A DNA stretch of 64,000 bases, from NCBI GenBank assembly GCA_963797095.1, contig CAWCNY010000005.1:480001-544000 (forward strand), read 5' to 3'. Of the stretch, positions 1 through 64,000 are shown one piece after another (the first letter of the stretch is position 1; every line of letters begins with the position of its first letter). The translations under genes and the position numbers were made by a program. Origin of the DNA: an uncultured Chloroflexia bacterium (GTDB lineage Bacteria; Chloroflexota; Chloroflexia; QHBQ01; JADMIH01). The notes below the pieces were generated by a model. The model searched no databases and was not told the origin of the DNA. It was given only the letters and a program-made list of their open reading frames with translations.

Positions 1-15
1 CTAAGATAATTATCC

Positions 16-45
16 TTGACAAGCGATTGACCGTTGCCCTATAAT
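16..45 (+). promoter_or_regulatory. sigma70-type promoter of tRNA-Leu
   Basis: TTGACA (16-21), 18-nt spacer, TATAAT (40-45), just upstream of the tRNA. Confidence 0.8.
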
Positions 46-56
46 AACTTCACCAA

Positions 57-142
57 GCCGAAGTGGCGGAACGGCAGACGCGCTACGTTCAGGGCGTAGT
101 GCCCAATGGGGCGTGTGGGTTCAAATCCCACCTTCGGCACCA
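57..142 (+). tRNA. tRNA-Leu (anticodon CAG)
   Basis: Acceptor stem GCCGAAG/CTTCGGC, D-loop TGGCGGAACGGCAGACG, anticodon arm CTACG-TTCAGGG-CGTAG, long variable arm, T-loop GGTTCAAATCC, encoded CCA end. Confidence 0.97.
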
Positions 143-170
143 ATATGTGGAATGTCTTAATTCTACGCAC

Positions 171-200
171 GAAAAAGCACCTATTGAGGGTGCTTTTTCT
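171..200 (+). terminator. intrinsic terminator after tRNA
   Basis: AAAAAGCACC-loop-GGTGCTTTTT hairpin followed by a T tract. Confidence 0.75.
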
Positions 201-422
201 GTTCCAGGTTGCAAAAAGGCTGCATTCAGTTTGAGGATGCATAGGCGACCTAAGGTATGTCCTGAAGTTTCTCAAAATCAGAGAGTCCATGGCCGTAAGC
301 TCGTGTATAATACTCTATAGAACCTAAGTTCTACAAAATCGATCTTGGCGGTAAGATCATGGACAATACCAATAGGTTTGCTTACCCAGGCTATGTAGAT
401 TGGAAGGATGTGTAGACTAACC

Positions 423-2268
423 TAGATTTTGGTGCGAAACTCCAGGTATGGCCTCCGGTTTGCAAGCTTGGTACTGTAGACTGAGCAATGCAATCGAGGG
501 GGGCCAACTGTACTGCGACCCTAAATCTGGTTCTTCGTCACTTTTGGTGAAGCATGCCTAACAACGTGGATCTATTGCTGGTGAGCGCCGATATACTGTC
601 GAATCCGCGTGCCTCTGCGTCACCATGCCGGTTGTAGCATGCCCTGAAGGCTCTTGGGCCACCGCTTTGAGCGATTTGCTTCCCTGGTTCACCAAAAGTG
701 ACGAAGAGCCGATCAGGGTCGCACTACAAACTATGCTATGTGATCGCTACAACCCGGTGGATATCTTCATTATGGTGCCACAACTGAGCCATTCTATCGA
801 ACCGATGATCCTCAAACTCAATGACCTCCTCGATGATGATGCCATCTTCCAGTACGTCAAAGCTGACCTCTCGAAACGCTATCCGCATACAACCACTACT
901 GGCCGTCCTTCTACTCCGGTCGAGGTCATCCTGCGTATGCTACTCATCAAGCATCTGTATGGCTGGAGCTATGCCCAAACGGAACAATGGGCCTCGGATA
1001 GCCTGGTGTTGCGTGACTTCTGCCGTATCTACTGGCAAAGCGTGCCCGATGATACCACCCTCATCCGCTGGGCATTGCTGATCCAGCCTGCTACTTTACA
1101 TCAATTGCTCGACCATGTTGTCGAATTGGCCTGCCAACTCAAAGTGACGCTTGGCCGCAAGTTACGTATCGACGGCACAGTGGTCGAAACCAACATCCAT
1201 GCATCCATGCGCCAACCGACAGTAGGTTGCTGTGCGATGGTGTGCGTGTAATCAGCCGCATCCTGGCGGCTGCGCGTGAGTGGGTGGTTGTTACCACCCA
1301 CAAGGCAAATGAGCTGTTCCGTGACCGCAGCCGCTCGGCCAAACGGCTGACAAAGCAGATCATCGACACGGTCCGTAGCCATGGCCGTGGCGATAGCCGT
1401 GGTGAGGGGCTGCCGAGACTGCCGAGCTACGTAAAGGCAGTTATGAACGCCTGCTAGAGATCGGCGAGGCGATATCGTGCCAAGCCAAAGCGGTGGACAA
1501 GTTGCTGAGGGAGCAAGCTCATGACAAGGCAGGCAGACTAGCCGCCCAGTTGGGGCAGTTTGTGCACGGATGCGAGCGGTTGTAGAGCAGACCAGGCGGC
1601 GAGTGCTGCAAGGTGAGCGGGTACCGGCGAGTGAGAAAGTGGTGAGCATCTTTGAGCCCCAGACGGCGATCATCCGTAAAGGCAAGCTGAGTAAACCAAC
1701 GGAGTATGGGCGCATGGTGTGTCTGGATGAAGTAGAAGGGGGGATCATCAGCCGCTACCAGGTACTGGCAGGCAACCCAGCCGATAGTGAGCAGGTGCTA
1801 CCGAGCTTAGAGCACCATCAGCGAGTGTTCAAGCACCCAGCCAAGCTATTGAGCGCGGACCGGGGTTGCTTTAGCGAGGCAAACGAAGCCGCGGCTGAAG
1901 CAGGGGGAGTAGAGCAGATATGCTTGCCCAAGCCAGGAGCCAAGTCAGAGGAGCGAAGGGCGTATGAACGACAACGCTGGTTTGTGAGGGGGCGCAACTG
2001 GCGAGCAGGCATCGAAGGGAGGATCCATGGGCTGAAGAAGGGGCAGAAGCTGGAGCGCTGCCTAAATCATGGCGAGGCAGGCATGGAACGCTGGGTAGGG
2101 TGGGGAGTGATCAGCCACGACCTATGGCAGATCGCCCAGGCCCAAGCAACATCCCAAGCCCAAACGGCCTAGCTAGCTACAACAAACATTGGTTGTTAAG
2201 GTGTAAAGTATTGAACGGACAAAGCAAGGGGCTTAGCGTGCCCTACGCGAGTTTCGCACCAAAATCTA
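423..2268 (+). mobile_element. IS element (ISNCY/IS5-like DDE transposase), degenerate
   Basis: Perfect 20-bp inverted repeats TAGATTTTGGTGCGAAACTC (423-442) and GAGTTTCGCACCAAAATCTA (2249-2268). Direct repeat CTAACCTAG at 417-425 and 2266-2274 overlaps the ends, so the exact ends are ambiguous by a few nt. Confidence 0.9.
733..2172 (+). pseudogene. frameshifted transposase (DUF772-like N-terminus plus DDE domain)
   Basis: GRPSTPVEVILRML...VPDDTTL...RIDGTVVETNI in ORF 625-1251; continues in other frames (1227-1457 and 1570-2172 with KVVSIFEP, LSADRG, RAGIEGRI). Confidence 0.88.
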
Positions 2269-2690
2269 ACCTAGCGGAAGCGCACGGTCTGGAAAAGTTC
2301 GAAAGGGCAATATGGGTGGTCGGCAACTTAGACTTCGACGGTGGTCCACGTGGAGAATCGATCCGTCAACAATCGCTTACGGAACTGGCAAACATCAAGG
2401 ATCGATTTGTTTAGTTGGGGGACAACGCAGATTTCAACGATCCCATCATACGTAAGAGCATTGATACTCTTGCCGATCTGTCAAATCCGGCCCTGTCGAT
2501 CAAAGATAATAATGAACAGCGCTTCAGTGCTACTATCTCAGCATTGGGAACGGTAAGCTCTCTACTGCCCTATGTACCGCACAAATCATAACGGCGGATC
2601 CAAAGGTGGGGCGACAATAGTACCGCCTCTCATTTGACAGATCGTTTATAATTAGGCCACTATACACACTCTGTATGGAGGGCTTTCGTC

Positions 2691-5075
2691 GTGTCTACCA
2701 AGCTGCGCCTCACCTATACACTTGCGGTGATTGCGGTTGCACTCATCCTCAATAGCGGGTTCGCATTATTCGTTTATAGCAAACCCCTGGAAGCTGATAC
2801 CCATCCCATTTCTCCGCAGGCCCAGGAACTCGAAGCTCTTTTTAAGCCCACGGATCAACCTGCTACCCTGAACACCGTGACCCCCGATACATCGGTTGTG
2901 CGTCAACGCTTTGTCACCGCGAATCTCTCGCCCTTTGCCGATGCTGACGGCGCCGCTACCGAACGTCTACTACTGAATCTCTTTGACAACTTATCGTTGA
3001 CCGGTATCCGCGAGAGTGTCTGGCACAATACAGATGGTAGTATCGTATGGAAGGGGCATATTCAAGATATCTCCTACAGTGAGGTGTTGATCGTTGTAGG
3101 TGGCGGCTCTATAGCTGCTACTATCCGTATGCCTTCCGCGACTTACCAGATCCGCTATGCGGGCAACGACATATATTCGATCCAGCAGGTTGTCTTTCGT
3201 GGCGAAGAGAGCGAATCAGATGCCGTTGCGGTGCCTGGTAACACAAAACAGCCGACAAACCCAACCCAGATTGACCGGATTCCGTCCTCTCAAAGCCAGA
3301 ACCCTTCAACCCCTATTCAAATTGATGTGATGGTCGTCTGGACGCCCGCCGCACAAAATGCAGCAGGCGGCGCACAGCCACTTCTCAATAAGATCAATCT
3401 TAGCATAGCCGACGCCAATAACGCTTACATTAACAGCCAGATCAATATGCAAGTCCGGCTGGTGCATACGGCGGAGACATCATATACAGAATCTTCAACC
3501 ATGTTGGAAGACCTCACGAAACTCCAAAACCCAAACGACGGTTACATGGATGAGGTACATACGTTGAGGTACCAGTATGGCGCGGACCTGGTCTCACTGG
3601 TGGAATCGGAGTCCGAAACCAACATCTGTGGGCGCGGCTTTCAGCCGAATGCTCCTATCAAGCCTGAAGATGAGAGTTATGGATTCAGTGTGGTTGGTGA
3701 GGATTGTACCGGCGGCCTGACTTTAGCTCATGAAATGGGGCACAACATGGGCTCCGCTCATGATCGCGAGCAATCTGCAATTGACGGCTGCCCTGCCCAA
3801 TGCGGGTCCTACTTGTATTCCTACGGCTACCTTGACCCCGGCGGAGCCTTCATGACAGTGATGTCTTATTACCATTCTGATGCCTGCCCCCCTCCCGGCT
3901 ATTGCCAGACTATAGCATATTTCTCGAACCCCAACGTATACTACAGCGGCATGCCAACTGGAGTCGCCGATAACCAGGCCAATTCCGCCGACAATGCCCA
4001 CTCCATTGCGAATAATGCGGCGGCTGTCGCAGCCTTCCGGGGATCGGATTCGCCCCCGTCTACTCCCCGCAACCTCAGGGTAGCCGGAACCGGGAGAAAC
4101 AGCGTAACGCTGGCCTGGGACCCACCGTCAAATCCTGTGCAAACAGGATACAAGGTCTATCGCTGGAACGGCAGTACCTTTGCCTACATCGGCTCAACCC
4201 CGGCAGATACAACTCAATATGCAGACATCGGCCTACAATGTAACTCGGGTTATTCATTTCAAGTGACAGCGTACAACGGAATCGCGGAGTTGGCCCCTAC
4301 TCCCTTCATAAATGCGTCCACCGCCAGTTGCAGCAGCCCAACGGCAACCCCAACCCCTATCGTCGTGAGCACCCCCACCCCCACCGCAACGCCAATACCG
4401 CCCCGTTGCCCCGGCGAGACCTTCACAGACGTATGCCCAGGCGACTACTTCTACGAGCCGGTCCTCTCACTAAATAGCGCGGGCATAATCTCAGGTTACA
4501 ATACGTCGCCGCCCTGTGAGACACCGGCCCACATACCGTGCTTCCGACCTGCCAGCAATGTAACACGTGGACAAACGTCAAAGATAATAGCCCTCGCGGC
4601 AGGCTTCAACGAGCCTGTTACAGGTCAGACGTTCGCAGATATCCTGCCAGGTTCCACTTTTTACCAGTACATCGAACGCCTTGCCGGTCGAGGCATAATC
4701 AATGGCTATCCGTGCGGCAATCCTGAGCCATGCATTGCCCCTGGTAACAAGCCATATTTTCGCCCAAATGAGAATGTCACTAGAGGCCAGTTATCGAAGA
4801 TTGTTTCACAAAGCTTCGGCTATCAGGACACAATAAGCACGCAAACCTTCCAGGATGTGGCTGTTGGCAGCACCTTCTACGTGTATATAGAGCGACTTGC
4901 GATCCGAGAGATCATAAACGGCTACTCATGTGGAGGTGCTGGGGAGCCTTGCCTACCTCCTTATTCAAGACCATATTTCCGGCCCGCCAATCAGGTTACT
5001 CGCGGCCAAACCGCTAAAATCGTCTACAATGCGCGCCAGTTGAGCGCCTCACCATCAGAAACCGAAGGCAAATAG
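2691..5075 (+). CDS. secreted M12B/reprolysin-like zinc metallopeptidase with FN3 and C-terminal SLH-like domains
   Basis: Signal/TM N-terminus; metzincin motif HEMGHNMGSAHD and Met-turn TVMSY; FN3 (PRNLRV..SVTLAW..Y); Pro/Thr linker; FxDV..F/TRGQ repeats. Confidence 0.88.
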   Translation: MSTKLRLTYTLAVIAVALILNSGFALFVYSKPLEADTHPISPQAQELEALFKPTDQPATLNTVTPDTSVVRQRFVTANLSPFADADGAATERLLLNLFDNLSLTGIRESVWHNTDGSIVWKGHIQDISYSEVLIVVGGGSIAATIRMPSATYQIRYAGNDIYSIQQVVFRGEESESDAVAVPGNTKQPTNPTQIDRIPSSQSQNPSTPIQIDVMVVWTPAAQNAAGGAQPLLNKINLSIADANNAYINSQINMQVRLVHTAETSYTESSTMLEDLTKLQNPNDGYMDEVHTLRYQYGADLVSLVESESETNICGRGFQPNAPIKPEDESYGFSVVGEDCTGGLTLAHEMGHNMGSAHDREQSAIDGCPAQCGSYLYSYGYLDPGGAFMTVMSYYHSDACPPPGYCQTIAYFSNPNVYYSGMPTGVADNQANSADNAHSIANNAAAVAAFRGSDSPPSTPRNLRVAGTGRNSVTLAWDPPSNPVQTGYKVYRWNGSTFAYIGSTPADTTQYADIGLQCNSGYSFQVTAYNGIAELAPTPFINASTASCSSPTATPTPIVVSTPTPTATPIPPRCPGETFTDVCPGDYFYEPVLSLNSAGIISGYNTSPPCETPAHIPCFRPASNVTRGQTSKIIALAAGFNEPVTGQTFADILPGSTFYQYIERLAGRGIINGYPCGNPEPCIAPGNKPYFRPNENVTRGQLSKIVSQSFGYQDTISTQTFQDVAVGSTFYVYIERLAIREIINGYSCGGAGEPCLPPYSRPYFRPANQVTRGQTAKIVYNARQLSASPSETEGK

Positions 5076-5082
5076 GCACGCT

Positions 5083-6204
5083 ATGAACGTCGTAATTGCT
5101 AATAGGCGACTCAGATTTACCCTATCCTGCCTCCTTTTGATGTTGTTGACGTTGTCTACTTATGCCCCGGCTTTCGCATACAAAGGCGCTTCCGGCACTG
5201 ACGTTATCGACACACCGACCATCGTCGATTATCCGGACTCTATAGCTTCCACCGGCGATTCCATCACACGAGCTTTCAATACCGGCAGCGTCCCGTTCAC
5301 CGATGCCCCCGCCAACTCCTGGTCCACGGGCACGAACACCACGGTAAACAGCCACTACCTGCGCATCCTTCAGAACAATCCACCCACCGGCGGGAATACC
5401 TACAACGACGCTGTGACCGGGGCGGTTATGGCCGACCTCAATGGGCAGATGGCGACCGCAATCGGCCAGGGCGTGCAATACGTCACCGTCCTCATGGGTG
5501 CAAACGATGCTTGCACCGACACCGAGGCCGAAATGACCCCTGTCGCCGACTATCGCGCCCAGTTCCAGGCGGCCATCGCCACCCTCAGCGCAGGCCTGCC
5601 CGATGCGCGCATCTACATATTGAGCGTGCCCAGCATCTATACCCTCTGGGAAATTCTCAAAGACAACGCATCGGCCCGCTTGATCTGGAACCTGTTCGAC
5701 ATCTGCCAGTCTATGCTCGCCAATCCCCTCTCCAAAGACCCGGCGGATGTGCAGCGGCGCGAGCGCGTGCGCCAGCGCGTGATCGACTATAACACCCAGT
5801 TGGCCGATGTGTGTGCCGTCTACATCCACTGCCGCTTCGACAACAACGCCGTCTTCAACACAGCCTTTGTGCCGAGCGACGTATCCACGCGTGACTACTT
5901 TCACCCCTCGATACCAGGGCAAGCAAAAATCGCCGGTACCACCTATACTGCAGGCTTCGACTTCAGAGACGGAGCCGCGCCTGCATCCGTGGCCGCCGTT
6001 TCCAAGGCCGGCGCTGGGTTGAGCCATGCGGTGACAATCACCGCTCGTGATAATGTGGGAGTAGCAGGGATCGAGTACAAAATCAATGGCGGCCCATACA
6101 CGCGCTATACAGGCCCGATCACACTCCCTGCCGGCAGCAGCCTCACCTACAGGGCTGTGGATGTGAATGGGACCATCGAGACGGCGCGCACAATTAGCCC
6201 GTAA
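5083..6204 (+). CDS. secreted SGNH/GDSL hydrolase with C-terminal Ig-like domain
   Basis: GDSITRA (block I), GANDAC (block III), DYFHPS (block V); signal peptide. Confidence 0.88.
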   Translation: MNVVIANRRLRFTLSCLLLMLLTLSTYAPAFAYKGASGTDVIDTPTIVDYPDSIASTGDSITRAFNTGSVPFTDAPANSWSTGTNTTVNSHYLRILQNNPPTGGNTYNDAVTGAVMADLNGQMATAIGQGVQYVTVLMGANDACTDTEAEMTPVADYRAQFQAAIATLSAGLPDARIYILSVPSIYTLWEILKDNASARLIWNLFDICQSMLANPLSKDPADVQRRERVRQRVIDYNTQLADVCAVYIHCRFDNNAVFNTAFVPSDVSTRDYFHPSIPGQAKIAGTTYTAGFDFRDGAAPASVAAVSKAGAGLSHAVTITARDNVGVAGIEYKINGGPYTRYTGPITLPAGSSLTYRAVDVNGTIETARTISP

Positions 6205-6244
6205 CCGCTCTAATTGTCCTTAGCAAGATTAGCGCGTCGTGTGC

Positions 6245-7009
6245 CTACACTTCTATCTCGGTCACGGACTCCAGTATCTGCGTGGGCCTGTACGGAAATC
6301 GCTCCGCCTGCTCCCTGGTCGTCACACCTGTCAGCACCAGCACCGTCTCAAGGCCGCTTTCGATACCCATAACGATGTCGGTATCCATGCGGTCGCCCAC
6401 CATCACCGCGTCCTCGGAATGAGTGTCCATCGTCCGGAGGGCTGATCTCAGCATAAGAGGGTTCGGCTTGCCAACATAGTAAGGGGCTACTCCGGTAGCT
6501 CTTTCAACTAACGCTGCTACCGCGCCCGTGGCAGGCGCTATCCCACCCTCCACAGGTCCCACCGGATCGGGATTGGTGGCGATAAAGCGCGCCCCGTCCA
6601 GGATGAACCTGATCGCCTTCGTAATACGCTCGAAACTATAGATCGCTGTTTCGCCTAGCACGACATAGTCGGGAGCGTGTTCGCTCAGCACATAACCCAC
6701 GTCATGCAAGGCTGTTGTAAGCCCCGCCTCGCCGATTGCATACGCTGTGCCGTGCGGGCGCTGTGCCGATAGGAACTGCGCCGTCGCCAACGCCGACGTG
6801 TAAACCTTATCCTCAGACACATCGATCCCCATGTAGCGTAGCCTGTTTGCCAGGTCACGCGGCGTGTAGATCGAATTATTCGTGAGGACCAGGAAGCGGG
6901 TCCCGGTCTCCTGCAGTCGCTTGATGAACTCATCCGCCCCCGGCACGGCTTGCGCCCCCCGGATGATCACACCATCCATATCCATAATGTAGTGTTTGCC
7001 ACGCCCCAT
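6245..7009 (-). CDS. HAD-IIA family hydrolase (NagD-like)
   Basis: DMDGV motif [20 protein letters not shown]; GGAGG upstream of ATG at 7009. Confidence 0.92.
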
Positions 7010-7183
7010 AGCCAACCACCCCCTCCGTAGTCGCAGGCTGTATCACCTGCGCACAATCAGCAGCATTATAGGCCATCAGCAGCACAGTCGCAACAAATAG
7101 TAGAGGCGGAACCAATTGGTTCCGCCTCATCTTACCTTTCCGGCTAATCCAGGGTACACCCGGGATTTCCTTCAGGATTGTGC

Positions 7184-10100
7184 CTAGTTATTGGGTTTAG
7201 CAGCAGATGGAGTGTAGAGGACGGAGAGGTAAGCAATCTTGGAGATTTGTGCTCTCGTCGCATCTGCATTCGGTAGGAAGTAAGGCTTGTTCCCTGGCGC
7301 TACACACGGTCCTGCTGGCGGTGTCCCACATGGGTACCCCTCGATTACTCCGTGTGAGTACGCTGTCTCTATGTACTGGTAGAATGTCGACCCTACCGCT
7401 ACGTCCTCGAACGTGTTCGTCGGTGGGTTCTCCAACGTCCAGTTCGATGGGTCTGCAAGCACTGCTGCTCCTACCACTATCTTCGTGATCTGCCCTCTCG
7501 TCACATAGCTGGCTGGCCTGTAGTACGGCTTGCTTCCTGCTCCACACGGCTCCCCAGGTCCTCCACACGGATACCCTACTATCAGTCCAAGGTTGTATGC
7601 TGTCTCCACGTGTACGTAGAAGGTGTGGCCGATTGGCACGTCCTGGAAGTGTGGTCCTCCTGTGGTGTCGATTGTGAAGTTGAAGGCCAGCACCACTATC
7701 TTGGCTAGTTGTCCTCTGGTGGTTGGGTTACCAGGCTTGAAGCATGGTGTGCCTGTATCGCATGGTGGGGAGGTTGAGTAACCGTTGACCACACCATGGC
7801 AGTACATCCACTGCACATACTCATAGAACCAATCGGTTGGGTGCACATCTGTGAAGTCGACCGGGCAGGCGGTAGCCGTAGCTGTAGCTGTTGGCACCAC
7901 TGCCGTATCGGTGGCGGTTGGCGGCACTACTGCTGTGTCAGTCGGTGGCACTACTGCCGTATCGGTTGGGGGTACGATTGGTGTATCGGTGTCTGTGGGT
8001 GGCACTACCGGCGTGTCTGTATCGGTTGGAGGTACCACTGGTGTGTCGGTGGCTGTTCCTGGTACTTGTGTGTTGGTTGCACTGGGAGCTACTGGTGTGT
8101 CGGTTGGGGTGTTGGTTGAAGGTGGAGTGGTCGGGGTCTCGGTCGGGGTGACACACCCTCCTCCACTCGTGTAGATCTCCATGTTCGCCGTCGCTGTGCT
8201 CGGTGCATACCCTCCTACCAACCAGATCGTGCCTCCCCCGTCTGTGTCTACCGCGAAGTTACGGCGGGCCGTCACGAACGGTGTGCCCACGCTCCAACTG
8301 TCTGTGCCTGGGTCGTACACGTCTACCTCATTCGATGGGTTAGGCGCGTCTCTCCCTCCTCCCATTACCCACATCTCCCCTCCCATCGTCAGCGCTCTTG
8401 TCTCCGCTGTCAATCTTGGGATTGAGGTGATGGTGGTCAAGGTGTTGGTTGTGGGGTCGTACTTGTACGAGTAGTCGGTGTCGAAGATGGTGGTGCCATC
8501 CCACCCAGACCCTCCTGCTGTGTAGATCATCCCTCCTATGGCTGCTGTCGGTATGTACCCAAGGGGCTGAGGTAGTAACGTTGAGCCTTTGAGGGTCCAT
8601 CGTGAGCCTGCTGTGCCGTTGGGGTCGAACTCCCACACTTCCTGGGTCATCCCGATGTTGATGGTGAACCCTCCAAGTATGTACAGCTTGTTGTTCACCA
8701 CTGCATACCCTCCTGGGAGGGTGTCTGTGGGGGCAGGCCAGGCATCTGTGGAACTTATGTCGGTCCATGTGTCGGTTGAGGGGTTGTAGTATCTGACAGC
8801 ACTGGTGCCTGTGGTAGCACCGGCGGCACTCCCACCGACCACCACTATCATGGGTGTGCCACTCACTGTGACCACCCCACCACCCATGTTGTTGACCTGG
8901 TTGTCAGGCACAACAGTGGAGGAGGCGGTGGACCATGAGTTGGCTACAGGGTCATAGATGTGAGGGTTGATGGAGTCTGAGCCTGCGCTGTCAGAGTCTC
9001 GACCACCGATGACATAGAACTTACCGGTGGGGGGGAAGTAGACCCCAAGCCCTCTGATGTTACCAAGGGGGTCATTGAAGTCAGGCCCAGCACCCCAGCT
9101 TGCTCCTCCTGCTATGCACGTAGGCGTCGGTGAGGGGCCCACCGGCGTCGGGGTGGCGGTAGCGCCACAGCCACCTGTACCACGATACAGGTGCTCAGCA
9201 AGCGCCCCTCCGTTGTATCCACCCGTGCTCCATATCTCTCCACCCGCTCTCCCTGTCGAGTAGAACCCTGCCTGGTTCGCTTGCCTCCCGGTCGGGAGGA
9301 GTGGTGCTGATGCGGTGAACGACCCTCCTGGCCATGCCGATACACTGTACTCGTCCACTGCATTTGTGAAGTCGAAGTACGTGCCGTTCTGCGCGTCTCC
9401 TCCTATCGCATACAGCTTCCCTCCTGCCGGGTCGTAGGCCAACGCCATGTCTGCCCTGCCCTGCGTCCAGGTCGGTCCGCTCGTCCATGTCCCGCTGCTC
9501 ATGTCCAAACGCAGGCTTGCTGTCGAGTTGGCATCTGGTGCCTCCACTTTGTCTTGCCTTGCGTTCTTTATTGAACTGGCCGGTAGGTTAGGGTTGGTGT
9601 TAGGGTTGGTGCCCTTGGTCAGAGGGGTTGCCCCGTAGGAGCCTATCGCATACAGATACTGCCCCACGCTCGTATACCCACCCAGTAGGTATGGCGAGGG
9701 GGCGGCGGTACCGCTTGACCATGTGTTGCCAGTGGTGCTGTACACCTCCACCGATGTGGACGCTCCACCACTGCCGCCTCCTACCACATACACATTGGTG
9801 CCCGATGCTCCTACTGCCGACCCATAGGTGTCGGTTACTCCTGGGACCGAGGGTCCTGTGGTCCAGGTGTCAGTGCCGACGTTGTAGATGTAGAAGCCTG
9901 GTCCATCAAAACCCTGCGTGCAGTAGATGAACCCGCTCAGGTAGGCACAACTGTTGGCTTCGCTTGATGCGGGTACTGGAGCAAGGGTAGTCCAGGTGTT
10001 GGTGGCGGCGTTGTACCTGGAGTTGGCGGTGGTCGACGCGAATGTGGCATCCAACCCGCCGATTACATACAGGTCATTGCCGTTCTGTGCAAAGCCGTAG

Positions 10101-13100
10101 CGCAGTCTCGCACCAGGCAGAGCGGCCCCTGGTGTCCATACTCCTCCCGCTACACACGTTGGTGTGGCTGTCGCGCCACCCGGTGTGTTGGTGGGGGTAG
10201 CGGTGGCCGGTGTGCCTGTAGCACATGAGCCTGGCATGTAGGTGAACATGGACCCTGCACTCACTGGTTGCCCTGACCCATTGCAGAATGCTTGCAGGAA
10301 CAACGAACCTGTGTCCTTCTGCACTCCTCCTGTTGCCGAGCTGTTCCCGTTCCCTACCGTCGCGTAGATGACGTCTATCTGTCCTGTCCCTTCATACAGC
10401 CTCGCCTCGAAGCTAACCCTCGTCCCACACACTCCTCCTGAGTAGTAGCACCCTCTCCACTCTACGTTGAAGATGCGGTTTGGTGCACTCCCCGAGACCG
10501 AGGTGTAGATGCCGTCTCCTGCCGTCGTCAGCAGCAGGTCGTCCCAGTATGCGTGTATCACGTAGTTGTGCGAGGCGTACGGCTCGCATGCATTGGTGAA
10601 GGTGGAGGTGGACGACACGAACTGCAGCGTCCCATTGGAGTCCACGTTCACTGATGAGTAGGAGTTACCGTAGAAGGTGAAGGGGAATGGGATGGCTGCC
10701 GGATTGACGCAGTCATCGCAGTTGGATCCCGATACCATGGTGGTACCTGGTACTATGGTGGCTCCTGTGGAGGTTGTCAGGGTGTAGTTAGCTACACATG
10801 TGGTGGGGGTGGCGGATGGAAGTGGTGTGTTGGTGGGTCCACCAGGTGTGTTGGTTGGTACTGGTGTGCACCCTCCTCCTCCTTGCAATGTCGATACCTG
10901 CACCAGGTCGTAGTAGGACACTCCGTCCACTCCTCCCTGGATCATCAGCTTCCCTCCTGCGCTCCCTCCTCCTACTGATGAGGCGGTGGTCACGACCGGG
11001 TTGCCGTATGTCCAGCTGTCGGTGGCTATGTCGTAGATCTCTACCGTGTTGGCCAGCGGCACTCCGTTGAAGTAAGAGGTGCCAGGGCCTCCTCCTGCTA
11101 CCGCGAAGATGCTCGTGCCGTCACTCATCAACTCTTCCCATGTCCTTGCCTGCTGCAAGGGGGCCATGGTGGTCACTACATCAGCCACAGGGTCATACCT
11201 GTACACTGTGCCTACTGTGGTGCCTCCTGCTATCCCTCCTATCACGTAGATGTACGAGCCTACCGTGATGGCTCTCCCGTAAGCCAGCCCTACAGGCAGG
11301 GTAGCCCCTGCGGTTGACCAACTGTCGGTGGCTATGTCGTACACGATGATGTCGTTGAAAGGCACAGGGTTGCCACCCACCACGTATATCTTGCCGTTGT
11401 ATGCAGCGCTCATACCTGAGCGGGCTGCTGGCAGAGGTGCGCCTGTTGACCAGGTGTTGGAGGCTATGTCGTAGATGGCGTTCTCGGTGATGTGGGTGCC
11501 GATGTAGCCACCAGGCAGGTAGATCTTGCCGTTCCAGTAAGCAGCTTGAGCGTTCTGCTTGGCGGTAGGCATGTTGGCAAGTTGGGTCCAGGTCTGGCCC
11601 GTAGGGTCCCATCTCCACAGGTCGTTGAGGTAGGTGCCACTAGACGTGCCACCACCCATGACGTACACGTAGGTGCCGTCAGAGATGCCTGTATTCCGGT
11701 ATCGAGCGGAAGGACCGGTGGTGGAGGTAGCCCACGGACCTGGTATCCCTCCTACCGAGCATGGTGTCGGTGATGGCCCTACCGCTGTCGGGGTTGCGCT
11801 AGCGCAGCCACCGCCTGCGTAGACCTGAGTGATATTCGTGGGAGTGCCGGCAGTGCCGTATCCACCCGCCACGAACACGCGCGACCCATCTGTATCTGCG
11901 GCCGCGTTACGCGCTGCGCTGGCCATGGGTAAGCCCAGGCTCCAGGTGTCAGTGCCGGGATCATAGATATCTACTTCGGTGCTTGGGTTGGGTGCTGTTC
12001 TACCACCACCCAGGACCCACATCTGACCACCTATGGTCACTGCCCTTGTTTCGCCTGTTGCCCTCGGAATGGTGGCAATCGTTGTGATAGTGTCGGCCAC
12101 CGGGTTGTACGCATAAGAGTTGTTACTATCAACGATTGTCGTCGTGTACAGAGAGCCACCGCCGATGTAGATCATCGAGCCTACGGTGGTAGCAGGTATA
12201 TAGCCCATCGCTACCGGCAAGGTGGCGCTCTTCAACGTCCATCTGGAGCCGGCAGGTTGCGACGGGTCGAACACCCAGATGGTATTGATCATACTCACGT
12301 TGATGTTGAACCCGCCGAGTATGTACAGCTTGTTCTGGTAGATGGCGCCACCACCGGGCAATGTAGAAGCAGTCGGGGCTTGAGGCCAGTTGTCACCGAG
12401 GGTGGTTATTGTATCGGCAATCGGGTCGTACACTCTCACTGCGTTGGAGGAGGTAGCTGCACCTGCCGCTGACCCGCCTACCATGACGATAACAGGGTTC
12501 GCAAAGCCGGGTACTGTCATCACACCGCCCACTATATTGTTTACCTGGGCGTCGGTGAAGACCGCCGTCTTGGTGATCCAGGTGTCGGCCACCGGATCGT
12601 ACTCGTGCGGGTTCAGGTAGTCCGAACCTGCGACATCAGTGCTGCGGCCACCAAGCACATAGAATTTACTGTTGTTTGGATACCAGACGCCAAGCCCGCG
12701 CACTACAGGGCCAGCGCCGAATGGTGCCTTGATAGTCCACACAGCAGGCACACACGGCGTAGCCGTAGCTGTAGCGCCCGAAGGAGTGTTGGTACCGGTG
12801 GGTGTGGAGGTGAGTGGTGCCGGTGTGTTGGTAGCGGCGGGTGTGTTGGTTGGACCACAAGAACCCGCGATGAAGTTGAGTTGCAACCCACCTGTGATAG
12901 CTGGACTGGCTGTGTTGCACTTGTATTGAGTGAACACACTCCCTGTGTCCTTCTGCACTCCTATCGTCTCACTCCCTGTGTCGGTGATCCCGGTCCCATA
13001 CACCACACTGAAGCTCGACGACCCCTGTGTCAATATTATCTCGTACTCCAGGGGTACGCTGTTGTCGGCGAACAGCACTGTGTGGTAATCGATGTAGAAG

Positions 13101-16100
13101 GTGCTCCCTACCTGGGTGGTGAAGATACCGCACCCGTTGGCCCAGGCTGTACACCCGCTCAAGCCTGTGTCAGTGCGCTGGTCGTCCCAGTATGGGAGGA
13201 TGGCATAGTTCTCGGCAGCTGCAGGCAAGCAGGCATTGGTGAAGGCATTGCCGTTGGCGACAAAGCCCAAAGTGCCGTTGGAGCCGACGATGGCAGTGTT
13301 ATAGGAGTTGCCGTAGAAGCTCATCGCGAATGGCAGGTTGATGGTGGTGGTGACATCATCGCCATGGTTGCTCGTATCTGTGGTGCCAGGCACAATCGTG
13401 CCTGTGGCTGTGGCTATCGTGTAGCCAGCTACACACGCTGTCGGCGTGGCTGTCGCGCCCACAGGCGTGTTTGTCGAGGTAGAGGTGTTGGTGGCTCCCA
13501 CAGGCGTATTGGTCGCGGTTGCGCAAGGTACGATCGTTATGAACGACAATTCGGTTGTATTCACATCGGATGTGCTGCCGTCATACCCGGCAATCGAAAC
13601 CAGGTAGTTACCTGCCCTCGCACCGGCCTGGAGCGACCGCGCCACGTTCAGGTTGGGGCCTACGCTCCAGGTGTAGCCCGAGGTCTCGAATATCCGTGTG
13701 GTATTGACAGCGTTGGGTACCCTGCTCGCCGTGTGCTCGCGGGCCGAAAGTGTCTTACCATCTCCCAGGAACGGGGTACCGCCGCCGAAGATCACTATCT
13801 GGCTCCCGATCACACCCGTCCCAGGCTGAGCTACCGCCGTAGGCACAGATGTGCGAGTTGTCCAGGTGTTGGCTGCTATGTCATAGTCATAGACAGTCGC
13901 CACGGCAGTACCGCCGCTGTTAGCGCCACCGATGACATAAAGGTGCCCATTGACCACCCCGCTGCCCCCCGTCAACAAAGCAACAGGCATGTTCGCCCTG
14001 CTCGTATTCCAGGTGTTGGCTACAGGGTCGTACTCCCAGGTGGTGGCCTGGGCATTGGCGTAGCTTATGTCGGTGCTGCCACCCACCAGGTAGATCTTGC
14101 CGTTGTAATAGCCTTTACCGGCGAAGCGGTTGCGCGCCGCAGGCATGGCTGCTCCTGTGCTCCAGGTACCGCCTGCTATGTCGTAGATTCGGGTAGTGGA
14201 CAATCCGTTGCCCGGATTGTCGGCTCCGCCGAACACATATATCTTGTTATTGATAGGCGAGTAGACGGTGCCCACGCCATCTGCTGCCGGGCTCATCGCC
14301 GTCAGGCTGGTCCAGGTGTTGGTGGCCGGGTTGTAACGAGCGAACAGGCTAGACACGCTGCCTGCCACCCCGTCATACCCGCCTGCCGAGTAAGCATTGG
14401 TGCTATCGCCGTCAGCGTTGGGCGACTCGAGGCTTGCCGGTAGTGGATTACCAACAGTCCACGCGCCGATTGTGCCGTTAGCCGAGCATGTCGGTGTCGC
14501 AGTTGCTGCGCCGGCCGTGTTGGTTGGCGTGCTTGTCTGCGTATTGGTTGGCACCGCCGTATTTGTCTGCGTGGCCGTGGACGTAGCTGTAGAAGCCGGT
14601 GAGTTGGTAGGTGTTACTGATAAGGTGGGGGTCGAAGACGTGCAGGCTCCCAAAGTGTAGACGTACATCTGGCCCGTAGACACAGGCGGGCTCTGGCCGC
14701 CTGTGGTGTCGCAGGCTCCAATCACGGTGTACGAGGTGGGGTTCTTCTGCACTCCCACTGTTAGCTGGCTGTCGTTGGCTACTGTAGCCGCCACCATCGG
14801 ACCGTAGATCACGTCATAGCGTGTCTGCCCTTGATACAGGCGGATTTCGTAGTCGAGCAACGACTGTGTCTGCCCGGTCTGCCCGTAGTAGTTGGTGCGA
14901 TACTCAATGTTGAATATCTGGTTGGGTGAACTCCCTGATACCGAGGTGAAGATACCGCACCCTGTGCAAGGGGTATTGAAGCATGGCCCTGTGCACTGGT
15001 CTCCCCAGTATGGAGCTATTACATACGTACCCAGAGCATTGGGTATACAGGTTATGTTAAAGGTGGCGTTGGCGGTACCGAAGAAGAGGGCGCCGTTGGA
15101 GGCTACCTGGGCGCTCGTGTAGACGGTGTCGTAGAGTTGGTAGGGGAAGGGGAGAGTAATGGAGGTAAGCACGTCATCAGCATGGTTGCCGGTATCGGTA
15201 GTGCCGGGTACTATGGTGGCACCTGTGCTGAGTGAAGTATTGTAGTTCTGCGGGATCTGGCAGGTTGCAGTGGCTGTTGGCACGTTCACAGTGTTTGTCG
15301 CCGTGTTCGTTGCAGGCACCTGTGTGTTAGTTGCTGTGTTGGTAGATGTGTTGGTCGCTGGCACAGGTGTGTTCGTACTAGTGCTGGTCGAGGTCGAGGT
15401 AGCCGTCGGAGGCCCGCCCGCCGTGTACTCATAAGCACCTATAGTCGGCGGATTGCCTCTCACGAAACCCAGGATGTCGGTGGTAATACCCGCGATAGCC
15501 TGGCCCGCGCCAAACAGCTGCGAACCGGACAGGGGCTGCAAGTCTGTAGCCGACGTGTACATCGGATCTGCACTGATCGAGTTGAGGTCCTTGCCTGTGT
15601 TGGCCTGCCACGCTGCCAGCGTAGTCGAGTCGGTGCCCGCCGAGGCGGCCAGGCTGCCGAAGCGAGTGAGCTTGCCGTTCGCGCCACTGGTGTAAAGGTC
15701 GTTGTAGTTTATGGTGAGATTGCTTAACGGCAGAGCAGAAGCCAGGCCAATTGCGTAGCTTGAGGCTGCCGTGGTATTCGCGGCCGTCTGCGTGTTGTAC
15801 AGGCTGTTGTTGCGCACATCAACTATCGGGTTCGTACCTGCTATTGCCAGCGCGTAGCTGGGCATAGTAGCCGGTGTACTGATTGCATCGCGGAAACCGG
15901 TCATCGACACCGAGTTGAAGTATATCTGCGTATTCACGCCGAATGCGTTCACGCCCACCACGAAGATTCCAATGGTGACATCACTCGGGGTGGTGCCGTT
16001 CAACACTCCATAGATCGAGTTATTGGCGATCACATTGGTGCCCACAGTAGCCCCAACAACCAACATACCGATCGATGACCAGCCGGTGGTGCTGGGTTGC

Positions 16101-19100
16101 TGCACAGTGCCGATGTAGTTACCTGTGACAGAGGAATTCGATACCTCATTGCCGGCAGGCGCAAGGCTATTGCCACCGATCGAACCGCCGAGGTTTATGC
16201 CATACGAACCACCGCTGGCGAAGGTGGCAGCTACAACCGATGCCACGTTATTGCCAGTAATCTGAATGCCATCCTGGAAACCTACATCAATACCCACGCG
16301 ACCGACAGAGCCTCCGCCAGTGCTGCCCACCAAGTTACCTGTGATAACATTGCCCAGGTTCTTAATCGACGAGCTCGCGCCTTGAGAGTAGATGCCGATT
16401 TGCGTTGTGGTGACGAAGTTGTTCTGGAACGTATTGTTGTTATTGGCGGTACCCAGGCTGGATGTGCTGATGGTAGTGCTGCCAAAACCAACACCCGCCA
16501 CCGTTGTGCTGACTGCATTGCCCACCAAATTGAGGTTCTTGATTGTGTTGTTGCTGGCCGAAGCAGCCGTTCCTATCGACTGACCCCAGACAACCGCGCT
16601 GCTCGTCCCTGTATTAGTGTTGGTAAACGTCAGGTCGCGGCTGCTGCCGCCTGCGGTATTCGAGCCGTCAATGACTACATACTTTGCCCCGTTCAGTATG
16701 ATCAAAGCACTCGCCGACGACCCTGTGAACGACGGCGTTGAGTTCGCCGGTCCCACCGAAGGCTTGATGGTCAATGTATTTGCGGCGCTCGTGCCGATTC
16801 CTGTCAGTGTGATTGGGTAAGTCTCGCCCGCGTAAACGCCGTCGATGAGACTGAGGGTAACCGGCCCGCTCAAAGCACGCCCGTTGATGGCAGCAATGGC
16901 CGCTGTCAACGTGGTATAGGTACCCGCCGCACCTACCGTATAAGTGCCGCCCGCAATGTTAGCTGGCCCTTGCCCGGTTAGCGTGCCAACCGTGAAGAAG
17001 CCCGCTCCCGTCACCGGTGTTCCTGCAACAGAAGCTATAGTGGCTCCGGACACTGCGCCGCCGATCGAGTCATAAGACCCGCCCTGCGTAGCCGAATAGC
17101 CAATGGAGTTGACCCCGCTGATCGAGGGTTCGGTCAAGCGGACTGTGCTGGTGATGAAGTTGGCCGCGCCACTGACAAATTGCGTCGACCAGTAACGATC
17201 ATTACGAATGCCGTCCAGGCCGGTTCCCGCAGAGCCGCCCGAGCTGGCATCGAACACTTCCCCGCGCACAACAACTGTGCCACCGGCGCTGGTGGTCGGG
17301 TTCACCAGTTCCAGCATCTTAAGGGAGCCCTTGCCTACCGGGAACGTATAAGTGCTGCCTACTGCAAGTGACGCCGGAAGGGTGCGCTCCAACGGACCGT
17401 TGACATAGCTGGCTGCGTTGCCGCCGGAAACAGCCGTGGTGTTCGTTGCCGTCAGGGTCAGCAAGTTAACCGCACTGGTAGTGAGCACACCACTGACGAG
17501 CGTCAGTGCTCCGGACGTGGCCGTCGCGGTTAGCGGTCCGCCCGCCAGGGTGACACCGAATTCGTTGGAGATCGAGATAAGATTGACGGTGCGCGTAGCC
17601 GGAATCTCAGGGCCGGTGGAGATGTTGCTGTTCGCAGGCGCATAGATCACGTTCAGGCCACCCGTGCCAACGTTGAAGGTAGGTGAGACATCGAGTGTGC
17701 CGGCGGGCAGAGCAAAGCCGTTGGTGGTGCCGTTGCCGCGCTGGACTATTCCGGTAGAAGCGCCACCGATGCCAAGGGTGATATTGTTGGCACCTGTGAT
17801 CGCACCGAATAGAGCGTTTATTCGCAATGTGTACAATGTCGAAACACCGGGCGTAATGGTGAGACCACCGGCGTTCTGTAGTTGCAATGTACCGATAGGG
17901 TTAGTGACGCTGCCGAACGTGCCCGTACCCGCGTAGGTCTGGGCGGGACTTGTCCCCAGGTTGCCCGCAAAGGCCACGATACCCGTATTGGAGCTCGTGT
18001 TGACAATTGCGCCATTATTGATCAAAGTGGGGCCAATCTGCACCAGGGCTTGCGCCGTGCCGGGGTTCGTATTGAGAGTAGTGCCGGTGTTGATCGTCAG
18101 ATTGCCCCACACATTGGTCTGGCCGGTCAGGTTAAGGGTCTTGGCGTTCGTCGTATTGTCGATGACCAGGTGAGGCAGCTGGCCCTGAGCGCGGAAGGTG
18201 AAGGTTCCGGCGGTGGCAGCCGTGCCGATATTCAGCGTACCACCGGTGAAGTTCATCGTGCCAGCGACGTTGTAGTCGGCGGTCGCCAACCCATTGTTTT
18301 GCACGAGGTTGATTGTGCCACCCGAATAATTTGAGATGGTCGATGCCGAGGTAAAGCCGTAGGACGGTGTGGTCGAGCAGGTACCCGCCATACAGACATT
18401 GATGACGCCGCCGGACAAGTTGACAGTCACGGCGTTGGCGGTGGCCATGCGCCCTGCCAAATTCAGGGTTCCGCCCTCGAAGGTGAACATTGCGCCCGTG
18501 CCTGCGCCCAGCACGTTCGTGCCAACAGTACCAATATTCCAGGTGCCGTCGCTCAGTCTAAACAAACCGTTGTTTGTGGGCGAGCCTGCCTGTCCGAAAA
18601 TAGAGGCGTTGGAGTCATTAAGCCGGAACGCGCCCGTTGCCGGGATTGTAAATGCGGCTGCGGCAAATACCGGGTTCGAGAAAGCGCTTGATCCCCCAAT
18701 CTCGAACGTGCCATTGGAAATCGCGAGGAAGCCCAGTGCACTCCCACCCTGTACGGTGAAGGCACCGGCGCCGGGCGTGAAGGTAAGCGTGGAGGCGTTA
18801 GACGTGCCCTTGTCGACGGTCACGCCCGTGGCCGACTTCAGGTTAGTGGCCCCGCTACCGCTCCAGTTGGCGCTGCCGGCACCTGTGAAGGTAATGGCAA
18901 CCTGGGAGGTGTCGGCGTTTTGGCTGAAGTCTATCGCACCGGTGTTGATCAAACTCCCGCCAATCGAGAGGGCGTGAGTGACGACAGCACCGGCGGGGTT
19001 AGCCTGGAAAGTGCCCCCGGCGGCAACAGTCACATTCCCACCTACCGTCAACGATTGGGCGGTAGCCGGGTCATATTGCAAGACGCCCGAAGTGCCCTGG

Positions 19101-19654
19101 CCGACCGTGAGATTGAGGGCCACGGCGGCAGTATCGATAGTGATCGTGTGGCCGTTGGCGATAATCACGTCATCAGCGGCTGTGGGCACGAAGCCGCACG
19201 ACCACGTAGCTGGATTGTTCCAGTTGCCTGATCCATTTGAGATACAGGTAGCGAGAGGAGTTTTCGGGGGTGCAAGCGGTGCCGGTGGCAGAAGCTTAAC
19301 GCTTGGTGGACTCTGCGGAGGGGCTGAAGGCTGCGACCCCGGAAACGGTTTCGGGCCAACGTTTGTGTCCGCCGCACTATCCGGGTATGCTTCGATCGCG
19401 GAATCTGCCAGAGTTGTAGCTTCAGATTGCTTCTGGCTCGTGCCCTGGTCCTGTTGGCCCTGGTCCTTGCTCTCGGTCTGGCCCTGCCCCTTAGCCTGTT
19501 GGCTGAGCGGCGCGGGCACTCCCGCAGGCACTCCTGCGGGCACGCTTGCCGGCAGCCCCGCCATCGCTACACCGCTTAGCCCCATTGTAGCGATCAACAG
19601 CATTAAGACTGTTATGAGCCGCCAGGTATTGCGCCTGCTAGTCTCTTCTCCCAT
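7184..19654 (-). CDS. giant (4156 aa) secreted surface protein: beta-helix-like N-terminal region, 5 Kelch propellers, 3 repeated beta modules, Thr/Pro linkers, SLH-like C-terminus
   Basis: Single ORF with signal peptide; Kelch signatures (GG..Y.P.tntW); repeated TIVPGTT..DD modules; C-terminal FTDVHPTDWF/TRGQ repeats. Confidence 0.9.
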   Translation of the reverse strand: MGEETSRRNTWRLITVLMLLIATMGLSGVAMAGLPASVPAGVPAGVPAPLSQQAKGQGQTESKDQGQQDQGTSQKQSEATTLADSAIEAYPDSAADTNVGPKPFPGSQPSAPPQSPPSVKLLPPAPLAPPKTPLATCISNGSGNWNNPATWSCGFVPTAADDVIIANGHTITIDTAAVALNLTVGQGTSGVLQYDPATAQSLTVGGNVTVAAGGTFQANPAGAVVTHALSIGGSLINTGAIDFSQNADTSQVAITFTGAGSANWSGSGATNLKSATGVTVDKGTSNASTLTFTPGAGAFTVQGGSALGFLAISNGTFEIGGSSAFSNPVFAAAAFTIPATGAFRLNDSNASIFGQAGSPTNNGLFRLSDGTWNIGTVGTNVLGAGTGAMFTFEGGTLNLAGRMATANAVTVNLSGGVINVCMAGTCSTTPSYGFTSASTISNYSGGTINLVQNNGLATADYNVAGTMNFTGGTLNIGTAATAGTFTFRAQGQLPHLVIDNTTNAKTLNLTGQTNVWGNLTINTGTTLNTNPGTAQALVQIGPTLINNGAIVNTSSNTGIVAFAGNLGTSPAQTYAGTGTFGSVTNPIGTLQLQNAGGLTITPGVSTLYTLRINALFGAITGANNITLGIGGASTGIVQRGNGTTNGFALPAGTLDVSPTFNVGTGGLNVIYAPANSNISTGPEIPATRTVNLISISNEFGVTLAGGPLTATATSGALTLVSGVLTTSAVNLLTLTATNTTAVSGGNAASYVNGPLERTLPASLAVGSTYTFPVGKGSLKMLELVNPTTSAGGTVVVRGEVFDASSGGSAGTGLDGIRNDRYWSTQFVSGAANFITSTVRLTEPSISGVNSIGYSATQGGSYDSIGGAVSGATIASVAGTPVTGAGFFTVGTLTGQGPANIAGGTYTVGAAGTYTTLTAAIAAINGRALSGPVTLSLIDGVYAGETYPITLTGIGTSAANTLTIKPSVGPANSTPSFTGSSASALIILNGAKYVVIDGSNTAGGSSRDLTFTNTNTGTSSAVVWGQSIGTAASASNNTIKNLNLVGNAVSTTVAGVGFGSTTISTSSLGTANNNNTFQNNFVTTTQIGIYSQGASSSIKNLGNVITGNLVGSTGGGSVGRVGIDVGFQDGIQITGNNVASVVAATFASGGSYGINLGGSIGGNSLAPAGNEVSNSSVTGNYIGTVQQPSTTGWSSIGMLVVGATVGTNVIANNSIYGVLNGTTPSDVTIGIFVVGVNAFGVNTQIYFNSVSMTGFRDAISTPATMPSYALAIAGTNPIVDVRNNSLYNTQTAANTTAASSYAIGLASALPLSNLTINYNDLYTSGANGKLTRFGSLAASAGTDSTTLAAWQANTGKDLNSISADPMYTSATDLQPLSGSQLFGAGQAIAGITTDILGFVRGNPPTIGAYEYTAGGPPTATSTSTSTSTNTPVPATNTSTNTATNTQVPATNTATNTVNVPTATATCQIPQNYNTSLSTGATIVPGTTDTGNHADDVLTSITLPFPYQLYDTVYTSAQVASNGALFFGTANATFNITCIPNALGTYVIAPYWGDQCTGPCFNTPCTGCGIFTSVSGSSPNQIFNIEYRTNYYGQTGQTQSLLDYEIRLYQGQTRYDVIYGPMVAATVANDSQLTVGVQKNPTSYTVIGACDTTGGQSPPVSTGQMYVYTLGACTSSTPTLSVTPTNSPASTATSTATQTNTAVPTNTQTSTPTNTAGAATATPTCSANGTIGAWTVGNPLPASLESPNADGDSTNAYSAGGYDGVAGSVSSLFARYNPATNTWTSLTAMSPAADGVGTVYSPINNKIYVFGGADNPGNGLSTTRIYDIAGGTWSTGAAMPAARNRFAGKGYYNGKIYLVGGSTDISYANAQATTWEYDPVANTWNTSRANMPVALLTGGSGVVNGHLYVIGGANSGGTAVATVYDYDIAANTWTTRTSVPTAVAQPGTGVIGSQIVIFGGGTPFLGDGKTLSAREHTASRVPNAVNTTRIFETSGYTWSVGPNLNVARSLQAGARAGNYLVSIAGYDGSTSDVNTTELSFITIVPCATATNTPVGATNTSTSTNTPVGATATPTACVAGYTIATATGTIVPGTTDTSNHGDDVTTTINLPFAMSFYGNSYNTAIVGSNGTLGFVANGNAFTNACLPAAAENYAILPYWDDQRTDTGLSGCTAWANGCGIFTTQVGSTFYIDYHTVLFADNSVPLEYEIILTQGSSSFSVVYGTGITDTGSETIGVQKDTGSVFTQYKCNTASPAITGGLQLNFIAGSCGPTNTPAATNTPAPLTSTPTGTNTPSGATATATPCVPAVWTIKAPFGAGPVVRGLGVWYPNNSKFYVLGGRSTDVAGSDYLNPHEYDPVADTWITKTAVFTDAQVNNIVGGVMTVPGFANPVIVMVGGSAAGAATSSNAVRVYDPIADTITTLGDNWPQAPTASTLPGGGAIYQNKLYILGGFNINVSMINTIWVFDPSQPAGSRWTLKSATLPVAMGYIPATTVGSMIYIGGGSLYTTTIVDSNNSYAYNPVADTITTIATIPRATGETRAVTIGGQMWVLGGGRTAPNPSTEVDIYDPGTDTWSLGLPMASAARNAAADTDGSRVFVAGGYGTAGTPTNITQVYAGGGCASATPTAVGPSPTPCSVGGIPGPWATSTTGPSARYRNTGISDGTYVYVMGGGTSSGTYLNDLWRWDPTGQTWTQLANMPTAKQNAQAAYWNGKIYLPGGYIGTHITENAIYDIASNTWSTGAPLPAARSGMSAAYNGKIYVVGGNPVPFNDIIVYDIATDSWSTAGATLPVGLAYGRAITVGSYIYVIGGIAGGTTVGTVYRYDPVADVVTTMAPLQQARTWEELMSDGTSIFAVAGGGPGTSYFNGVPLANTVEIYDIATDSWTYGNPVVTTASSVGGGSAGGKLMIQGGVDGVSYYDLVQVSTLQGGGGCTPVPTNTPGGPTNTPLPSATPTTCVANYTLTTSTGATIVPGTTMVSGSNCDDCVNPAAIPFPFTFYGNSYSSVNVDSNGTLQFVSSTSTFTNACEPYASHNYVIHAYWDDLLLTTAGDGIYTSVSGSAPNRIFNVEWRGCYYSGGVCGTRVSFEARLYEGTGQIDVIYATVGNGNSSATGGVQKDTGSLFLQAFCNGSGQPVSAGSMFTYMPGSCATGTPATATPTNTPGGATATPTCVAGGVWTPGAALPGARLRYGFAQNGNDLYVIGGLDATFASTTANSRYNAATNTWTTLAPVPASSEANSCAYLSGFIYCTQGFDGPGFYIYNVGTDTWTTGPSVPGVTDTYGSAVGASGTNVYVVGGGSGGASTSVEVYSTTGNTWSSGTAAPSPYLLGGYTSVGQYLYAIGSYGATPLTKGTNPNTNPNLPASSIKNARQDKVEAPDANSTASLRLDMSSGTWTSGPTWTQGRADMALAYDPAGGKLYAIGGDAQNGTYFDFTNAVDEYSVSAWPGGSFTASAPLLPTGRQANQAGFYSTGRAGGEIWSTGGYNGGALAEHLYRGTGGCGATATPTPVGPSPTPTCIAGGASWGAGPDFNDPLGNIRGLGVYFPPTGKFYVIGGRDSDSAGSDSINPHIYDPVANSWSTASSTVVPDNQVNNMGGGVVTVSGTPMIVVVGGSAAGATTGTSAVRYYNPSTDTWTDISSTDAWPAPTDTLPGGYAVVNNKLYILGGFTINIGMTQEVWEFDPNGTAGSRWTLKGSTLLPQPLGYIPTAAIGGMIYTAGGSGWDGTTIFDTDYSYKYDPTTNTLTTITSIPRLTAETRALTMGGEMWVMGGGRDAPNPSNEVDVYDPGTDSWSVGTPFVTARRNFAVDTDGGGTIWLVGGYAPSTATANMEIYTSGGGCVTPTETPTTPPSTNTPTDTPVAPSATNTQVPGTATDTPVVPPTDTDTPVVPPTDTDTPIVPPTDTAVVPPTDTAVVPPTATDTAVVPTATATATACPVDFTDVHPTDWFYEYVQWMYCHGVVNGYSTSPPCDTGTPCFKPGNPTTRGQLAKIVVLAFNFTIDTTGGPHFQDVPIGHTFYVHVETAYNLGLIVGYPCGGPGEPCGAGSKPYYRPASYVTRGQITKIVVGAAVLADPSNWTLENPPTNTFEDVAVGSTFYQYIETAYSHGVIEGYPCGTPPAGPCVAPGNKPYFLPNADATRAQISKIAYLSVLYTPSAAKPNN

Positions 19655-19945
19655 CTCAATCTCCTTCCTGCTCTCCCGTAAATGACAGTGCCGCTTTCCA
19701 CGCCAACATGCCCACCCTACATTCGGGCGGGCTAATGTTTCCCCTATATAGTTCTAGCCATTACCAAAAGCCGGTACAGATCCATGTGCCAACTTTCTTC
19801 CTGTCAGCCCATGAGCTTGTTGCATTCCACACACACCGTTGTATGGGACGATCATATAGATCGCAACAAAAGCCATTGCGACAAGAGACTAGAATCCGGA
19901 TGCATCAGAAATATCTTCCCTGATGTAACTCATCCGGATTGAGCG

Positions 19946-19974
19946 ATTATATCCTACTCCCAACCGCCCGTCAA
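19946..19974 (-). promoter_or_regulatory. sigma70-type promoter for the giant gene
   Basis: Minus strand TTGACG-17 nt-TATAAT, about 290 nt upstream of the ATG. Confidence 0.7.
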
Positions 19975-20384
19975 TAGATTTCGGGACCAATTCCTGACCT
20001 TTGGTCCGGCGAATTTTGTTTTCTCCTACTGATCCATAGTCGATCGATTATCAAACACGTGTTGCAGGCTTTAACATTTAATCCTTTACTCCAGATTTAT
20101 CTATATATGTTGCCGCCCCACCAGTCGGTTTATGTGTGTTATCCTATCCTACCACTAAGGCATCTCTTATCCGGCCCGGCCATTCACCGAACATACACCC
20201 ATTTATACTGCCCCTTCCACCTTGATCCTGTAAATAATAAAGGAGGGCTAGCACTTGTTCACCGCACAAGTGTTAGCCTCTTCTCTATTCCTGCAGCTAT
20301 GTGCGCTGCCTCGTCTCCTTGAATATGCCGCCCCGCTCGATTGGCCCGCTCGATTGAGATGATGACCTCTCGCTCCGTAGGCCC

Positions 20385-20434
20385 TTGACACGAACTAGAA
20401 CAAGCGCTACAATCTTGACTGACCAATCAATCAA
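20385..20434 (+). promoter_or_regulatory. tetR promoter and probable operator
   Basis: TTGACA-17-TACAAT (20385-20413), followed by imperfect palindrome TTGACTGACCAATCAATCAA (20415-20434). Confidence 0.65.
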
Positions 20435-20452
20435 CAAACCGCAGTGTAAGCC

Positions 20453-21091
20453 ATGCCACCAAGAGACGAACGAGACTATGAAGCCCGTCGCCAGCAGATT
20501 ATGGATGCGGCGCTGGAGGTCTTTGCCAGCAAAGGCTTCGAAAAAGCCACTAACAAAGACATCGCCCAGGCCGCCCACATCAAATCCCCCGGCCTCATCT
20601 ACCACTACTTCAAAGACAAATTCGATCTCTTGCGCCACATCATCCAGCAGCGCGCCCCCGCCCTCCAGCTAATAACTCACTCCGAAGAATTGATGGATAG
20701 GCCCCCACGCGAAGTTCTTCCCCTCTTTGCCGACAGCTTTATCAGAACCCTCACCGACGAAACCACCCTCTCCGGCTTCAAGCTCCTCCTCGGCGAGTCG
20801 CTTCGCAAGCCCCTGGTAGCCGATATGTTCAACAGGATCGGCCCTCGCCGCGCCTTCTCATTCCTCACCAGCTATTTTCAGCATCAAATGGACCTCGGCA
20901 ACCTCCGCCCAATGGACCCCGGAGCAGCCGTCCGCTGCTTCGTCGGCCCCATGGTCATCTTCGTCCTCACTCGCGAGGTCTTCCCCCAGGCCGATAAGGA
21001 CACCCTATCACCCCAAACTATGGTCGATACCATGATCGACATCTTCCTGAGAGGTATGCAACCCAACTCCATCGTCCCGCCCCCACCCTGA
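20453..21091 (+). CDS. TetR/AcrR family transcriptional regulator
   Basis: RQQIMDAALEVFASKGFEKATNKDIA...GLIYHYFKDK HTH. Confidence 0.93.
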   Translation: MPPRDERDYEARRQQIMDAALEVFASKGFEKATNKDIAQAAHIKSPGLIYHYFKDKFDLLRHIIQQRAPALQLITHSEELMDRPPREVLPLFADSFIRTLTDETTLSGFKLLLGESLRKPLVADMFNRIGPRRAFSFLTSYFQHQMDLGNLRPMDPGAAVRCFVGPMVIFVLTREVFPQADKDTLSPQTMVDTMIDIFLRGMQPNSIVPPPP

Positions 21092-21150
21092 TCCATATCT
21101 TCTTACCTCCTTATTAATTGAACATTCAATCAAACTACAAGGGAGACACC

Positions 21151-21936
21151 ATGATCGCAAACCAGACCACGCCTCACTCACCCAACCATCAGAACAGCGA
21201 CTTCGTCGTGCAGGCCGACAACCTCACCAAGCAGTTCGGCGATATACATGCCCTCGACGGCTTTACCCTCAATATCAAGCGTGGAGAATCGTTCGGCCTG
21301 CTTGGCCCCAACGGCGCGGGCAAAACCACCTTCATCCGCATGATCGCGGGCCTAGTCCTGCCCACATCCGGCTCTCTTCAGGTGCTCGGCCAATCTGTGC
21401 CCGCCCACGCGGCTGCGGTGCGCCCCAAAATAGGCTATATGACCCAGCTTCAGGCCCTCTACACCGACCTCTCGGTCTGGGAAAACGTCCAATTCTTCGC
21501 CCTTGTGTTCGGCCTCAACAAAAAACCTGAGCGCGACCGCCGCATCGAGGAGGTCCTTACCCTGGTCGAATTGCTCCCGCGCAAAGACTCCCTGGTCAGC
21601 AACCTGAGCGGCGGCCTGAAGCAGCGCCTCTCACTTGCCTGCTCCCTTGTCCACAACCCCCTCCTTCTCCTCCTTGACGAGCCGACCGTGGGCGTTGACC
21701 CACAGTTGCGCCAGAGCTTCTGGGGCTACTTCCGCACCCTCAACGCCAGGGGCGTGACCATAGTGGTCTCAAGCCACGTGATGGACGAAGCCGACCGCTG
21801 CGACCGCCTCGGCCTCATCCAGTATGGCAAACTCCTGGCCATCGGAACCCCCCTCGAAATCCGCCAACAAGGCGGCAGCGACAACCTCGAAGAAGCTTTC
21901 CTGACCCTCGCCACGACAAAGGAAGGTAATCGGTAA
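21151..21936 (+). CDS. ABC exporter ATP-binding protein
   Basis: GPNGAGKT, LSGG, LLLLDEPT; AGGGAG before ATG 21151. Confidence 0.93.
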   Translation: MIANQTTPHSPNHQNSDFVVQADNLTKQFGDIHALDGFTLNIKRGESFGLLGPNGAGKTTFIRMIAGLVLPTSGSLQVLGQSVPAHAAAVRPKIGYMTQLQALYTDLSVWENVQFFALVFGLNKKPERDRRIEEVLTLVELLPRKDSLVSNLSGGLKQRLSLACSLVHNPLLLLLDEPTVGVDPQLRQSFWGYFRTLNARGVTIVVSSHVMDEADRCDRLGLIQYGKLLAIGTPLEIRQQGGSDNLEEAFLTLATTKEGNR

Positions 21937-22020
21937 GAGAAACCAAGAATCGGCAAGTATCGTCCTCCGACTACCGGCTACCAGGAATCAGGAACTAGAA
22001 ACTACTACCAAGGAGCCTCA

Positions 22021-23172
22021 ATGAACCTCTCCCGAATATTCGCCATTACGGGCCGCATCATCGCCCAGTTTCGGCGCGACCACCGTACCCTGGCCCTAAT
22101 CTTCATCGCCCCCATCCTCATCATGACTATCTTCGGCTATGTCTTCCGCTCCCAGGAGAGCAGCACCACCAACGTGGCTCTCATCAACGAAGATCAGCCC
22201 CCGGCGGGCCAGACAAGCCTCACCGGACCCATCATCGACAGCCTCAAGTCCAACGACGACCTCGTTATTACCGAAATGAGCCGGGCCGATGCCGACACCG
22301 CTCTCCGCGACGGCTCACAGAAGGTCGCCCTCGCATTCGGCCCCGACTTCACCTCCCAACTGCAAACCCAGCACAGCGCCTCAGTCGATGTGATCGTGGA
22401 AGGCTCCAATCCCTCGCAGGCCGGGAGCGCTCTGAGCTCCGTCGGGCAGGCAGTGCTTGCCAGCGCTCCGGTCGTTCTCAAGTCAGTCCTCCCACCCCCC
22501 ATGAACACCCTTGCCCCCGATACCCTCCCCCTCAAGATCAACACCGTCCGCCTTTACGGCAGCGCGGATATCAAGCCGCTCGATTTCTTCGCGCCCATGT
22601 TTATCGCCTACATCGGCTTCTTCCTCGTCTTCCTCCTGACCAGCGTCTCCTTCCTACGCGAGCGCACCCAGGGCACAATGGAGCGCCTCATGGCATCCCC
22701 CGTCACCCGCCTTGAGCTTGTGCTGGGCTACATGCTCGGCTTCGGCTTCTTCTCCCTGATCCAGGCTATAGTGCTGGTCCTCTTCACCATCTACGCCCTC
22801 CAGATCAAATATGAGGGCAACATCCTCTCCGTATTCGTGGTGAGCCTGGCCCTGGTGCTTGGGGCTGTCAACCTCGGCATCTTCCTGTCTGCCTTCGCCC
22901 GCAACGAGCTACAGGCTATCCAGTTCATCCCCATCGTGATCCTCCCCCAGGTCCTTCTCTCCGGCCTCCTCTGGCCTGTTCAGGACATGCCGGCCTGGCT
23001 CCAGGTGATCGCACGTATCTTCCCCCTCACCTACGCCATCGATGCCCTCACCGACATCATGATCCGAGGCCATACCCTCATCGACAACTGGCTACCACTC
23101 CTCTACCTCCTCGCCTTCGCCGCTCTCGCCGCCGTCGTGGCTGCGGGCACCGTCCGCCGGGAGGTGGCGTAG
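22021..23172 (+). CDS. ABC-2 type permease
   Basis: N-terminal TM, extracellular loop, RERTQGTMERLMASP, multiple TMs, PLTYAIDAL. Confidence 0.92.
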   Translation: MNLSRIFAITGRIIAQFRRDHRTLALIFIAPILIMTIFGYVFRSQESSTTNVALINEDQPPAGQTSLTGPIIDSLKSNDDLVITEMSRADADTALRDGSQKVALAFGPDFTSQLQTQHSASVDVIVEGSNPSQAGSALSSVGQAVLASAPVVLKSVLPPPMNTLAPDTLPLKINTVRLYGSADIKPLDFFAPMFIAYIGFFLVFLLTSVSFLRERTQGTMERLMASPVTRLELVLGYMLGFGFFSLIQAIVLVLFTIYALQIKYEGNILSVFVVSLALVLGAVNLGIFLSAFARNELQAIQFIPIVILPQVLLSGLLWPVQDMPAWLQVIARIFPLTYAIDALTDIMIRGHTLIDNWLPLLYLLAFAALAAVVAAGTVRREVA

Positions 23173-23328
23173 TCCCGCCAACAAAGTCGGCCAAAACCGG
23201 ATAAGAATGTTATAATGCGCTCACAATAGCACCCCTCAACCAATTCGTCTCTTCGCGCCCCATTGCCTTCGCTGGCGCGGATCACCTCCCGCCCGTAGTC
23301 GCAAGTTCCGGTCGCAGACCATGATGAG

Positions 23329-25929
23329 ATGCATAAGGTGGCGGATCTGAGGTGGGAAATGCGCTACCCCCCGGCAACTTCACACACGGGTACAAAGCAC
23401 CTAATTCTTCCCCATCCACGGCGTGCACCCGCGACCTCATATAGATTGCTAATCACTTGCGGAGTATTGTGCTGCCTGCTGATCGCCGCGGCCCTCCTGC
23501 GCTTGCCCACACACAACGCCAACGCTACAACCCTCAAGCCGGTTGGTGCTGCCGTGCCCTCCTCTTTCGACCCCTTCCACAACACATTCACCCCGCTGCG
23601 CGACCCCGCGCCCTTCCACGACGCCACTCCTCCCGGCGTGCCCGGTCTCTACGGCAGCAATCTCGCCTGGGGCGACTACGATAACGATGGCCTTCTCGAT
23701 TTTGTGCTGATTGGCAGCCCATTCAGCGACCCCCTGGTCCGCCTCTACCACAACGACGGCGATGGCGCTTTCCACGATGCCACCCCTCTCAATTGGCCCG
23801 GCGTCTTCAGAGGCGAGGCTGTCTGGGGCGACTACGACAACGATGGCCTCCTCGACCTCCTCTATATAGGCTACTCCGGTTCCCCATCCGATGTGACCAA
23901 ACTGTATCACAACGACGGCAACGGCGCTTTCCACGATGCCACCCCTCCCGGCGTGCCCGGCGCTATGGATGGCATGGCCGCCTGGGCCGATTACGACAAC
24001 GATGGCCTCCTCGATTTCGTGGTGGCAGGGTTTCACCTCAGCCCTTCAAGCAGCGATATGATCCATCTCTACCACAACGACGGCGATGGCGCTTTCCACG
24101 ACGCCACCCCTCCCGTCTTCACCCCTATCGGCATCGGAAGCATAGCCTGGGGCGACTACGACAACGATGGCCGCCCCGATTTACTCATCACAGGCGAGGC
24201 CCCCACCGCCATCGTACTTCGCCTCTACCACAACGACGGCGATGGCGCTTTCCACGACACTACCCCTCCGGTCCTGCCTACCTTTATACCCGACTATGCC
24301 ACCGTGGCCTGGGGCGATTATGACAACGATGGGCTGCTCGACTTCGTGCTCGCTGGTGTCCCTCCAATTGGCAACGCGACCAGCCGCCTCTACCATAACG
24401 ACGGTGGCGGCACGTTCCATGAAGTAACTCAGGCTAATCTGCCAGGACTCGCGATCGGTGATGCGGATTGGGGCGACTTCGATAACGATGGCCTGATCGA
24501 CCTCGCCATCGTCGGTGACGATACCCATTTCATGCGCTATAGCAAGCTATACCACAACGATGGCGGCGGCCTCTTCTCGGATGTAACCCCCACCGGCTGG
24601 TCTGCCGTAGACACGGGTGGCATCGACTGGGGCGACTACGACAACGACGGTCGCCTCGACCTCCTCCTCACAGGCCAGGCTGACAGTGCTACCTACGTCA
24701 CTCGCCTCTACCACAACGACGCCACCCTCGCCAATACCCCACCCGGCGCACCCGGCAACCTGTCTACGTCCGAAATCGACACCAATAGCGTGCGCCTATC
24801 GTGGAGCGCCGCCACCGATCCGCAGACACCTTCCTCCGGCTTGAGCTACAACCTGCGCGTGGGCACCTCCCCAGGCGCCTCCGATATAGTCGGCCCCATG
24901 GCGAACACCACCGTAATCACAGAGCCCGATGGCCTGCGCCGCCTGCCCGCTCTCGGCCGTGCCCGCCCCAACCTCACAACCACCCTCAACAGCCTCCTCC
25001 CCGGCCAAACCTACTACTGGAGCGTCCAGAGCATTGACCCCGCCCTGGCAGGCGGCCCCTTCGCCACCGAAAGTCAGTTCACCATAACAGGCGGCTCCCC
25101 CACACCAACTGGAACAATCGCTCCCACGGCAACACGCACCGGCACGCCTACGCCAACACACTCCGCCACAAACACCCCTACCAACACTCCGGCCAACACC
25201 GTAACCGTAACCGCAATCCCTACCAATACTAATACGCCCACAGATACCCCTACCTCCACCCCCATAATTACCGCCACCCCTCCTGCCACAGCCACCGGCA
25301 CATCCACAAGCACCAATACCCCAGCCTCCACTCCACCTGCCATTCCCACTAGCACACCGTCGGCCACCCCAACTTCAACGTCTACCCCATGCGTAATCGC
25401 ATTCACCGATGTCCAGCCCACCGACTACTTCTACGAACCCGTGCGCTCCCTCTACTGCTCAGGCGCTATCTCAGGCTACCCGGACAACACTTTCCGCCCC
25501 TACAACAACGCCTCCAGGGGCCAGCTCACCAAGATCGTGGTCCTTGCCCAGGCTATGTCAATCAATACAGATGGTGGCCCTCACTTTAGCGACGTGTCCC
25601 TCTCCAATCCCTTCTACGATTACATAGAAACCGCCTTCAACGCCCACATAATCTCAGGCTATGACGACGGTACATTCCGCTGGAGCAACAACATCACAAG
25701 AGGCCAGCTTACCAAGATCGTTGTCAACACCAGGGGGTGGACCATAAACACCAACGGTGGTCCGCACTTCCCGGACGTGCCTCAAGGCTCCACCTTCTAC
25801 GACTTCATAGAGACCGCATACAACCACGCTATCATCTCCGGCTATCCCGACGGCAGCTTCGGACCTGCCAATCCTGCCACTCGCGGGCAGATCGCCAAGA
25901 TCGTTTACCTCGCCACGTCCGGGCCTTAA
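23329..25929 (+). CDS. FG-GAP/VCBS 7-repeat protein with FN3, Thr/Pro linker and SLH domains
   Basis: Seven W(G/A)D(Y/F)DNDG repeats; FN3; three SGY.D..F/TRGQ SLH repeats; start codon uncertain. Confidence 0.87.
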
Positions 25930-26096
25930 CTCTGCCTCGATATTCCCTACCTGGGGTTATCGTGCGACTTCTGAAGCGCGTCCGTCGCCACCCGGTCTAA
26001 TTCTTGCTACCTTAATATTTCCTGTCTGGTATAATAGAGGCTGACTATGCAATTGACACTATTCCTGTCAAAGTAGCCAATCTAGGAGGCACGAAT

Positions 26097-26792
26097 ATGA
26101 GTAACAAACGCACGATCAAAGCCCTCGAAGACCTGGTCAAAACAGAATACATGGCCGTTGCGGCCCTCGACAACGCCCTCGAAGAAGCTGAAGACAGCCG
26201 CATCCGCAAGAACTTTAAGAAATGGCGCGATTCCCACATGAAGCAGGCCGGCGCCCTCAACAGTCGCCTTGAGGAGCTTGGCGGCGAGCCAGTTGACTAC
26301 GACGAAGCCGGTAGCGGCAAGGGTCAGGGTGGCCTCTGGGGCCGCATCACCGGCATGAAAGACGCAACAGGAGTCGCCGGTATGCGCATCGGCGCTGAGC
26401 GCGGCCTCAAGCGATACATCGACAACCTCGATGAGATCGAGGATGCCAAAGCCCTCAATATCATCCGCAAAAATCTCGAAGCCAAGCAGGACGAGATCAA
26501 CTGGTACGACGAGCAGTTGGGCAAGGAGCGCACCGCCACCGTCGAAACCAAAATGGAAGTCGCCGCAGAGAAGGCCGAAGCCTCAGACAAGGCCGAGGGG
26601 GTTGCCGCCGGTAGCCAGAACGGCCACAAGAAAGGCGGCCTCCCCTTCCCACTCCTCGTAGCCGCAGGCGCTCTCGGAGCAGTTGCCTACTTCCTCCTCC
26701 GCCGTAGCGATGAAGATGAATACGACGAATACGGGGAAGACGCTTTCCGCTACGAGACAGAAGAGGAAGCCAGCGACCAGGTAACGAGCTAA
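26097..26792 (+). CDS. ferritin-like (DUF2383-type) protein with C-terminal TM
   Basis: Four-helix pattern E..A...Y/H..Q...L..RLEELGGEP; hydrophobic stretch near C-terminus; AGGAGG RBS. Confidence 0.65.
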   Translation: MSNKRTIKALEDLVKTEYMAVAALDNALEEAEDSRIRKNFKKWRDSHMKQAGALNSRLEELGGEPVDYDEAGSGKGQGGLWGRITGMKDATGVAGMRIGAERGLKRYIDNLDEIEDAKALNIIRKNLEAKQDEINWYDEQLGKERTATVETKMEVAAEKAEASDKAEGVAAGSQNGHKKGGLPFPLLVAAGALGAVAYFLLRRSDEDEYDEYGEDAFRYETEEEASDQVTS

Positions 26793-26803
26793 CCCCAGCG
26801 AAT

Positions 26804-26838
26804 CAAAAGAGGCGCGTCACTCAGGCGCGCCTTTTTGC
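26804..26838. terminator. bidirectional terminator
   Basis: AAAAGAGGCGCG-loop-CGCGCCTTTTTG between convergent genes. Confidence 0.7.
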
Positions 26839-26849
26839 TTTGCCAAATC

Positions 26850-28256
26850 TTATCCCAGCGCCGTCAACCTGGCCATCTCCGGAGTGGCACTGTAGCAATC
26901 TTCCCCTTTCACAAACCTTTGCACCCCAACCCAAATATCTCGCGTCCACTCGGCCACGATCACCGGTTTCCCCAGTTCCTGCTGGAATGTCTCCACCGTC
27001 CACTCATCGAGCGTCCGCACCCCGCTGAAATCGAACATCCTGCGCGGCAAAAACACCATATCCACAGCGCCATCGCCCGCCACATGAGCCTGCAAATTCT
27101 CGGTGGTCTCCTTGCCAAACAACAGCCCGGAGCACCCCACGTTCCCCGCGAGTGTATTGTTCTTCACAACCACCGGCCTTATATCAAGCCCCGCCACCGC
27201 GCGCAAAGGCTCCAGTGCCCGCTCCAGGGTCTCGGCGGGCATCTCGCCGCAAACTACCGCAATCCGCACCGGGCGCTCTACCCTCTCAGGCAGCTTGCGT
27301 GCCGTTTTCCGCGACTCGTCCAACAACTGCCGCACCAGCCCCACACCGTTCTCGTATTGCGGGAACCGCTCGTACTGCCGCACCTGAGGTACTTCCTTCC
27401 CCGCCATCAAATACCATTCGTCCGACAAGAACGCGAACCGCGTTCCGATCTCCCGATGTAGTCGCTTCTGCCACTTCTCCACCTGCTCTACCACGATCCC
27501 CGACTCTTCCCGCCTGAAAGGTCGCAAGTCGAGCTTGATCTGGTAGTGGCTGTTCCGCCGGAACTTCGTAAGCCCTACCGGCACCACGCCCACCGTTTGT
27601 ACATAAGGATAAAGCGCCGATAAGTCCGAGATCGACCGATCAAGGTGCTCCCCATCATTGATGCCGGGACAGATCACAAGCTGAGTATGCGTCTGTATTC
27701 CCATCTCACCCAGCCGCCGCAATTGCGCCACTATATCAGGTATGCGTGGGTTCCCAAGCAATCTGCTCCGCAACTCCCACTCCGTCGCATGCACCGACAC
27801 GTACAGAGGCGTCAGCCTCTCCTCGGCGATCCGCTCCCAATCACTTTCCTTCAGATTGGTCAGCGTAATGAATCCACCATAGAGGAATGAGTACCTGTAA
27901 TCGTCATCTTTTATGTCAAGTGACCGCCTCAACCCCGGAGCATTCTGGTCCACAAAGCAGAACGGGCAGTGGTTGTTGCACCGCCTGATCCCATCGAAAG
28001 TAGGGTCGACAAACTCCAGCCCCAAATCTTCCTGCTCAGGCTTACTGACCGTAAATACCAGCGGCGCGACCAATCCCTCGCGCGCCACCTCCACCCTCAA
28101 CTCCTCACTAACCTGATAGAACTGGTATCCAACCACATCTTTCACAGGCGTCCCATTGATCGAAAGCAACCGGTCGCCCTGAGAGATCCCCAATTGGTCC
28201 GCCAGGCTACCCGGTACAACCTTATCTATTGTTCCATGCGACTTATACTGTGCCAT
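26850..28256 (-). CDS. PDZ plus radical-SAM-like DUF512 protein
   Basis: N-terminal PDZ (V.PGS.A..LGI..GD.LLSING), CNNHCPFC, KDDDYRYSFLYG, PQYENGVG. Confidence 0.88.
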   Translation of the reverse strand: MAQYKSHGTIDKVVPGSLADQLGISQGDRLLSINGTPVKDVVGYQFYQVSEELRVEVAREGLVAPLVFTVSKPEQEDLGLEFVDPTFDGIRRCNNHCPFCFVDQNAPGLRRSLDIKDDDYRYSFLYGGFITLTNLKESDWERIAEERLTPLYVSVHATEWELRSRLLGNPRIPDIVAQLRRLGEMGIQTHTQLVICPGINDGEHLDRSISDLSALYPYVQTVGVVPVGLTKFRRNSHYQIKLDLRPFRREESGIVVEQVEKWQKRLHREIGTRFAFLSDEWYLMAGKEVPQVRQYERFPQYENGVGLVRQLLDESRKTARKLPERVERPVRIAVVCGEMPAETLERALEPLRAVAGLDIRPVVVKNNTLAGNVGCSGLLFGKETTENLQAHVAGDGAVDMVFLPRRMFDFSGVRTLDEWTVETFQQELGKPVIVAEWTRDIWVGVQRFVKGEDCYSATPEMARLTALG

Positions 28257-28309
28257 TTCTCTCCCAACCCAACATCAGACCAAAGACCACTCAGAAAACC
28301 CAATTAGCC

Positions 28310-28535
28310 ACTCGCTACTCGCTACTCGCTACTCGCTACTCGCTACTCGCTACTCGCTACTCGCTACTCGCTACTCGCTACTCGCTACTCGCTACTCGCT
28401 ACTCGCTACTCGCTACTCGCTACTCGCTACTCGCTACTCGCTACTCGCTACTCGCTACTCGTCACTCGTCACTCGTCCGCCGACTACCGACTACCAACTA
28501 TCAGTAACTAGGAACCTGAAACTAGGAACTAGGAA
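28310..28535. repeat. heptamer tandem array (ACTCGCT)x21 grading into ACTCGTC, CGACTAC and AACTAGG units
   Basis: Read directly from the sequence. Confidence 0.95.
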
Positions 28536-28546
28536 CTCTAGCCCAG

Positions 28547-29254
28547 CTAATCCTGCAACCGCGCTCCCACCACAGGCAGCTTCTTAGCGACCCGCGCCCA
28601 GCTTGTGCCGAGGTGCACCAGCTTGCTACTCAGCCTGCCGTTGATCCGCCCCTGCCTCAACGAAGCAAGGAACCCTTGCGGCCCATCGAAATCGGGCATC
28701 TCCACGAACGCCCGCCCCACTTCCCTCAAGGTATGTGCATCCGATCCCGCCGACATCGCCAGCCCATGCTCTCGTGCATACTTCAGCGCTTGCTCGTTAT
28801 CCTCCGGCTTCAGCGCCCGTGCGTTCAGCACCTCCAGGATGTCCACCATCCCCGCGTCCACCAGCCGGTACAGCGCCTCATTCTTCAGCTTGCTCGCGGC
28901 CCTCAGCGTATCGAATGGGTGGGGCACACACACAAGCCCTCCCTGCCCCTTGATCCGCCGCACCGTCTCCTCAGGACTAAGTCCTTTCGGCACCACCTCT
29001 GTAAGGAAGTACCCGATGATCTCGCCCTCGTTGGTCTTTACCTCTTCCGAAGCGATCACCTTGATAGGCAAATCACCCATGCGCGACAGCGCCAGCGAGT
29101 TCGCCAGCCCGTTATGGTCGGTCACACACAGCGCGCCCAGGCCACGTTCAGCCGCAGTCTCCACCAGCTTGCGCGGGTCGTTCAGCGAGTCCTTGCTCAG
29201 CCGCGTGTGGCTGTGCATATCCACTCTCATCAACCTATCACCGTTCATGCTCAT
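28547..29254 (-). CDS. PHP domain phosphoesterase
   Basis: DMHSHT, VTDHN, PHPF, GSDAH motifs. Confidence 0.9.
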   Translation of the reverse strand: MSMNGDRLMRVDMHSHTRLSKDSLNDPRKLVETAAERGLGALCVTDHNGLANSLALSRMGDLPIKVIASEEVKTNEGEIIGYFLTEVVPKGLSPEETVRRIKGQGGLVCVPHPFDTLRAASKLKNEALYRLVDAGMVDILEVLNARALKPEDNEQALKYAREHGLAMSAGSDAHTLREVGRAFVEMPDFDGPQGFLASLRQGRINGRLSSKLVHLGTSWARVAKKLPVVGARLQD

Positions 29255-29363
29255 CTTTTTACCGCTGATTTCAGCACATCAGCCTACAATTATACCACAC
29301 TCGACAAAGGGCTCCAGATTTCGACTGGAGCCCTTCGAGACCAGGCAATTCTTGGTCTTTCGC

Positions 29364-30504
29364 CTATTGTGCTATTCCTATTTCTTCAACGAACTCAAAA
29401 ACGGCTTGTCCTGAATATCCTCGAGGTATCGGAGGCGTCTTTTCAAACGTGGATTTCACAACCTGTGTCGATCTTGTCTCACTACTCTTGACGGTGCTGT
29501 ACAATACCTCCAGGGCATGGTAAGCCATCTCTTTGCTTGCGCGCTTTTTTTCTGCCCATTCTCATAGACCACGCCATTTCAGCCACACCAAGCCCCCGGC
29601 ACTCATTAGTGAAAGCATGACTTTGCTGCATAGTAAAGGGTTCATTATTCCCTTTCAAAATAACCCGAACATCTCCCCCGAAACTATTCGGATCGGCCAT
29701 ATACGGCACTCCCAGGGTTCCGAACAATACCATGCTGGGCTTTTCCGGCAAAATAACGACTGAATTCGAATCGAATAACAAATTCCCTACCGTTCCGCAG
29801 TCGAATTGGATGGTAGCGGCCATGAGATTTTCTCATTCGACCTGAAAAGGCTCACCGAAATGTTCAGGTGAATAATCGGGTCTTTCCGGTTTCCTGGTTC
29901 GAACAACCCCGGCTACTTCTCTTACAGGTCTTAATATGCTCAGCAACGCGGTGATTTAGTAGATGCCCACGTCAAATCCAATGCCTCCGCCCAGCTTGGT
30001 CGTGAAAGGAAAGGCCCGATTAAGGATATCGCTGTCTCTTGAGAGTGCGCAGAAACACGAAGTAATATCGCCAATCATCCCGCTTTCAACCACGTACCTG
30101 GCGGTTTCGATTGTCGAGCCTAAAAAGGTGTCTGGCGCCGCCCCAAGATACAGGTTCCTTCGATCAGCAGTTTCCACCAGGTCAGCCGCGTGTTCCAACT
30201 CAATCGACAAAACCTTCTCTGTGTAGACATTCTTGCCTCCTTCGAGAAGTTGTTTGATCACAGGATAATGCGCCATGGGCGTCGTGAGATTGTCGTCAAT
30301 CTCAATCGAATCATCAGCTAAAATCTCATCCATGGTCAGAACCTTGATCCCCTATTTTTGCGCCATCGTATCGGCTTTTTCCAGATTGAGATCACAGCAA
30401 CCTACCACATCGAGAATTTTAAACCTGTTAATCATTGTGTTCAGATAGGCATCGCTTATCACGCCGCATCCAACAATCGCTGTCTTTACTGGTCGAATCT
30501 TCAT
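29364..30504 (-). pseudogene. Gfo/Idh/MocA oxidoreductase pseudogene
   Basis: MKIRPVKTAIVGCGVIS Rossmann start, VYTEK, APDTFLG, GGGIGFDVGIY; interrupted by in-frame TAG, TAA and TGA stops and a late frameshift. Confidence 0.85.
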
Positions 30505-30569
30505 CGTCTTGATTCCTTATTGTGCATCTGTGTAGAGTATCAGTTGATTCGTCTTAAACGTTCCCAGGC

Positions 30570-31475
30570 TCATTGTTTGAGTCGATAGGAAACAAATGCA
30601 ATGGTGCGATTATCCGGAGACCAGGAGTTGACATTCATCGTTCCCTGCCCGCCAAATAACTTCACAATGAGTTTCGATTCTCCCCCCTCGGCCGGGACGA
30701 GACGCAACTCGACATGCTTGTTGGCCGGGTGATCGCCCGCAGGCACATCGTCCTTGCTGTAGGCGATATAAACAACCCACTTGCCGTTGGGTGAAACGTG
30801 CGGGAACCAGCAGTTGGCATCCTCTTTTACCACATGAACCGGGTTGGAGCCATCGACTTCCATGCGCCACACTTGCATCAAGCCGGTTCGGGTAGAGTTG
30901 AACCAGATATGGGTGCCATCAGGAGAATATTCGGGTCCATCATCTAGTCCAGGCATATCGGTGAGTTGAGTCTCCGGACCGCCGTTGACGGAGACGGAGT
31001 AAATATCGTACTGGCCGCCGCGCTCGGCACAATAGGCCAGGCGCTTGCCGTCCGGCGACCAGCCATGCAAATAGCTAGGACCTTTTTCGGTCACTAATAC
31101 CGGGCTACCGCCATATATCGGTAGGATATAGATCCTTGAGGTTGCGTCCTCGTTCGTAAAATGGCTAACGGCAATCTGAGAGTTATCCGGAGAGAGAACA
31201 TGGTCGTTATTGCAATCAATGGCAAGGCCCGCGTCAATTTCCCTGGTTTCACCGGTTGCCAGCTCATAAGTGTACATATGTCCCCGGCTGTTATAAACCA
31301 GATATCGGCCATCCTTCGTCCAGTTGGGCGCTTCAATAACGTAGTCAAACTCCCTGAGGACAGATCTGATCCTTGTGCGTACATCGACCGTTTCCAAAAT
31401 ACTGATCGAATCACGTCCTGCGATATAATGTCTCAATGTGTTGATGTCCATTCGCTTTTGTCTCCAGTCTCTCAT
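30570..31475 (-). CDS. TolB-like PD40 beta-propeller protein
   Basis: EAPNW, NNDHVLSPD, SYLHGWSPDG, DGPEYSPDG, WFPHVSP, GGQGTMNVNSWSPD. Confidence 0.85.
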   Translation of the reverse strand: MRDWRQKRMDINTLRHYIAGRDSISILETVDVRTRIRSVLREFDYVIEAPNWTKDGRYLVYNSRGHMYTYELATGETREIDAGLAIDCNNDHVLSPDNSQIAVSHFTNEDATSRIYILPIYGGSPVLVTEKGPSYLHGWSPDGKRLAYCAERGGQYDIYSVSVNGGPETQLTDMPGLDDGPEYSPDGTHIWFNSTRTGLMQVWRMEVDGSNPVHVVKEDANCWFPHVSPNGKWVVYIAYSKDDVPAGDHPANKHVELRLVPAEGGESKLIVKLFGGQGTMNVNSWSPDNRTIAFVSYRLKQ

Positions 31476-31508
31476 CGTAGCTCGTCCAGAGTGGTAGGTC
31501 TGGCCGGG

Positions 31509-31647
31509 CGCGCCCAGCTTGTGCCGAGGTGTACCGGCTTGCTGCGCAGCCGCGTGTGGCTATTGCATATCCACTCTTATCAACCTGTTACCGTTCATGC
31601 GCATCTTTTTGCCACTGATTTCAGCACATCAGCCTACATTTATACCA
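31509..31647 (-). pseudogene. internally deleted duplicate of the PHP gene (promoter and 5' end fused to 3' end)
   Basis: 31509-31543 matches 28593-28627; 31547-31647 matches 29198-29297. Confidence 0.85.
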
Positions 31648-31704
31648 GATACGAAGAAAACAGCCCCGATTACACAACAGGGTAAACGTTCAGAGAAAAT
31701 ACCG

Positions 31705-32177
31705 GAGTAGGGGCACCCCTGGTGGGTGCCCTGGTGGGGAGAGATCGGGATAAGCGTACAGGGCACCCATCAGGGGCAATGTTGTCGCACAAAAACCCCC
31801 AAGATGGTCTGAGTACGAGCGCTCCCCGTTGGCGACATACTCACATGCCGCCCTCGCGAATAGTCCCGTAGGGACGGCATAGGGTAGCCCAGGGCTTACG
31901 CCCCTGTGGTAAGCCCTGTGGTAAGCCCAGGATAATGCCATAGCCCCGTAGGGGCGTAAGAACAAGATCTCTACAGTCCTGTATGATGCAATGCTAGTGC
32001 TCTTACGTCCCTACGGGGCTACTTGCTTGGGCGGTTGTGCGATCCACAGGGCGTAAGCCCTGGGCTACTCTCTTACGGCCCTACGGGACTACTCGCGTGG
32101 ATGGCAATCCATCTGGGCACCCCCTGGTGGTTGCGCCCCACAACCTGTATCTTTATGTGACAACATTGCCCCTACTC
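31705..32177. repeat. nested REP-like / MITE-like structure
   Basis: GTAGGGGCACCC...GCCCCTAC outer ends; TIRs at 31773-31793 and 32152-32172; inner CCCGTAGGG-type inverted repeats. Confidence 0.75.
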
Positions 32178-32588
32178 TTCTTCTCACCCCAAACCTGAAT
32201 GTTTGCGCGACAACCGCAAGCCAAAAGCAAAGCCAGCGTCTACTGCGCCGCGTACCGAACCACCTTATGATCCTTTTTCGCGGTCACGCATGGGGGCGCA
32301 GATGTGCTCGACGACGCCTCCCAATCCCAGGTGATAGCACTCCACATCCAGCACACCCAGCGCTAATCCTCCACACCCCAAAGCACCAGCGGGCAGGGCG
32401 TGAATCGTCGGTCGCACCATGACAGATCATAGCGAGGGCAAGCCGCACCAGCCCGCCCAAAGAGTGACCTAAAACTAGAGCGTAGGTAACTTAACTTGGT
32501 TCGCCCATTAGGTTCAGGAGGACGCAACCTAATCGTAGGGCACCACTCGCTACTCGCTACTCGTCATCTGTCACTCATCACTCGTCAC

Positions 32589-32996
32589 TCAAACCGCCAT
32601 ACTCTCAAACACCCCAGGCTCGACTTTCACGTACTTCCCATCCTCTCGCACAGCCACGCAAGGCGTCCACTCCCACACAGCCGGACTCCGTGCCGTCATC
32701 CACGGCTTCTGCTCTTCCTCCTCTGCCGACAGCACCCTGCACGTCACCGCAAGCGGAGCCAGGTAGTTAATGTCGTTCGGCTCAGCCTGTCTGAACCCCT
32801 CATTGAACGCGTTATATATCTCGCGCATCACCCCCATAACCTTATCGTCCAAATCCCCCTGAGCCAGCGATCCCCAAGCATCCGGCACCCGAAAGTAATA
32901 GGTGCTATGCCGCTCCCCGGCAGACAAATGCACCTCAAGCTCATTGTTCCACGCCATCAAAGTATCGGTTAGCCCAACCTCAACGCTCTTGCTCAT
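32589..32996 (-). CDS. hypothetical protein (135 aa)
   Basis: ATG at 32996 with AGGGGG RBS; lies downstream of the M20 gene; no motif recognised. Confidence 0.6.
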   Translation of the reverse strand: MSKSVEVGLTDTLMAWNNELEVHLSAGERHSTYYFRVPDAWGSLAQGDLDDKVMGVMREIYNAFNEGFRQAEPNDINYLAPLAVTCRVLSAEEEEQKPWMTARSPAVWEWTPCVAVREDGKYVKVEPGVFESMAV

Positions 32997-33053
32997 ATTC
33001 CCCCCTTGAACTAAGCAATACACAATACACAAGACACAATACGCACTCCCCAC

Positions 33054-34376
33054 TCACCCATACCGCTCTATCAGCTTATACACACACTCAACCCCGAACT
33101 CCAGCGCGTCCACAGGCACCCGCTCGTCCGAGTCGTGCACCGTCCTCACCAGCAAATCGTCGTCCGGCATCTTCAAAGGCGTAAACCCGTAGTTCTGTAT
33201 CCCCAATCTAGCGAAGTGCCGCCCGTCCGTCACCCCTGGCAGTAAATATGGCACAGGCTCCCCCTCCGGGTCGGCCTCGCGCATGATCCCGGCCAGCGTT
33301 TCATACATGCTCATGTCCGCCTCCGCCGGATAATAATCGTATCGCACCACCTCAAACTCCACATAATCCCCCACCATCTCCCGCAACTCGGCAAGCGCAT
33401 CGTCAGGCGTAAACCCCGGCAGCAGTCTCCCGTCCAGCATCACCGTAATCTCGCTGGGGATAACGTTTACCGCGTGCCCGCCCTGCACAATAGTAGGGCT
33501 AACCGTGTTGTGCAATATCGGGGCAATAAGCATCCCCATTGGCCCCAGGGCATCCAGCGCGCTATCTGAAGTCGCCGGATCAAGCAGCTTCTCGAACGCA
33601 CCCGACATCGAAGCGGGCAGATTCCCCCCGAACCCACGCAGCATCTTCTCGACCACAGGCGTAATATGTACGGGCAGCATCTTCTGGTCCAGCGTGGTCA
33701 GAAACCTCCCCAGCTTCGCCATCGCCCCGCCGCGCCTTGGCATCGATCCATGCCCTCCCGACCCCCGCACGGTCGCCCTGATCCTGCAAATCTGCTTCTC
33801 CCCCACCTGGATCGGGTAGAACTTCCGCCCCGCGATATACATAGTCTCTCCGCCCGACTCCCCTATCGAATACTTCACCCCCGCGAACAACTCAGGGTGC
33901 TCCTCGGCCAGCCACTTCGCCCCGAAATCCCCGCCCTGCTCCTCATCGCTCACCACCGCCAGCAAAATATCCCCGGCAGGCACAAACCCCTCCGCCTTCG
34001 CCCGCAACACCGCGCAAATCATATTAGCCACAGCACCCTTCATATCGAGCGCCCCCCGACCCCACAAATACCCGTCAACGATCTCCCCTCCGAACGGGTC
34101 GTGCTGCCACGCTTGGTTGGCCGTAGTCACCACATCCACATGCCCATGCATCAACAGCGGCGGAGCCTCCCCCCGCCCCTTCAACCGCGCAATAAGATTC
34201 GGCCTCTCAGGCACCCTCCCCTTCACAACAGTCTCGATCCCCACCTCCCGAAACAACCCCTCCACATAAGCCACACATTCAGCCTCGTTCCCAGGCGGAT
34301 TGGTAGTATCGAACCGCAACAGATTCTGCAACAACTCAACAGGCCGCCTATAAATATCATTCACTACATCGCTCAT
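33054..34376 (-). CDS. M20 family metallopeptidase/deacylase (ArgE/DapE/Acy1-like)
   Basis: HGHVDVV, GRGALDMKG, DEEQGG, GHGS, TDGRHF, HDSDER. Confidence 0.92.
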   Translation of the reverse strand: MSDVVNDIYRRPVELLQNLLRFDTTNPPGNEAECVAYVEGLFREVGIETVVKGRVPERPNLIARLKGRGEAPPLLMHGHVDVVTTANQAWQHDPFGGEIVDGYLWGRGALDMKGAVANMICAVLRAKAEGFVPAGDILLAVVSDEEQGGDFGAKWLAEEHPELFAGVKYSIGESGGETMYIAGRKFYPIQVGEKQICRIRATVRGSGGHGSMPRRGGAMAKLGRFLTTLDQKMLPVHITPVVEKMLRGFGGNLPASMSGAFEKLLDPATSDSALDALGPMGMLIAPILHNTVSPTIVQGGHAVNVIPSEITVMLDGRLLPGFTPDDALAELREMVGDYVEFEVVRYDYYPAEADMSMYETLAGIMREADPEGEPVPYLLPGVTDGRHFARLGIQNYGFTPLKMPDDDLLVRTVHDSDERVPVDALEFGVECVYKLIERYG

Positions 34377-34521
34377 CGAAATCTCCTATCTAAAAAATAC
34401 CGGACAGCCGCGTCTCCAATCGAAAAACGCCCGCAACACAAGCAGTGTATAATAGCATATCCAAATACATCCCACCCCACCAAAAGCCAACCACCGACTA
34501 CCGACTACCGACTACCAACAA

Positions 34522-35490
34522 ATGCACTCCCTCACCCTGGGCTGCGGAGTCTCCGGCCTCTCCACAGCCATCCGCTTCCTCGAATCCAACCCGGCTAACA
34601 CCGCCGAGATATGGGCGCGCGACCTCCCGCCCGACACCACCTCCAACATCGCCGCCGCCATCTGGTACCCCTATCTCGCCCTCCCCTATGACCGCGTGCT
34701 CGCCTGGGGCAAGCGCACCCTCGACCTCTTCTACGACCTCGCCGCCGACCCTTCCACAGGCATCACCGTCCAGGAAGCCGTCGAATATTTCCGCCAGTCC
34801 ACCGCCCCCGACCCCTGGTGGCGCTCCTCCGTCCGCCAGTTCCGCTACCTCCAACCCGACGAAATCCCCATCGCCTTCGCCAGCGGCTACCGCTTCGAGA
34901 CCGTCGTCATCGAAACCTCCATCTACCTCCCCTACCTGATCAACCGCTTCCAGTCCCTCGGCGGCACCGTCCACCCACGCGAGATAACCTCCCTGGACCA
35001 GGCCACCTCCCACTCCCCCATAGTATTCAACTGCACCGGCCTCGGCTCCCGCACCCTCCTAAACGACCGCCAAATGTTCCCCGTGCGCGGCCAGATAGTC
35101 CGCACCACCAAGCCCTCTTCCCCCATCGCCTACCTCGATGACAAAGAAGACAACATGGGCGTCTTCGCCTACATCGTCCCCCGCTCCGACGACTGCATCC
35201 TCGGCGGCACCGCCCAAATCCTCGAACGCCTCAATAGCCATTCCCTCGACCCTCAACCCAAAATAGCCGACCGCATCCTCAAACGCTGCGAATTCATGAG
35301 CCACGAGGTCCCCCACCTCAAAGTGCTCGAACACAAAGTCGGCCTCCGCCCAGGCCGCTCAACCGTCCGCCTCGAAGCCGAGCATACCCCCTCAGGCTCC
35401 CTGGTAGTCCACAACTACGGCCACAGCGGCGCGGGCGTCACCCTCTCCTGGGGCTGCGCCGAAGAAGCGGTCTCCCTCACCCAATCCTAA
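34522..35490 (+). CDS. D-amino acid oxidase family FAD oxidoreductase
   Basis: GCGVSG, NCTGLG, PVRGQ, GLRP, HNYGHSGAGVTLSWGCA. Confidence 0.9.
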   Translation: MHSLTLGCGVSGLSTAIRFLESNPANTAEIWARDLPPDTTSNIAAAIWYPYLALPYDRVLAWGKRTLDLFYDLAADPSTGITVQEAVEYFRQSTAPDPWWRSSVRQFRYLQPDEIPIAFASGYRFETVVIETSIYLPYLINRFQSLGGTVHPREITSLDQATSHSPIVFNCTGLGSRTLLNDRQMFPVRGQIVRTTKPSSPIAYLDDKEDNMGVFAYIVPRSDDCILGGTAQILERLNSHSLDPQPKIADRILKRCEFMSHEVPHLKVLEHKVGLRPGRSTVRLEAEHTPSGSLVVHNYGHSGAGVTLSWGCAEEAVSLTQS

Positions 35491-37004
35491 CCAAATACCC
35501 TCCGGTACAACTCCACCTGCCGCTCCATCCCCCTCCTGTACCTCTCATGCCGCCCCATATCCGGCTCGAACACCTCCCCAAACTCCGCCTCCACATCCTC
35601 CCACCCCCCAATCAAACCCAATTCCCGCAACACCAGCATAGCCGTTCCACGCGAGCTAGCCTGCGCCTCCCCCGAAGCCGTCACCCCCACCCCCAGCACA
35701 TCCGCCAGCACCTGCACCCACCCCTCCACCCCCAGCAGTGCCCCGCCGCTAGCCACGATCCTCCTCACAGGCGGCAATACCTCCCGCAACAACTCAAACA
35801 CCAACCCGAACCGGTAAGCCATAGCCTCCTGGCAAGCCCGAACGACCTCAGCCCTGCTGCTAGCCAGCGACACCCCCGCGATCACCGCCCGCGCCTCCCC
35901 CCGCCACCCAGGGCTCCTCTCCCCCGCCACAAATGGCAGCACCGTCAGCCCGTGCCCATCAGGCCCCATCCGCGCCACTTCCCTCTCCAACTCAACCCTC
36001 TCCCTTTCCCCCACTCCCCACGTCCCATACAGCCAATCAAACAGATTCCCACCCTCCGAAAGCGCCCCACCCACCAGCGCCGTCTCTCGGTCCATCCTGT
36101 AGCACCACAATCCCTGCGGTATCTCCCCCACCTCCCCCCTCACCAGCGCCCGCATCGCCCCACTCGTCCCCACCTGCACCGCTACCTCCTCCGGCCCAAT
36201 GCACCCGCTCCCCAGGTTACTCGTCACCCCATCCCCCGCACAAGGGAACCACGGCCCATCCTTCAGCGCGGGCCACCGCTCCCCAAACTCCCCCCTCAAC
36301 CCTCTCATCGCCTCCCCCACGTCCACCAGCAACGGCAATCTCCCACAATCCAACCCGACCACCCCCAACATCCCCCCGTCCCAATCCAAAGTATGCCTGT
36401 TCAGCAGCCCACCCCACGACGCTACCGACAAACTCTGCCGCGCCTCCCTAAACAACCTCATATAAACAAGATCCCCCACCGACACCCACTTATAAACCCT
36501 CCCAAACACCTCCGGCATAGTCCGCTTCAGCCACAACAACCGCGCAGGCAAATAAGAGGTATGTACAGGACACCCCGTCCGCTCCCGCACCTCCTCCTCA
36601 TCCAGCTTCCCTCTCAGCTCGGTTGCCTCAGCCGAAGCCCGCGTATCCGCCCACGTATAAACAGGCGTCACCACCCCACCATCCCTATCCACCCCCACTA
36701 CATTCGACACCAACGAGCACATTCCCACCCCCGCTATCCGCCCGCCTACCTCCACCCCAGCCTTCCCCAAAGTCCCATCCACCGCAGAAAGAATAGTCTC
36801 AAGCAACTCCTCTCCACCTATCTCCACCCCGCCATCCCCCGTAGTCCGCACCTCGTAAGTGATCTGCGTCTCAAACTCCCCCAACCGCCGGGCACCCCCA
36901 TCAAACAGGTTAGCCCGCACCGACGACGACCCCACATCAATCGCCAGCACCACCAAACCCTCCCCAGAACCCGCACCCCTACCTACCATCAAACCAACCT
37001 CCAA
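35487..37004 (-). CDS. gntK: gluconokinase (FGGY carbohydrate kinase)
   Basis: IDVGSSSVRA, TWADTR, GTSGAMR, GLWCY, GGALSEGGN, GERSPGW; start uncertain. Confidence 0.8.
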   Translation of the reverse strand: MEVGLMVGRGAGSGEGLVVLAIDVGSSSVRANLFDGGARRLGEFETQITYEVRTTGDGGVEIGGEELLETILSAVDGTLGKAGVEVGGRIAGVGMCSLVSNVVGVDRDGGVVTPVYTWADTRASAEATELRGKLDEEEVRERTGCPVHTSYLPARLLWLKRTMPEVFGRVYKWVSVGDLVYMRLFREARQSLSVASWGGLLNRHTLDWDGGMLGVVGLDCGRLPLLVDVGEAMRGLRGEFGERWPALKDGPWFPCAGDGVTSNLGSGCIGPEEVAVQVGTSGAMRALVRGEVGEIPQGLWCYRMDRETALVGGALSEGGNLFDWLYGTWGVGERERVELEREVARMGPDGHGLTVLPFVAGERSPGWRGEARAVIAGVSLASSRAEVVRACQEAMAYRFGLVFELLREVLPPVRRIVASGGALLGVEGWVQVLADVLGVGVTASGEAQASSRGTAMLVLRELGLIGGWEDVEAEFGEVFEPDMGRHERYRRGMERQVELYRRVFG

Positions 37005-37019
37005 TCTATAACCACAATA

Positions 37020-37172
37020 ATCTCCGCGCCCCCTGGGCCTCCGCGGTAACTAACAACTAACAAAATACCTTCGTGCCCTCCGTCCTACTTCGCCTCTTCG
37101 TGTACAAAACCAAAAGAACCTCTGTGCCTCTGTGCCTCTGTGCCTCTGTGCCTCTGTGCCTCTGTGGTTCAA
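37020..37172. repeat. cluster of 8-9-nt repeats (CTTCGTGCC-like; CTCTGTGC x5-6)
   Basis: Read directly from the sequence; the related CTTCGTG...GTACAAAA motif recurs at 40723-40766. Confidence 0.85.
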
Positions 37173-37210
37173 ATCCACCAGCGCATAGAGTGCGACCACC
37201 CAACCCCGCT

Positions 37211-38257
37211 CTAATCCTCGATCTCAGGATTAGCCCTCATGATATCTTCCGCTATCTCCCAGATCCTGGGAAGAAACGCCTGCACCTCTTCACTACGCTG
37301 CGCAAGGTCGGCGAGCGATGTAATGCCAAGATCACTCAGGAGTTGCCGGTAGCCTGGACTGAACCTATCTTGCACCTCGGCGGGCGCATCCTGGTACAAC
37401 ACCTTCTGGCACCTGGAATAAGTCACAGCCATCCAGAATATAGCCTCCCTATGAAACCCGCGCTCGATAAGCTCGCGGCTTCCGTCTATTGCAACAGAGC
37501 GGCCAATATCGCTGATATCCGCGGCGAAAACGAGCGGCGTCCTTATCACCCTTTTTGCAGCATCGAATACCTCGGTAAGCGCCTCAAGGTGGTACGCGAC
37601 ACGTTCCGGACCCATCCGGGCGCACCCAAGCAACTCCAGGAGCGTATTATATAAGCCCAGGTGTCCATAATCCTCCAGCAGTTCTCGCACCGCGACGTAT
37701 CGTTTCCGAACAGTTGGATTCCTCAAGCCGGCCACGAGCAGCATATGCGTTGTCACCCCGGTTCCAAACAGCCATGAGGTAACCTGATCGTGGAAAAGCT
37801 CCCATTCGTTCAAGCTCCGTAGATGCCCCAGCACCTTGGCCTTGGCATGTTCGCAACGCTTATGGACCCATTTGCGCTTTGCATACTCCTCGGCGACCAC
37901 CGCCTGTAGCTCGGCAAGGTGTCCTGTCGGGTCCAACATGATACTCGCTCCCCGAAAGCTCCCCGCCAGGTGCGATACCCCCAGCACCTGCTCAGGCGAC
38001 CGTATCGCATCACTCCCTATGTAGCTGACTTCAAGCAAAACATCCCTGAAGATCAGCTTCCCCCTTCTGCCAGGTCCGCTCCCACTACCCTCTTGTAAGA
38101 CGATCATGACATCGACATCAGAAGTAGCAGGCATTACGGCATCATCAGCAAGCCAGTTTATCGAACCGTGGTAGAAAGCACCCTGAAAGCCCGTCACATT
38201 CGCGACCTCTTCAATCACCCATTGCCGGGCCACGTCCTTAGCATATCTAACCAACAT
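37211..38257 (-). CDS. hypothetical protein with Pol-beta-type nucleotidyltransferase motif
   Basis: FYHGS-x13-SDVDVMIV and later LLEV. Confidence 0.65.
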   Translation of the reverse strand: MLVRYAKDVARQWVIEEVANVTGFQGAFYHGSINWLADDAVMPATSDVDVMIVLQEGSGSGPGRRGKLIFRDVLLEVSYIGSDAIRSPEQVLGVSHLAGSFRGASIMLDPTGHLAELQAVVAEEYAKRKWVHKRCEHAKAKVLGHLRSLNEWELFHDQVTSWLFGTGVTTHMLLVAGLRNPTVRKRYVAVRELLEDYGHLGLYNTLLELLGCARMGPERVAYHLEALTEVFDAAKRVIRTPLVFAADISDIGRSVAIDGSRELIERGFHREAIFWMAVTYSRCQKVLYQDAPAEVQDRFSPGYRQLLSDLGITSLADLAQRSEEVQAFLPRIWEIAEDIMRANPEIED

Positions 38258-38482
38258 AGTTACTCTACCTACCTATCGTCCTTCTCCCACCAACTCCTCC
38301 TAGCCACTTGCCACCCTCCCGAAAACACATTGTTCGGTATCAAGAAGATATCGTTAGCAAGCGCCAGCATAGCCTCCCCACCGTAAGCAACCCATATACC
38401 CGTATCGCCTCAGTAGTCCCGCGCAAACCCATCTATCTTGCCCTCACCAACCCCACACCACGCGCTCTCATCCACGCATCGC

Positions 38483-39103
38483 TCACCTCAACAGGAACTC
38501 CCACAGCGAAGCCACGAGAAACAGCGGCACCACCAGCAAATAGATCCTTCCTATGTCCCTGATCGCCTCCTTCGAGAACCCAAGCCACTTCTCCCCTTCA
38601 TACTCCGCCCTCGCCCGCCACGCCGACATACCAACGTTCACCCCCGCCCCTCCCGCCAGCGAATACGGGATCAACTGCAACACCAGTGTGCTCAAATAAT
38701 AAGCCGCCTCACCTGGGTCCGAAAGCCTGCTCGTGTGTGCCTCGTCCGTATTCACCGACACAACACCCCCAATCCAGCCCCTGAAAGCCACCAGCGGATA
38801 AGCAAACACAACCCCCAGCCCCGTCGCAGTGCTCGGCACAGCCCCCAGCAACAGATTCTCCCCAAAATCGAACAGCGCCGCCCTCAACCTATCGCCCTTC
38901 TGCAAAGCAATCGCCGATGCATCCGACGCCTCCGCCTGCGCTACCAGACTATCAGCATAGCTCAGCGCAAACTCGTTCCCGGTATGCACCAGCACCACCC
39001 CTACCGCCACCGACACCGCATACACAACAGCCACGCTCAAAATCGCCGACCGCGCCCTCCCTACCGCCCGCCACGCCAGGTAGAACATATTCCCCACCTT
39101 CAT
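38483..39103 (-). CDS. SpoIIM-like membrane protein
   Basis: Several TMs; GWIGG, QLIPYSLAGGAG, ASLWEF. Confidence 0.65.
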   Translation of the reverse strand: MKVGNMFYLAWRAVGRARSAILSVAVVYAVSVAVGVVLVHTGNEFALSYADSLVAQAEASDASAIALQKGDRLRAALFDFGENLLLGAVPSTATGLGVVFAYPLVAFRGWIGGVVSVNTDEAHTSRLSDPGEAAYYLSTLVLQLIPYSLAGGAGVNVGMSAWRARAEYEGEKWLGFSKEAIRDIGRIYLLVVPLFLVASLWEFLLR

Positions 39104-39140
39104 CTCGCCGCCCTCCACACCACCCACGCCAACCCTCCAC

Positions 39141-39941
39141 TCACAAACCAGGCATCCGATAAACAAACCCCGGCCCACCCTTATAAATTCCGCCGTCCAC
39201 GTTCACACACAGTCCTCCCGCGTACACCAGCGGCCCCGTGATATTCTCATATTTCTGCCCCGTCACCTTCCCGATCGGTGTATGCCCGTGCACAATCTGG
39301 TGCCCGCCGTATTGCGCCAGGAATTGCAGCGCGTTCTCTCGCCCGTCCGCATTCCAATCCGCGAACGCATCCCTCCCATTGAAACCCTCCAACATCCGGT
39401 CCCACTCCTCAGGATTGCGCCGCCGCAGCAGCGCCCTGAACGCCTTATTCACCTCCGGCGCGCTCATCCCGTACTCGTAATACAACATCGCGTCGGCATG
39501 AATAAACCGTCTCTCATCCACCAGCAACATCGCGGGTAGCGCGCATATCCAATCTATATGCCGCTTCTCCAATCTCTCCAGGTCTGCAACCTGCCCACCA
39601 TTGCTTAGCCAATCCGAATAAAAATCTCCGCTCCAGTTCGCGAACGAGTAATATTGCCTCCCGAAGAAAGAAGCCCCCAGGATACACATCTCATGGTTTC
39701 CAAACAGACAAAGCACTTCCCCACCGGCCTCGATACCCTCCCTCTCCAACCTCATGATCAACTCCACCACACTTATCCCATCTGGCCCCCTATCAAACAG
39801 GTCCCCGATAAACACCAGCGAAGAGTTATCTCCTGCCCATCGCAACTGCGGATTCAACAACCCCTCCTCGCGCAACAATTCAACCACCCTATCATAGTGC
39901 CCATGCACATCTCCCATAACAAACACCGGTGGCCTCATCAT
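39141..39941 (-). CDS. metallophosphoesterase (calcineurin-like, PPP-type)
   Basis: GDVHG, GDLFDRG, GNHE, HA, HGHT; the ATG at 39941 has an RBS, so the longer start in the ORF track is unlikely. Confidence 0.9.
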   Translation of the reverse strand: MMRPPVFVMGDVHGHYDRVVELLREEGLLNPQLRWAGDNSSLVFIGDLFDRGPDGISVVELIMRLEREGIEAGGEVLCLFGNHEMCILGASFFGRQYYSFANWSGDFYSDWLSNGGQVADLERLEKRHIDWICALPAMLLVDERRFIHADAMLYYEYGMSAPEVNKAFRALLRRRNPEEWDRMLEGFNGRDAFADWNADGRENALQFLAQYGGHQIVHGHTPIGKVTGQKYENITGPLVYAGGLCVNVDGGIYKGGPGFVYRMPGL

Positions 39942-40607
39942 ATCGTCCCTTTCCAACAACCCTGCTATGCTAAAACTCAAGCTACTATACGCCAAACCCC
40001 AGGTACGCTCAACCCGTATCCCACGCTCCACACAAATAACCATACCAATGGCTACTTGCAAACACAGAACAAGTGTGCTAAGATCCAATACAAGAAGTAC
40101 TTTCAACCTCCCTGCCGCGCAGCATGGAGGACATAGAGACAAGACTGGTGTCCCTGTGTTACTTGCGTTTTGCACCTTACCAGAGGCACAAACCAAGAGA
40201 ATGGTCAGCCAAGAGTCGATGGCTCTCTCAACACCATCCCACCGCTCCGGTCTCCCACCTCCGGCCCCTAACGGGACCAACACGGAGCAGTAATCCAGTG
40301 TGCATTCGTGTCACACCCTCTAAAGGCAAGAGGAACCCTGCGCCACAAGTACCAGTTGCGCCACAGGGACACCATCCCAAAAGCCAACCCAACCGTGCCC
40401 AACTAACGATGACCCACAAGCAAACGAACCAGGAAACGCCCTGCCATCCTGAGCGAAGGATCTCGCTCTAAAAGATCGCACTTTGGCAACCAACCAACCC
40501 ACAGAGTGCCCACACCAAGCAAGGTCCCCCCACAACGCAAAAGTCAAGATGAGTTTCCAGCAAGGCCATCCTTAGCGAAGCACAATAACCAACAACCAGA
40601 CAGAAAA

Positions 40608-40652
40608 GGAAGAGGGTGCATAAGGGCCCAAAACCCCTATGCACCCTCTTCC
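40608..40652. repeat. 15-bp-stem inverted repeat
   Basis: GGAAGAGGGTGCATA ... TATGCACCCTCTTCC. Confidence 0.8.
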
Positions 40653-40669
40653 CCATACCCACCAATCGA

Positions 40670-40895
40670 CACTCCGCACTCCGCACTCCGCACTCCCCAC
40701 TCCCCACTCCCCACTACAAAAACCTTCGTGCCCTTCGCCAACTCTTCGTCCCTTCGTGTACAAAAACCCCAACTAAGCAGTACGCAGTACGAAATACGCA
40801 GTACGAAATACGCAGTACGAAATACGCAGTACGAAATACGCAGTACGAAATACGCAGTACGAAATACGCAGTACGAAATACGCAGTACGAAATAC
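40670..40895. repeat. heptamer arrays (CACTCCG/CACTCCC) and GCAGTAC plus (GCAGTACGAAATAC)x8
   Basis: Read directly; 40777-40895 = 17 heptamers. Confidence 0.95.
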
Positions 40896-40953
40896 CAAAC
40901 CCCCCTTCGGACAAATGCACAAAACCACCCACCAAACTTCTACATCCCGCACA

Positions 40954-41014
40954 TAGACAAACGTTTTCCACAGTGATATACTGCCCACAGTAGGTGAGCA
41001 TAATACTCGCCTAC
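40954..41014 (+). promoter_or_regulatory. glnA promoter and leader hairpin
   Basis: TAGACA-17-TATACT, then GTAGGTGAG/CTCGCCTAC stem. Confidence 0.55.
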
Positions 41015-41052
41015 ATTATTTTTGTGGAAATGTCCGAAAGGAGATACCTACA

Positions 41053-42465
41053 ATGGTCCAGGAACTCTTAAGACCAAACCCCGCCTCCACTCGCCGTTGG
41101 ACCCCCGAGTTTGCGGGCAACAAACCGGGCGAAGTATCCAAGCTCATCTCCGAAGCCGAGAAAGAAAAGGTCCGCTTCGTCAACCTCCAGTTCGCCGATC
41201 TCATGGGCATCGTCAAGTCCGTCGCCATTCCCCTCCACCAGTTCGAGGACGCCTGCATCAATGGCAAGTGGTTCGACGGCTCCTCCATCGAGGGCTTCGC
41301 CCGTATCGCCGAATCCGATATGTTCCTCGTCCCCGACCTCTCCACCTGGGCCATCATGCCCTGGGAGCGCGCCGACAAGTCCACAGCCCGCGCCATCTGC
41401 TGGGTCTACAATCCCAACGGCGACCTCTTCGAAGGCGACCCCCGCATGGTCCTCGCTCGCGCCATGGACTACGCCGCCAACCTCGGCTACAAGTTCAACA
41501 CCGGCCCTGAGCTTGAGTTCTTCCTCTTCAAAGATAGATTGGGCGACATCTCCTCCGCCACCCATGATGTCGGCGGCTACTTCGACCTGACAGGCGACAT
41601 GGGAGCCGATGTGCGCAAAGACATGGTCAACGCCCTCGAAGGCATGGGCATCAAAGTCGAGACCTCCCACCACGAAGTCGCTCGCGGCCAGCACGAGATC
41701 GACTTCGAGTATGACAACGCCCTCTCCACCGCCGACAACGCCGTTACTCTCAAATACACCCTCAAAGCCATCGCCGCCGAGCATGGCCTCCACTGCACAT
41801 TCATGCCCAAGCCTATCTTCGGCATCAATGGCTCCGGCATGCACACCCACCAGTCCTTCTCCGACATCGAAGGTGAGCGCGGCAACCTCTTCGCCAACGA
41901 GGACGATCCACAGTACGGCATCTCCACCCTCGCCCGCAAATACATCGCCGGGCAGCTCAAGCACGCTCGGGGCATGTGCGCCATCCTCGCTCCCCTAGTA
42001 AACTCCTACAAGCGACTTGTCCCAGGCTACGAAGCTCCCGTCTACATCTCCTGGGCGCGTGTCAACCGCTCCGCCCTCATCCGCGTTCCCAAGAACCGCC
42101 CAGGCAAGACCGCCGCCGCCCGCATCGAGCTTCGCTGCCCCGATCCCTCCTGCAACCCCTACCTCGCCTTCGCCGTCATGGTCCGCGCAGGCCTCGATGG
42201 CATCGAGAACGACATCGAAGTCCCCGATCCCGTCGAGGAAAACCTCTACCACTTCGATGAGAGCGAGCGCCTCCGCCGCAACATCAAGACCCTCCCTGGC
42301 TCCCTCTACGAAGCCCTCCAGGAGATGCAGAAAGACGACCTCGTTCGCGAGACCCTAGGCGACCATATCACCGACCGCCTCCTCGAAGCCAAGACCGAAG
42401 AGTGGAACGAGTTCCGAATGCGCGTAACCCAATGGGAGCTAGACCGCTACCTCGATATGTACTAG
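41053..42465 (+). CDS. glnA: glutamine synthetase type I
   Basis: FDGSSIEG, GPELEFFLF, HHEVARGQHEI, FMPKP, NGSGMHTH, NSYKRLVPGYEAP, RIELRCPDPSCNPY. Confidence 0.97.
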   Translation: MVQELLRPNPASTRRWTPEFAGNKPGEVSKLISEAEKEKVRFVNLQFADLMGIVKSVAIPLHQFEDACINGKWFDGSSIEGFARIAESDMFLVPDLSTWAIMPWERADKSTARAICWVYNPNGDLFEGDPRMVLARAMDYAANLGYKFNTGPELEFFLFKDRLGDISSATHDVGGYFDLTGDMGADVRKDMVNALEGMGIKVETSHHEVARGQHEIDFEYDNALSTADNAVTLKYTLKAIAAEHGLHCTFMPKPIFGINGSGMHTHQSFSDIEGERGNLFANEDDPQYGISTLARKYIAGQLKHARGMCAILAPLVNSYKRLVPGYEAPVYISWARVNRSALIRVPKNRPGKTAAARIELRCPDPSCNPYLAFAVMVRAGLDGIENDIEVPDPVEENLYHFDESERLRRNIKTLPGSLYEALQEMQKDDLVRETLGDHITDRLLEAKTEEWNEFRMRVTQWELDRYLDMY

Positions 42466-42538
42466 ACCACCTAAGCACAACACCAATCTGCCAACATAAA
42501 ACATCCAGAATTTCAAATACAGGCATGTGTGCAATCTG

Positions 42539-42591
42539 TTTCTAAAAAGGCAAAAATGGCGGCCTTGCCGCCATTTTTGCCTTTTTAGAAA
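42539..42591. terminator. perfect 25-bp-stem hairpin after glnA
   Basis: TTTCTAAAAAGGCAAAAATGGCGGC-CTT-GCCGCCATTTTTGCCTTTTTAGAAA. Confidence 0.65.
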
Positions 42592-42759
42592 GCCCCTCCC
42601 CCAAAATTGGGAGAGAGGTTGGGGCGGGGTCTTGTCACATCCTGATGTTCTCCCAAGCACGATTTCAAAATTCGGTCCGGCTCAGGTACGATACCACCAA
42701 CACACTTTGCTGTATAATGGCATTGCCACGCTACAGGCTGCGAACCGGAGCGCAACACT

Positions 42760-43350
42760 ATGTCCGCATTGGCGCACACCCTACATACACCTGAAGAGTA
42801 CCTGACCCTGGAGCGCCAGGCCGAATACAAGAGCGAGTATATCGATGGTGAGATAGTCGCCATGACCGGCGCAAGCCGAGCCCACAACCTTATCACGGTC
42901 AATCTAGCAAGCAGCCTACATGAGCAATTCAAAGGGCGTCCTTGCGAAGCGTACACAAGCGATATGCGCGTGCGGGTGAACCCCCGCACCTATGCTTATC
43001 CAGACGTTATAGCAGTCTGTGGCGAACCTGAGTTCGAGGATGAGGAACTAGACACTCTTGCCAATCCGACGGTTCTAATGGAAGTGCTATCGCCTTCCAC
43101 AGAAGCTTACGACAGAGGCAAGAAATCGGCTCGTTTCCGCAAAATACCATCGCTCCAGGAATACCTCCTCATCGCGCAGGACAGGCCATTCATAGAGCAT
43201 TACACGCGACGCAACCAGGAGTGGATCATTTCCGACGTGGCGGGATTGGATGCCACGCTGGAGCTATCTTCGGTCGATTGCACACTCGCCTTGCACGAAA
43301 TCTACAGTAAGGTGAAGTTCTCAGATGAACAATCGGAACTGAACCAGTAA
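42760..43350 (+). CDS. Uma2 (DUF820) PD-(D/E)XK family protein
   Basis: EYIDGEIVAMTG, YPDV, EVLSPST, YDRGKK, EYLLIAQD. Confidence 0.92.
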   Translation: MSALAHTLHTPEEYLTLERQAEYKSEYIDGEIVAMTGASRAHNLITVNLASSLHEQFKGRPCEAYTSDMRVRVNPRTYAYPDVIAVCGEPEFEDEELDTLANPTVLMEVLSPSTEAYDRGKKSARFRKIPSLQEYLLIAQDRPFIEHYTRRNQEWIISDVAGLDATLELSSVDCTLALHEIYSKVKFSDEQSELNQ

Positions 43351-43381
43351 AGAAGTACATAGCAAACAGGAGGCACACCTA

Positions 43382-43936
43382 ATGTCATTGGACACAGCCG
43401 AGGCCACCCGGAACCCACAGGCTGCGCGCACCGGCACAATCATCGCCATAGCCTACAGCCCTGAATTGATCAACGGCGTAGGCAAAGACCTGCATGACAG
43501 CGCCGAAATCACCAGGTGGGGCATTCCAGGCGACCGCCATTACGGCGAGACCCGTTACTCCACCAGCATGAAGATGACGGTTCCCAATTTACGACCCATC
43601 ACCGTCCTCGCTGTAGAAGCCACCAACGCGGCCTGCGAAGCTATCGGCATCCCCACCGGCACCGTTCCAGCTGGCGGTATGGGCGAAAACATCCTCACCG
43701 AAGGTCTCGGCGACCTTGGGGAGCTTACCGAAGGGGATCAGGTGCATATCCTCGACGAAGAAGGCGGGCCGAAAGTAGTCCTCCGCATCGAAGGCCAGAA
43801 CGACCCATGCTCCAGTCTCCAGGTCTACCATCGCCTCATGACCAAGCACATGATGCACCGCCGAGGTCTCCTATGTACAGTCCTCAAAGAAGGAAAGGCG
43901 CAGGTAGGCGACCGGATTACCACAGTAAGAGCCTAG
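43382..43936 (+). CDS. MOSC domain protein
   Basis: GIPGDRH, GENI, PC, RGL...VLKEG...GD. Confidence 0.8.
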   Translation: MSLDTAEATRNPQAARTGTIIAIAYSPELINGVGKDLHDSAEITRWGIPGDRHYGETRYSTSMKMTVPNLRPITVLAVEATNAACEAIGIPTGTVPAGGMGENILTEGLGDLGELTEGDQVHILDEEGGPKVVLRIEGQNDPCSSLQVYHRLMTKHMMHRRGLLCTVLKEGKAQVGDRITTVRA

Positions 43937-43969
43937 CGCTCTCACATTCGGATTCCGCTCCAATAACAT

Positions 43970-44000
43970 AGGAGGCATCCCATACTCAGGGATGCCTCCT
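43970..44000. terminator. hairpin between convergent genes
   Basis: AGGAGGCATCCC-loop-GGGATGCCTCCT. Confidence 0.65.
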
Positions 44001-44018
44001 AACGGTTCTCGGCAGACT

Positions 44019-45245
44019 TTAGTGATGAACTATCAATGTCTCATCTCTGTCCAGTATGTCGCTCCCCTCGCCCGGCATAGGCATCTTCGTGAAGGGTGCG
44101 AAGTGGCACGCCACATAATGCTCGGACCTACCGGGAGGCGCAACGTTCCGCCACGCCGGTATCTGCTGTTTGCAGATATCCTGGGCCAACCAGCATCGTG
44201 TATGGAACCTGCAACCGGTAGGTGGATTCAACGGCGATGGCACATCGCCCTTCAAGATAATACGCTCACGTCTAATCTTCGGATCGGGGATAGGAATAGC
44301 CGATAACAACGCATGCGTATAGGGGTGCTGCGGGTTTTCGAACAGATCTTGCCTATCAGCAAGTTCGGCCATCTTGCCCAGGTACATCACGCCCACTCTG
44401 TCCGATATGTGCTCAACTACGCTCAGGTTATGCGCGATAAACAGGTATGTCAGCCCAAACTCTTTCTGCAAGTCCTTCAAAATGTTCAGCACCTGCGACT
44501 GGATAGACACGTCAAGTGCGGATACCGGCTCATCACACACTATGAACTTAGGGCGCAAAGCCAGCGCACGAGCAATACCGATACGCTGCCTTTGCCCACC
44601 GGAGAACTCATGTGGATACCTCTTCGCGTGTTCCGGTAGCAAACCAACCCTCGCCAGCACATCGTACACACGCTGCTGCCGCTCATTCTTTCCTACACCG
44701 TGTATCAGCAGGCCCTCGGCGATACTCTCACCGATAGGCACACGCGGGTCCAGTGAGGAGAACGGGTCCTGGAATATGATCTGGATGTCGCGCCTGGTCC
44801 TTTTCAGTTGGTCTGCTTTCAGGTCGAACAGGTTCTTCCCTTCGAAGCGCACCTGCCCACCTGTCGCAGGCACCAGGCGCAGGATGGTGCGGCCAACAGT
44901 TGTCTTGCCGCAACCCGACTCGCCCACCAGCCCTAGCGTCTCGCCCCGGCGGATGGAGAAGGTCACGTCATCCACAGCCTTCACCCAGGCCACCGTGCGT
45001 TGCAAGAGGCCGCCGCGCACAGGGAAGTATTTCACAAGCCGGTCAACTTCCAGCAGGGTATCGAGTTTGCCTTTATCCTTCCGAGCACCATCACCACTAA
45101 TGGCGGAAGTTGTGCCAGAAGACCCTCCGGCACCACCCTGCACCATCGTCGGCGCACCGTCGGGAGTAGGGGTGGGGCTGGTAGAGGCCGAATCCATCAT
45201 AGGAGTATCCGTATCCATAGACCTCGTACTCTGCTGATCACTCAT
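44019..45245 (-). CDS. oppF: oligopeptide/dipeptide ABC ATP-binding protein (OppF/DppF-like)
   Basis: [39 protein letters not shown]. Confidence 0.9.
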
Positions 45246-45350
45246 AAGCTATCCCCTCTTTCGGATTTTGGACTTTAGATTTCGGGTTGCGGATTTACTA
45301 CTGGGTTCAATGCAGGTGCCCTCAGGGCGACTGCAATCAAAAATCCGAAT

Positions 45351-46502
45351 TTACCTTGCTGCTGCGGCCTGGCTGGCGGCTTCCTTCGTCACCTGCCCGC
45401 CTGTCACCATCACTTCCTCATCATAGAGCCAGCACCTGGCTGTGCGTGTCTGTGATAGTTGGATCAACGTCGGCTCGTCCACCCGGCAGATATCCATCAC
45501 ATATGGACAGCGCCCGGCGAACCGGCACCCAGGAGGCAGGTTCCTTAGCGAAGGTACCGAGCCTGGGATAACCGCCAACTTATCACGCACCTCGCCCAGC
45601 ACAGGGATCGAAGCAAGCAACCCCTGCGTGTATGGGTGCTTGGGGTCGGCGAACAACTCGTCTACCGGCGCTTCTTCCACGATCTTACCAGCATACATGA
45701 CCGACACCTTGTCGGCCATTTCGGCTACGATTCCCAGGTCGTGGGTAATAAGGATGATGCCAGTGTGGTAGCGGTCTCGCAGGTCCCGCATCAGTTCCAG
45801 TATCTGCGCCTGGATCGTCACATCGAGGGCCGTGGTAGGCTCGTCCGCGATCAGCAATTCCGGCTCGCAAGAGAGGGCCATAGCGATCATCACACGCTGG
45901 CACATGCCGCCGGACATCTCATGGGGGTAGCTCTCGATACGGGTCTTTGCCGATGGAATACCCACCATTGTAAGCAGCTCGATAGCGCGCTGCCGAGCCT
46001 GCTGCTTGGTATATCCTCGGTGCAGCATGAGAGCTTCGGAAATCTGGTCACCAACTCGGAATACCGGGTTCAAGCACGAGGTTGGCTGCTGGAATATCAT
46101 TGCGATCCGGTTACCCCGGATGTGGCGCATCTCTTCTTCGCTAAGCCCCAATACATCGAGGCCGCGCAGCCTTACCTCACCCTCAAGGGTCTCTCCTGGA
46201 GGAGCGATCAGGCGCATGACGCTCATTGAGGTGACGCTTTTGCCACACCCGGACTCGCCTACGATACCGAGGGTCTCGCCCCTGTTCAGGTTGAAGCTGA
46301 CCCCATCGACAGCCTTGACAGTGCCGTCTTCGGTGAAGAAGTAGGTCTTCAAGCCCTCCACGCGCAAAAGCTCGTTGGGATTATTCATGTTCTCAGGGTA
46401 GTCGCGATCGAGCTTTTTATCTCCCCTGCCGGTGCCACGGCTACGAGCCGCAGGAGGGCCCTGGGTGCCGGACCTGGACCCGTTATCACTTTGGGTATTC
46501 AG
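45351..46502 (-). CDS. oppD: oligopeptide/dipeptide ABC ATP-binding protein (OppD/DppD-like)
   Basis: [35 protein letters not shown]; start is CTG 46502 (strong SD) or ATG 46388. Confidence 0.88.
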
Positions 46503-46588
46503 GGTGTTGCTCCTTTCTATATGACAATTCTCGCACTTGCAGGTAATAAGTGCAACTATTAGCCGATGATGGGAGAGAACGTAGTGGA

Positions 46589-46721
46589 CGTATTGCGTAT
46601 TGCGTATTGCGTATTGCGTATTGCGTATTGCGTATTGCGTATTGCGTATTGCGTATTGCGTATTGCGTATTGCGTATTGCGTATTGCGTATTGCGTATTG
46701 CGTATTGCGTATTGCGTATTG
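46589..46721. repeat. (CGTATTG)x19 heptamer array
   Basis: Read directly from the sequence. Confidence 0.95.
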
Positions 46722-47219
46722 CAGGGGCAAGTTAGCCTGTTATTTCTGCCAAAGAGGATGGTTTCTCCATATCCTGTCAAGCCGGAGCGGACATATTGAG
46801 TGCCGCACCACACCGGGGAGCCGCGAAGAGATAAACACGATAGCAACACTCCATAACGTTATCGTAAGAGTGTGCCTGAATAGTACGCCAATATTAGCAG
46901 AAAGAGTTTGTGCTGTCAACGGGCAGGGGAAAGGGCAGGCTGTTGCTCAAGACTTCACGATTCCAGCTTTCCAGGTTACGATCCTGCAAAGGGTTACGCC
47001 ACCGGACGGTGTAACCCTATTTTAACTTTATTACACATTATATACTTATGCGGTTCATTTTGTTGGCCCGTGACCCTATCTTCCTCATGTGCAGCCGGAC
47101 CTGACCTTTGTGCCTGCCGTGATATAATCTCGTTGATAAGGAATGAGTGACAAGTGTCGAGCGAATAGTGCGTATTTCGTATTGCTTATTCTGGCTTGCT
47201 TCGTCTTTCGTCACTGTAT

Positions 47220-48209
47220 ATGCAACACCAACCCAAAATCGCAGTAATCACCACCGGCGGTACCATCTCAATGCGCTATGACCCCGCGTTGGGAGGTGCT
47301 GTGCCTGCTATCAGTGGCGACGAGCTATTACATATGGTCCCTGGCCTGAGCGAGGTCGCCCAGGTCGAGCTGATTGAGTTTTCTAATGTTCCTTCATGCC
47401 ATCTCACCCCCTCCATCATGTTCGACCTGTGCCATCTTATCCAGCGAACTATTGACCGCTCGGATATACAGGGCGTAGTGGTTACCCACGGCACTGATGC
47501 CCTTGAAGAGACAGCCTACATGTCCGACCTGTGGATTTCATCGGACAAGCCTGTGGTATTCACTGCGGCCATGCGCAACAACTCCGAGATCGGGTGCGAC
47601 GGCCCGCGCAATATTCTCGCCGCAGTGCGCGTGGCCGCCTGCCAAGATGCGAACGGCGGAGGCACTCTGGTTGTGTTCAACGGGCAAATCCTCGCGGCGC
47701 GCGATACGATCAAGATGCACACATCCAACATGGATGCGTTTCGCTCGCCTATGCTCGGCCCCGTCGGCAACGTGGATGACGACCGCGTGGTGTTGTTCCG
47801 CCTCTCGCTCGTCCGCCAGAACATCCGCCCCGATAAGATCGTCACCGCCGTGGACCTTGTACGTGTTTACGGCGGCATGGACAGCGAGTTGATCTTCTGG
47901 AGCCTGGAGCGCGGCAACCGGGGATTGGTTGTAGAAGCAATGGGCCAGGGCAACGTACCGCCCACCATCGTACCGGGGCTGCGTGCCTGGATCGATTCAG
48001 GAAGGCCGGTGGTGCTTGTATCGCGCTGTCCCGAAGGCCGCGCTCTCGATACCTATGCCTACGATGGCGGCGGCAAACAGCTTCACAACATGGGCGTAAT
48101 TTTCGGCGAAGACTTAACCGGACAGAAAGCGCGTATTAAATTAATGCTCACACTTGGCCTTACATCCAATCTGGAGGAATTACGGGCTCTATTCGAGTAT
48201 CTCTTGTAA
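47220..48209 (+). CDS. L-asparaginase
   Basis: TTGGTI, THGTD, DGPRN, SRCPEG, KARIKL. Confidence 0.92.
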   Translation: MQHQPKIAVITTGGTISMRYDPALGGAVPAISGDELLHMVPGLSEVAQVELIEFSNVPSCHLTPSIMFDLCHLIQRTIDRSDIQGVVVTHGTDALEETAYMSDLWISSDKPVVFTAAMRNNSEIGCDGPRNILAAVRVAACQDANGGGTLVVFNGQILAARDTIKMHTSNMDAFRSPMLGPVGNVDDDRVVLFRLSLVRQNIRPDKIVTAVDLVRVYGGMDSELIFWSLERGNRGLVVEAMGQGNVPPTIVPGLRAWIDSGRPVVLVSRCPEGRALDTYAYDGGGKQLHNMGVIFGEDLTGQKARIKLMLTLGLTSNLEELRALFEYLL

Positions 48210-48398
48210 CGCGGATTTGTCGCCTATTGTAGGACTTTGGTTGCACCTCGCCAATGTGGTATGATCAGGTCGGTTTGTGTCTACGAGGCCAGGCGAAGCA
48301 GATATAGTTTCAAGACCACCTGTCGAGCAACACCCTGCACACAATAGCCACAGCGGGCAGAATTGTCATATTCATATTTGAGTAAGGAGGATCGAGAC

Positions 48399-50816
48399 AT
48401 GTTGCGCAAAAACAAATCATACAGCTGGCGTGGCCTGCTAATCATCGCATCACTGGCGCTTGCTATCGGTATATCAACCGGTATTGCTCTTGCGGCCTTA
48501 CCTGCATCACAGAACCCGGAAGGTGGTACGGCAGCCGCCGGACCGGGCATGGCCGACGTTGTGCCGTCGGACGTTCGGTCCGGCGAAGCCCAAATTCTCG
48601 GCAAACACGACGAGGCCGACACGCTGACCGTGCTGTTCATGCTCCCTTTCAAGGACCAGGCGGGCCTGGAAGCGTTCGTGGCCGATGTATCAAATCCAAA
48701 CAGCTCTAATTACGGACATTATCTTACTCTTGACGAAGAGAACGCACGCTATAATCCTGATCCCGCACGCGAACAGCGAGTCTCTGCGTGGCTAAGCGGA
48801 GAAGGTGTTTCCAATTTAGAATTGGTGCCGAACCACCTCTATGTATATGCTCGCGCAAGCGTAAGTACCCTCAGCAACCTCCTCAACATACAAATCAACG
48901 ATTACAGGGTGGGAGACAACACCTTCTACGCACCCGACCGCGTGCCAACTCTCCCGGCCGGTGTCAGCGCCGACGTCAATTGGATCGCAGGTCTATCCAA
49001 CCAGGACAAACTCCATACCGACCACTCTATGATAAACGGAGGTGGTGCAAAGGGCGAGGGCACCTCGTCAGCGCCCGATAGCGCGCCCCCTTACACACCC
49101 CAGGATATAGCCTATGCCTACGATGTCAACCCGCTATTGAACTCAGGCGCTAACGGCGCAGGCACCAACATCGCAATTACCCTCTGGACCCTGCCGCCAA
49201 GCGACAGCACCCTCAATACCTGGTCATCGCTCACCGGCTCGCCTGTGGCTACACGTGCCAACGGCCGCCTTGCCATCATTCTGACTGACAATGTACCAAG
49301 CAGCGACACCGACGATGGCGAGGCCGCACTCGACATAGAATCGTCCAGCGGGCTTGCAACCGGCGCGGTCATACGATACTATGAGGCCACCCAGCCTTCG
49401 TATGCCGATATGGCTAATGCGCTCAACCGGGCTGGCACCGATGCGGCCAACAACCGGTTCATCACCAACTCATGGGGTGGACCCGAGTCGCCATCGGGCT
49501 TCAATGCCACTAATGGCGTCCTGCAAGCAAATACCGCAACAGGCCACGACTATCTATTCTCCAGCGGAGATAACGGATCGTGGTCCAACGGCTCCGACCC
49601 ATATCCCGACTATCCTGCGTCCAGCGCCTATGTAACAGCCATTGGCGGCACGCGCTTCGCAGCCAACATCAATCAGAATTACCCCGGCGAGCGCACCTGG
49701 GACTACGACCCGACAGGCAACGGCGGCTATCCTGAGGGCAGCGGCGGGGGCTATGCTCTCTACAGCAACCGGCCAGCCTGGCAGGTCGCTCCAGGTTTCC
49801 CTCCAGGCCAGACCAAGCGCGGGTATCCCGACATAGCGGCTGATGCCGATCCGGTGACTGGCCTGCGCATTTGCACCGACTACTATGGCTGCACGCAGTT
49901 TGGAGGCACCAGCCTTTCCTCGCCTTTGTGGGCTGCCATGCTCGATATGACAGACCAGTATATTGTAGCGCGGGGCAGGCCACACCTGGGCTTCGTCAAC
50001 CCGGTGGTGTATCTACTGGCGCAAGCGCCTCAAGCCTACGCTCCCTACCACGATATCACTGTTGGCACCAACGGGGCGTACAATGCAGGCGCGGGCTGGG
50101 ATGCTATAACGGGTGTCGGTTCGCCCGATCTTTATAACTTTGCCCGCGACCTGGCTCCAGCTGCGGCAGCTACACCCACGCCTGAGCCGCCACCTTGCCC
50201 TGGCAGCCAGTTCACCGATGTGTGTCCAGGCTCAACTTTCTATACATCCATCACAAACCTTGTCAATGCGAACGTTGTGAACGGCTATACTGCATCGCCC
50301 CCCTGCCCGAACAGCAATTGGATACCCTGCTTCCTGCCGGGCAACACGGCCACACGCGGCCAGATCTCTAAGATCGTTGTGCTGGGAGCAAACTTAACTA
50401 TCAACACAAGCGGTGGGCCTCACTTCACCGACGTGGCGAGTAACTCGACGTTCTACCAGTACATCGAAACAATGTACAACGCCGGGATCATCAGCGGCTA
50501 CACAAGCGGCTGCTCAACAGGCAACCCATGCTTCAGGCCCGGTAACCCCGTGACCAGGGGGCAGCTTACGAAGATGGCAAGCCTCGGCTTCGGCTTCAAC
50601 GAGGCTGTGAGCGGGCAATCGTTTGCGGATATCCAATCCGGCTCCACCTACTACACATATGTGGAACGGCTCAAAGCGAGGGGTATCATAGGAGGTTACC
50701 CATGTGGCGGCATAGGTGAGCCATGCCTACCCGGCAACAAGCCATATTTCCGCCCCAACAGCAATGTGACGCGAGGGCAACTATCCAAGATAGTCGATCT
50801 CTGCCGACAGCAGTAA
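48399..50816 (+). CDS. S53 (sedolisin/kumamolisin) serine peptidase with prodomain and SLH-like tail
   Basis: EAALD, SSGDNG, RGYPDIAA, GGTSLSSP, GWDAITGVGSP; AAGGAGG before ATG 48399. Confidence 0.92.
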   Translation: MLRKNKSYSWRGLLIIASLALAIGISTGIALAALPASQNPEGGTAAAGPGMADVVPSDVRSGEAQILGKHDEADTLTVLFMLPFKDQAGLEAFVADVSNPNSSNYGHYLTLDEENARYNPDPAREQRVSAWLSGEGVSNLELVPNHLYVYARASVSTLSNLLNIQINDYRVGDNTFYAPDRVPTLPAGVSADVNWIAGLSNQDKLHTDHSMINGGGAKGEGTSSAPDSAPPYTPQDIAYAYDVNPLLNSGANGAGTNIAITLWTLPPSDSTLNTWSSLTGSPVATRANGRLAIILTDNVPSSDTDDGEAALDIESSSGLATGAVIRYYEATQPSYADMANALNRAGTDAANNRFITNSWGGPESPSGFNATNGVLQANTATGHDYLFSSGDNGSWSNGSDPYPDYPASSAYVTAIGGTRFAANINQNYPGERTWDYDPTGNGGYPEGSGGGYALYSNRPAWQVAPGFPPGQTKRGYPDIAADADPVTGLRICTDYYGCTQFGGTSLSSPLWAAMLDMTDQYIVARGRPHLGFVNPVVYLLAQAPQAYAPYHDITVGTNGAYNAGAGWDAITGVGSPDLYNFARDLAPAAAATPTPEPPPCPGSQFTDVCPGSTFYTSITNLVNANVVNGYTASPPCPNSNWIPCFLPGNTATRGQISKIVVLGANLTINTSGGPHFTDVASNSTFYQYIETMYNAGIISGYTSGCSTGNPCFRPGNPVTRGQLTKMASLGFGFNEAVSGQSFADIQSGSTYYTYVERLKARGIIGGYPCGGIGEPCLPGNKPYFRPNSNVTRGQLSKIVDLCRQQ

Positions 50817-50837
50817 CCAATAGCACCTGGATGAACG

Positions 50838-50866
50838 GAAGGGGCATGTCCGGGACATGCCCCTTC
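50838..50866. terminator. hairpin between convergent genes
   Basis: GAAGGGGCATGTCC/GGACATGCCCCTTC. Confidence 0.65.
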
Positions 50867-50913
50867 TGCTTGCCTGTATTCCTTTCCGGGCAGGCTCGAT
50901 CTGTGCGCGGGTT

Positions 50914-51855
50914 CTATTTGATTGTGAAGCTAGCCACGCCTACGCTGCCGCTCGATTGCCCTTGCGCCACCAGTGAATAGGTGCCAGCCGGTAGCCCATC
51001 GGTGTGCAAAGAGTAGGTGAACTTGCCGTCAACGCCGGTCTGTGCAAGCCTGTCCAGCCCTACCACACTGCCCTGCAAATGGCTGTCATCTTGCCCTAGC
51101 GAACTATCAGGAATAGCAACGCCATCGGGGACATTGATCCAGAAGCTGATTTCTTCGTTAGTGCCATAGGAAGTGCCAACGACCGTAAACGTAGTACCAG
51201 CATCGACCGGCCCGCCGGCTCCCAATATATCCAACCGCTCGTTATCTTCGGTACCTGAGATCGGCATTCGCCCCGCTTCCATGTACAGCACAGTGGAAGT
51301 GCTGCCCTGCCCCTTTCCGATGTGGTCGTCCCAACTGACGTGCGCGCGGCAAGCAAAGCTCAACGTTTCAGGTGCGGTAGGCAGGAGGTGAGCGCTGATC
51401 TTCATTGTAGTTGTAGTTTGAGCACCCACTTTCCCAAGCGCGAGAATGATACTTTCCGAAGTGAGAGACTGCACGCTGACGCCATCCCGGCTGCTCGTAA
51501 AACCATCCACTACCACATTCGGATCGAGTGGAAGTGTTACCACAGTATTTGTGGCATCCTCGCTGCCGGCATCCTGCACAGCTATGGTATAGGTGAAGGA
51601 TGAACCGGGAGCTAGCTGTTCGCCGGCGCTATAGGTCAGGCTGATCGTGAGCAGGTGGGATTCGGGCCGGTGAGGCTGGGGCGCTGGACGACGGAACTGT
51701 TCATATTGCGGACTCAGCGAGGAGTCAGGGTTTGTAATAGCTTGCGCGGTCAGAGTTTGTGCGGATGCGCTTCCCGCGCCAACTAGAGCGCCTGCCAGTA
51801 AAAGGGAGAAAGCGATGCCGGTAATCCATCGGACGTAAGCTCTGGCGAACATCAA
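50914..51855 (-). CDS. secreted protein with DUF11-like Ig domain
   Basis: Signal peptide; PG..FTYTI.V...G...A.N.VVT..L pattern. Confidence 0.6.
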   Translation of the reverse strand: MMFARAYVRWITGIAFSLLLAGALVGAGSASAQTLTAQAITNPDSSLSPQYEQFRRPAPQPHRPESHLLTISLTYSAGEQLAPGSSFTYTIAVQDAGSEDATNTVVTLPLDPNVVVDGFTSSRDGVSVQSLTSESIILALGKVGAQTTTTMKISAHLLPTAPETLSFACRAHVSWDDHIGKGQGSTSTVLYMEAGRMPISGTEDNERLDILGAGGPVDAGTTFTVVGTSYGTNEEISFWINVPDGVAIPDSSLGQDDSHLQGSVVGLDRLAQTGVDGKFTYSLHTDGLPAGTYSLVAQGQSSGSVGVASFTIK

Positions 51856-52041
51856 TATATCTCCTTATGTCTCCTTCGATAGAAACAACAAATCGGCTTT
51901 TCAGCCATCACTTCTCGTGATGCGGAGCTCTCAAGCATAGTGTACGACCGCCAGATTAAACCGAGATGGCAAAATTATTAGGAATTGATGAGAATCGCTG
52001 GGGTTCTAGGCCGTTCCTCGTTCTGGTTCACGAGCGGAGGA

Positions 52042-53301
52042 CTAGAGCACAAGACTGTCTCCCACAAACAGTCCTCCTTCGTCTGGCTTAGAGGGTACGC
52101 CCATCACTCTCCCTTTAGCAAAGTAAGGGAAATCAGGCCATTGAGCGGGGTCGCCTGCTGCCTTGCCAGGCACAGGCAACAGCCGCGCCGTCAGGGGCTT
52201 ATCGAGTTTTACCGCCAGCGTTGCCATATCTAGAATAACTCGTTCCAACTGCTTCAGGGACATATCACCCGCCAGGGGGATCGTATCAAGCCCAAGCCCG
52301 CACACCGCCGACATCAATAGCAGGGTATCGAGCGTCACCAGGCCCTCGCCTGCACGGTCGGCCAGCGTCTGATCCTCCAGCGCGGGCAGCATCAGACCTG
52401 AGTACCCGATAGTAGGCACCAGAGCACGAGCGTCCTTGAGCACAGATGTGACGAAGGCGGCAGCCGCCACAGTGCCAGGCCCACCCAATGGCCCACCTGC
52501 CACCAGTTCTAACGCCCGCCCTATACTTCGATCTGCCGAAGGGTATGGAGCCATCGAAATATCCAGCCCGGTGAACGTGTATCCGGCGTCGGCTCCAAAG
52601 GCCGCACAGGTCTCGGCCACCCGCCCGCCTTCATCGGCCAGCAGGGCCAGCAGGTTCCCACGCGCTTCCTCGTGTGAGCGCGCCCCCTCGAACGCCCGCA
52701 CTGCCAGGTCGGCGGCCTCCAACGCGATACCGAACTCCGGCCCGCTGCTATTCCTCTCATCCTCGATGTAATAGGAGGCAGGGAAGAATGGCACATGGGG
52801 CGGGCAATTGCATGCAGCCGCGAAGCGCAGATTCCCGAATCCGTCCGGCGTGCCATCGGCCAGCGCCCTGATCGCCCGTGCCGCCGCTCTCACCGCTTCC
52901 AGGCTGATTACGCCCGAACCATCACGCCGACCGCCCACCTGTATGCTTCCGAACAGGTTCTCTACTGCCAACAACAGGCCGGGCAGCGCATCCATCAGTG
53001 CTGTAACAACCCCGTCGTCTACATCTGAAACCGACTGGATCGTGCCAAGCGAGCAGTAGTCGAGACCAGACTCTGCACATAGCTTGCCAACCTCGGCCAC
53101 CGCAGCTTGCACACCATCTCCAGGTGTCAGCCAGCGCTCAACCGGCTGCGTCGAAAGGCGGGTGGTTTGCACAGTGAAGCCAGCCGCCTCCAACGCGGCC
53201 TTACCTGTCCCGGCAAACGCGCCAAGACGCTCGATCAGCGCACGGCGCTCCTCGGCGTCTACAGGCAAGGCCGCTCCAACCGTCAACGACCGGATATTCA
53301 T
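52042..53301 (-). CDS. DUF711 (PFL-like) family protein
   Basis: GFGNLRFAA, PFFPASY, GYSGLMLP.LED, SAVCGLGLDTIPL, KPLTARLLPVPG. Confidence 0.85.
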   Translation of the reverse strand: MNIRSLTVGAALPVDAEERRALIERLGAFAGTGKAALEAAGFTVQTTRLSTQPVERWLTPGDGVQAAVAEVGKLCAESGLDYCSLGTIQSVSDVDDGVVTALMDALPGLLLAVENLFGSIQVGGRRDGSGVISLEAVRAAARAIRALADGTPDGFGNLRFAAACNCPPHVPFFPASYYIEDERNSSGPEFGIALEAADLAVRAFEGARSHEEARGNLLALLADEGGRVAETCAAFGADAGYTFTGLDISMAPYPSADRSIGRALELVAGGPLGGPGTVAAAAFVTSVLKDARALVPTIGYSGLMLPALEDQTLADRAGEGLVTLDTLLLMSAVCGLGLDTIPLAGDMSLKQLERVILDMATLAVKLDKPLTARLLPVPGKAAGDPAQWPDFPYFAKGRVMGVPSKPDEGGLFVGDSLVL

Positions 53302-53402
53302 GACAGCATACTTACCCTCTCAGAGTCAGAAGAACACGAAGAAAACATCTTCGTGCTCTTCCCAACCCATGACATTACGCTTGATTCCAGAGTGTCATGC
53401 AA

Positions 53403-54020
53403 CTATGGCTCAACCGGATACCCGGCGTTCTTCCATACATCGTAGCTGTACGGCCCCTGCAATACTTTTATGTTGGTGTAGCCTACACCCTTGAGCGAAT
53501 ACGCCACACTGGCGCTCTCTTCGTCGTGTGGTCATTGGCAGTACAGGATCACATTGCCTGTCTTGGGAATTTCGCTCAACCTGCTCTGGACATCAGGCTG
53601 TGGGATATTGACTGCCCCGGTGATATGACCCTGGTTATAAAACTGGGCATCGCGCACGTCGATTATTTTGACGTTGTTAGCATCGTACAGGGCCTTGGCA
53701 TCTGTGATCGTTATGCGCGGCAACACACTAGGGGAAGTCATAGTTGCAAATGCTATTGCTGTCTGGGTCATGTCTGGCAGAGCGGTTGGCCCGTTTGAGG
53801 TCGATGGTGAGGGCTGCCCACCCTTGTTCTGGCTAACCAGTATAACCACAAGCACCACCAATGCCAGCCCGCTTACCACAAGCAGCGATATGCCAAAGGC
53901 GTCCAACCGCCGCCTTGGTGGCCCGCCCGGCGCGTACCGTGGGTCGATAGGTCTGCTTGGCCCGCGCACCTTGGTGGCAGGCTTACCGCGTCGTGCATTC
54001 TTACCTGGTCTGTAACTCAT
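53403..54020 (-). CDS. membrane-anchored rhodanese-domain protein, probable selenoprotein (C-x-U; TGA at 53532-53534 read as Sec)
   Basis: GAAGGAG RBS before ATG 54020; TM; IIDVR..FYNQGHITGA; YCQ-TGA-PHDEESASVAYSLKGVGYTNIKVLQG...WKNAGYPVEP-TAG completes the rhodanese fold. Confidence 0.82.
53504..53531 (-). promoter_or_regulatory. candidate bacterial SECIS hairpin
   Basis: Immediately 3' of UGA: CCACAC-GACG-AAGAGAG-CGCCA-GUGUGG stem-loop. Confidence 0.55.
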
Positions 54021-54248
54021 ACGCTCCTTCTCTAGCAAAGTGAATAGATTCCGACGAAAAATATAACATAGGCAGGCATGGGGGCACAAGTTCACTTGGC
54101 CCAATAGCTGTATGGCGCATCCCGGTGGCAGCCGCCGGGTTGAATGAAGGCATCGAGGTTGAGCAACTATATCTGAATCTGACAAATATGATCGCAAATC
54201 TTGACACTACAGGCGCTCATGATGTAAACTGAGCGCGACAGCCCAATA

Positions 54249-54345
54249 GAAATCGAGAGTGGTAGCGAGAGAACTGGCTCGTTGACCTACCCGGCAACCG
54301 ATCAAAGACGCGGTGCCAAACCCAGCCCCCATGGGGAAGGATTCG
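54249..54345 (+). ncRNA. SAM-I (S-box) riboswitch
   Basis: ATCGAGAG...GAGAGAACTGGCTC...CGGCAACC...GGTGCCAAA...GAT consensus order; upstream of a methionine synthesis gene. Confidence 0.9.
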
Positions 54346-54364
54346 GCCTTTCGGCAAACGCGAC

Positions 54365-54388
54365 GCCTCTCCTTGTAGAGGCTTTTTT
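54365..54388 (+). terminator. riboswitch expression-platform terminator
   Basis: GCCTCT-loop-AGAGGC-TTTTTT. Confidence 0.8.
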
Positions 54389-54518
54389 GTTGTAAGAATG
54401 AACAAAGAACAATAAGTGACAGGTGACAAGTGACTAGTGACGAGTATCAGGAATATGCAGTAGGCAGTGGTCAAGTAGCGCTCGTCACTTGTCAAATCAT
54501 CAGGCTTACGAGAAGAAT

Positions 54519-56498
54519 ATGACAGAGACCCAACTACACCCATTCCTGGCCCGCCTCAAGGAGCCGGATCCTATCATATGCGATGGCGCGATGGGCACCA
54601 TGCTCTACTCTATGGGTGTGCCTGCCAATAGCTGCTTCGACGAGTGCAACATCACGCAACCCGACATCGTCAGGCGCGTGCACGAGGCTTACATCAAGGC
54701 GGGAGCCGAGATTATAGAGACCAACACTTATGGGGCAAACCGCTTCAAGCTGGCATCGTTCGACCTTGCCGATAAAGTCAAACGGATCAACATGCGTGGG
54801 GCGCGACTCGCCCGCGAAGTACGAGAGGTAAGCGGCCAGCCTGTAATAGTAGCCGGGGCTGTCGGTCCGCTCGGCAAGACGATCCAGCCGGTCGGCCTCA
54901 TTCCAGCCCTGGAAGCCCGAGATTTCTTCCGCGAGCAGGTAGAAGCTCTATTGGAAGGCGGGGTCGACCTGATTATCCTGGAGACCTTCCGGGACCTTGA
55001 GGAGATGCGCCAGGCCCTGATCGCCGTCCGCGACGTCTGCGACCTCCCTGTCGTTGCCCAGATGACTTTTGAGGAAGATGGCCGAACCCAGCTAGGAAGC
55101 ACTCCCCAGGAGATCGTTAGCGCCCTCCAGCAATTGGGAGCCGATGTGATCGGCGCGAACTGCTCCACAGGCCCCCAACGCATGTCGCGCGTTATCGCTG
55201 ATATGGTATCTCATGCTACGATCCCTGTGTCGGCCCAGCCCAACGCCGGGTGGCCCGAAACGGTCAACAACCGCGTAGTGTACGTCTCTACACCTGAGTA
55301 CATGGCTAACTTCGCCCGCCGCATGTTCGATGGCGGCGCGAAGATCCTCGGCGGCTGCTGCGGCACAACTCCCGCCCACATCAAGGCCCTTACTGATGCC
55401 CTTCGGGCGACGAAGGACGAAGGACAAACGACGGACGAAGGAAGAGCAACAAAGACAGATACGGCAGCGCCGTACGTCCTCCGTCCATCAGCCATCACCA
55501 CCGGCGCACTTCGTCCCACCGAGGCCGAGCCGCCGATGCTCCGCGAGGCCGCACCACTCGAAGTAAGTGAGGAGCACACTTCTACCCACAACCAGCCCGG
55601 TTCGTTCGGGTGGAGGCTAGGCAAAGAATTCATTGTTAGCGTCGAACTTGCCCCGCCGCGAGGCATCAACCCTACCAAGGTACTGGCGGGTGCCGAGATG
55701 CTTTTGCGCAAGGGCGTGGATGCCGTCAATGTCACCGACAGCGCCCTGGGCCGCGCCTCCATGAGCGCCCTCGCGGTTTGCTATCAGGTGCTTGGACGCA
55801 CCGGCATGACCGTCATCCCCCACTTCACCACCCGCGACCGCACACTAATGGGCATCCAATCCGAGTTACTAGGCGCCCATTCTATGGGCTTGCGCCACAT
55901 TCTGGCTCTCACAGGCGACGCCCCCAACCCGGTTGACCGCCTCGGCTCCTCAGCCGTGTTCGACATCGACTCTATAGGCTTGATCAAGCTGATCACCAGG
56001 CTCAACCGGGGCGAAGACCTGGCGGGCAACTCCATCGGAGGGATCACCGACTTCCTCATCGGGTGCGCCTTCAACCCGACCGCCCGCGATATCCCTCTCG
56101 AAAAGGAGCGCCTTGCTCAGAAGCTTGAGGCAGGCGCGCATTTCGTAATGACACAGCCCGTCTACGACCTTGAAGTGGTAGATCGCACCCTCGAACATAT
56201 AAAAGACTTCAACGCCAATATCATCCTCGGCATACTACCGCTCCAAAGCTGGAAGCACGCTGAGTTTCTCCACAACGAGGTGCCAGGCATCGTGATCCCG
56301 GAATTCGTGCTCGCCAAGATGTACGAGGCCGGCCCCAACGGCAGGCAGGCGGGCCTTGAAATGGCCCAGGAAATCCTTCAGTACGCTTACTCGCGCTACG
56401 CTGGCGTCTACCTGATGCCATCCTTTGGCCGCTACGAGATGAGCGCCAGCGTGCTCGATGTGCTCCCCAGGTTCCAGAGCGCCGCCATCGAAGCTTGA
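54519..56498 (+). CDS. yitJ: bifunctional homocysteine S-methyltransferase / methylenetetrahydrofolate reductase
   Basis: DGAMGT, ETNTYGAN, GANC, PNAG, GGCCGTTP; C-terminal VELAPP, RDR, LTGD, TQP. Confidence 0.92.
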   Translation: MTETQLHPFLARLKEPDPIICDGAMGTMLYSMGVPANSCFDECNITQPDIVRRVHEAYIKAGAEIIETNTYGANRFKLASFDLADKVKRINMRGARLAREVREVSGQPVIVAGAVGPLGKTIQPVGLIPALEARDFFREQVEALLEGGVDLIILETFRDLEEMRQALIAVRDVCDLPVVAQMTFEEDGRTQLGSTPQEIVSALQQLGADVIGANCSTGPQRMSRVIADMVSHATIPVSAQPNAGWPETVNNRVVYVSTPEYMANFARRMFDGGAKILGGCCGTTPAHIKALTDALRATKDEGQTTDEGRATKTDTAAPYVLRPSAITTGALRPTEAEPPMLREAAPLEVSEEHTSTHNQPGSFGWRLGKEFIVSVELAPPRGINPTKVLAGAEMLLRKGVDAVNVTDSALGRASMSALAVCYQVLGRTGMTVIPHFTTRDRTLMGIQSELLGAHSMGLRHILALTGDAPNPVDRLGSSAVFDIDSIGLIKLITRLNRGEDLAGNSIGGITDFLIGCAFNPTARDIPLEKERLAQKLEAGAHFVMTQPVYDLEVVDRTLEHIKDFNANIILGILPLQSWKHAEFLHNEVPGIVIPEFVLAKMYEAGPNGRQAGLEMAQEILQYAYSRYAGVYLMPSFGRYEMSASVLDVLPRFQSAAIEA

Positions 56499-56533
56499 TG
56501 TAACGGAAGGTTCTTCTCAATTCCAGAGATGAG

Positions 56534-57025
56534 TCATCCGATTCCCCTCTCGTCAGCCTGAGCGAGAGCGATCTTGATCAATCTCTGCTGTCCTCGCGAG
56601 ATGGCTTCGGGTAGATCATCCATGTGGAAGAAGTGGGCCTCCGATACCTCTGCGTTCGGCTTGAACTGCGCCAGACTCTCGCCTGGCAGCAGCTTGCACA
56701 CATAGATCACGTCAACTAGCCGTTGGTCATAGTGAGCTGCCCCGGAGAGCATCGCCACCGCCTCTACGCGCATCCCGGTTTCCTCAAGGGTCTCGCGTTG
56801 CAGGCACTCTTCCAGGCTCTCTCCAGGCCGCAGGCCGCCGCCGGGCAGGCCCCAGGGCCTGTTTCCCCGGTACGTATGCTTCAGCAGGAGCACGCGCCCC
56901 TCGCCATCCCGCACCAGCCCACTCACACCCACTACATACTTTGGACTGAGCAGCCAGAGAATGGTAGTTCGCACTCGCCCCTTCACCGGCAACTTGCCCC
57001 AAACCCACGTCACCAACCTGTTCAT
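56534..57025 (-). CDS. Nudix hydrolase
   Basis: Nudix box GGGLRPGESLEECLQRETLEETG. Confidence 0.9.
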   Translation of the reverse strand: MNRLVTWVWGKLPVKGRVRTTILWLLSPKYVVGVSGLVRDGEGRVLLLKHTYRGNRPWGLPGGGLRPGESLEECLQRETLEETGMRVEAVAMLSGAAHYDQRLVDVIYVCKLLPGESLAQFKPNAEVSEAHFFHMDDLPEAISRGQQRLIKIALAQADERGIG

Positions 57026-57807
57026 GGCAAGGCCGCCTCTATCTGTGCTCCTGTGGTCGCGTCGAAGAATGCCACGCTCGCCTCAGGCTCCGGCGCGAAT
57101 ACCTCGTACACGACCTGCGGCAATTGACCTCCACCATCTCCCTGGAAGAGCGAGTCGAGTCCAAGCCGCGACGGCGCAACCAACGCCATACTCATCCCCG
57201 GCGCAGCTCCCACCTCTCCAGCCTTAGATACCAGGACATCCGAGTCCAGCAGTTTCGAAGGCTCAAGATCGGACAGCGCTTGACCAGAAGTATCCTCCTT
57301 CGTGATCTGGTCGAGTAAACCGGAGGACACCTTGCCTTGAGCAATCAGATCGAGCTTCTGCCCGCCGAGATCCAGCACCACCACGCTTCGAGCGCCAGGA
57401 GATGCAGCCAGCAACACCCAGTTACGCCCTTTGCCTTCCGGGGTCGGATCGCTCAGGGAAGGGTCGCTCAAGGCCATCGCCAGCAGTTGCCCTTCCTGCC
57501 CCAAATCGACATTGGCGAGCATTACAAACAGGGCGTCTTTCTCCCAGGCAAGCGCCTCGTCACGCAGTTGCCCAAACGCCTGCATAGCCGTCACCTCGTC
57601 CCCCTTCTTGATCGACAGTCGGGCAGTAGGTAGCTGCGAGGGCGAAACGGCGGGAGTCTGGACCGGGGCTAGCTGCGTAGGAGCCTGGGTCAGGGCAGGC
57701 GGGACACTGGGAGCGCCATCAGGTGTGATGTGTGTGTCATCGTCGCAAGCAGCCAGCGCAAGCAGAGATGCGAGTAACAGGACAACGGAGGTGAGAGATT
57801 TTCTCAA
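57022..57807 (-). CDS. lipoprotein, unknown function
   Basis: Lipobox LAAC after a hydrophobic signal; ATGA overlap with the Nudix gene. Confidence 0.7.
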   Translation of the reverse strand: MRKSLTSVVLLLASLLALAACDDDTHITPDGAPSVPPALTQAPTQLAPVQTPAVSPSQLPTARLSIKKGDEVTAMQAFGQLRDEALAWEKDALFVMLANVDLGQEGQLLAMALSDPSLSDPTPEGKGRNWVLLAASPGARSVVVLDLGGQKLDLIAQGKVSSGLLDQITKEDTSGQALSDLEPSKLLDSDVLVSKAGEVGAAPGMSMALVAPSRLGLDSLFQGDGGGQLPQVVYEVFAPEPEASVAFFDATTGAQIEAALP

Positions 57808-58063
57808 AGTGGCAAATCAGCTTAACATCACCCATCGCTCTGCCCGTACCATAATGATCCGGCAGACAAACGGGCAACGATCTAGGGAGCTTAACGATCT
57901 AGGGAGGATTAATGTACTCGTCCATTATACAGCAGGGGGACACGCATCTCCCGGGCGGCCAGATGGAAGGCGAGATCAGTGAAGATGTGTACCCTAGTAC
58001 AGTTGGTGATCGGGTTATTGGTAGGTTGAGGTGAAGGTGATTTTACTGGCCCTCATTAACTAA

Positions 58064-59350
58064 GGAGCCTTCCGCAGATAAGGTGATCAAAGTAGCTGAG
58101 GCTTGATAGTGTAGTTCCATTCCCCGTGGAAGGCATCTTTGAACAGATTGAGGGCAGCCACTTGCTCATCAGTGACCTTGATCCCTGTCGGATATGCATG
58201 GCTGTCCTTGAGCGCCCTCACCACTAACCCCTCTTGGGTGGTAGTATGCGAGATCAGTTCCAACACCACTTCCATAGACGTGAGCGGGGTGGCCCGCCAA
58301 TTTATTGATATGTACGAAAACACTCGATGCTCTATCTTGTTCCATTTGCTGGTAGCAGGGGGATAATGCGCCACCGTGATGGCCAGTTGTTCTTCATTGG
58401 CCAGTGCCTGTAGCTTTTGCTTCCACAGGCGGTTTCTCACCCCATTGGAGCCTCCTCCATCAGCGGTGATCAGCAGTTCCTTTTTGCCTGGATAGAGGGT
58501 TTTGCCCCACTTCTGCCACCACCTGCGGATACTCTCCACCGCAAACTCAGCCGTATCATGGTCAATACCCACATTCACAAACCCCACGTTCACAAACCCC
58601 ACGTTATGCACCAGGTCATATATCCCGTAGGGGATGGCCTTGCCATCGGCCAGGGAAACAAAGTCATACACCGATACCACCCTCTCTTCCCCTTGAGCCT
58701 GCCATTCCCGTCCGTTGTTCCTGAACTGGCCTATCAACTCCTTCTTCTTGCAGTCAACGGAGATGATAGGAGCGCCTTTGTGTTCAAACTCTTTGCACCG
58801 AGCGTTGATGTGAGTAAATTGCTCATCCCGGTCAGGGTGCGATTGGCCTTCGATATTCTTCTTGTTGACGCGCAGAGAAAATCTCTGCTCGTGCAGCAAT
58901 TCGGCCAGTGCTGACTTCTTGATGTGATGCCCTTTGCCTTCAAGGGCTTGCACCAGGTGTGCCAACGATTTGGTGGTCCATCGTACAAGGCTCATCGGGT
59001 CACCCTTGGGTTCCAATTCCCTCTCCAGATCGGGGAGCAGGGTGGGATCGGTCTGTGCAAGCTTTTTCATGCCCCCACCAGGCTTGCGGATGCGTTCTCC
59101 TGGTTGATAGTTGTCCCCTGCCTCCCGTTCTTTCAGACCCCGCTTGACCGTGTTGAGGGATACCCCTGCCTCCCGAGCTACTGTGCTGGTGCTTCCTCTG
59201 CGTTGAGCCTCGGCTGCCAGGTACTGTCTCCACTGCTTCTCATTTAGCAGTGTCCGAAGCTGTTGGTATTCTTGTTCGGTCGAGAGCTTTTCCATACTCT
59301 CTATCTTCGCATATCTCCCTCTCTATGTCAACTAATTCTCGGAAGGCTCC
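58064..59350 (-). mobile_element. ISAzo13 family IS
   Basis: Imperfect IRs starting GGAGCCTTCCG at both ends; TAA duplicated at 58061-58063 and 59351-59353. Confidence 0.9.
58087..59295 (-). CDS. ISAzo13 family transposase
   Basis: GDPMS, ISVDCKKKELIG, DHDTAEFAV, TADGGGSN, SKWNKIEHR, HGEWNY. Confidence 0.92.
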   Translation of the reverse strand: MEKLSTEQEYQQLRTLLNEKQWRQYLAAEAQRRGSTSTVAREAGVSLNTVKRGLKEREAGDNYQPGERIRKPGGGMKKLAQTDPTLLPDLERELEPKGDPMSLVRWTTKSLAHLVQALEGKGHHIKKSALAELLHEQRFSLRVNKKNIEGQSHPDRDEQFTHINARCKEFEHKGAPIISVDCKKKELIGQFRNNGREWQAQGEERVVSVYDFVSLADGKAIPYGIYDLVHNVGFVNVGFVNVGIDHDTAEFAVESIRRWWQKWGKTLYPGKKELLITADGGGSNGVRNRLWKQKLQALANEEQLAITVAHYPPATSKWNKIEHRVFSYISINWRATPLTSMEVVLELISHTTTQEGLVVRALKDSHAYPTGIKVTDEQVAALNLFKDAFHGEWNYTIKPQLL

Positions 59351-59504
59351 TAAGTGACGTTTGTGGGACAAAACGGGACAGGTTTTGGGGTGTACTTTCG
59401 GGTGGTTTTTGCCTGAAGTTTGAGGTTTGAGGTGTGGAGGGCTAGGCATACCTCAATGCTGTCGGATAAGAGTCACTGGAGTTGCATTATGCAGCGTCGG
59501 AATG

Positions 59505-59583
59505 CTTGTTCTTACGCCCCTACGGGGCTATGGCATTTTCCTGGGCTTACCACAGGGCTATGCTCTTACGTCCCTACAGGACT
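59505..59583. repeat. CCCTACGGGG-type REP-like repeat
   Basis: Near-identical reverse complement of about 31915-31965. Confidence 0.8.
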
Positions 59584-59658
59584 TGGCTTGGGTGGCAATA
59601 GGGTAGGGCATCTGTGTTGGCTCCTGAGGGGGCACGTCCGGCATGTTATAATTCTTGC

Positions 59659-61191
59659 ATGGAGCAAGCACAAAGCGAGCTAACACCCCTTGAATTACTT
59701 CTGAAGGGCGCGCTGGACTCGGCTGCTATCCCCCTCGGCACCCCACCTACCTCACACCCATTCTGGGAAGGCGAGGAAGACGCCCCTGATTACAACAACC
59801 TGTTGGCGTGCATCAGGTGCGGGGCATGCCTTCCGGTCTGCCCAACCTTCAACACCGACCTCCTGGAAGTGCAATCCCCACGCGGGCGCGTACAGCTAAT
59901 GCGCCAGGTGGAAGAAGGACTCCTTGCTCCCTCCGACAACTTTCTCGACCATATGTACCACTGCCTCGACTGTCGGGCCTGCCAGAGCGCATGCCCGACG
60001 GGAGTGCGCATAGGCGAGCAGGTGCTGCGTGCCCGCGTACAGAGCGAACGGACGAAGAAACAGCCGTTGATCAAGAAGATCGGCCTAGACTTTGCCCTCG
60101 GCGACCAGCGCCGCCTCGAATGGCTTATGCTGCCGGTGGCGCTCTACCAGCGCAGCGGCCTGCAAGCCCTGGTACGGCGCACGCGCATCCTCCGCCGCCT
60201 GCCCAAGCGGCTGCGCCTGCTCGCTTTCATGGAAGAGCTTCTGCCTGAGCGTATCCCTTTGCGGTCGCTACGCAAGCGGATTTCCACGGTCGTCCCGGCC
60301 CAGGGGAAGCGACGCTATCGCGTGGGCTTCTTCCTCGGCTGTGTGATGAGCACGGTCTTCGCCGAGACCTCCCAGGCCACGGTGCGGGTGCTATCCGAAA
60401 ACGGCTGCGAAGTGGTCACCCCCAAGACCCAGAAATGCTGCGGCGCTCCCCATGCTGAGGAAGGCGATTTCGAGTCGGTCAAGCAATTCGCCCGCGCCAA
60501 CATCGCGCTCTTCGAGCGCTACAAAGTGGACTATATCATCTGCGATTGCGCCGCCTGCGGTGCCCAAACCAAAGAGTACGCCGAACTTCTTCACGACGAC
60601 CCCCAATGGGCCAAACGAGCCCACGCCTTCAGCGCTAAAGTGCGCGACATTATGGAATTTCTCGGCGAAATCCCGTTGAACGCCCCACGCGCAACCCTGG
60701 AACAGCGCGTGTCGTACCACGAAGCCTGCCACCTCTGCCACGCCCAGAAAGTGCGCGAGCAGCCGCGCAACGTGCTCCAATCGATCCCAGGGGTGCAACT
60801 GGAACCCCTCAAAGAGAGCGATATGTGTTGTGGGAGCGCAGGTATTTACAACCTAACGCACAATGACCGATCCATGCTCATCCTCGACCGCAAGATGGCA
60901 AACATCGAATCAACGGAGGCCGATGTCGTGCTTACCGGCAACCCCGGCTGCCTACTGCAACTGGACTATGGACGCCGCAACGCCCGCTCCCGCAAGCCTG
61001 TGCTCCACCCCGTCCAGCTACTGGATGCTTCTTACAGAGCCGCCCGCCTGCAAACCAACACTCCCGCCAACTTCGAGGGAGTAGACTCCGGCCACAATCT
61101 GCGCACGCGCAAAGGGCATGTCACAGCAATAGCCGCCGATGGACGCACGCGGGTTGTGCTTACGCACATGCGACGAAGGACGAAGGACTAA
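59659..61191 (+). CDS. GlcF-like Fe-S oxidoreductase subunit (2x[4Fe-4S] plus CCG domains)
   Basis: CIRCGACLPVCP, CLDCRACQSACP, CCGA, CHLCH, CCGSAG, NPGC. Confidence 0.9.
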   Translation: MEQAQSELTPLELLLKGALDSAAIPLGTPPTSHPFWEGEEDAPDYNNLLACIRCGACLPVCPTFNTDLLEVQSPRGRVQLMRQVEEGLLAPSDNFLDHMYHCLDCRACQSACPTGVRIGEQVLRARVQSERTKKQPLIKKIGLDFALGDQRRLEWLMLPVALYQRSGLQALVRRTRILRRLPKRLRLLAFMEELLPERIPLRSLRKRISTVVPAQGKRRYRVGFFLGCVMSTVFAETSQATVRVLSENGCEVVTPKTQKCCGAPHAEEGDFESVKQFARANIALFERYKVDYIICDCAACGAQTKEYAELLHDDPQWAKRAHAFSAKVRDIMEFLGEIPLNAPRATLEQRVSYHEACHLCHAQKVREQPRNVLQSIPGVQLEPLKESDMCCGSAGIYNLTHNDRSMLILDRKMANIESTEADVVLTGNPGCLLQLDYGRRNARSRKPVLHPVQLLDASYRAARLQTNTPANFEGVDSGHNLRTRKGHVTAIAADGRTRVVLTHMRRRTKD

Positions 61192-61254
61192 AGTTAGGAG
61201 ACACTTAGTCAGACGAACGCCTTTCCATCCTTCGTCTCCTGGAAGGAATCAATT

Positions 61255-62073
61255 GTGATAAAACGCTTTTTCGGCAGGCGTGCCAAAGCTGTCGATCCCA
61301 AACCTGTCATTCCTGGTGGAAAGGATGGAAGCCACGGCGACCATTGGGGGTGCGTGCTCCGCTCGGTCCAGGAAAAAGAGCTCATTCCATTTCTTGCCGA
61401 TATCACGCGCAAGGATAATCACCCTTATACCTACGAGTTCGGCCCCGGTTTCTCGCACAAAGGACTTGCCTTCTACTCCGAACCGGGCGCGGTACGCGCC
61501 TGCGTGCTGGTGGTGAACAACACCCTTGCCACCGCTTATCCCGAGGTGCAGGATGGGCCTGTGTGGCCCATAACGATCACCGACATCATCCCCTGGATAA
61601 ACGGCATCGAAGGCCAGATCACCGGCTCGTGTCATGGCGCGGCAGTCAGCTTCTTTGACACCCGTTTCTATGCCAGCCAGCGCCGCTACGACGTAGGTAA
61701 GACCTATAACTTTCACATGGGCGCACTCGGGTATACGGTAGGCCCAGCCCCCGACACTGAGTTCGAATCCGGCATGGGCGCCAAAGTCTCAATGCAAGGC
61801 GCTCACGCCTATATACCCGCCAACCTCGACAACGACCAGGCCGACATCGACGATATCTGGTTCCACAGCCCCCTCGAAGACGAAAAAGGGAGCGCTTACC
61901 TGATTGGACCGCCCATCTACTCCTATCCCATAATTATGGGCATCCCCGAAGACTTCGAGCTAAAGGTCGACGTATACGCAGGCCAGCACGTACTCGCGCC
62001 CGAAATGCGCGATATCAAGCCCGGCGATGATTTGCAAGGCTATCTCTGGCTCCAGGGCTATCTTGCTCCATGA
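61255..62073 (+). CDS. hypothetical protein
   Basis: 272-aa ORF with GAAGGA RBS, coupled by ATGA overlap to the next gene. Confidence 0.7.
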   Translation: MIKRFFGRRAKAVDPKPVIPGGKDGSHGDHWGCVLRSVQEKELIPFLADITRKDNHPYTYEFGPGFSHKGLAFYSEPGAVRACVLVVNNTLATAYPEVQDGPVWPITITDIIPWINGIEGQITGSCHGAAVSFFDTRFYASQRRYDVGKTYNFHMGALGYTVGPAPDTEFESGMGAKVSMQGAHAYIPANLDNDQADIDDIWFHSPLEDEKGSAYLIGPPIYSYPIIMGIPEDFELKVDVYAGQHVLAPEMRDIKPGDDLQGYLWLQGYLAP

Positions 62074-62654
62074 CACCCGACATCCCGACCCAACCATACG
62101 ACGAACTCAACCCTCCGTTCGAGCCTGACGTGGAGTGGAGACGCGCCGCCGTCCTCATCCTTCTTTACCCCAAAGCGGGAGAGGATTATGTGGTCTTTAT
62201 GAGGCGCACTGAAACCGTGGCTCATCACAAAGGCCAGATATCATTCCCAGGCGGCAGCCAGGACCCCGAGGACTCGGACATCGTGGCTACGGCCCTCCGC
62301 GAAGCCCACGAAGAACTGGGCATCGATCCTGAGGTGGTGCAGGTGCTTGGGGTGATGCCAGATTTCTACACCCGTGTCAGCAACTTCATAATCACCCCCG
62401 TGATAGGTCGCCTCAAACCGGAAGCACCGGAAGCGAATGAACACGAGCTGATCTTCCATCCAAGCCTAGACGAGGTGGCAGAAGTAATCGAGGTGCCGCT
62501 CCGCGCCCTCAAAGATCCAACCATCTACCACACCGAACAGCGCACTCGTAACGGCATCATTTACAACCTTCACTTCTACAACTACGGCCCCTACGAAATC
62601 TGGGGAGCCACAGGCCGCATCATCAGGGAGTTTCTCAAGAGTACTGAGTACTGA
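62070..62654 (+). CDS. CoA pyrophosphatase (Nudix, NudL/PCD1-like)
   Basis: AAVLI, HKGQISFPGG, ALREAHEELG, IWGATG. Confidence 0.92.
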   Translation: MTPDIPTQPYDELNPPFEPDVEWRRAAVLILLYPKAGEDYVVFMRRTETVAHHKGQISFPGGSQDPEDSDIVATALREAHEELGIDPEVVQVLGVMPDFYTRVSNFIITPVIGRLKPEAPEANEHELIFHPSLDEVAEVIEVPLRALKDPTIYHTEQRTRNGIIYNLHFYNYGPYEIWGATGRIIREFLKSTEY

Positions 62655-62740
62655 GTACTGAGTACTGAGTACTCGGTACTGAGAACCGAGCGCCGAGTAG
62701 GTCTGAATCACTCGGTATCCGGTGCTTGTCACTCGTCACC
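62641..62740. repeat. (GTACTGA)n heptamers followed by complementary heptamers
   Basis: Read directly; the array supplies the Nudix stop codon. Confidence 0.85.
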
Positions 62741-62744
62741 AACC

Positions 62745-63278
62745 ATGCCCAACGGCCCGACCCACGATTTCATAACCGTCGTTTCAGCAGCAGCTATAAC
62801 ACCGCTGGCGCTCAACAGCGCCTTGCCCGACAGCAACCCTACCAACACCGTAGTCCTCATTGGGTCTTATCTGGCATCCGGGCTTCTTTTCAGCCCCGAC
62901 CTCGACTTACGCTCGGTGCCCTACAGGCGTTGGCGCATGCTGCGCTTCATCTGGATCCCCTACCAGAAACTCGTCCCGCACAGAAGCTGGATATCACATA
63001 GCTTCTTCTTCGGCCCTTTGCTGCGCGTCCTCTACTTCGCAGCGATCATGTGTCTGCTCACATTTCTTGTACTGGCAATCATCAATGCGCTCGTACCTAT
63101 CGACCCGACGGGCATTTTTCTCAATACAGCCACCCAGATCAGCGCCTGGATGCAAGCCCATCCCTGGGTAATCGCCTACGCGGCGGCGGGCTTCATCCTG
63201 GGCGGAGCCAGCCACACCCTGGCTGACTCGATTTGGTCGTGGATCAAGCGCAAGCTTCGCATCATAACGCGCTTTTGA
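62745..63278 (+). CDS. DUF2227 putative metal-binding membrane protein
   Basis: MP.G.THD, SPDLD, W.PY....HRS..SH, H..AD. Confidence 0.85.
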   Translation: MPNGPTHDFITVVSAAAITPLALNSALPDSNPTNTVVLIGSYLASGLLFSPDLDLRSVPYRRWRMLRFIWIPYQKLVPHRSWISHSFFFGPLLRVLYFAAIMCLLTFLVLAIINALVPIDPTGIFLNTATQISAWMQAHPWVIAYAAAGFILGGASHTLADSIWSWIKRKLRIITRF

Positions 63279-63621
63279 TCTGCCGCCTCCTTACCCAAAG
63301 GTCCTATCTTGCCATGGGGAGTTCGTGTTAGTACGATGGTCCCTTTTCGGGATGGTACTGTGTTAGTACCACTACCTCTAAGAGCGCCGAATATTCTACC
63401 CATTAGGCTGTTGTGCGTGTCTTATCTTCTAGGTACGATAGTAAGGGCAATGAGCGTGCCGCAGCTAACTTCGTCACTCCTCCAATCGATCTACTTACCA
63501 AATATCCGCTCCTGCCCTTACATTTACACACTGATATGGGAGTCCGATTGAGACTGACAGACTCCTACCCTGATCCGGAAGATTCCATTATGGGCGCAAC
63601 AGGAGAACCGGCTTGGAGCTA

Positions 63622-64000
63622 ATGAAGAGCTATATCGCACCGTCAACCAGAAGCCGATTATCTAGAACAGTGCGCGCGCTACTGACACTGGCGCTGGCAC
63701 TATCTATCCTCGTCACAGCACCTGCTACGGTAACGCAGCCGCAGGCTGTCGTACACCCACAACTCCTGGAAGCTGCCGCCAAAGATCCTGGGCAGATGGT
63801 CCAGGTCATAGTGCAGAAATCGGCGAGGACCGACACCCCTGACAACCTCGTCCGATCGCTGGGCGGAACCATCACCCAGCAGCTCGATATCATCAATGCC
63901 TTCGCGGCGCAGATGCCCGCCGGGGCAATCGCCAGGGTCGCTGACGGGGGCAGTGTCCGTGCCATCACACCCGATGCTCCCGTCCAGGAGAGTGGAACAA
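63622..64000 (+). CDS. secreted protein, probably an S8 peptidase prodomain (truncated by window end)
   Basis: GGAG RBS, signal peptide MKSYIAP...LLTLALALSIL, then VQVIVQ...LGG.IT.QL.IINAFAA...V.AITPDAPV; not in the ORF track because there is no stop in the window. Confidence 0.6.
   Translation, partial: MKSYIAPSTRSRLSRTVRALLTLALALSILVTAPATVTQPQAVVHPQLLEAAAKDPGQMVQVIVQKSARTDTPDNLVRSLGGTITQQLDIINAFAAQMPAGAIARVADGGSVRAITPDAPVQESGT

What the first reader, a model, noticed from the sequence alone, without database searches (positions are those of the whole stretch)
53403..54020. Hidden selenoprotein: membrane-anchored rhodanese with a C-x-U motif and an adjacent SECIS-like hairpin
Seen: the ORF track stops at ...VILYCQ-TGA. 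The same frame continues for 42 sense codons (PHDEESASVAYSLKGVGYTNIKVLQGPYSYDVWKNAGYPVEP) that look like the missing C-terminal part of a rhodanese domain. A stem CCACAC/GUGUGG starts at the first base after UGA. Established: rhodanese active-site loops start at the YC Cys, and bacterial Sec insertion uses a hairpin directly 3' of UGA. From memory, some homologues read YC-x-C-P, which would put Cys at the UGA position. Inference: a 205-aa protein with Sec163. Its basic N-tail, single TM and Pro/Ser/Thr linker predict an extracytoplasmic Cys/Sec redox or sulfur/selenium transferase. It sits divergent to the SAM-riboswitch methionine gene and upstream of DUF711. Standard pipelines would call it truncated.
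Basis: partly seen in the sequence, partly recalled or inferred. Interest (0 to 1): 0.88.

Follow-up and report, generated by a model that had tools for sequence, protein, structure and literature searches.

The report
Membrane-anchored Cys-x-Sec rhodanese selenoprotein
The gene is a real selenoprotein gene: its in-frame TGA is read as selenocysteine in an exported, membrane-anchored rhodanese, but it belongs to a selenoprotein family that has been described since 2005.

Summary
On the minus strand, an ORF starting at 54020 meets TGA at 53534-53532 (codon 163). The frame then runs 42 more codons to TAG at 53402-53400.

Evidence that the TGA encodes selenocysteine:
- The genome has selA, selB, tRNA-Sec (the only UGA-reading tRNA of 71) and a selD that itself carries an in-frame TGA.
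- Of 20 syntenic orthologue loci in one genus, 10 have TGA (YCQUP) and 10 have a Cys codon (YC[DE]CP) at this position.
- The read-through tail completes a confidently modelled rhodanese fold.
- A hairpin 17-31 nt after UGA (GCGCC-NGUNN-GGCGC; window 53515-53501) is kept in 48 Sec-form sequences from several phyla. It shows frozen synonymous sites and a few compensatory changes. It was absent from the lowest-energy folds of 4 of 4 Cys forms tested.

The protein has a basic N-tail, one transmembrane helix, a linker and an outward-facing domain. Cys161 sits at the canonical catalytic position and Sec163 lies in an enlarged, acidic loop.

The family is already described as "rhodanese-like protein form 3, CxU motif", NCBIfam NF041203. 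This gene scores below that model's cut-off, so it is a new member, in a Chloroflexia subclade. Its biochemical function is inferred, not shown.

The parts
53400..54020 (-). Full coding sequence of the selenoprotein (205 aa plus TAG stop): ATG 54020, Sec codon 163, TAG 53402-53400
   Evidence: The start MSYRP is shared with homologues. Pfam Rhodanese 6.9e-16.
54024..54029 (-). Shine-Dalgarno-like AAGGAG, 3 nt upstream of the ATG
   Evidence: Read directly. Not tested against chance.
53532..53534 (-). In-frame TGA = Sec163, second position of the C-Q-U motif
   Evidence: The position aligns with TGA in 10 and with TGT/TGC in 10 of 20 orthologue loci.
53501..53515 (-). Conserved SECIS-like hairpin: 5' arm GCGCC (53515-53511), loop AGUGU (53510-53506), 3' arm GGCGU (53505-53501). 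It starts 16 nt after the UGA.
   Evidence: 96.3% of 240 cells are paired across 48 sequences. Changes that keep pairing: C-G to U-A 3 times, G-C to G-U 7 times. Third-codon positions are frozen in this stretch.
53504..53531 (-).
53832..53897 (-). Single transmembrane helix, residues 42-63
   Evidence: Mean Kyte-Doolittle 3.21 over a 19-residue window starting at residue 44. AlphaFold2 helix 41-64.
53898..54020 (-). Basic N-terminal tail, residues 1-41 (12 K+R, 2 D+E), with the conserved motif RGPSRPIDPRYAPG. Predicted to be cytoplasmic.
   Evidence: The location is inferred from the positive-inside rule.
53403..53720 (-). Rhodanese domain, about residues 101-205, including the 42 read-through codons (53403-53531)
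   Evidence: Pfam match to residues 106-191. AlphaFold2 10-residue block pLDDT 89-97 over residues 101-205. Foldseek and PDB rhodanese hits.
52042..53301 (-). DUF711 (UPF0210) gene, a conserved downstream partner with a 98-nt gap and no terminator-like site found between the two genes
   Evidence: PF05167 261 bits. Found downstream in 18 of 19 orthologue loci. 0 terminator-like sites in 53200-54300.

Best explanation
The gene at 54020-53400 (minus strand) encodes a 205-residue selenoprotein. SelB with Sec-tRNA(Sec) reads UGA163 as selenocysteine, directed by a small hairpin in the coding sequence that starts 16 nt after the UGA (stem GCGCC/GGCGU, loop AGUGU). The protein is a type II membrane protein: a basic cytoplasmic N-tail, one transmembrane helix, a low-complexity linker and a single rhodanese domain on the outer face of the cytoplasmic membrane. 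Cys161 occupies the canonical rhodanese catalytic position. Sec163 sits two residues later in an active-site loop that is two residues longer than in thiosulfate sulfurtransferases and is acidic rather than basic.

The most likely chemistry (inferred) is a Cys-x-Sec redox or chalcogen-transfer centre that cycles through a selenenylsulfide. For example, it could accept or resolve a persulfide or polysulfide, or a selenium species, outside the cell, and be re-reduced by an extracytoplasmic thiol-disulfide relay. It is a Chloroflexia-clade member of the already described CxU rhodanese selenoprotein family.

Shown: the recoding signals, the Sec machinery, Sec/Cys interchange in orthologues, the fold, and the hydrophobic leader. 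Inferred: the topology and the chemistry.
For: Sec machinery in the same genome:
- selA 566.7 bits and selB 323.5 bits.
- selD 324.6 bits with one in-frame TGA in the motif CAGUAGK.
- tRNA-Sec 69.1 bits with anticodon tca. It is the only UGA-reading tRNA among 71.

Orthologues:
- Of 20 loci in one genus, 10 read YCQ-TGA-P and 10 read YC[DE]-TGT/TGC-P.
- DUF711 follows in 18 of 19 non-window loci, so these are syntenic orthologues.
- Public databases hold full-length Cys forms. All 4 truncated forms I aligned end exactly at LYCQ.

Fold: the read-through tail is modelled at pLDDT 89-95 as the last helix-strand-helix of a rhodanese domain. Top Foldseek and PDB hits are rhodaneses.

RNA signal:
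- The hairpin is paired in 96.3% of 240 cells over 48 distinct Sec-form sequences, against 21.7-60% for slid controls.
- There are 3 C-G to U-A and 7 G-C to G-U changes.
- Third-position entropy is 0.19-0.37 bits in codons 169-173, against 1.0-1.94 in neighbouring conserved codons.
- Two sequences replace the hairpin with a different 7-8 bp hairpin at the same place. 5 of 6 Sec forms fold the hairpin in the MFE; 0 of 4 Cys forms do.

Export:
- One hydrophobic segment (KD 3.21) and an N-tail with 12 K+R against 2 D+E.
- 57 of 58 family members from several phyla carry a transmembrane anchor, a signal peptide or a lipobox-like leader.
- Two Sec paralogues lie about 2 kb downstream of selB, directly after a membrane-anchored ResA-like thiol-disulfide oxidoreductase gene.

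Family: the best NCBIfam match is NF041203, 'rhodanese-related (seleno)protein'.
Against: - There is no direct evidence of selenium incorporation, transcription or translation. No RNA run holds the stretch, and the one DNA run laid does not cover the TGA.
- The single-sequence fold is not better than shuffles (z -0.46 and -1.27).
- The stem is almost invariant, so covariation is thin. Only 2 of 5 pairs show a change on both sides, and 51 of 500 shuffles reach that count.
- The MFE of one paralogue (L041) does not choose the hairpin.
- No Rfam family matches.
- The NF041203 score of 72.1 is below the curated cut-off of 115.
- The conserved partner DUF711 showed no extra Pfam domain and was not examined for export signals. 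If it is cytoplasmic, it fits awkwardly with an extracytoplasmic domain.
- The topology rests on the positive-inside rule only.
- The loop lacks the Arg residues that bind thiosulfate, so classical sulfurtransferase activity is doubtful. The real substrate is unknown.
Confidence: 0.85

Rival explanations
1. The TGA is a true stop. The gene is a pseudogene or a naturally truncated 162-residue protein, and the downstream frame is a decaying remnant.
For: Gene callers output the 162-aa product (P0001). Cys-form orthologues exist, so a TGT/TGC to TGA nonsense change is one step away.
Against: - TGA at the same codon recurs in 35 distinct sequences from the order and 13 more from other phyla.
- The 42 downstream codons are conserved as protein and complete the fold at pLDDT 89-95.
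- Truncation would remove the last helix-strand-helix of the domain.
- The paralogue clade is 22 of 22 Sec with no Cys form.
Confidence: 0.03
2. UGA163 is read through, but as Cys, Trp or another standard residue (near-cognate suppression, or a Cys-charged tRNA-Sec-like tRNA), not as selenocysteine.
For: Cys is functionally acceptable at the site, since 10 orthologues have it. Recoding of Sec codons to Cys by tRNA-Sec-like tRNAs has been reported in some bacteria; this is recalled, not checked here.
Against: - Only one UGA-reading tRNA was found. ARAGORN types it as tRNA-SeC and it scores 69.1 bits on RF01852.
- selA, selB and a Sec-containing selD are intact.
- The conserved hairpin with an invariant G and a nearly invariant U in the loop is what SelB-dependent decoding needs. 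The requirement is recalled; the conservation is shown.
Confidence: 0.05
3. It is a genuine selenoprotein, but the domain faces the cytoplasm or acts with DUF711 in a cytoplasmic pathway. The hydrophobic segment would then be only a membrane tether with the opposite orientation.
For: Conserved gene pair with DUF711 (18 of 19 loci), and no terminator-like site between the genes. The N-tail carries a conserved motif, RGPSRPIDPRYAPG, that could be a docking site.
Against: - The N-tail has 12 K+R, against 1 in the 15 residues after the helix.
- Homologues in other phyla have cleavable-looking signal peptides (VSAQK) or lipobox-like leaders (LSSC) instead of an anchor. That points to export for the whole family.
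- The paralogues sit next to an anchored ResA-like protein.
Confidence: 0.07

Closest known systems
Rhodanese-like domain-containing selenoprotein 'form 3' (CxU motif; NCBIfam NF041203 rhodanese_LYCAU). The two reviews credit it to Zhang & Gladyshev 2005, Bioinformatics (PMC9312934 and PMC13188914; I saw passages only).
   Same: - Single PF00581 domain, with Cys at the canonical catalytic position and Sec two residues later.
- It is the best NCBIfam hit, covering profile positions 10-124 of 126.
- Sequences from Thermoanaerobaculia (YCAUQ), which carry that model's name motif YCAU, share the same hairpin after the UGA.
   Different: - The score of 72.1 bits is below the curated cut-off of 115.
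- Even the YCAUQ and YUSU sequences I tested score only 84.4 and 91.2, so the model is narrow.
- This clade has Q before Sec (CAA in 35 of 35).
- It has a long basic N-tail plus a transmembrane anchor instead of a signal peptide, and a fixed DUF711 neighbour.
UxU form of the rhodanese-related sulfurtransferase selenoprotein (Olavius symbiont metagenome, PMC1976440; passages seen)
   Same: Same family. I found a YUSU example in a Dehalococcoidales MAG (L078) with the same hairpin.
   Different: The window's protein keeps Cys at the first position (C-Q-U).
TsoB, rhodanese/DsbD fusion-like selenoprotein (NCBIfam NF045694)
   Same: A rhodanese domain carrying Sec and tied to a transmembrane thiol-disulfide electron path. 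There is a weak match (24.9 bits).
   Different: TsoB is a 572-position fusion with a UxxxxU motif and a cut-off of 805 bits. Here there is no DsbD domain, only a neighbouring ResA-like gene beside the paralogues.
PspE / GlpE single-domain thiosulfate sulfurtransferases (PDB 2jtq, 1gmx)
   Same: Same fold and catalytic Cys position. PspE is also exported (recalled).
   Different: - The active-site loop here is two residues longer and is acidic (C-Q-U-P-H-D-E-E-S against C-x-x-G-x-R-S; HMMER opens a 2-residue gap).
- Scores of 34 and 32.8 bits are far below the cut-offs of 102.
- Those proteins contain no Sec.

Membership tests
Bacterial SelB-dependent selenoprotein gene | In-frame UGA that aligns with Cys (or UGA) in homologues | tested here: met
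   Of 20 syntenic orthologue loci, 10 have TGA and 10 have TGT/TGC. 48 distinct Sec-form sequences in all.
Bacterial SelB-dependent selenoprotein gene | Protein-level conservation downstream of the UGA | tested here: met
   The 42-codon tail is conserved and modelled at pLDDT 89-95 as part of the fold.
Bacterial SelB-dependent selenoprotein gene | SECIS stem-loop shortly 3' of the UGA, with G (and U) in the apical loop. The expected distance window is recalled from the bSECISearch description, not checked. | tested here: met
   The hairpin starts 16 nt after the UGA. Loop position 2 is G in 48 of 48 and position 3 is nearly invariant U. 96.3% of cells are paired and synonymous sites are frozen. 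Covariation is thin. SelB binding was not tested.
Bacterial SelB-dependent selenoprotein gene | selA, selB, selC and selD in the genome | tested here: met
   selD is itself a Sec protein.
Bacterial SelB-dependent selenoprotein gene | Selenium actually incorporated at the UGA | not testable with these tools
   Needs 75Se labelling or mass spectrometry.
NCBIfam NF041203 rhodanese_LYCAU (equivalog) | Whole-protein score at or above the curated cut-off (115 bits) | tested here: not met
   72.1 bits. The paralogues score 72.7 and 67.2, and Cys-form orthologues 68.9 and 70.0.
NCBIfam NF041203 rhodanese_LYCAU (equivalog) | L-Y-C-x-U motif in a single rhodanese domain | tested here: met
   The window reads LYCQU at residues 159-163. 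That the model's U aligns with residue 163 is inferred from its name and the near full-length match; the HMM alignment was not shown.
Rhodanese selenoprotein 'form 3' as listed in reviews (PF00581 + CxU) | PF00581 domain with a CxU motif at the active site | tested here: met
   PF00581 at 59 bits against a cut-off of 22.2. The motif is C161-Q-U163. The definition is taken from passages in PMC9312934 and PMC13188914.
Canonical thiosulfate sulfurtransferase (GlpE/PspE type) | Six-residue basic active-site loop C-R-x-G-x-[RK] followed by S/T | tested here: not met
   The loop is two residues longer and carries D/E/E and no Arg. HMMER gaps 2 residues against 6mxv and 3tp9. GlpE scores 34 and PspE 32.8 bits, against cut-offs of 102.

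The most novel reading that the evidence does not exclude
In this Chloroflexia lineage the CxU rhodanese has expanded into a small set of outward-facing, membrane-anchored selenoproteins, with three copies in this genome. Two of them lie about 2 kb downstream of selB, directly after a ResA-like oxidoreductase gene. Together they may form an extracytoplasmic selenol-based redox or chalcogen-handling system, for example capture or detoxification of external polysulfide or selenium species. The conserved cytoplasmic tail (RGPSRPIDPRYAPG) may couple the DUF711-linked copy to the unknown function of DUF711. Within one genus this copy has moved from Sec to Cys while the same genomes keep Sec in the paralogues. 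A 2026 review calls that direction of change rare in bacteria.
Probability: 0.15. Interest if true: 0.6.

Novelty: new member of a known kind. Interest (0 to 1): 0.33.

Why it matters
The practical consequence is an annotation fix. This gene and its many relatives in Chloroflexota MAGs are stored as proteins cut at LYCQ (P0001 and 4 of 4 truncated homologues that I aligned). The NCBIfam model that should rescue them misses them by about 40 bits.

For biology, the case gives a clean natural experiment. Syntenic orthologues in one genus differ by Sec or Cys at one active-site position, and the hairpin decays in step in the Cys forms. That could be used to ask what Sec buys an exported rhodanese, and to define a minimal SelB-binding element for this phylum.

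It does not reveal a new kind of system.

Tried and rejected
It is not in the MFE folds and the 5' arm is not conserved.
- Rfam, with permissive thresholds on 53300-54600, gave no SECIS family match. It found only the SAM riboswitch and a chance snoRNA hit.
- Sequencing runs: no RNA holder is listed. One soil-metagenome DNA run held 0.30 of the sampled words. When laid, its two contigs cover 53350-53472 and 53543-53697 and so miss the TGA. It gives no independent check of the base call.
- Number of Sec/Cys switches: the tree needs 3 changes, but well-supported branches force only 1. The AU test does not reject a single Cys clade (p 0.446). I therefore claim at least one switch, not several. 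The direction (Sec ancestral) rests on the all-Sec paralogue outgroup, the basal Sec rows and the shared hairpin. It is inferred.
- The tree used 43 rows from loci L021-L061. My filter dropped copies with fewer than 55 residues before the motif, fewer than 30 after it, or an upstream in-frame TGA. These include the second copy in L049 and the contig-end copy in L059.
- A Tat signal was considered for the RR just before the helix. It is not supported: the segment is very hydrophobic (KD 3.2), the n-region is 41 residues long, and one homologue (P0037) lacks the RR. It was not tested further.
- A metal site (Cys, Sec, His, Asp/Glu) was considered. His165 is not conserved: N, G or A in other Sec-form orthologues and A in most paralogues.
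- Not run: complex prediction, the protein-atlas search and the search of protein representatives. No claim here depended on them.
- Papers: I saw only the search listing and passages. Supplementary tables are closed, so member lists in the reviews or in Zhang & Gladyshev 2005 may already include Chloroflexota sequences. The word Chloroflex* does not occur in the main text of PMC13188914 or PMC9312934, nor 'Chloroflexi' in PMC5029168. The 20 papers (12 listed) were seen as a listing only.
Full report
**What is in the sequence**

The feature lies on the minus strand. An ATG at 54020, preceded by AAGGAG at 54029-54024, opens a frame that reads MSYRPGK... and meets TGA at 53534-53532 after ...VILYCQ. 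Read through, the frame continues for 42 sense codons (PHDEESASVAYSLKGVGYTNIKVLQGPYSYDVWKNAGYPVEP) to TAG at 53402-53400. The product is 205 residues with position 163 at the TGA. The whole protein has only two Cys/Sec positions, C161 and U163.

**Can the organism decode Sec?**

The window is C5:480001-544000 of a 6.02-Mb, 8-contig genome. That genome holds:
- selA (566.7 bits, cut-off 267.9);
- selB (323.5 bits, cut-off 242.25);
- selD (324.6 bits, cut-off 125);
- tRNA-Sec (69.1 bits on RF01852, gathering score 47).

ARAGORN types the tRNA as tRNA-SeC with anticodon tca. Across the whole genome it is the only one of 71 tRNAs that reads a stop codon. The selD gene has one in-frame TGA, in the motif CAGUAGK of its N-terminal loop. 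It is therefore a second predicted selenoprotein gene in the same genome.

**Orthologues**

I searched 41 genomes (G000 plus 40 relatives) with the read-through protein, counting stops. This gave 20 best loci in the same genus, the window's included.
- In 10 loci the position is TGA, always as YCQ-U-P.
- In the other 10 it is TGT or TGC, always as YC[D/E]-C-P.
- A DUF711 gene follows on the same strand in 18 of the 19 non-window loci, so these are syntenic orthologues.
- The divergent MetH-like gene is seen within the 1.5-kb flank in only 2 of the 19.

The large protein collection tells the same story. Full-length relatives of about 200-213 aa, named "rhodanese-related sulfurtransferase" or [quoted passage not shown], cover 100% of the query and read YC[DE]CP. 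The shorter ones cover 79%. All 4 truncated ones that I aligned end exactly at LYCQ. The window's own product is stored as a 162-aa protein (P0001).

Three of the 20 loci (L032, L035, L039) come from genomes flagged unpublished. Without them the split is 9 Sec and 8 Cys.

**Paralogues**

One search also lists many further hits with exactly one TGA.
- The own genome has two, at C4:290405-291043 and C4:291592-291927. They begin about 2 kb downstream of selB and directly follow a membrane-anchored ResA-like thiol-disulfide oxidoreductase gene with a WCPPC motif (107.6 bits to NF002854, below its cut-off of 170).
- I fetched 20 more loci and collected 35 distinct Sec-form sequences.
- A tree of 43 rows separates a DUF711-linked clade (11 Sec, 10 Cys) from a paralogue clade (22 Sec, 0 Cys). 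Each has 100% SH-aLRT support.
- Genomes whose orthologue is a Cys form still carry TGA paralogues, for example G004, G007, G009, G014, G015 and G019. The Cys forms are therefore not a consequence of losing the Sec trait.
- The tree needs 3 Sec/Cys changes, but well-supported branches force only 1. An AU test does not reject a single Cys clade (p 0.446).

**The RNA signal**

In the 35 sequences the bases after UGA are strikingly fixed where they form GCGCC-NGUGN-GGCGC, alignment columns 26-40. In the window this is:
- 5' arm 53515-53511 (GCGCC);
- loop 53510-53506 (AGUGU);
- 3' arm 53505-53501 (GGCGU, closing with a G-U pair).

Third-codon-position entropy is 0.19-0.37 bits for codons 169-173. 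Ser is AGC in 34 of 35, Ala is GCC in 32 of 32, Val is GTG in 29 of 31, and Ala is GCG in 33 of 35. By contrast, entropy is 1.0-1.6 bits for codons 166-168 and 1.94 bits for the invariant Leu176.

Adding 13 Sec-form sequences from named MAGs brings real variation. These come from Ktedonobacterales, Anaerolineae, Dehalococcoidales, Pyrinomonadaceae, Thermoanaerobaculia and other Acidobacteriota.
- Over 48 sequences, 96.3% of 240 cells pair.
- Pair 27-39 is C-G in 42 sequences and U-A in 3. Pair 28-38 is G-C in 39 and G-U in 7.
- Structures slid by 1-3 columns pair in only 21.7-60% of cells.
- The encoded residues change at codons 172 and 173 (V-A, A-V, S-A, L-A, E-A, A-A) while pairing is kept.
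- Loop position 2 is G in 48 of 48, and position 3 is nearly invariant U.

Two sequences (L040 and the second copy in L043) carry a different 7-8 bp hairpin at the same place. Among the MFE folds, 5 of 6 Sec forms contain the hairpin and 0 of 4 Cys forms do. One Cys form (L022) encodes the same residues ESASVAY as the window, but with codons that break the stem.

Weak points should be stated plainly.
- Single-sequence energies are not better than shuffles (z -0.46 and -1.27).
- Only 2 of 5 pairs show a change on both sides, and 51 of 500 shuffles reach that count.
- Rfam has no match.

**The protein**

- Pfam finds a rhodanese domain at residues 106-191 (59 bits).
- AlphaFold2, run on a 17-row alignment, gives pLDDT 89-97 for every 10-residue block from 101 to 205. 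The model has helix 167-178, strand 184-187 and helix 192-198, all after the UGA, plus a helix at residues 41-64.
- Foldseek's best hits are rhodanese domains (3tp9, 6mxv, 3gk5, Alr3790, YgaP and others; E down to 6e-10).
- A profile search of PDB sequences aligns YC-D-C-P-H-D-E-E-S-A to YCG--SGFRSA and YCR--TGGRSA with a two-residue gap.

So Cys161 is the canonical catalytic Cys. The loop is two residues longer than in thiosulfate sulfurtransferases, and it carries acidic residues where those enzymes have Arg.

**Location**

- The only strongly hydrophobic stretch is at residues 42-63 (mean Kyte-Doolittle 3.21).
- The 41-residue N-tail has 12 K+R and 2 D+E. The 15 residues after the helix have 1 K+R.
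- Residues 64-100 are 76% P/S/T/G/A/N/Q.
- By the positive-inside rule, the domain faces outward.

Across 58 distinct family members (Sec and Cys forms, several phyla), 57 have a hydrophobic leader before the domain. The one exception is an artefact of my cut at an upstream TGA. In other phyla the leader looks like a cleavable signal peptide (AGSVSAQK, L071) or a lipoprotein signal (LLSSC, L078). The ResA-like neighbour of the paralogues is anchored in the same way. Export of the whole family is therefore likely, but it is inferred.

**What is known**

- NCBIfam's best match is NF041203, rhodanese_LYCAU, "rhodanese-related (seleno)protein". The window scores 72.1 bits against a cut-off of 115.
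- The paralogues score 72.7 and 67.2, Cys-form orthologues 68.9 and 70.0, and the YCAUQ and YUSU forms 84.4 and 91.2. The model is narrow.
[quoted passage not shown] They credit Zhang & Gladyshev 2005 (passages of PMC9312934 and PMC13188914).
- A UxU form was reported in 2007 (PMC1976440, passage). The Dehalococcoidales sequence L078 is such a form.
- The 2026 review states that Sec-to-Cys substitutions in bacteria are rare and documented mainly for FdhA and SelD.

**Verdict**

The SECIS is a different hairpin from the one proposed, and the family is already described. What this locus adds:
- a Chloroflexia subclade that current models and pipelines miss;
- a fixed DUF711 neighbour;
- a conserved cytoplasmic tail motif;
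- a within-genus Sec/Cys polymorphism with matching decay of the hairpin.

The biochemical role, a Cys-x-Sec selenenylsulfide centre acting outside the membrane, is an inference from motif, loop composition, location and neighbours. Nothing here tests it.

Noticed in passing
G000:C2:243079-243930 (L010:1462-2595): The genome's selD has one in-frame TGA in the motif CAGUAGK, so SelD looks like a second selenoprotein gene of this organism.
   Followed up: partly
G000:C4:284000-296000 (L061): selB 2589-4487, ResA-like about 5476-6297, rhodanese paralogues 6352-7116 and 7170-7946: Two further membrane-anchored YCQU rhodanese genes sit in tandem about 2 kb downstream of selB, directly after an anchored ResA/TlpA-like thioredoxin-fold gene (WCPPC). 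This may be an extracytoplasmic redox module placed next to the Sec elongation factor gene.
   Followed up: partly
window 53898-54020 (residues 1-41): The cytoplasmic N-tail carries a well conserved motif, RGPSRPIDPRYAPG, in both Sec and Cys orthologues. Its function is unknown; it might be a docking site.
   Followed up: no
window 53535-53537 and alignment A2, columns 4-6: The codon before the Sec codon is CAA (Gln) in 35 of 35 Sec forms of this order, never CAG. Cys forms have Asp or Glu there, and other phyla have Ser, Thr or Ala before Sec. I could not tell whether this reflects decoding context or chemistry.
   Followed up: partly
L078:1273-1851 (Dehalococcoidales MAG): A lipoprotein-like rhodanese reads YUSU, with two in-frame TGA codons two residues apart. 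It matches the UxU form reported in 2007 for Olavius symbionts.
   Followed up: partly
L068:1501-2410 (Pyrinomonadaceae MAG): One locus holds two YCSUP rhodanese domains about 550 nt apart, each with its own TGA and hairpin. I did not check whether they are tandem genes or one two-domain protein.
   Followed up: no
window 54247-54346 (+) and 54489-56498 (+): A SAM riboswitch scores 45.4 bits, just over its gathering score of 44.4. It precedes a fusion of homocysteine S-methyltransferase (PF02574) and MTHFR (PF02219) domains, and a TTGACA/TAAACT promoter-like site lies at 54201-54230.
   Followed up: partly
L022:1576-1629 (G004): This Cys-form orthologue encodes the same residues ESASVAY as the window, but with codons AGC GCC AGC GTG GCC that break the hairpin. 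It looks like a recently decayed SECIS after a Sec-to-Cys change.
   Followed up: partly
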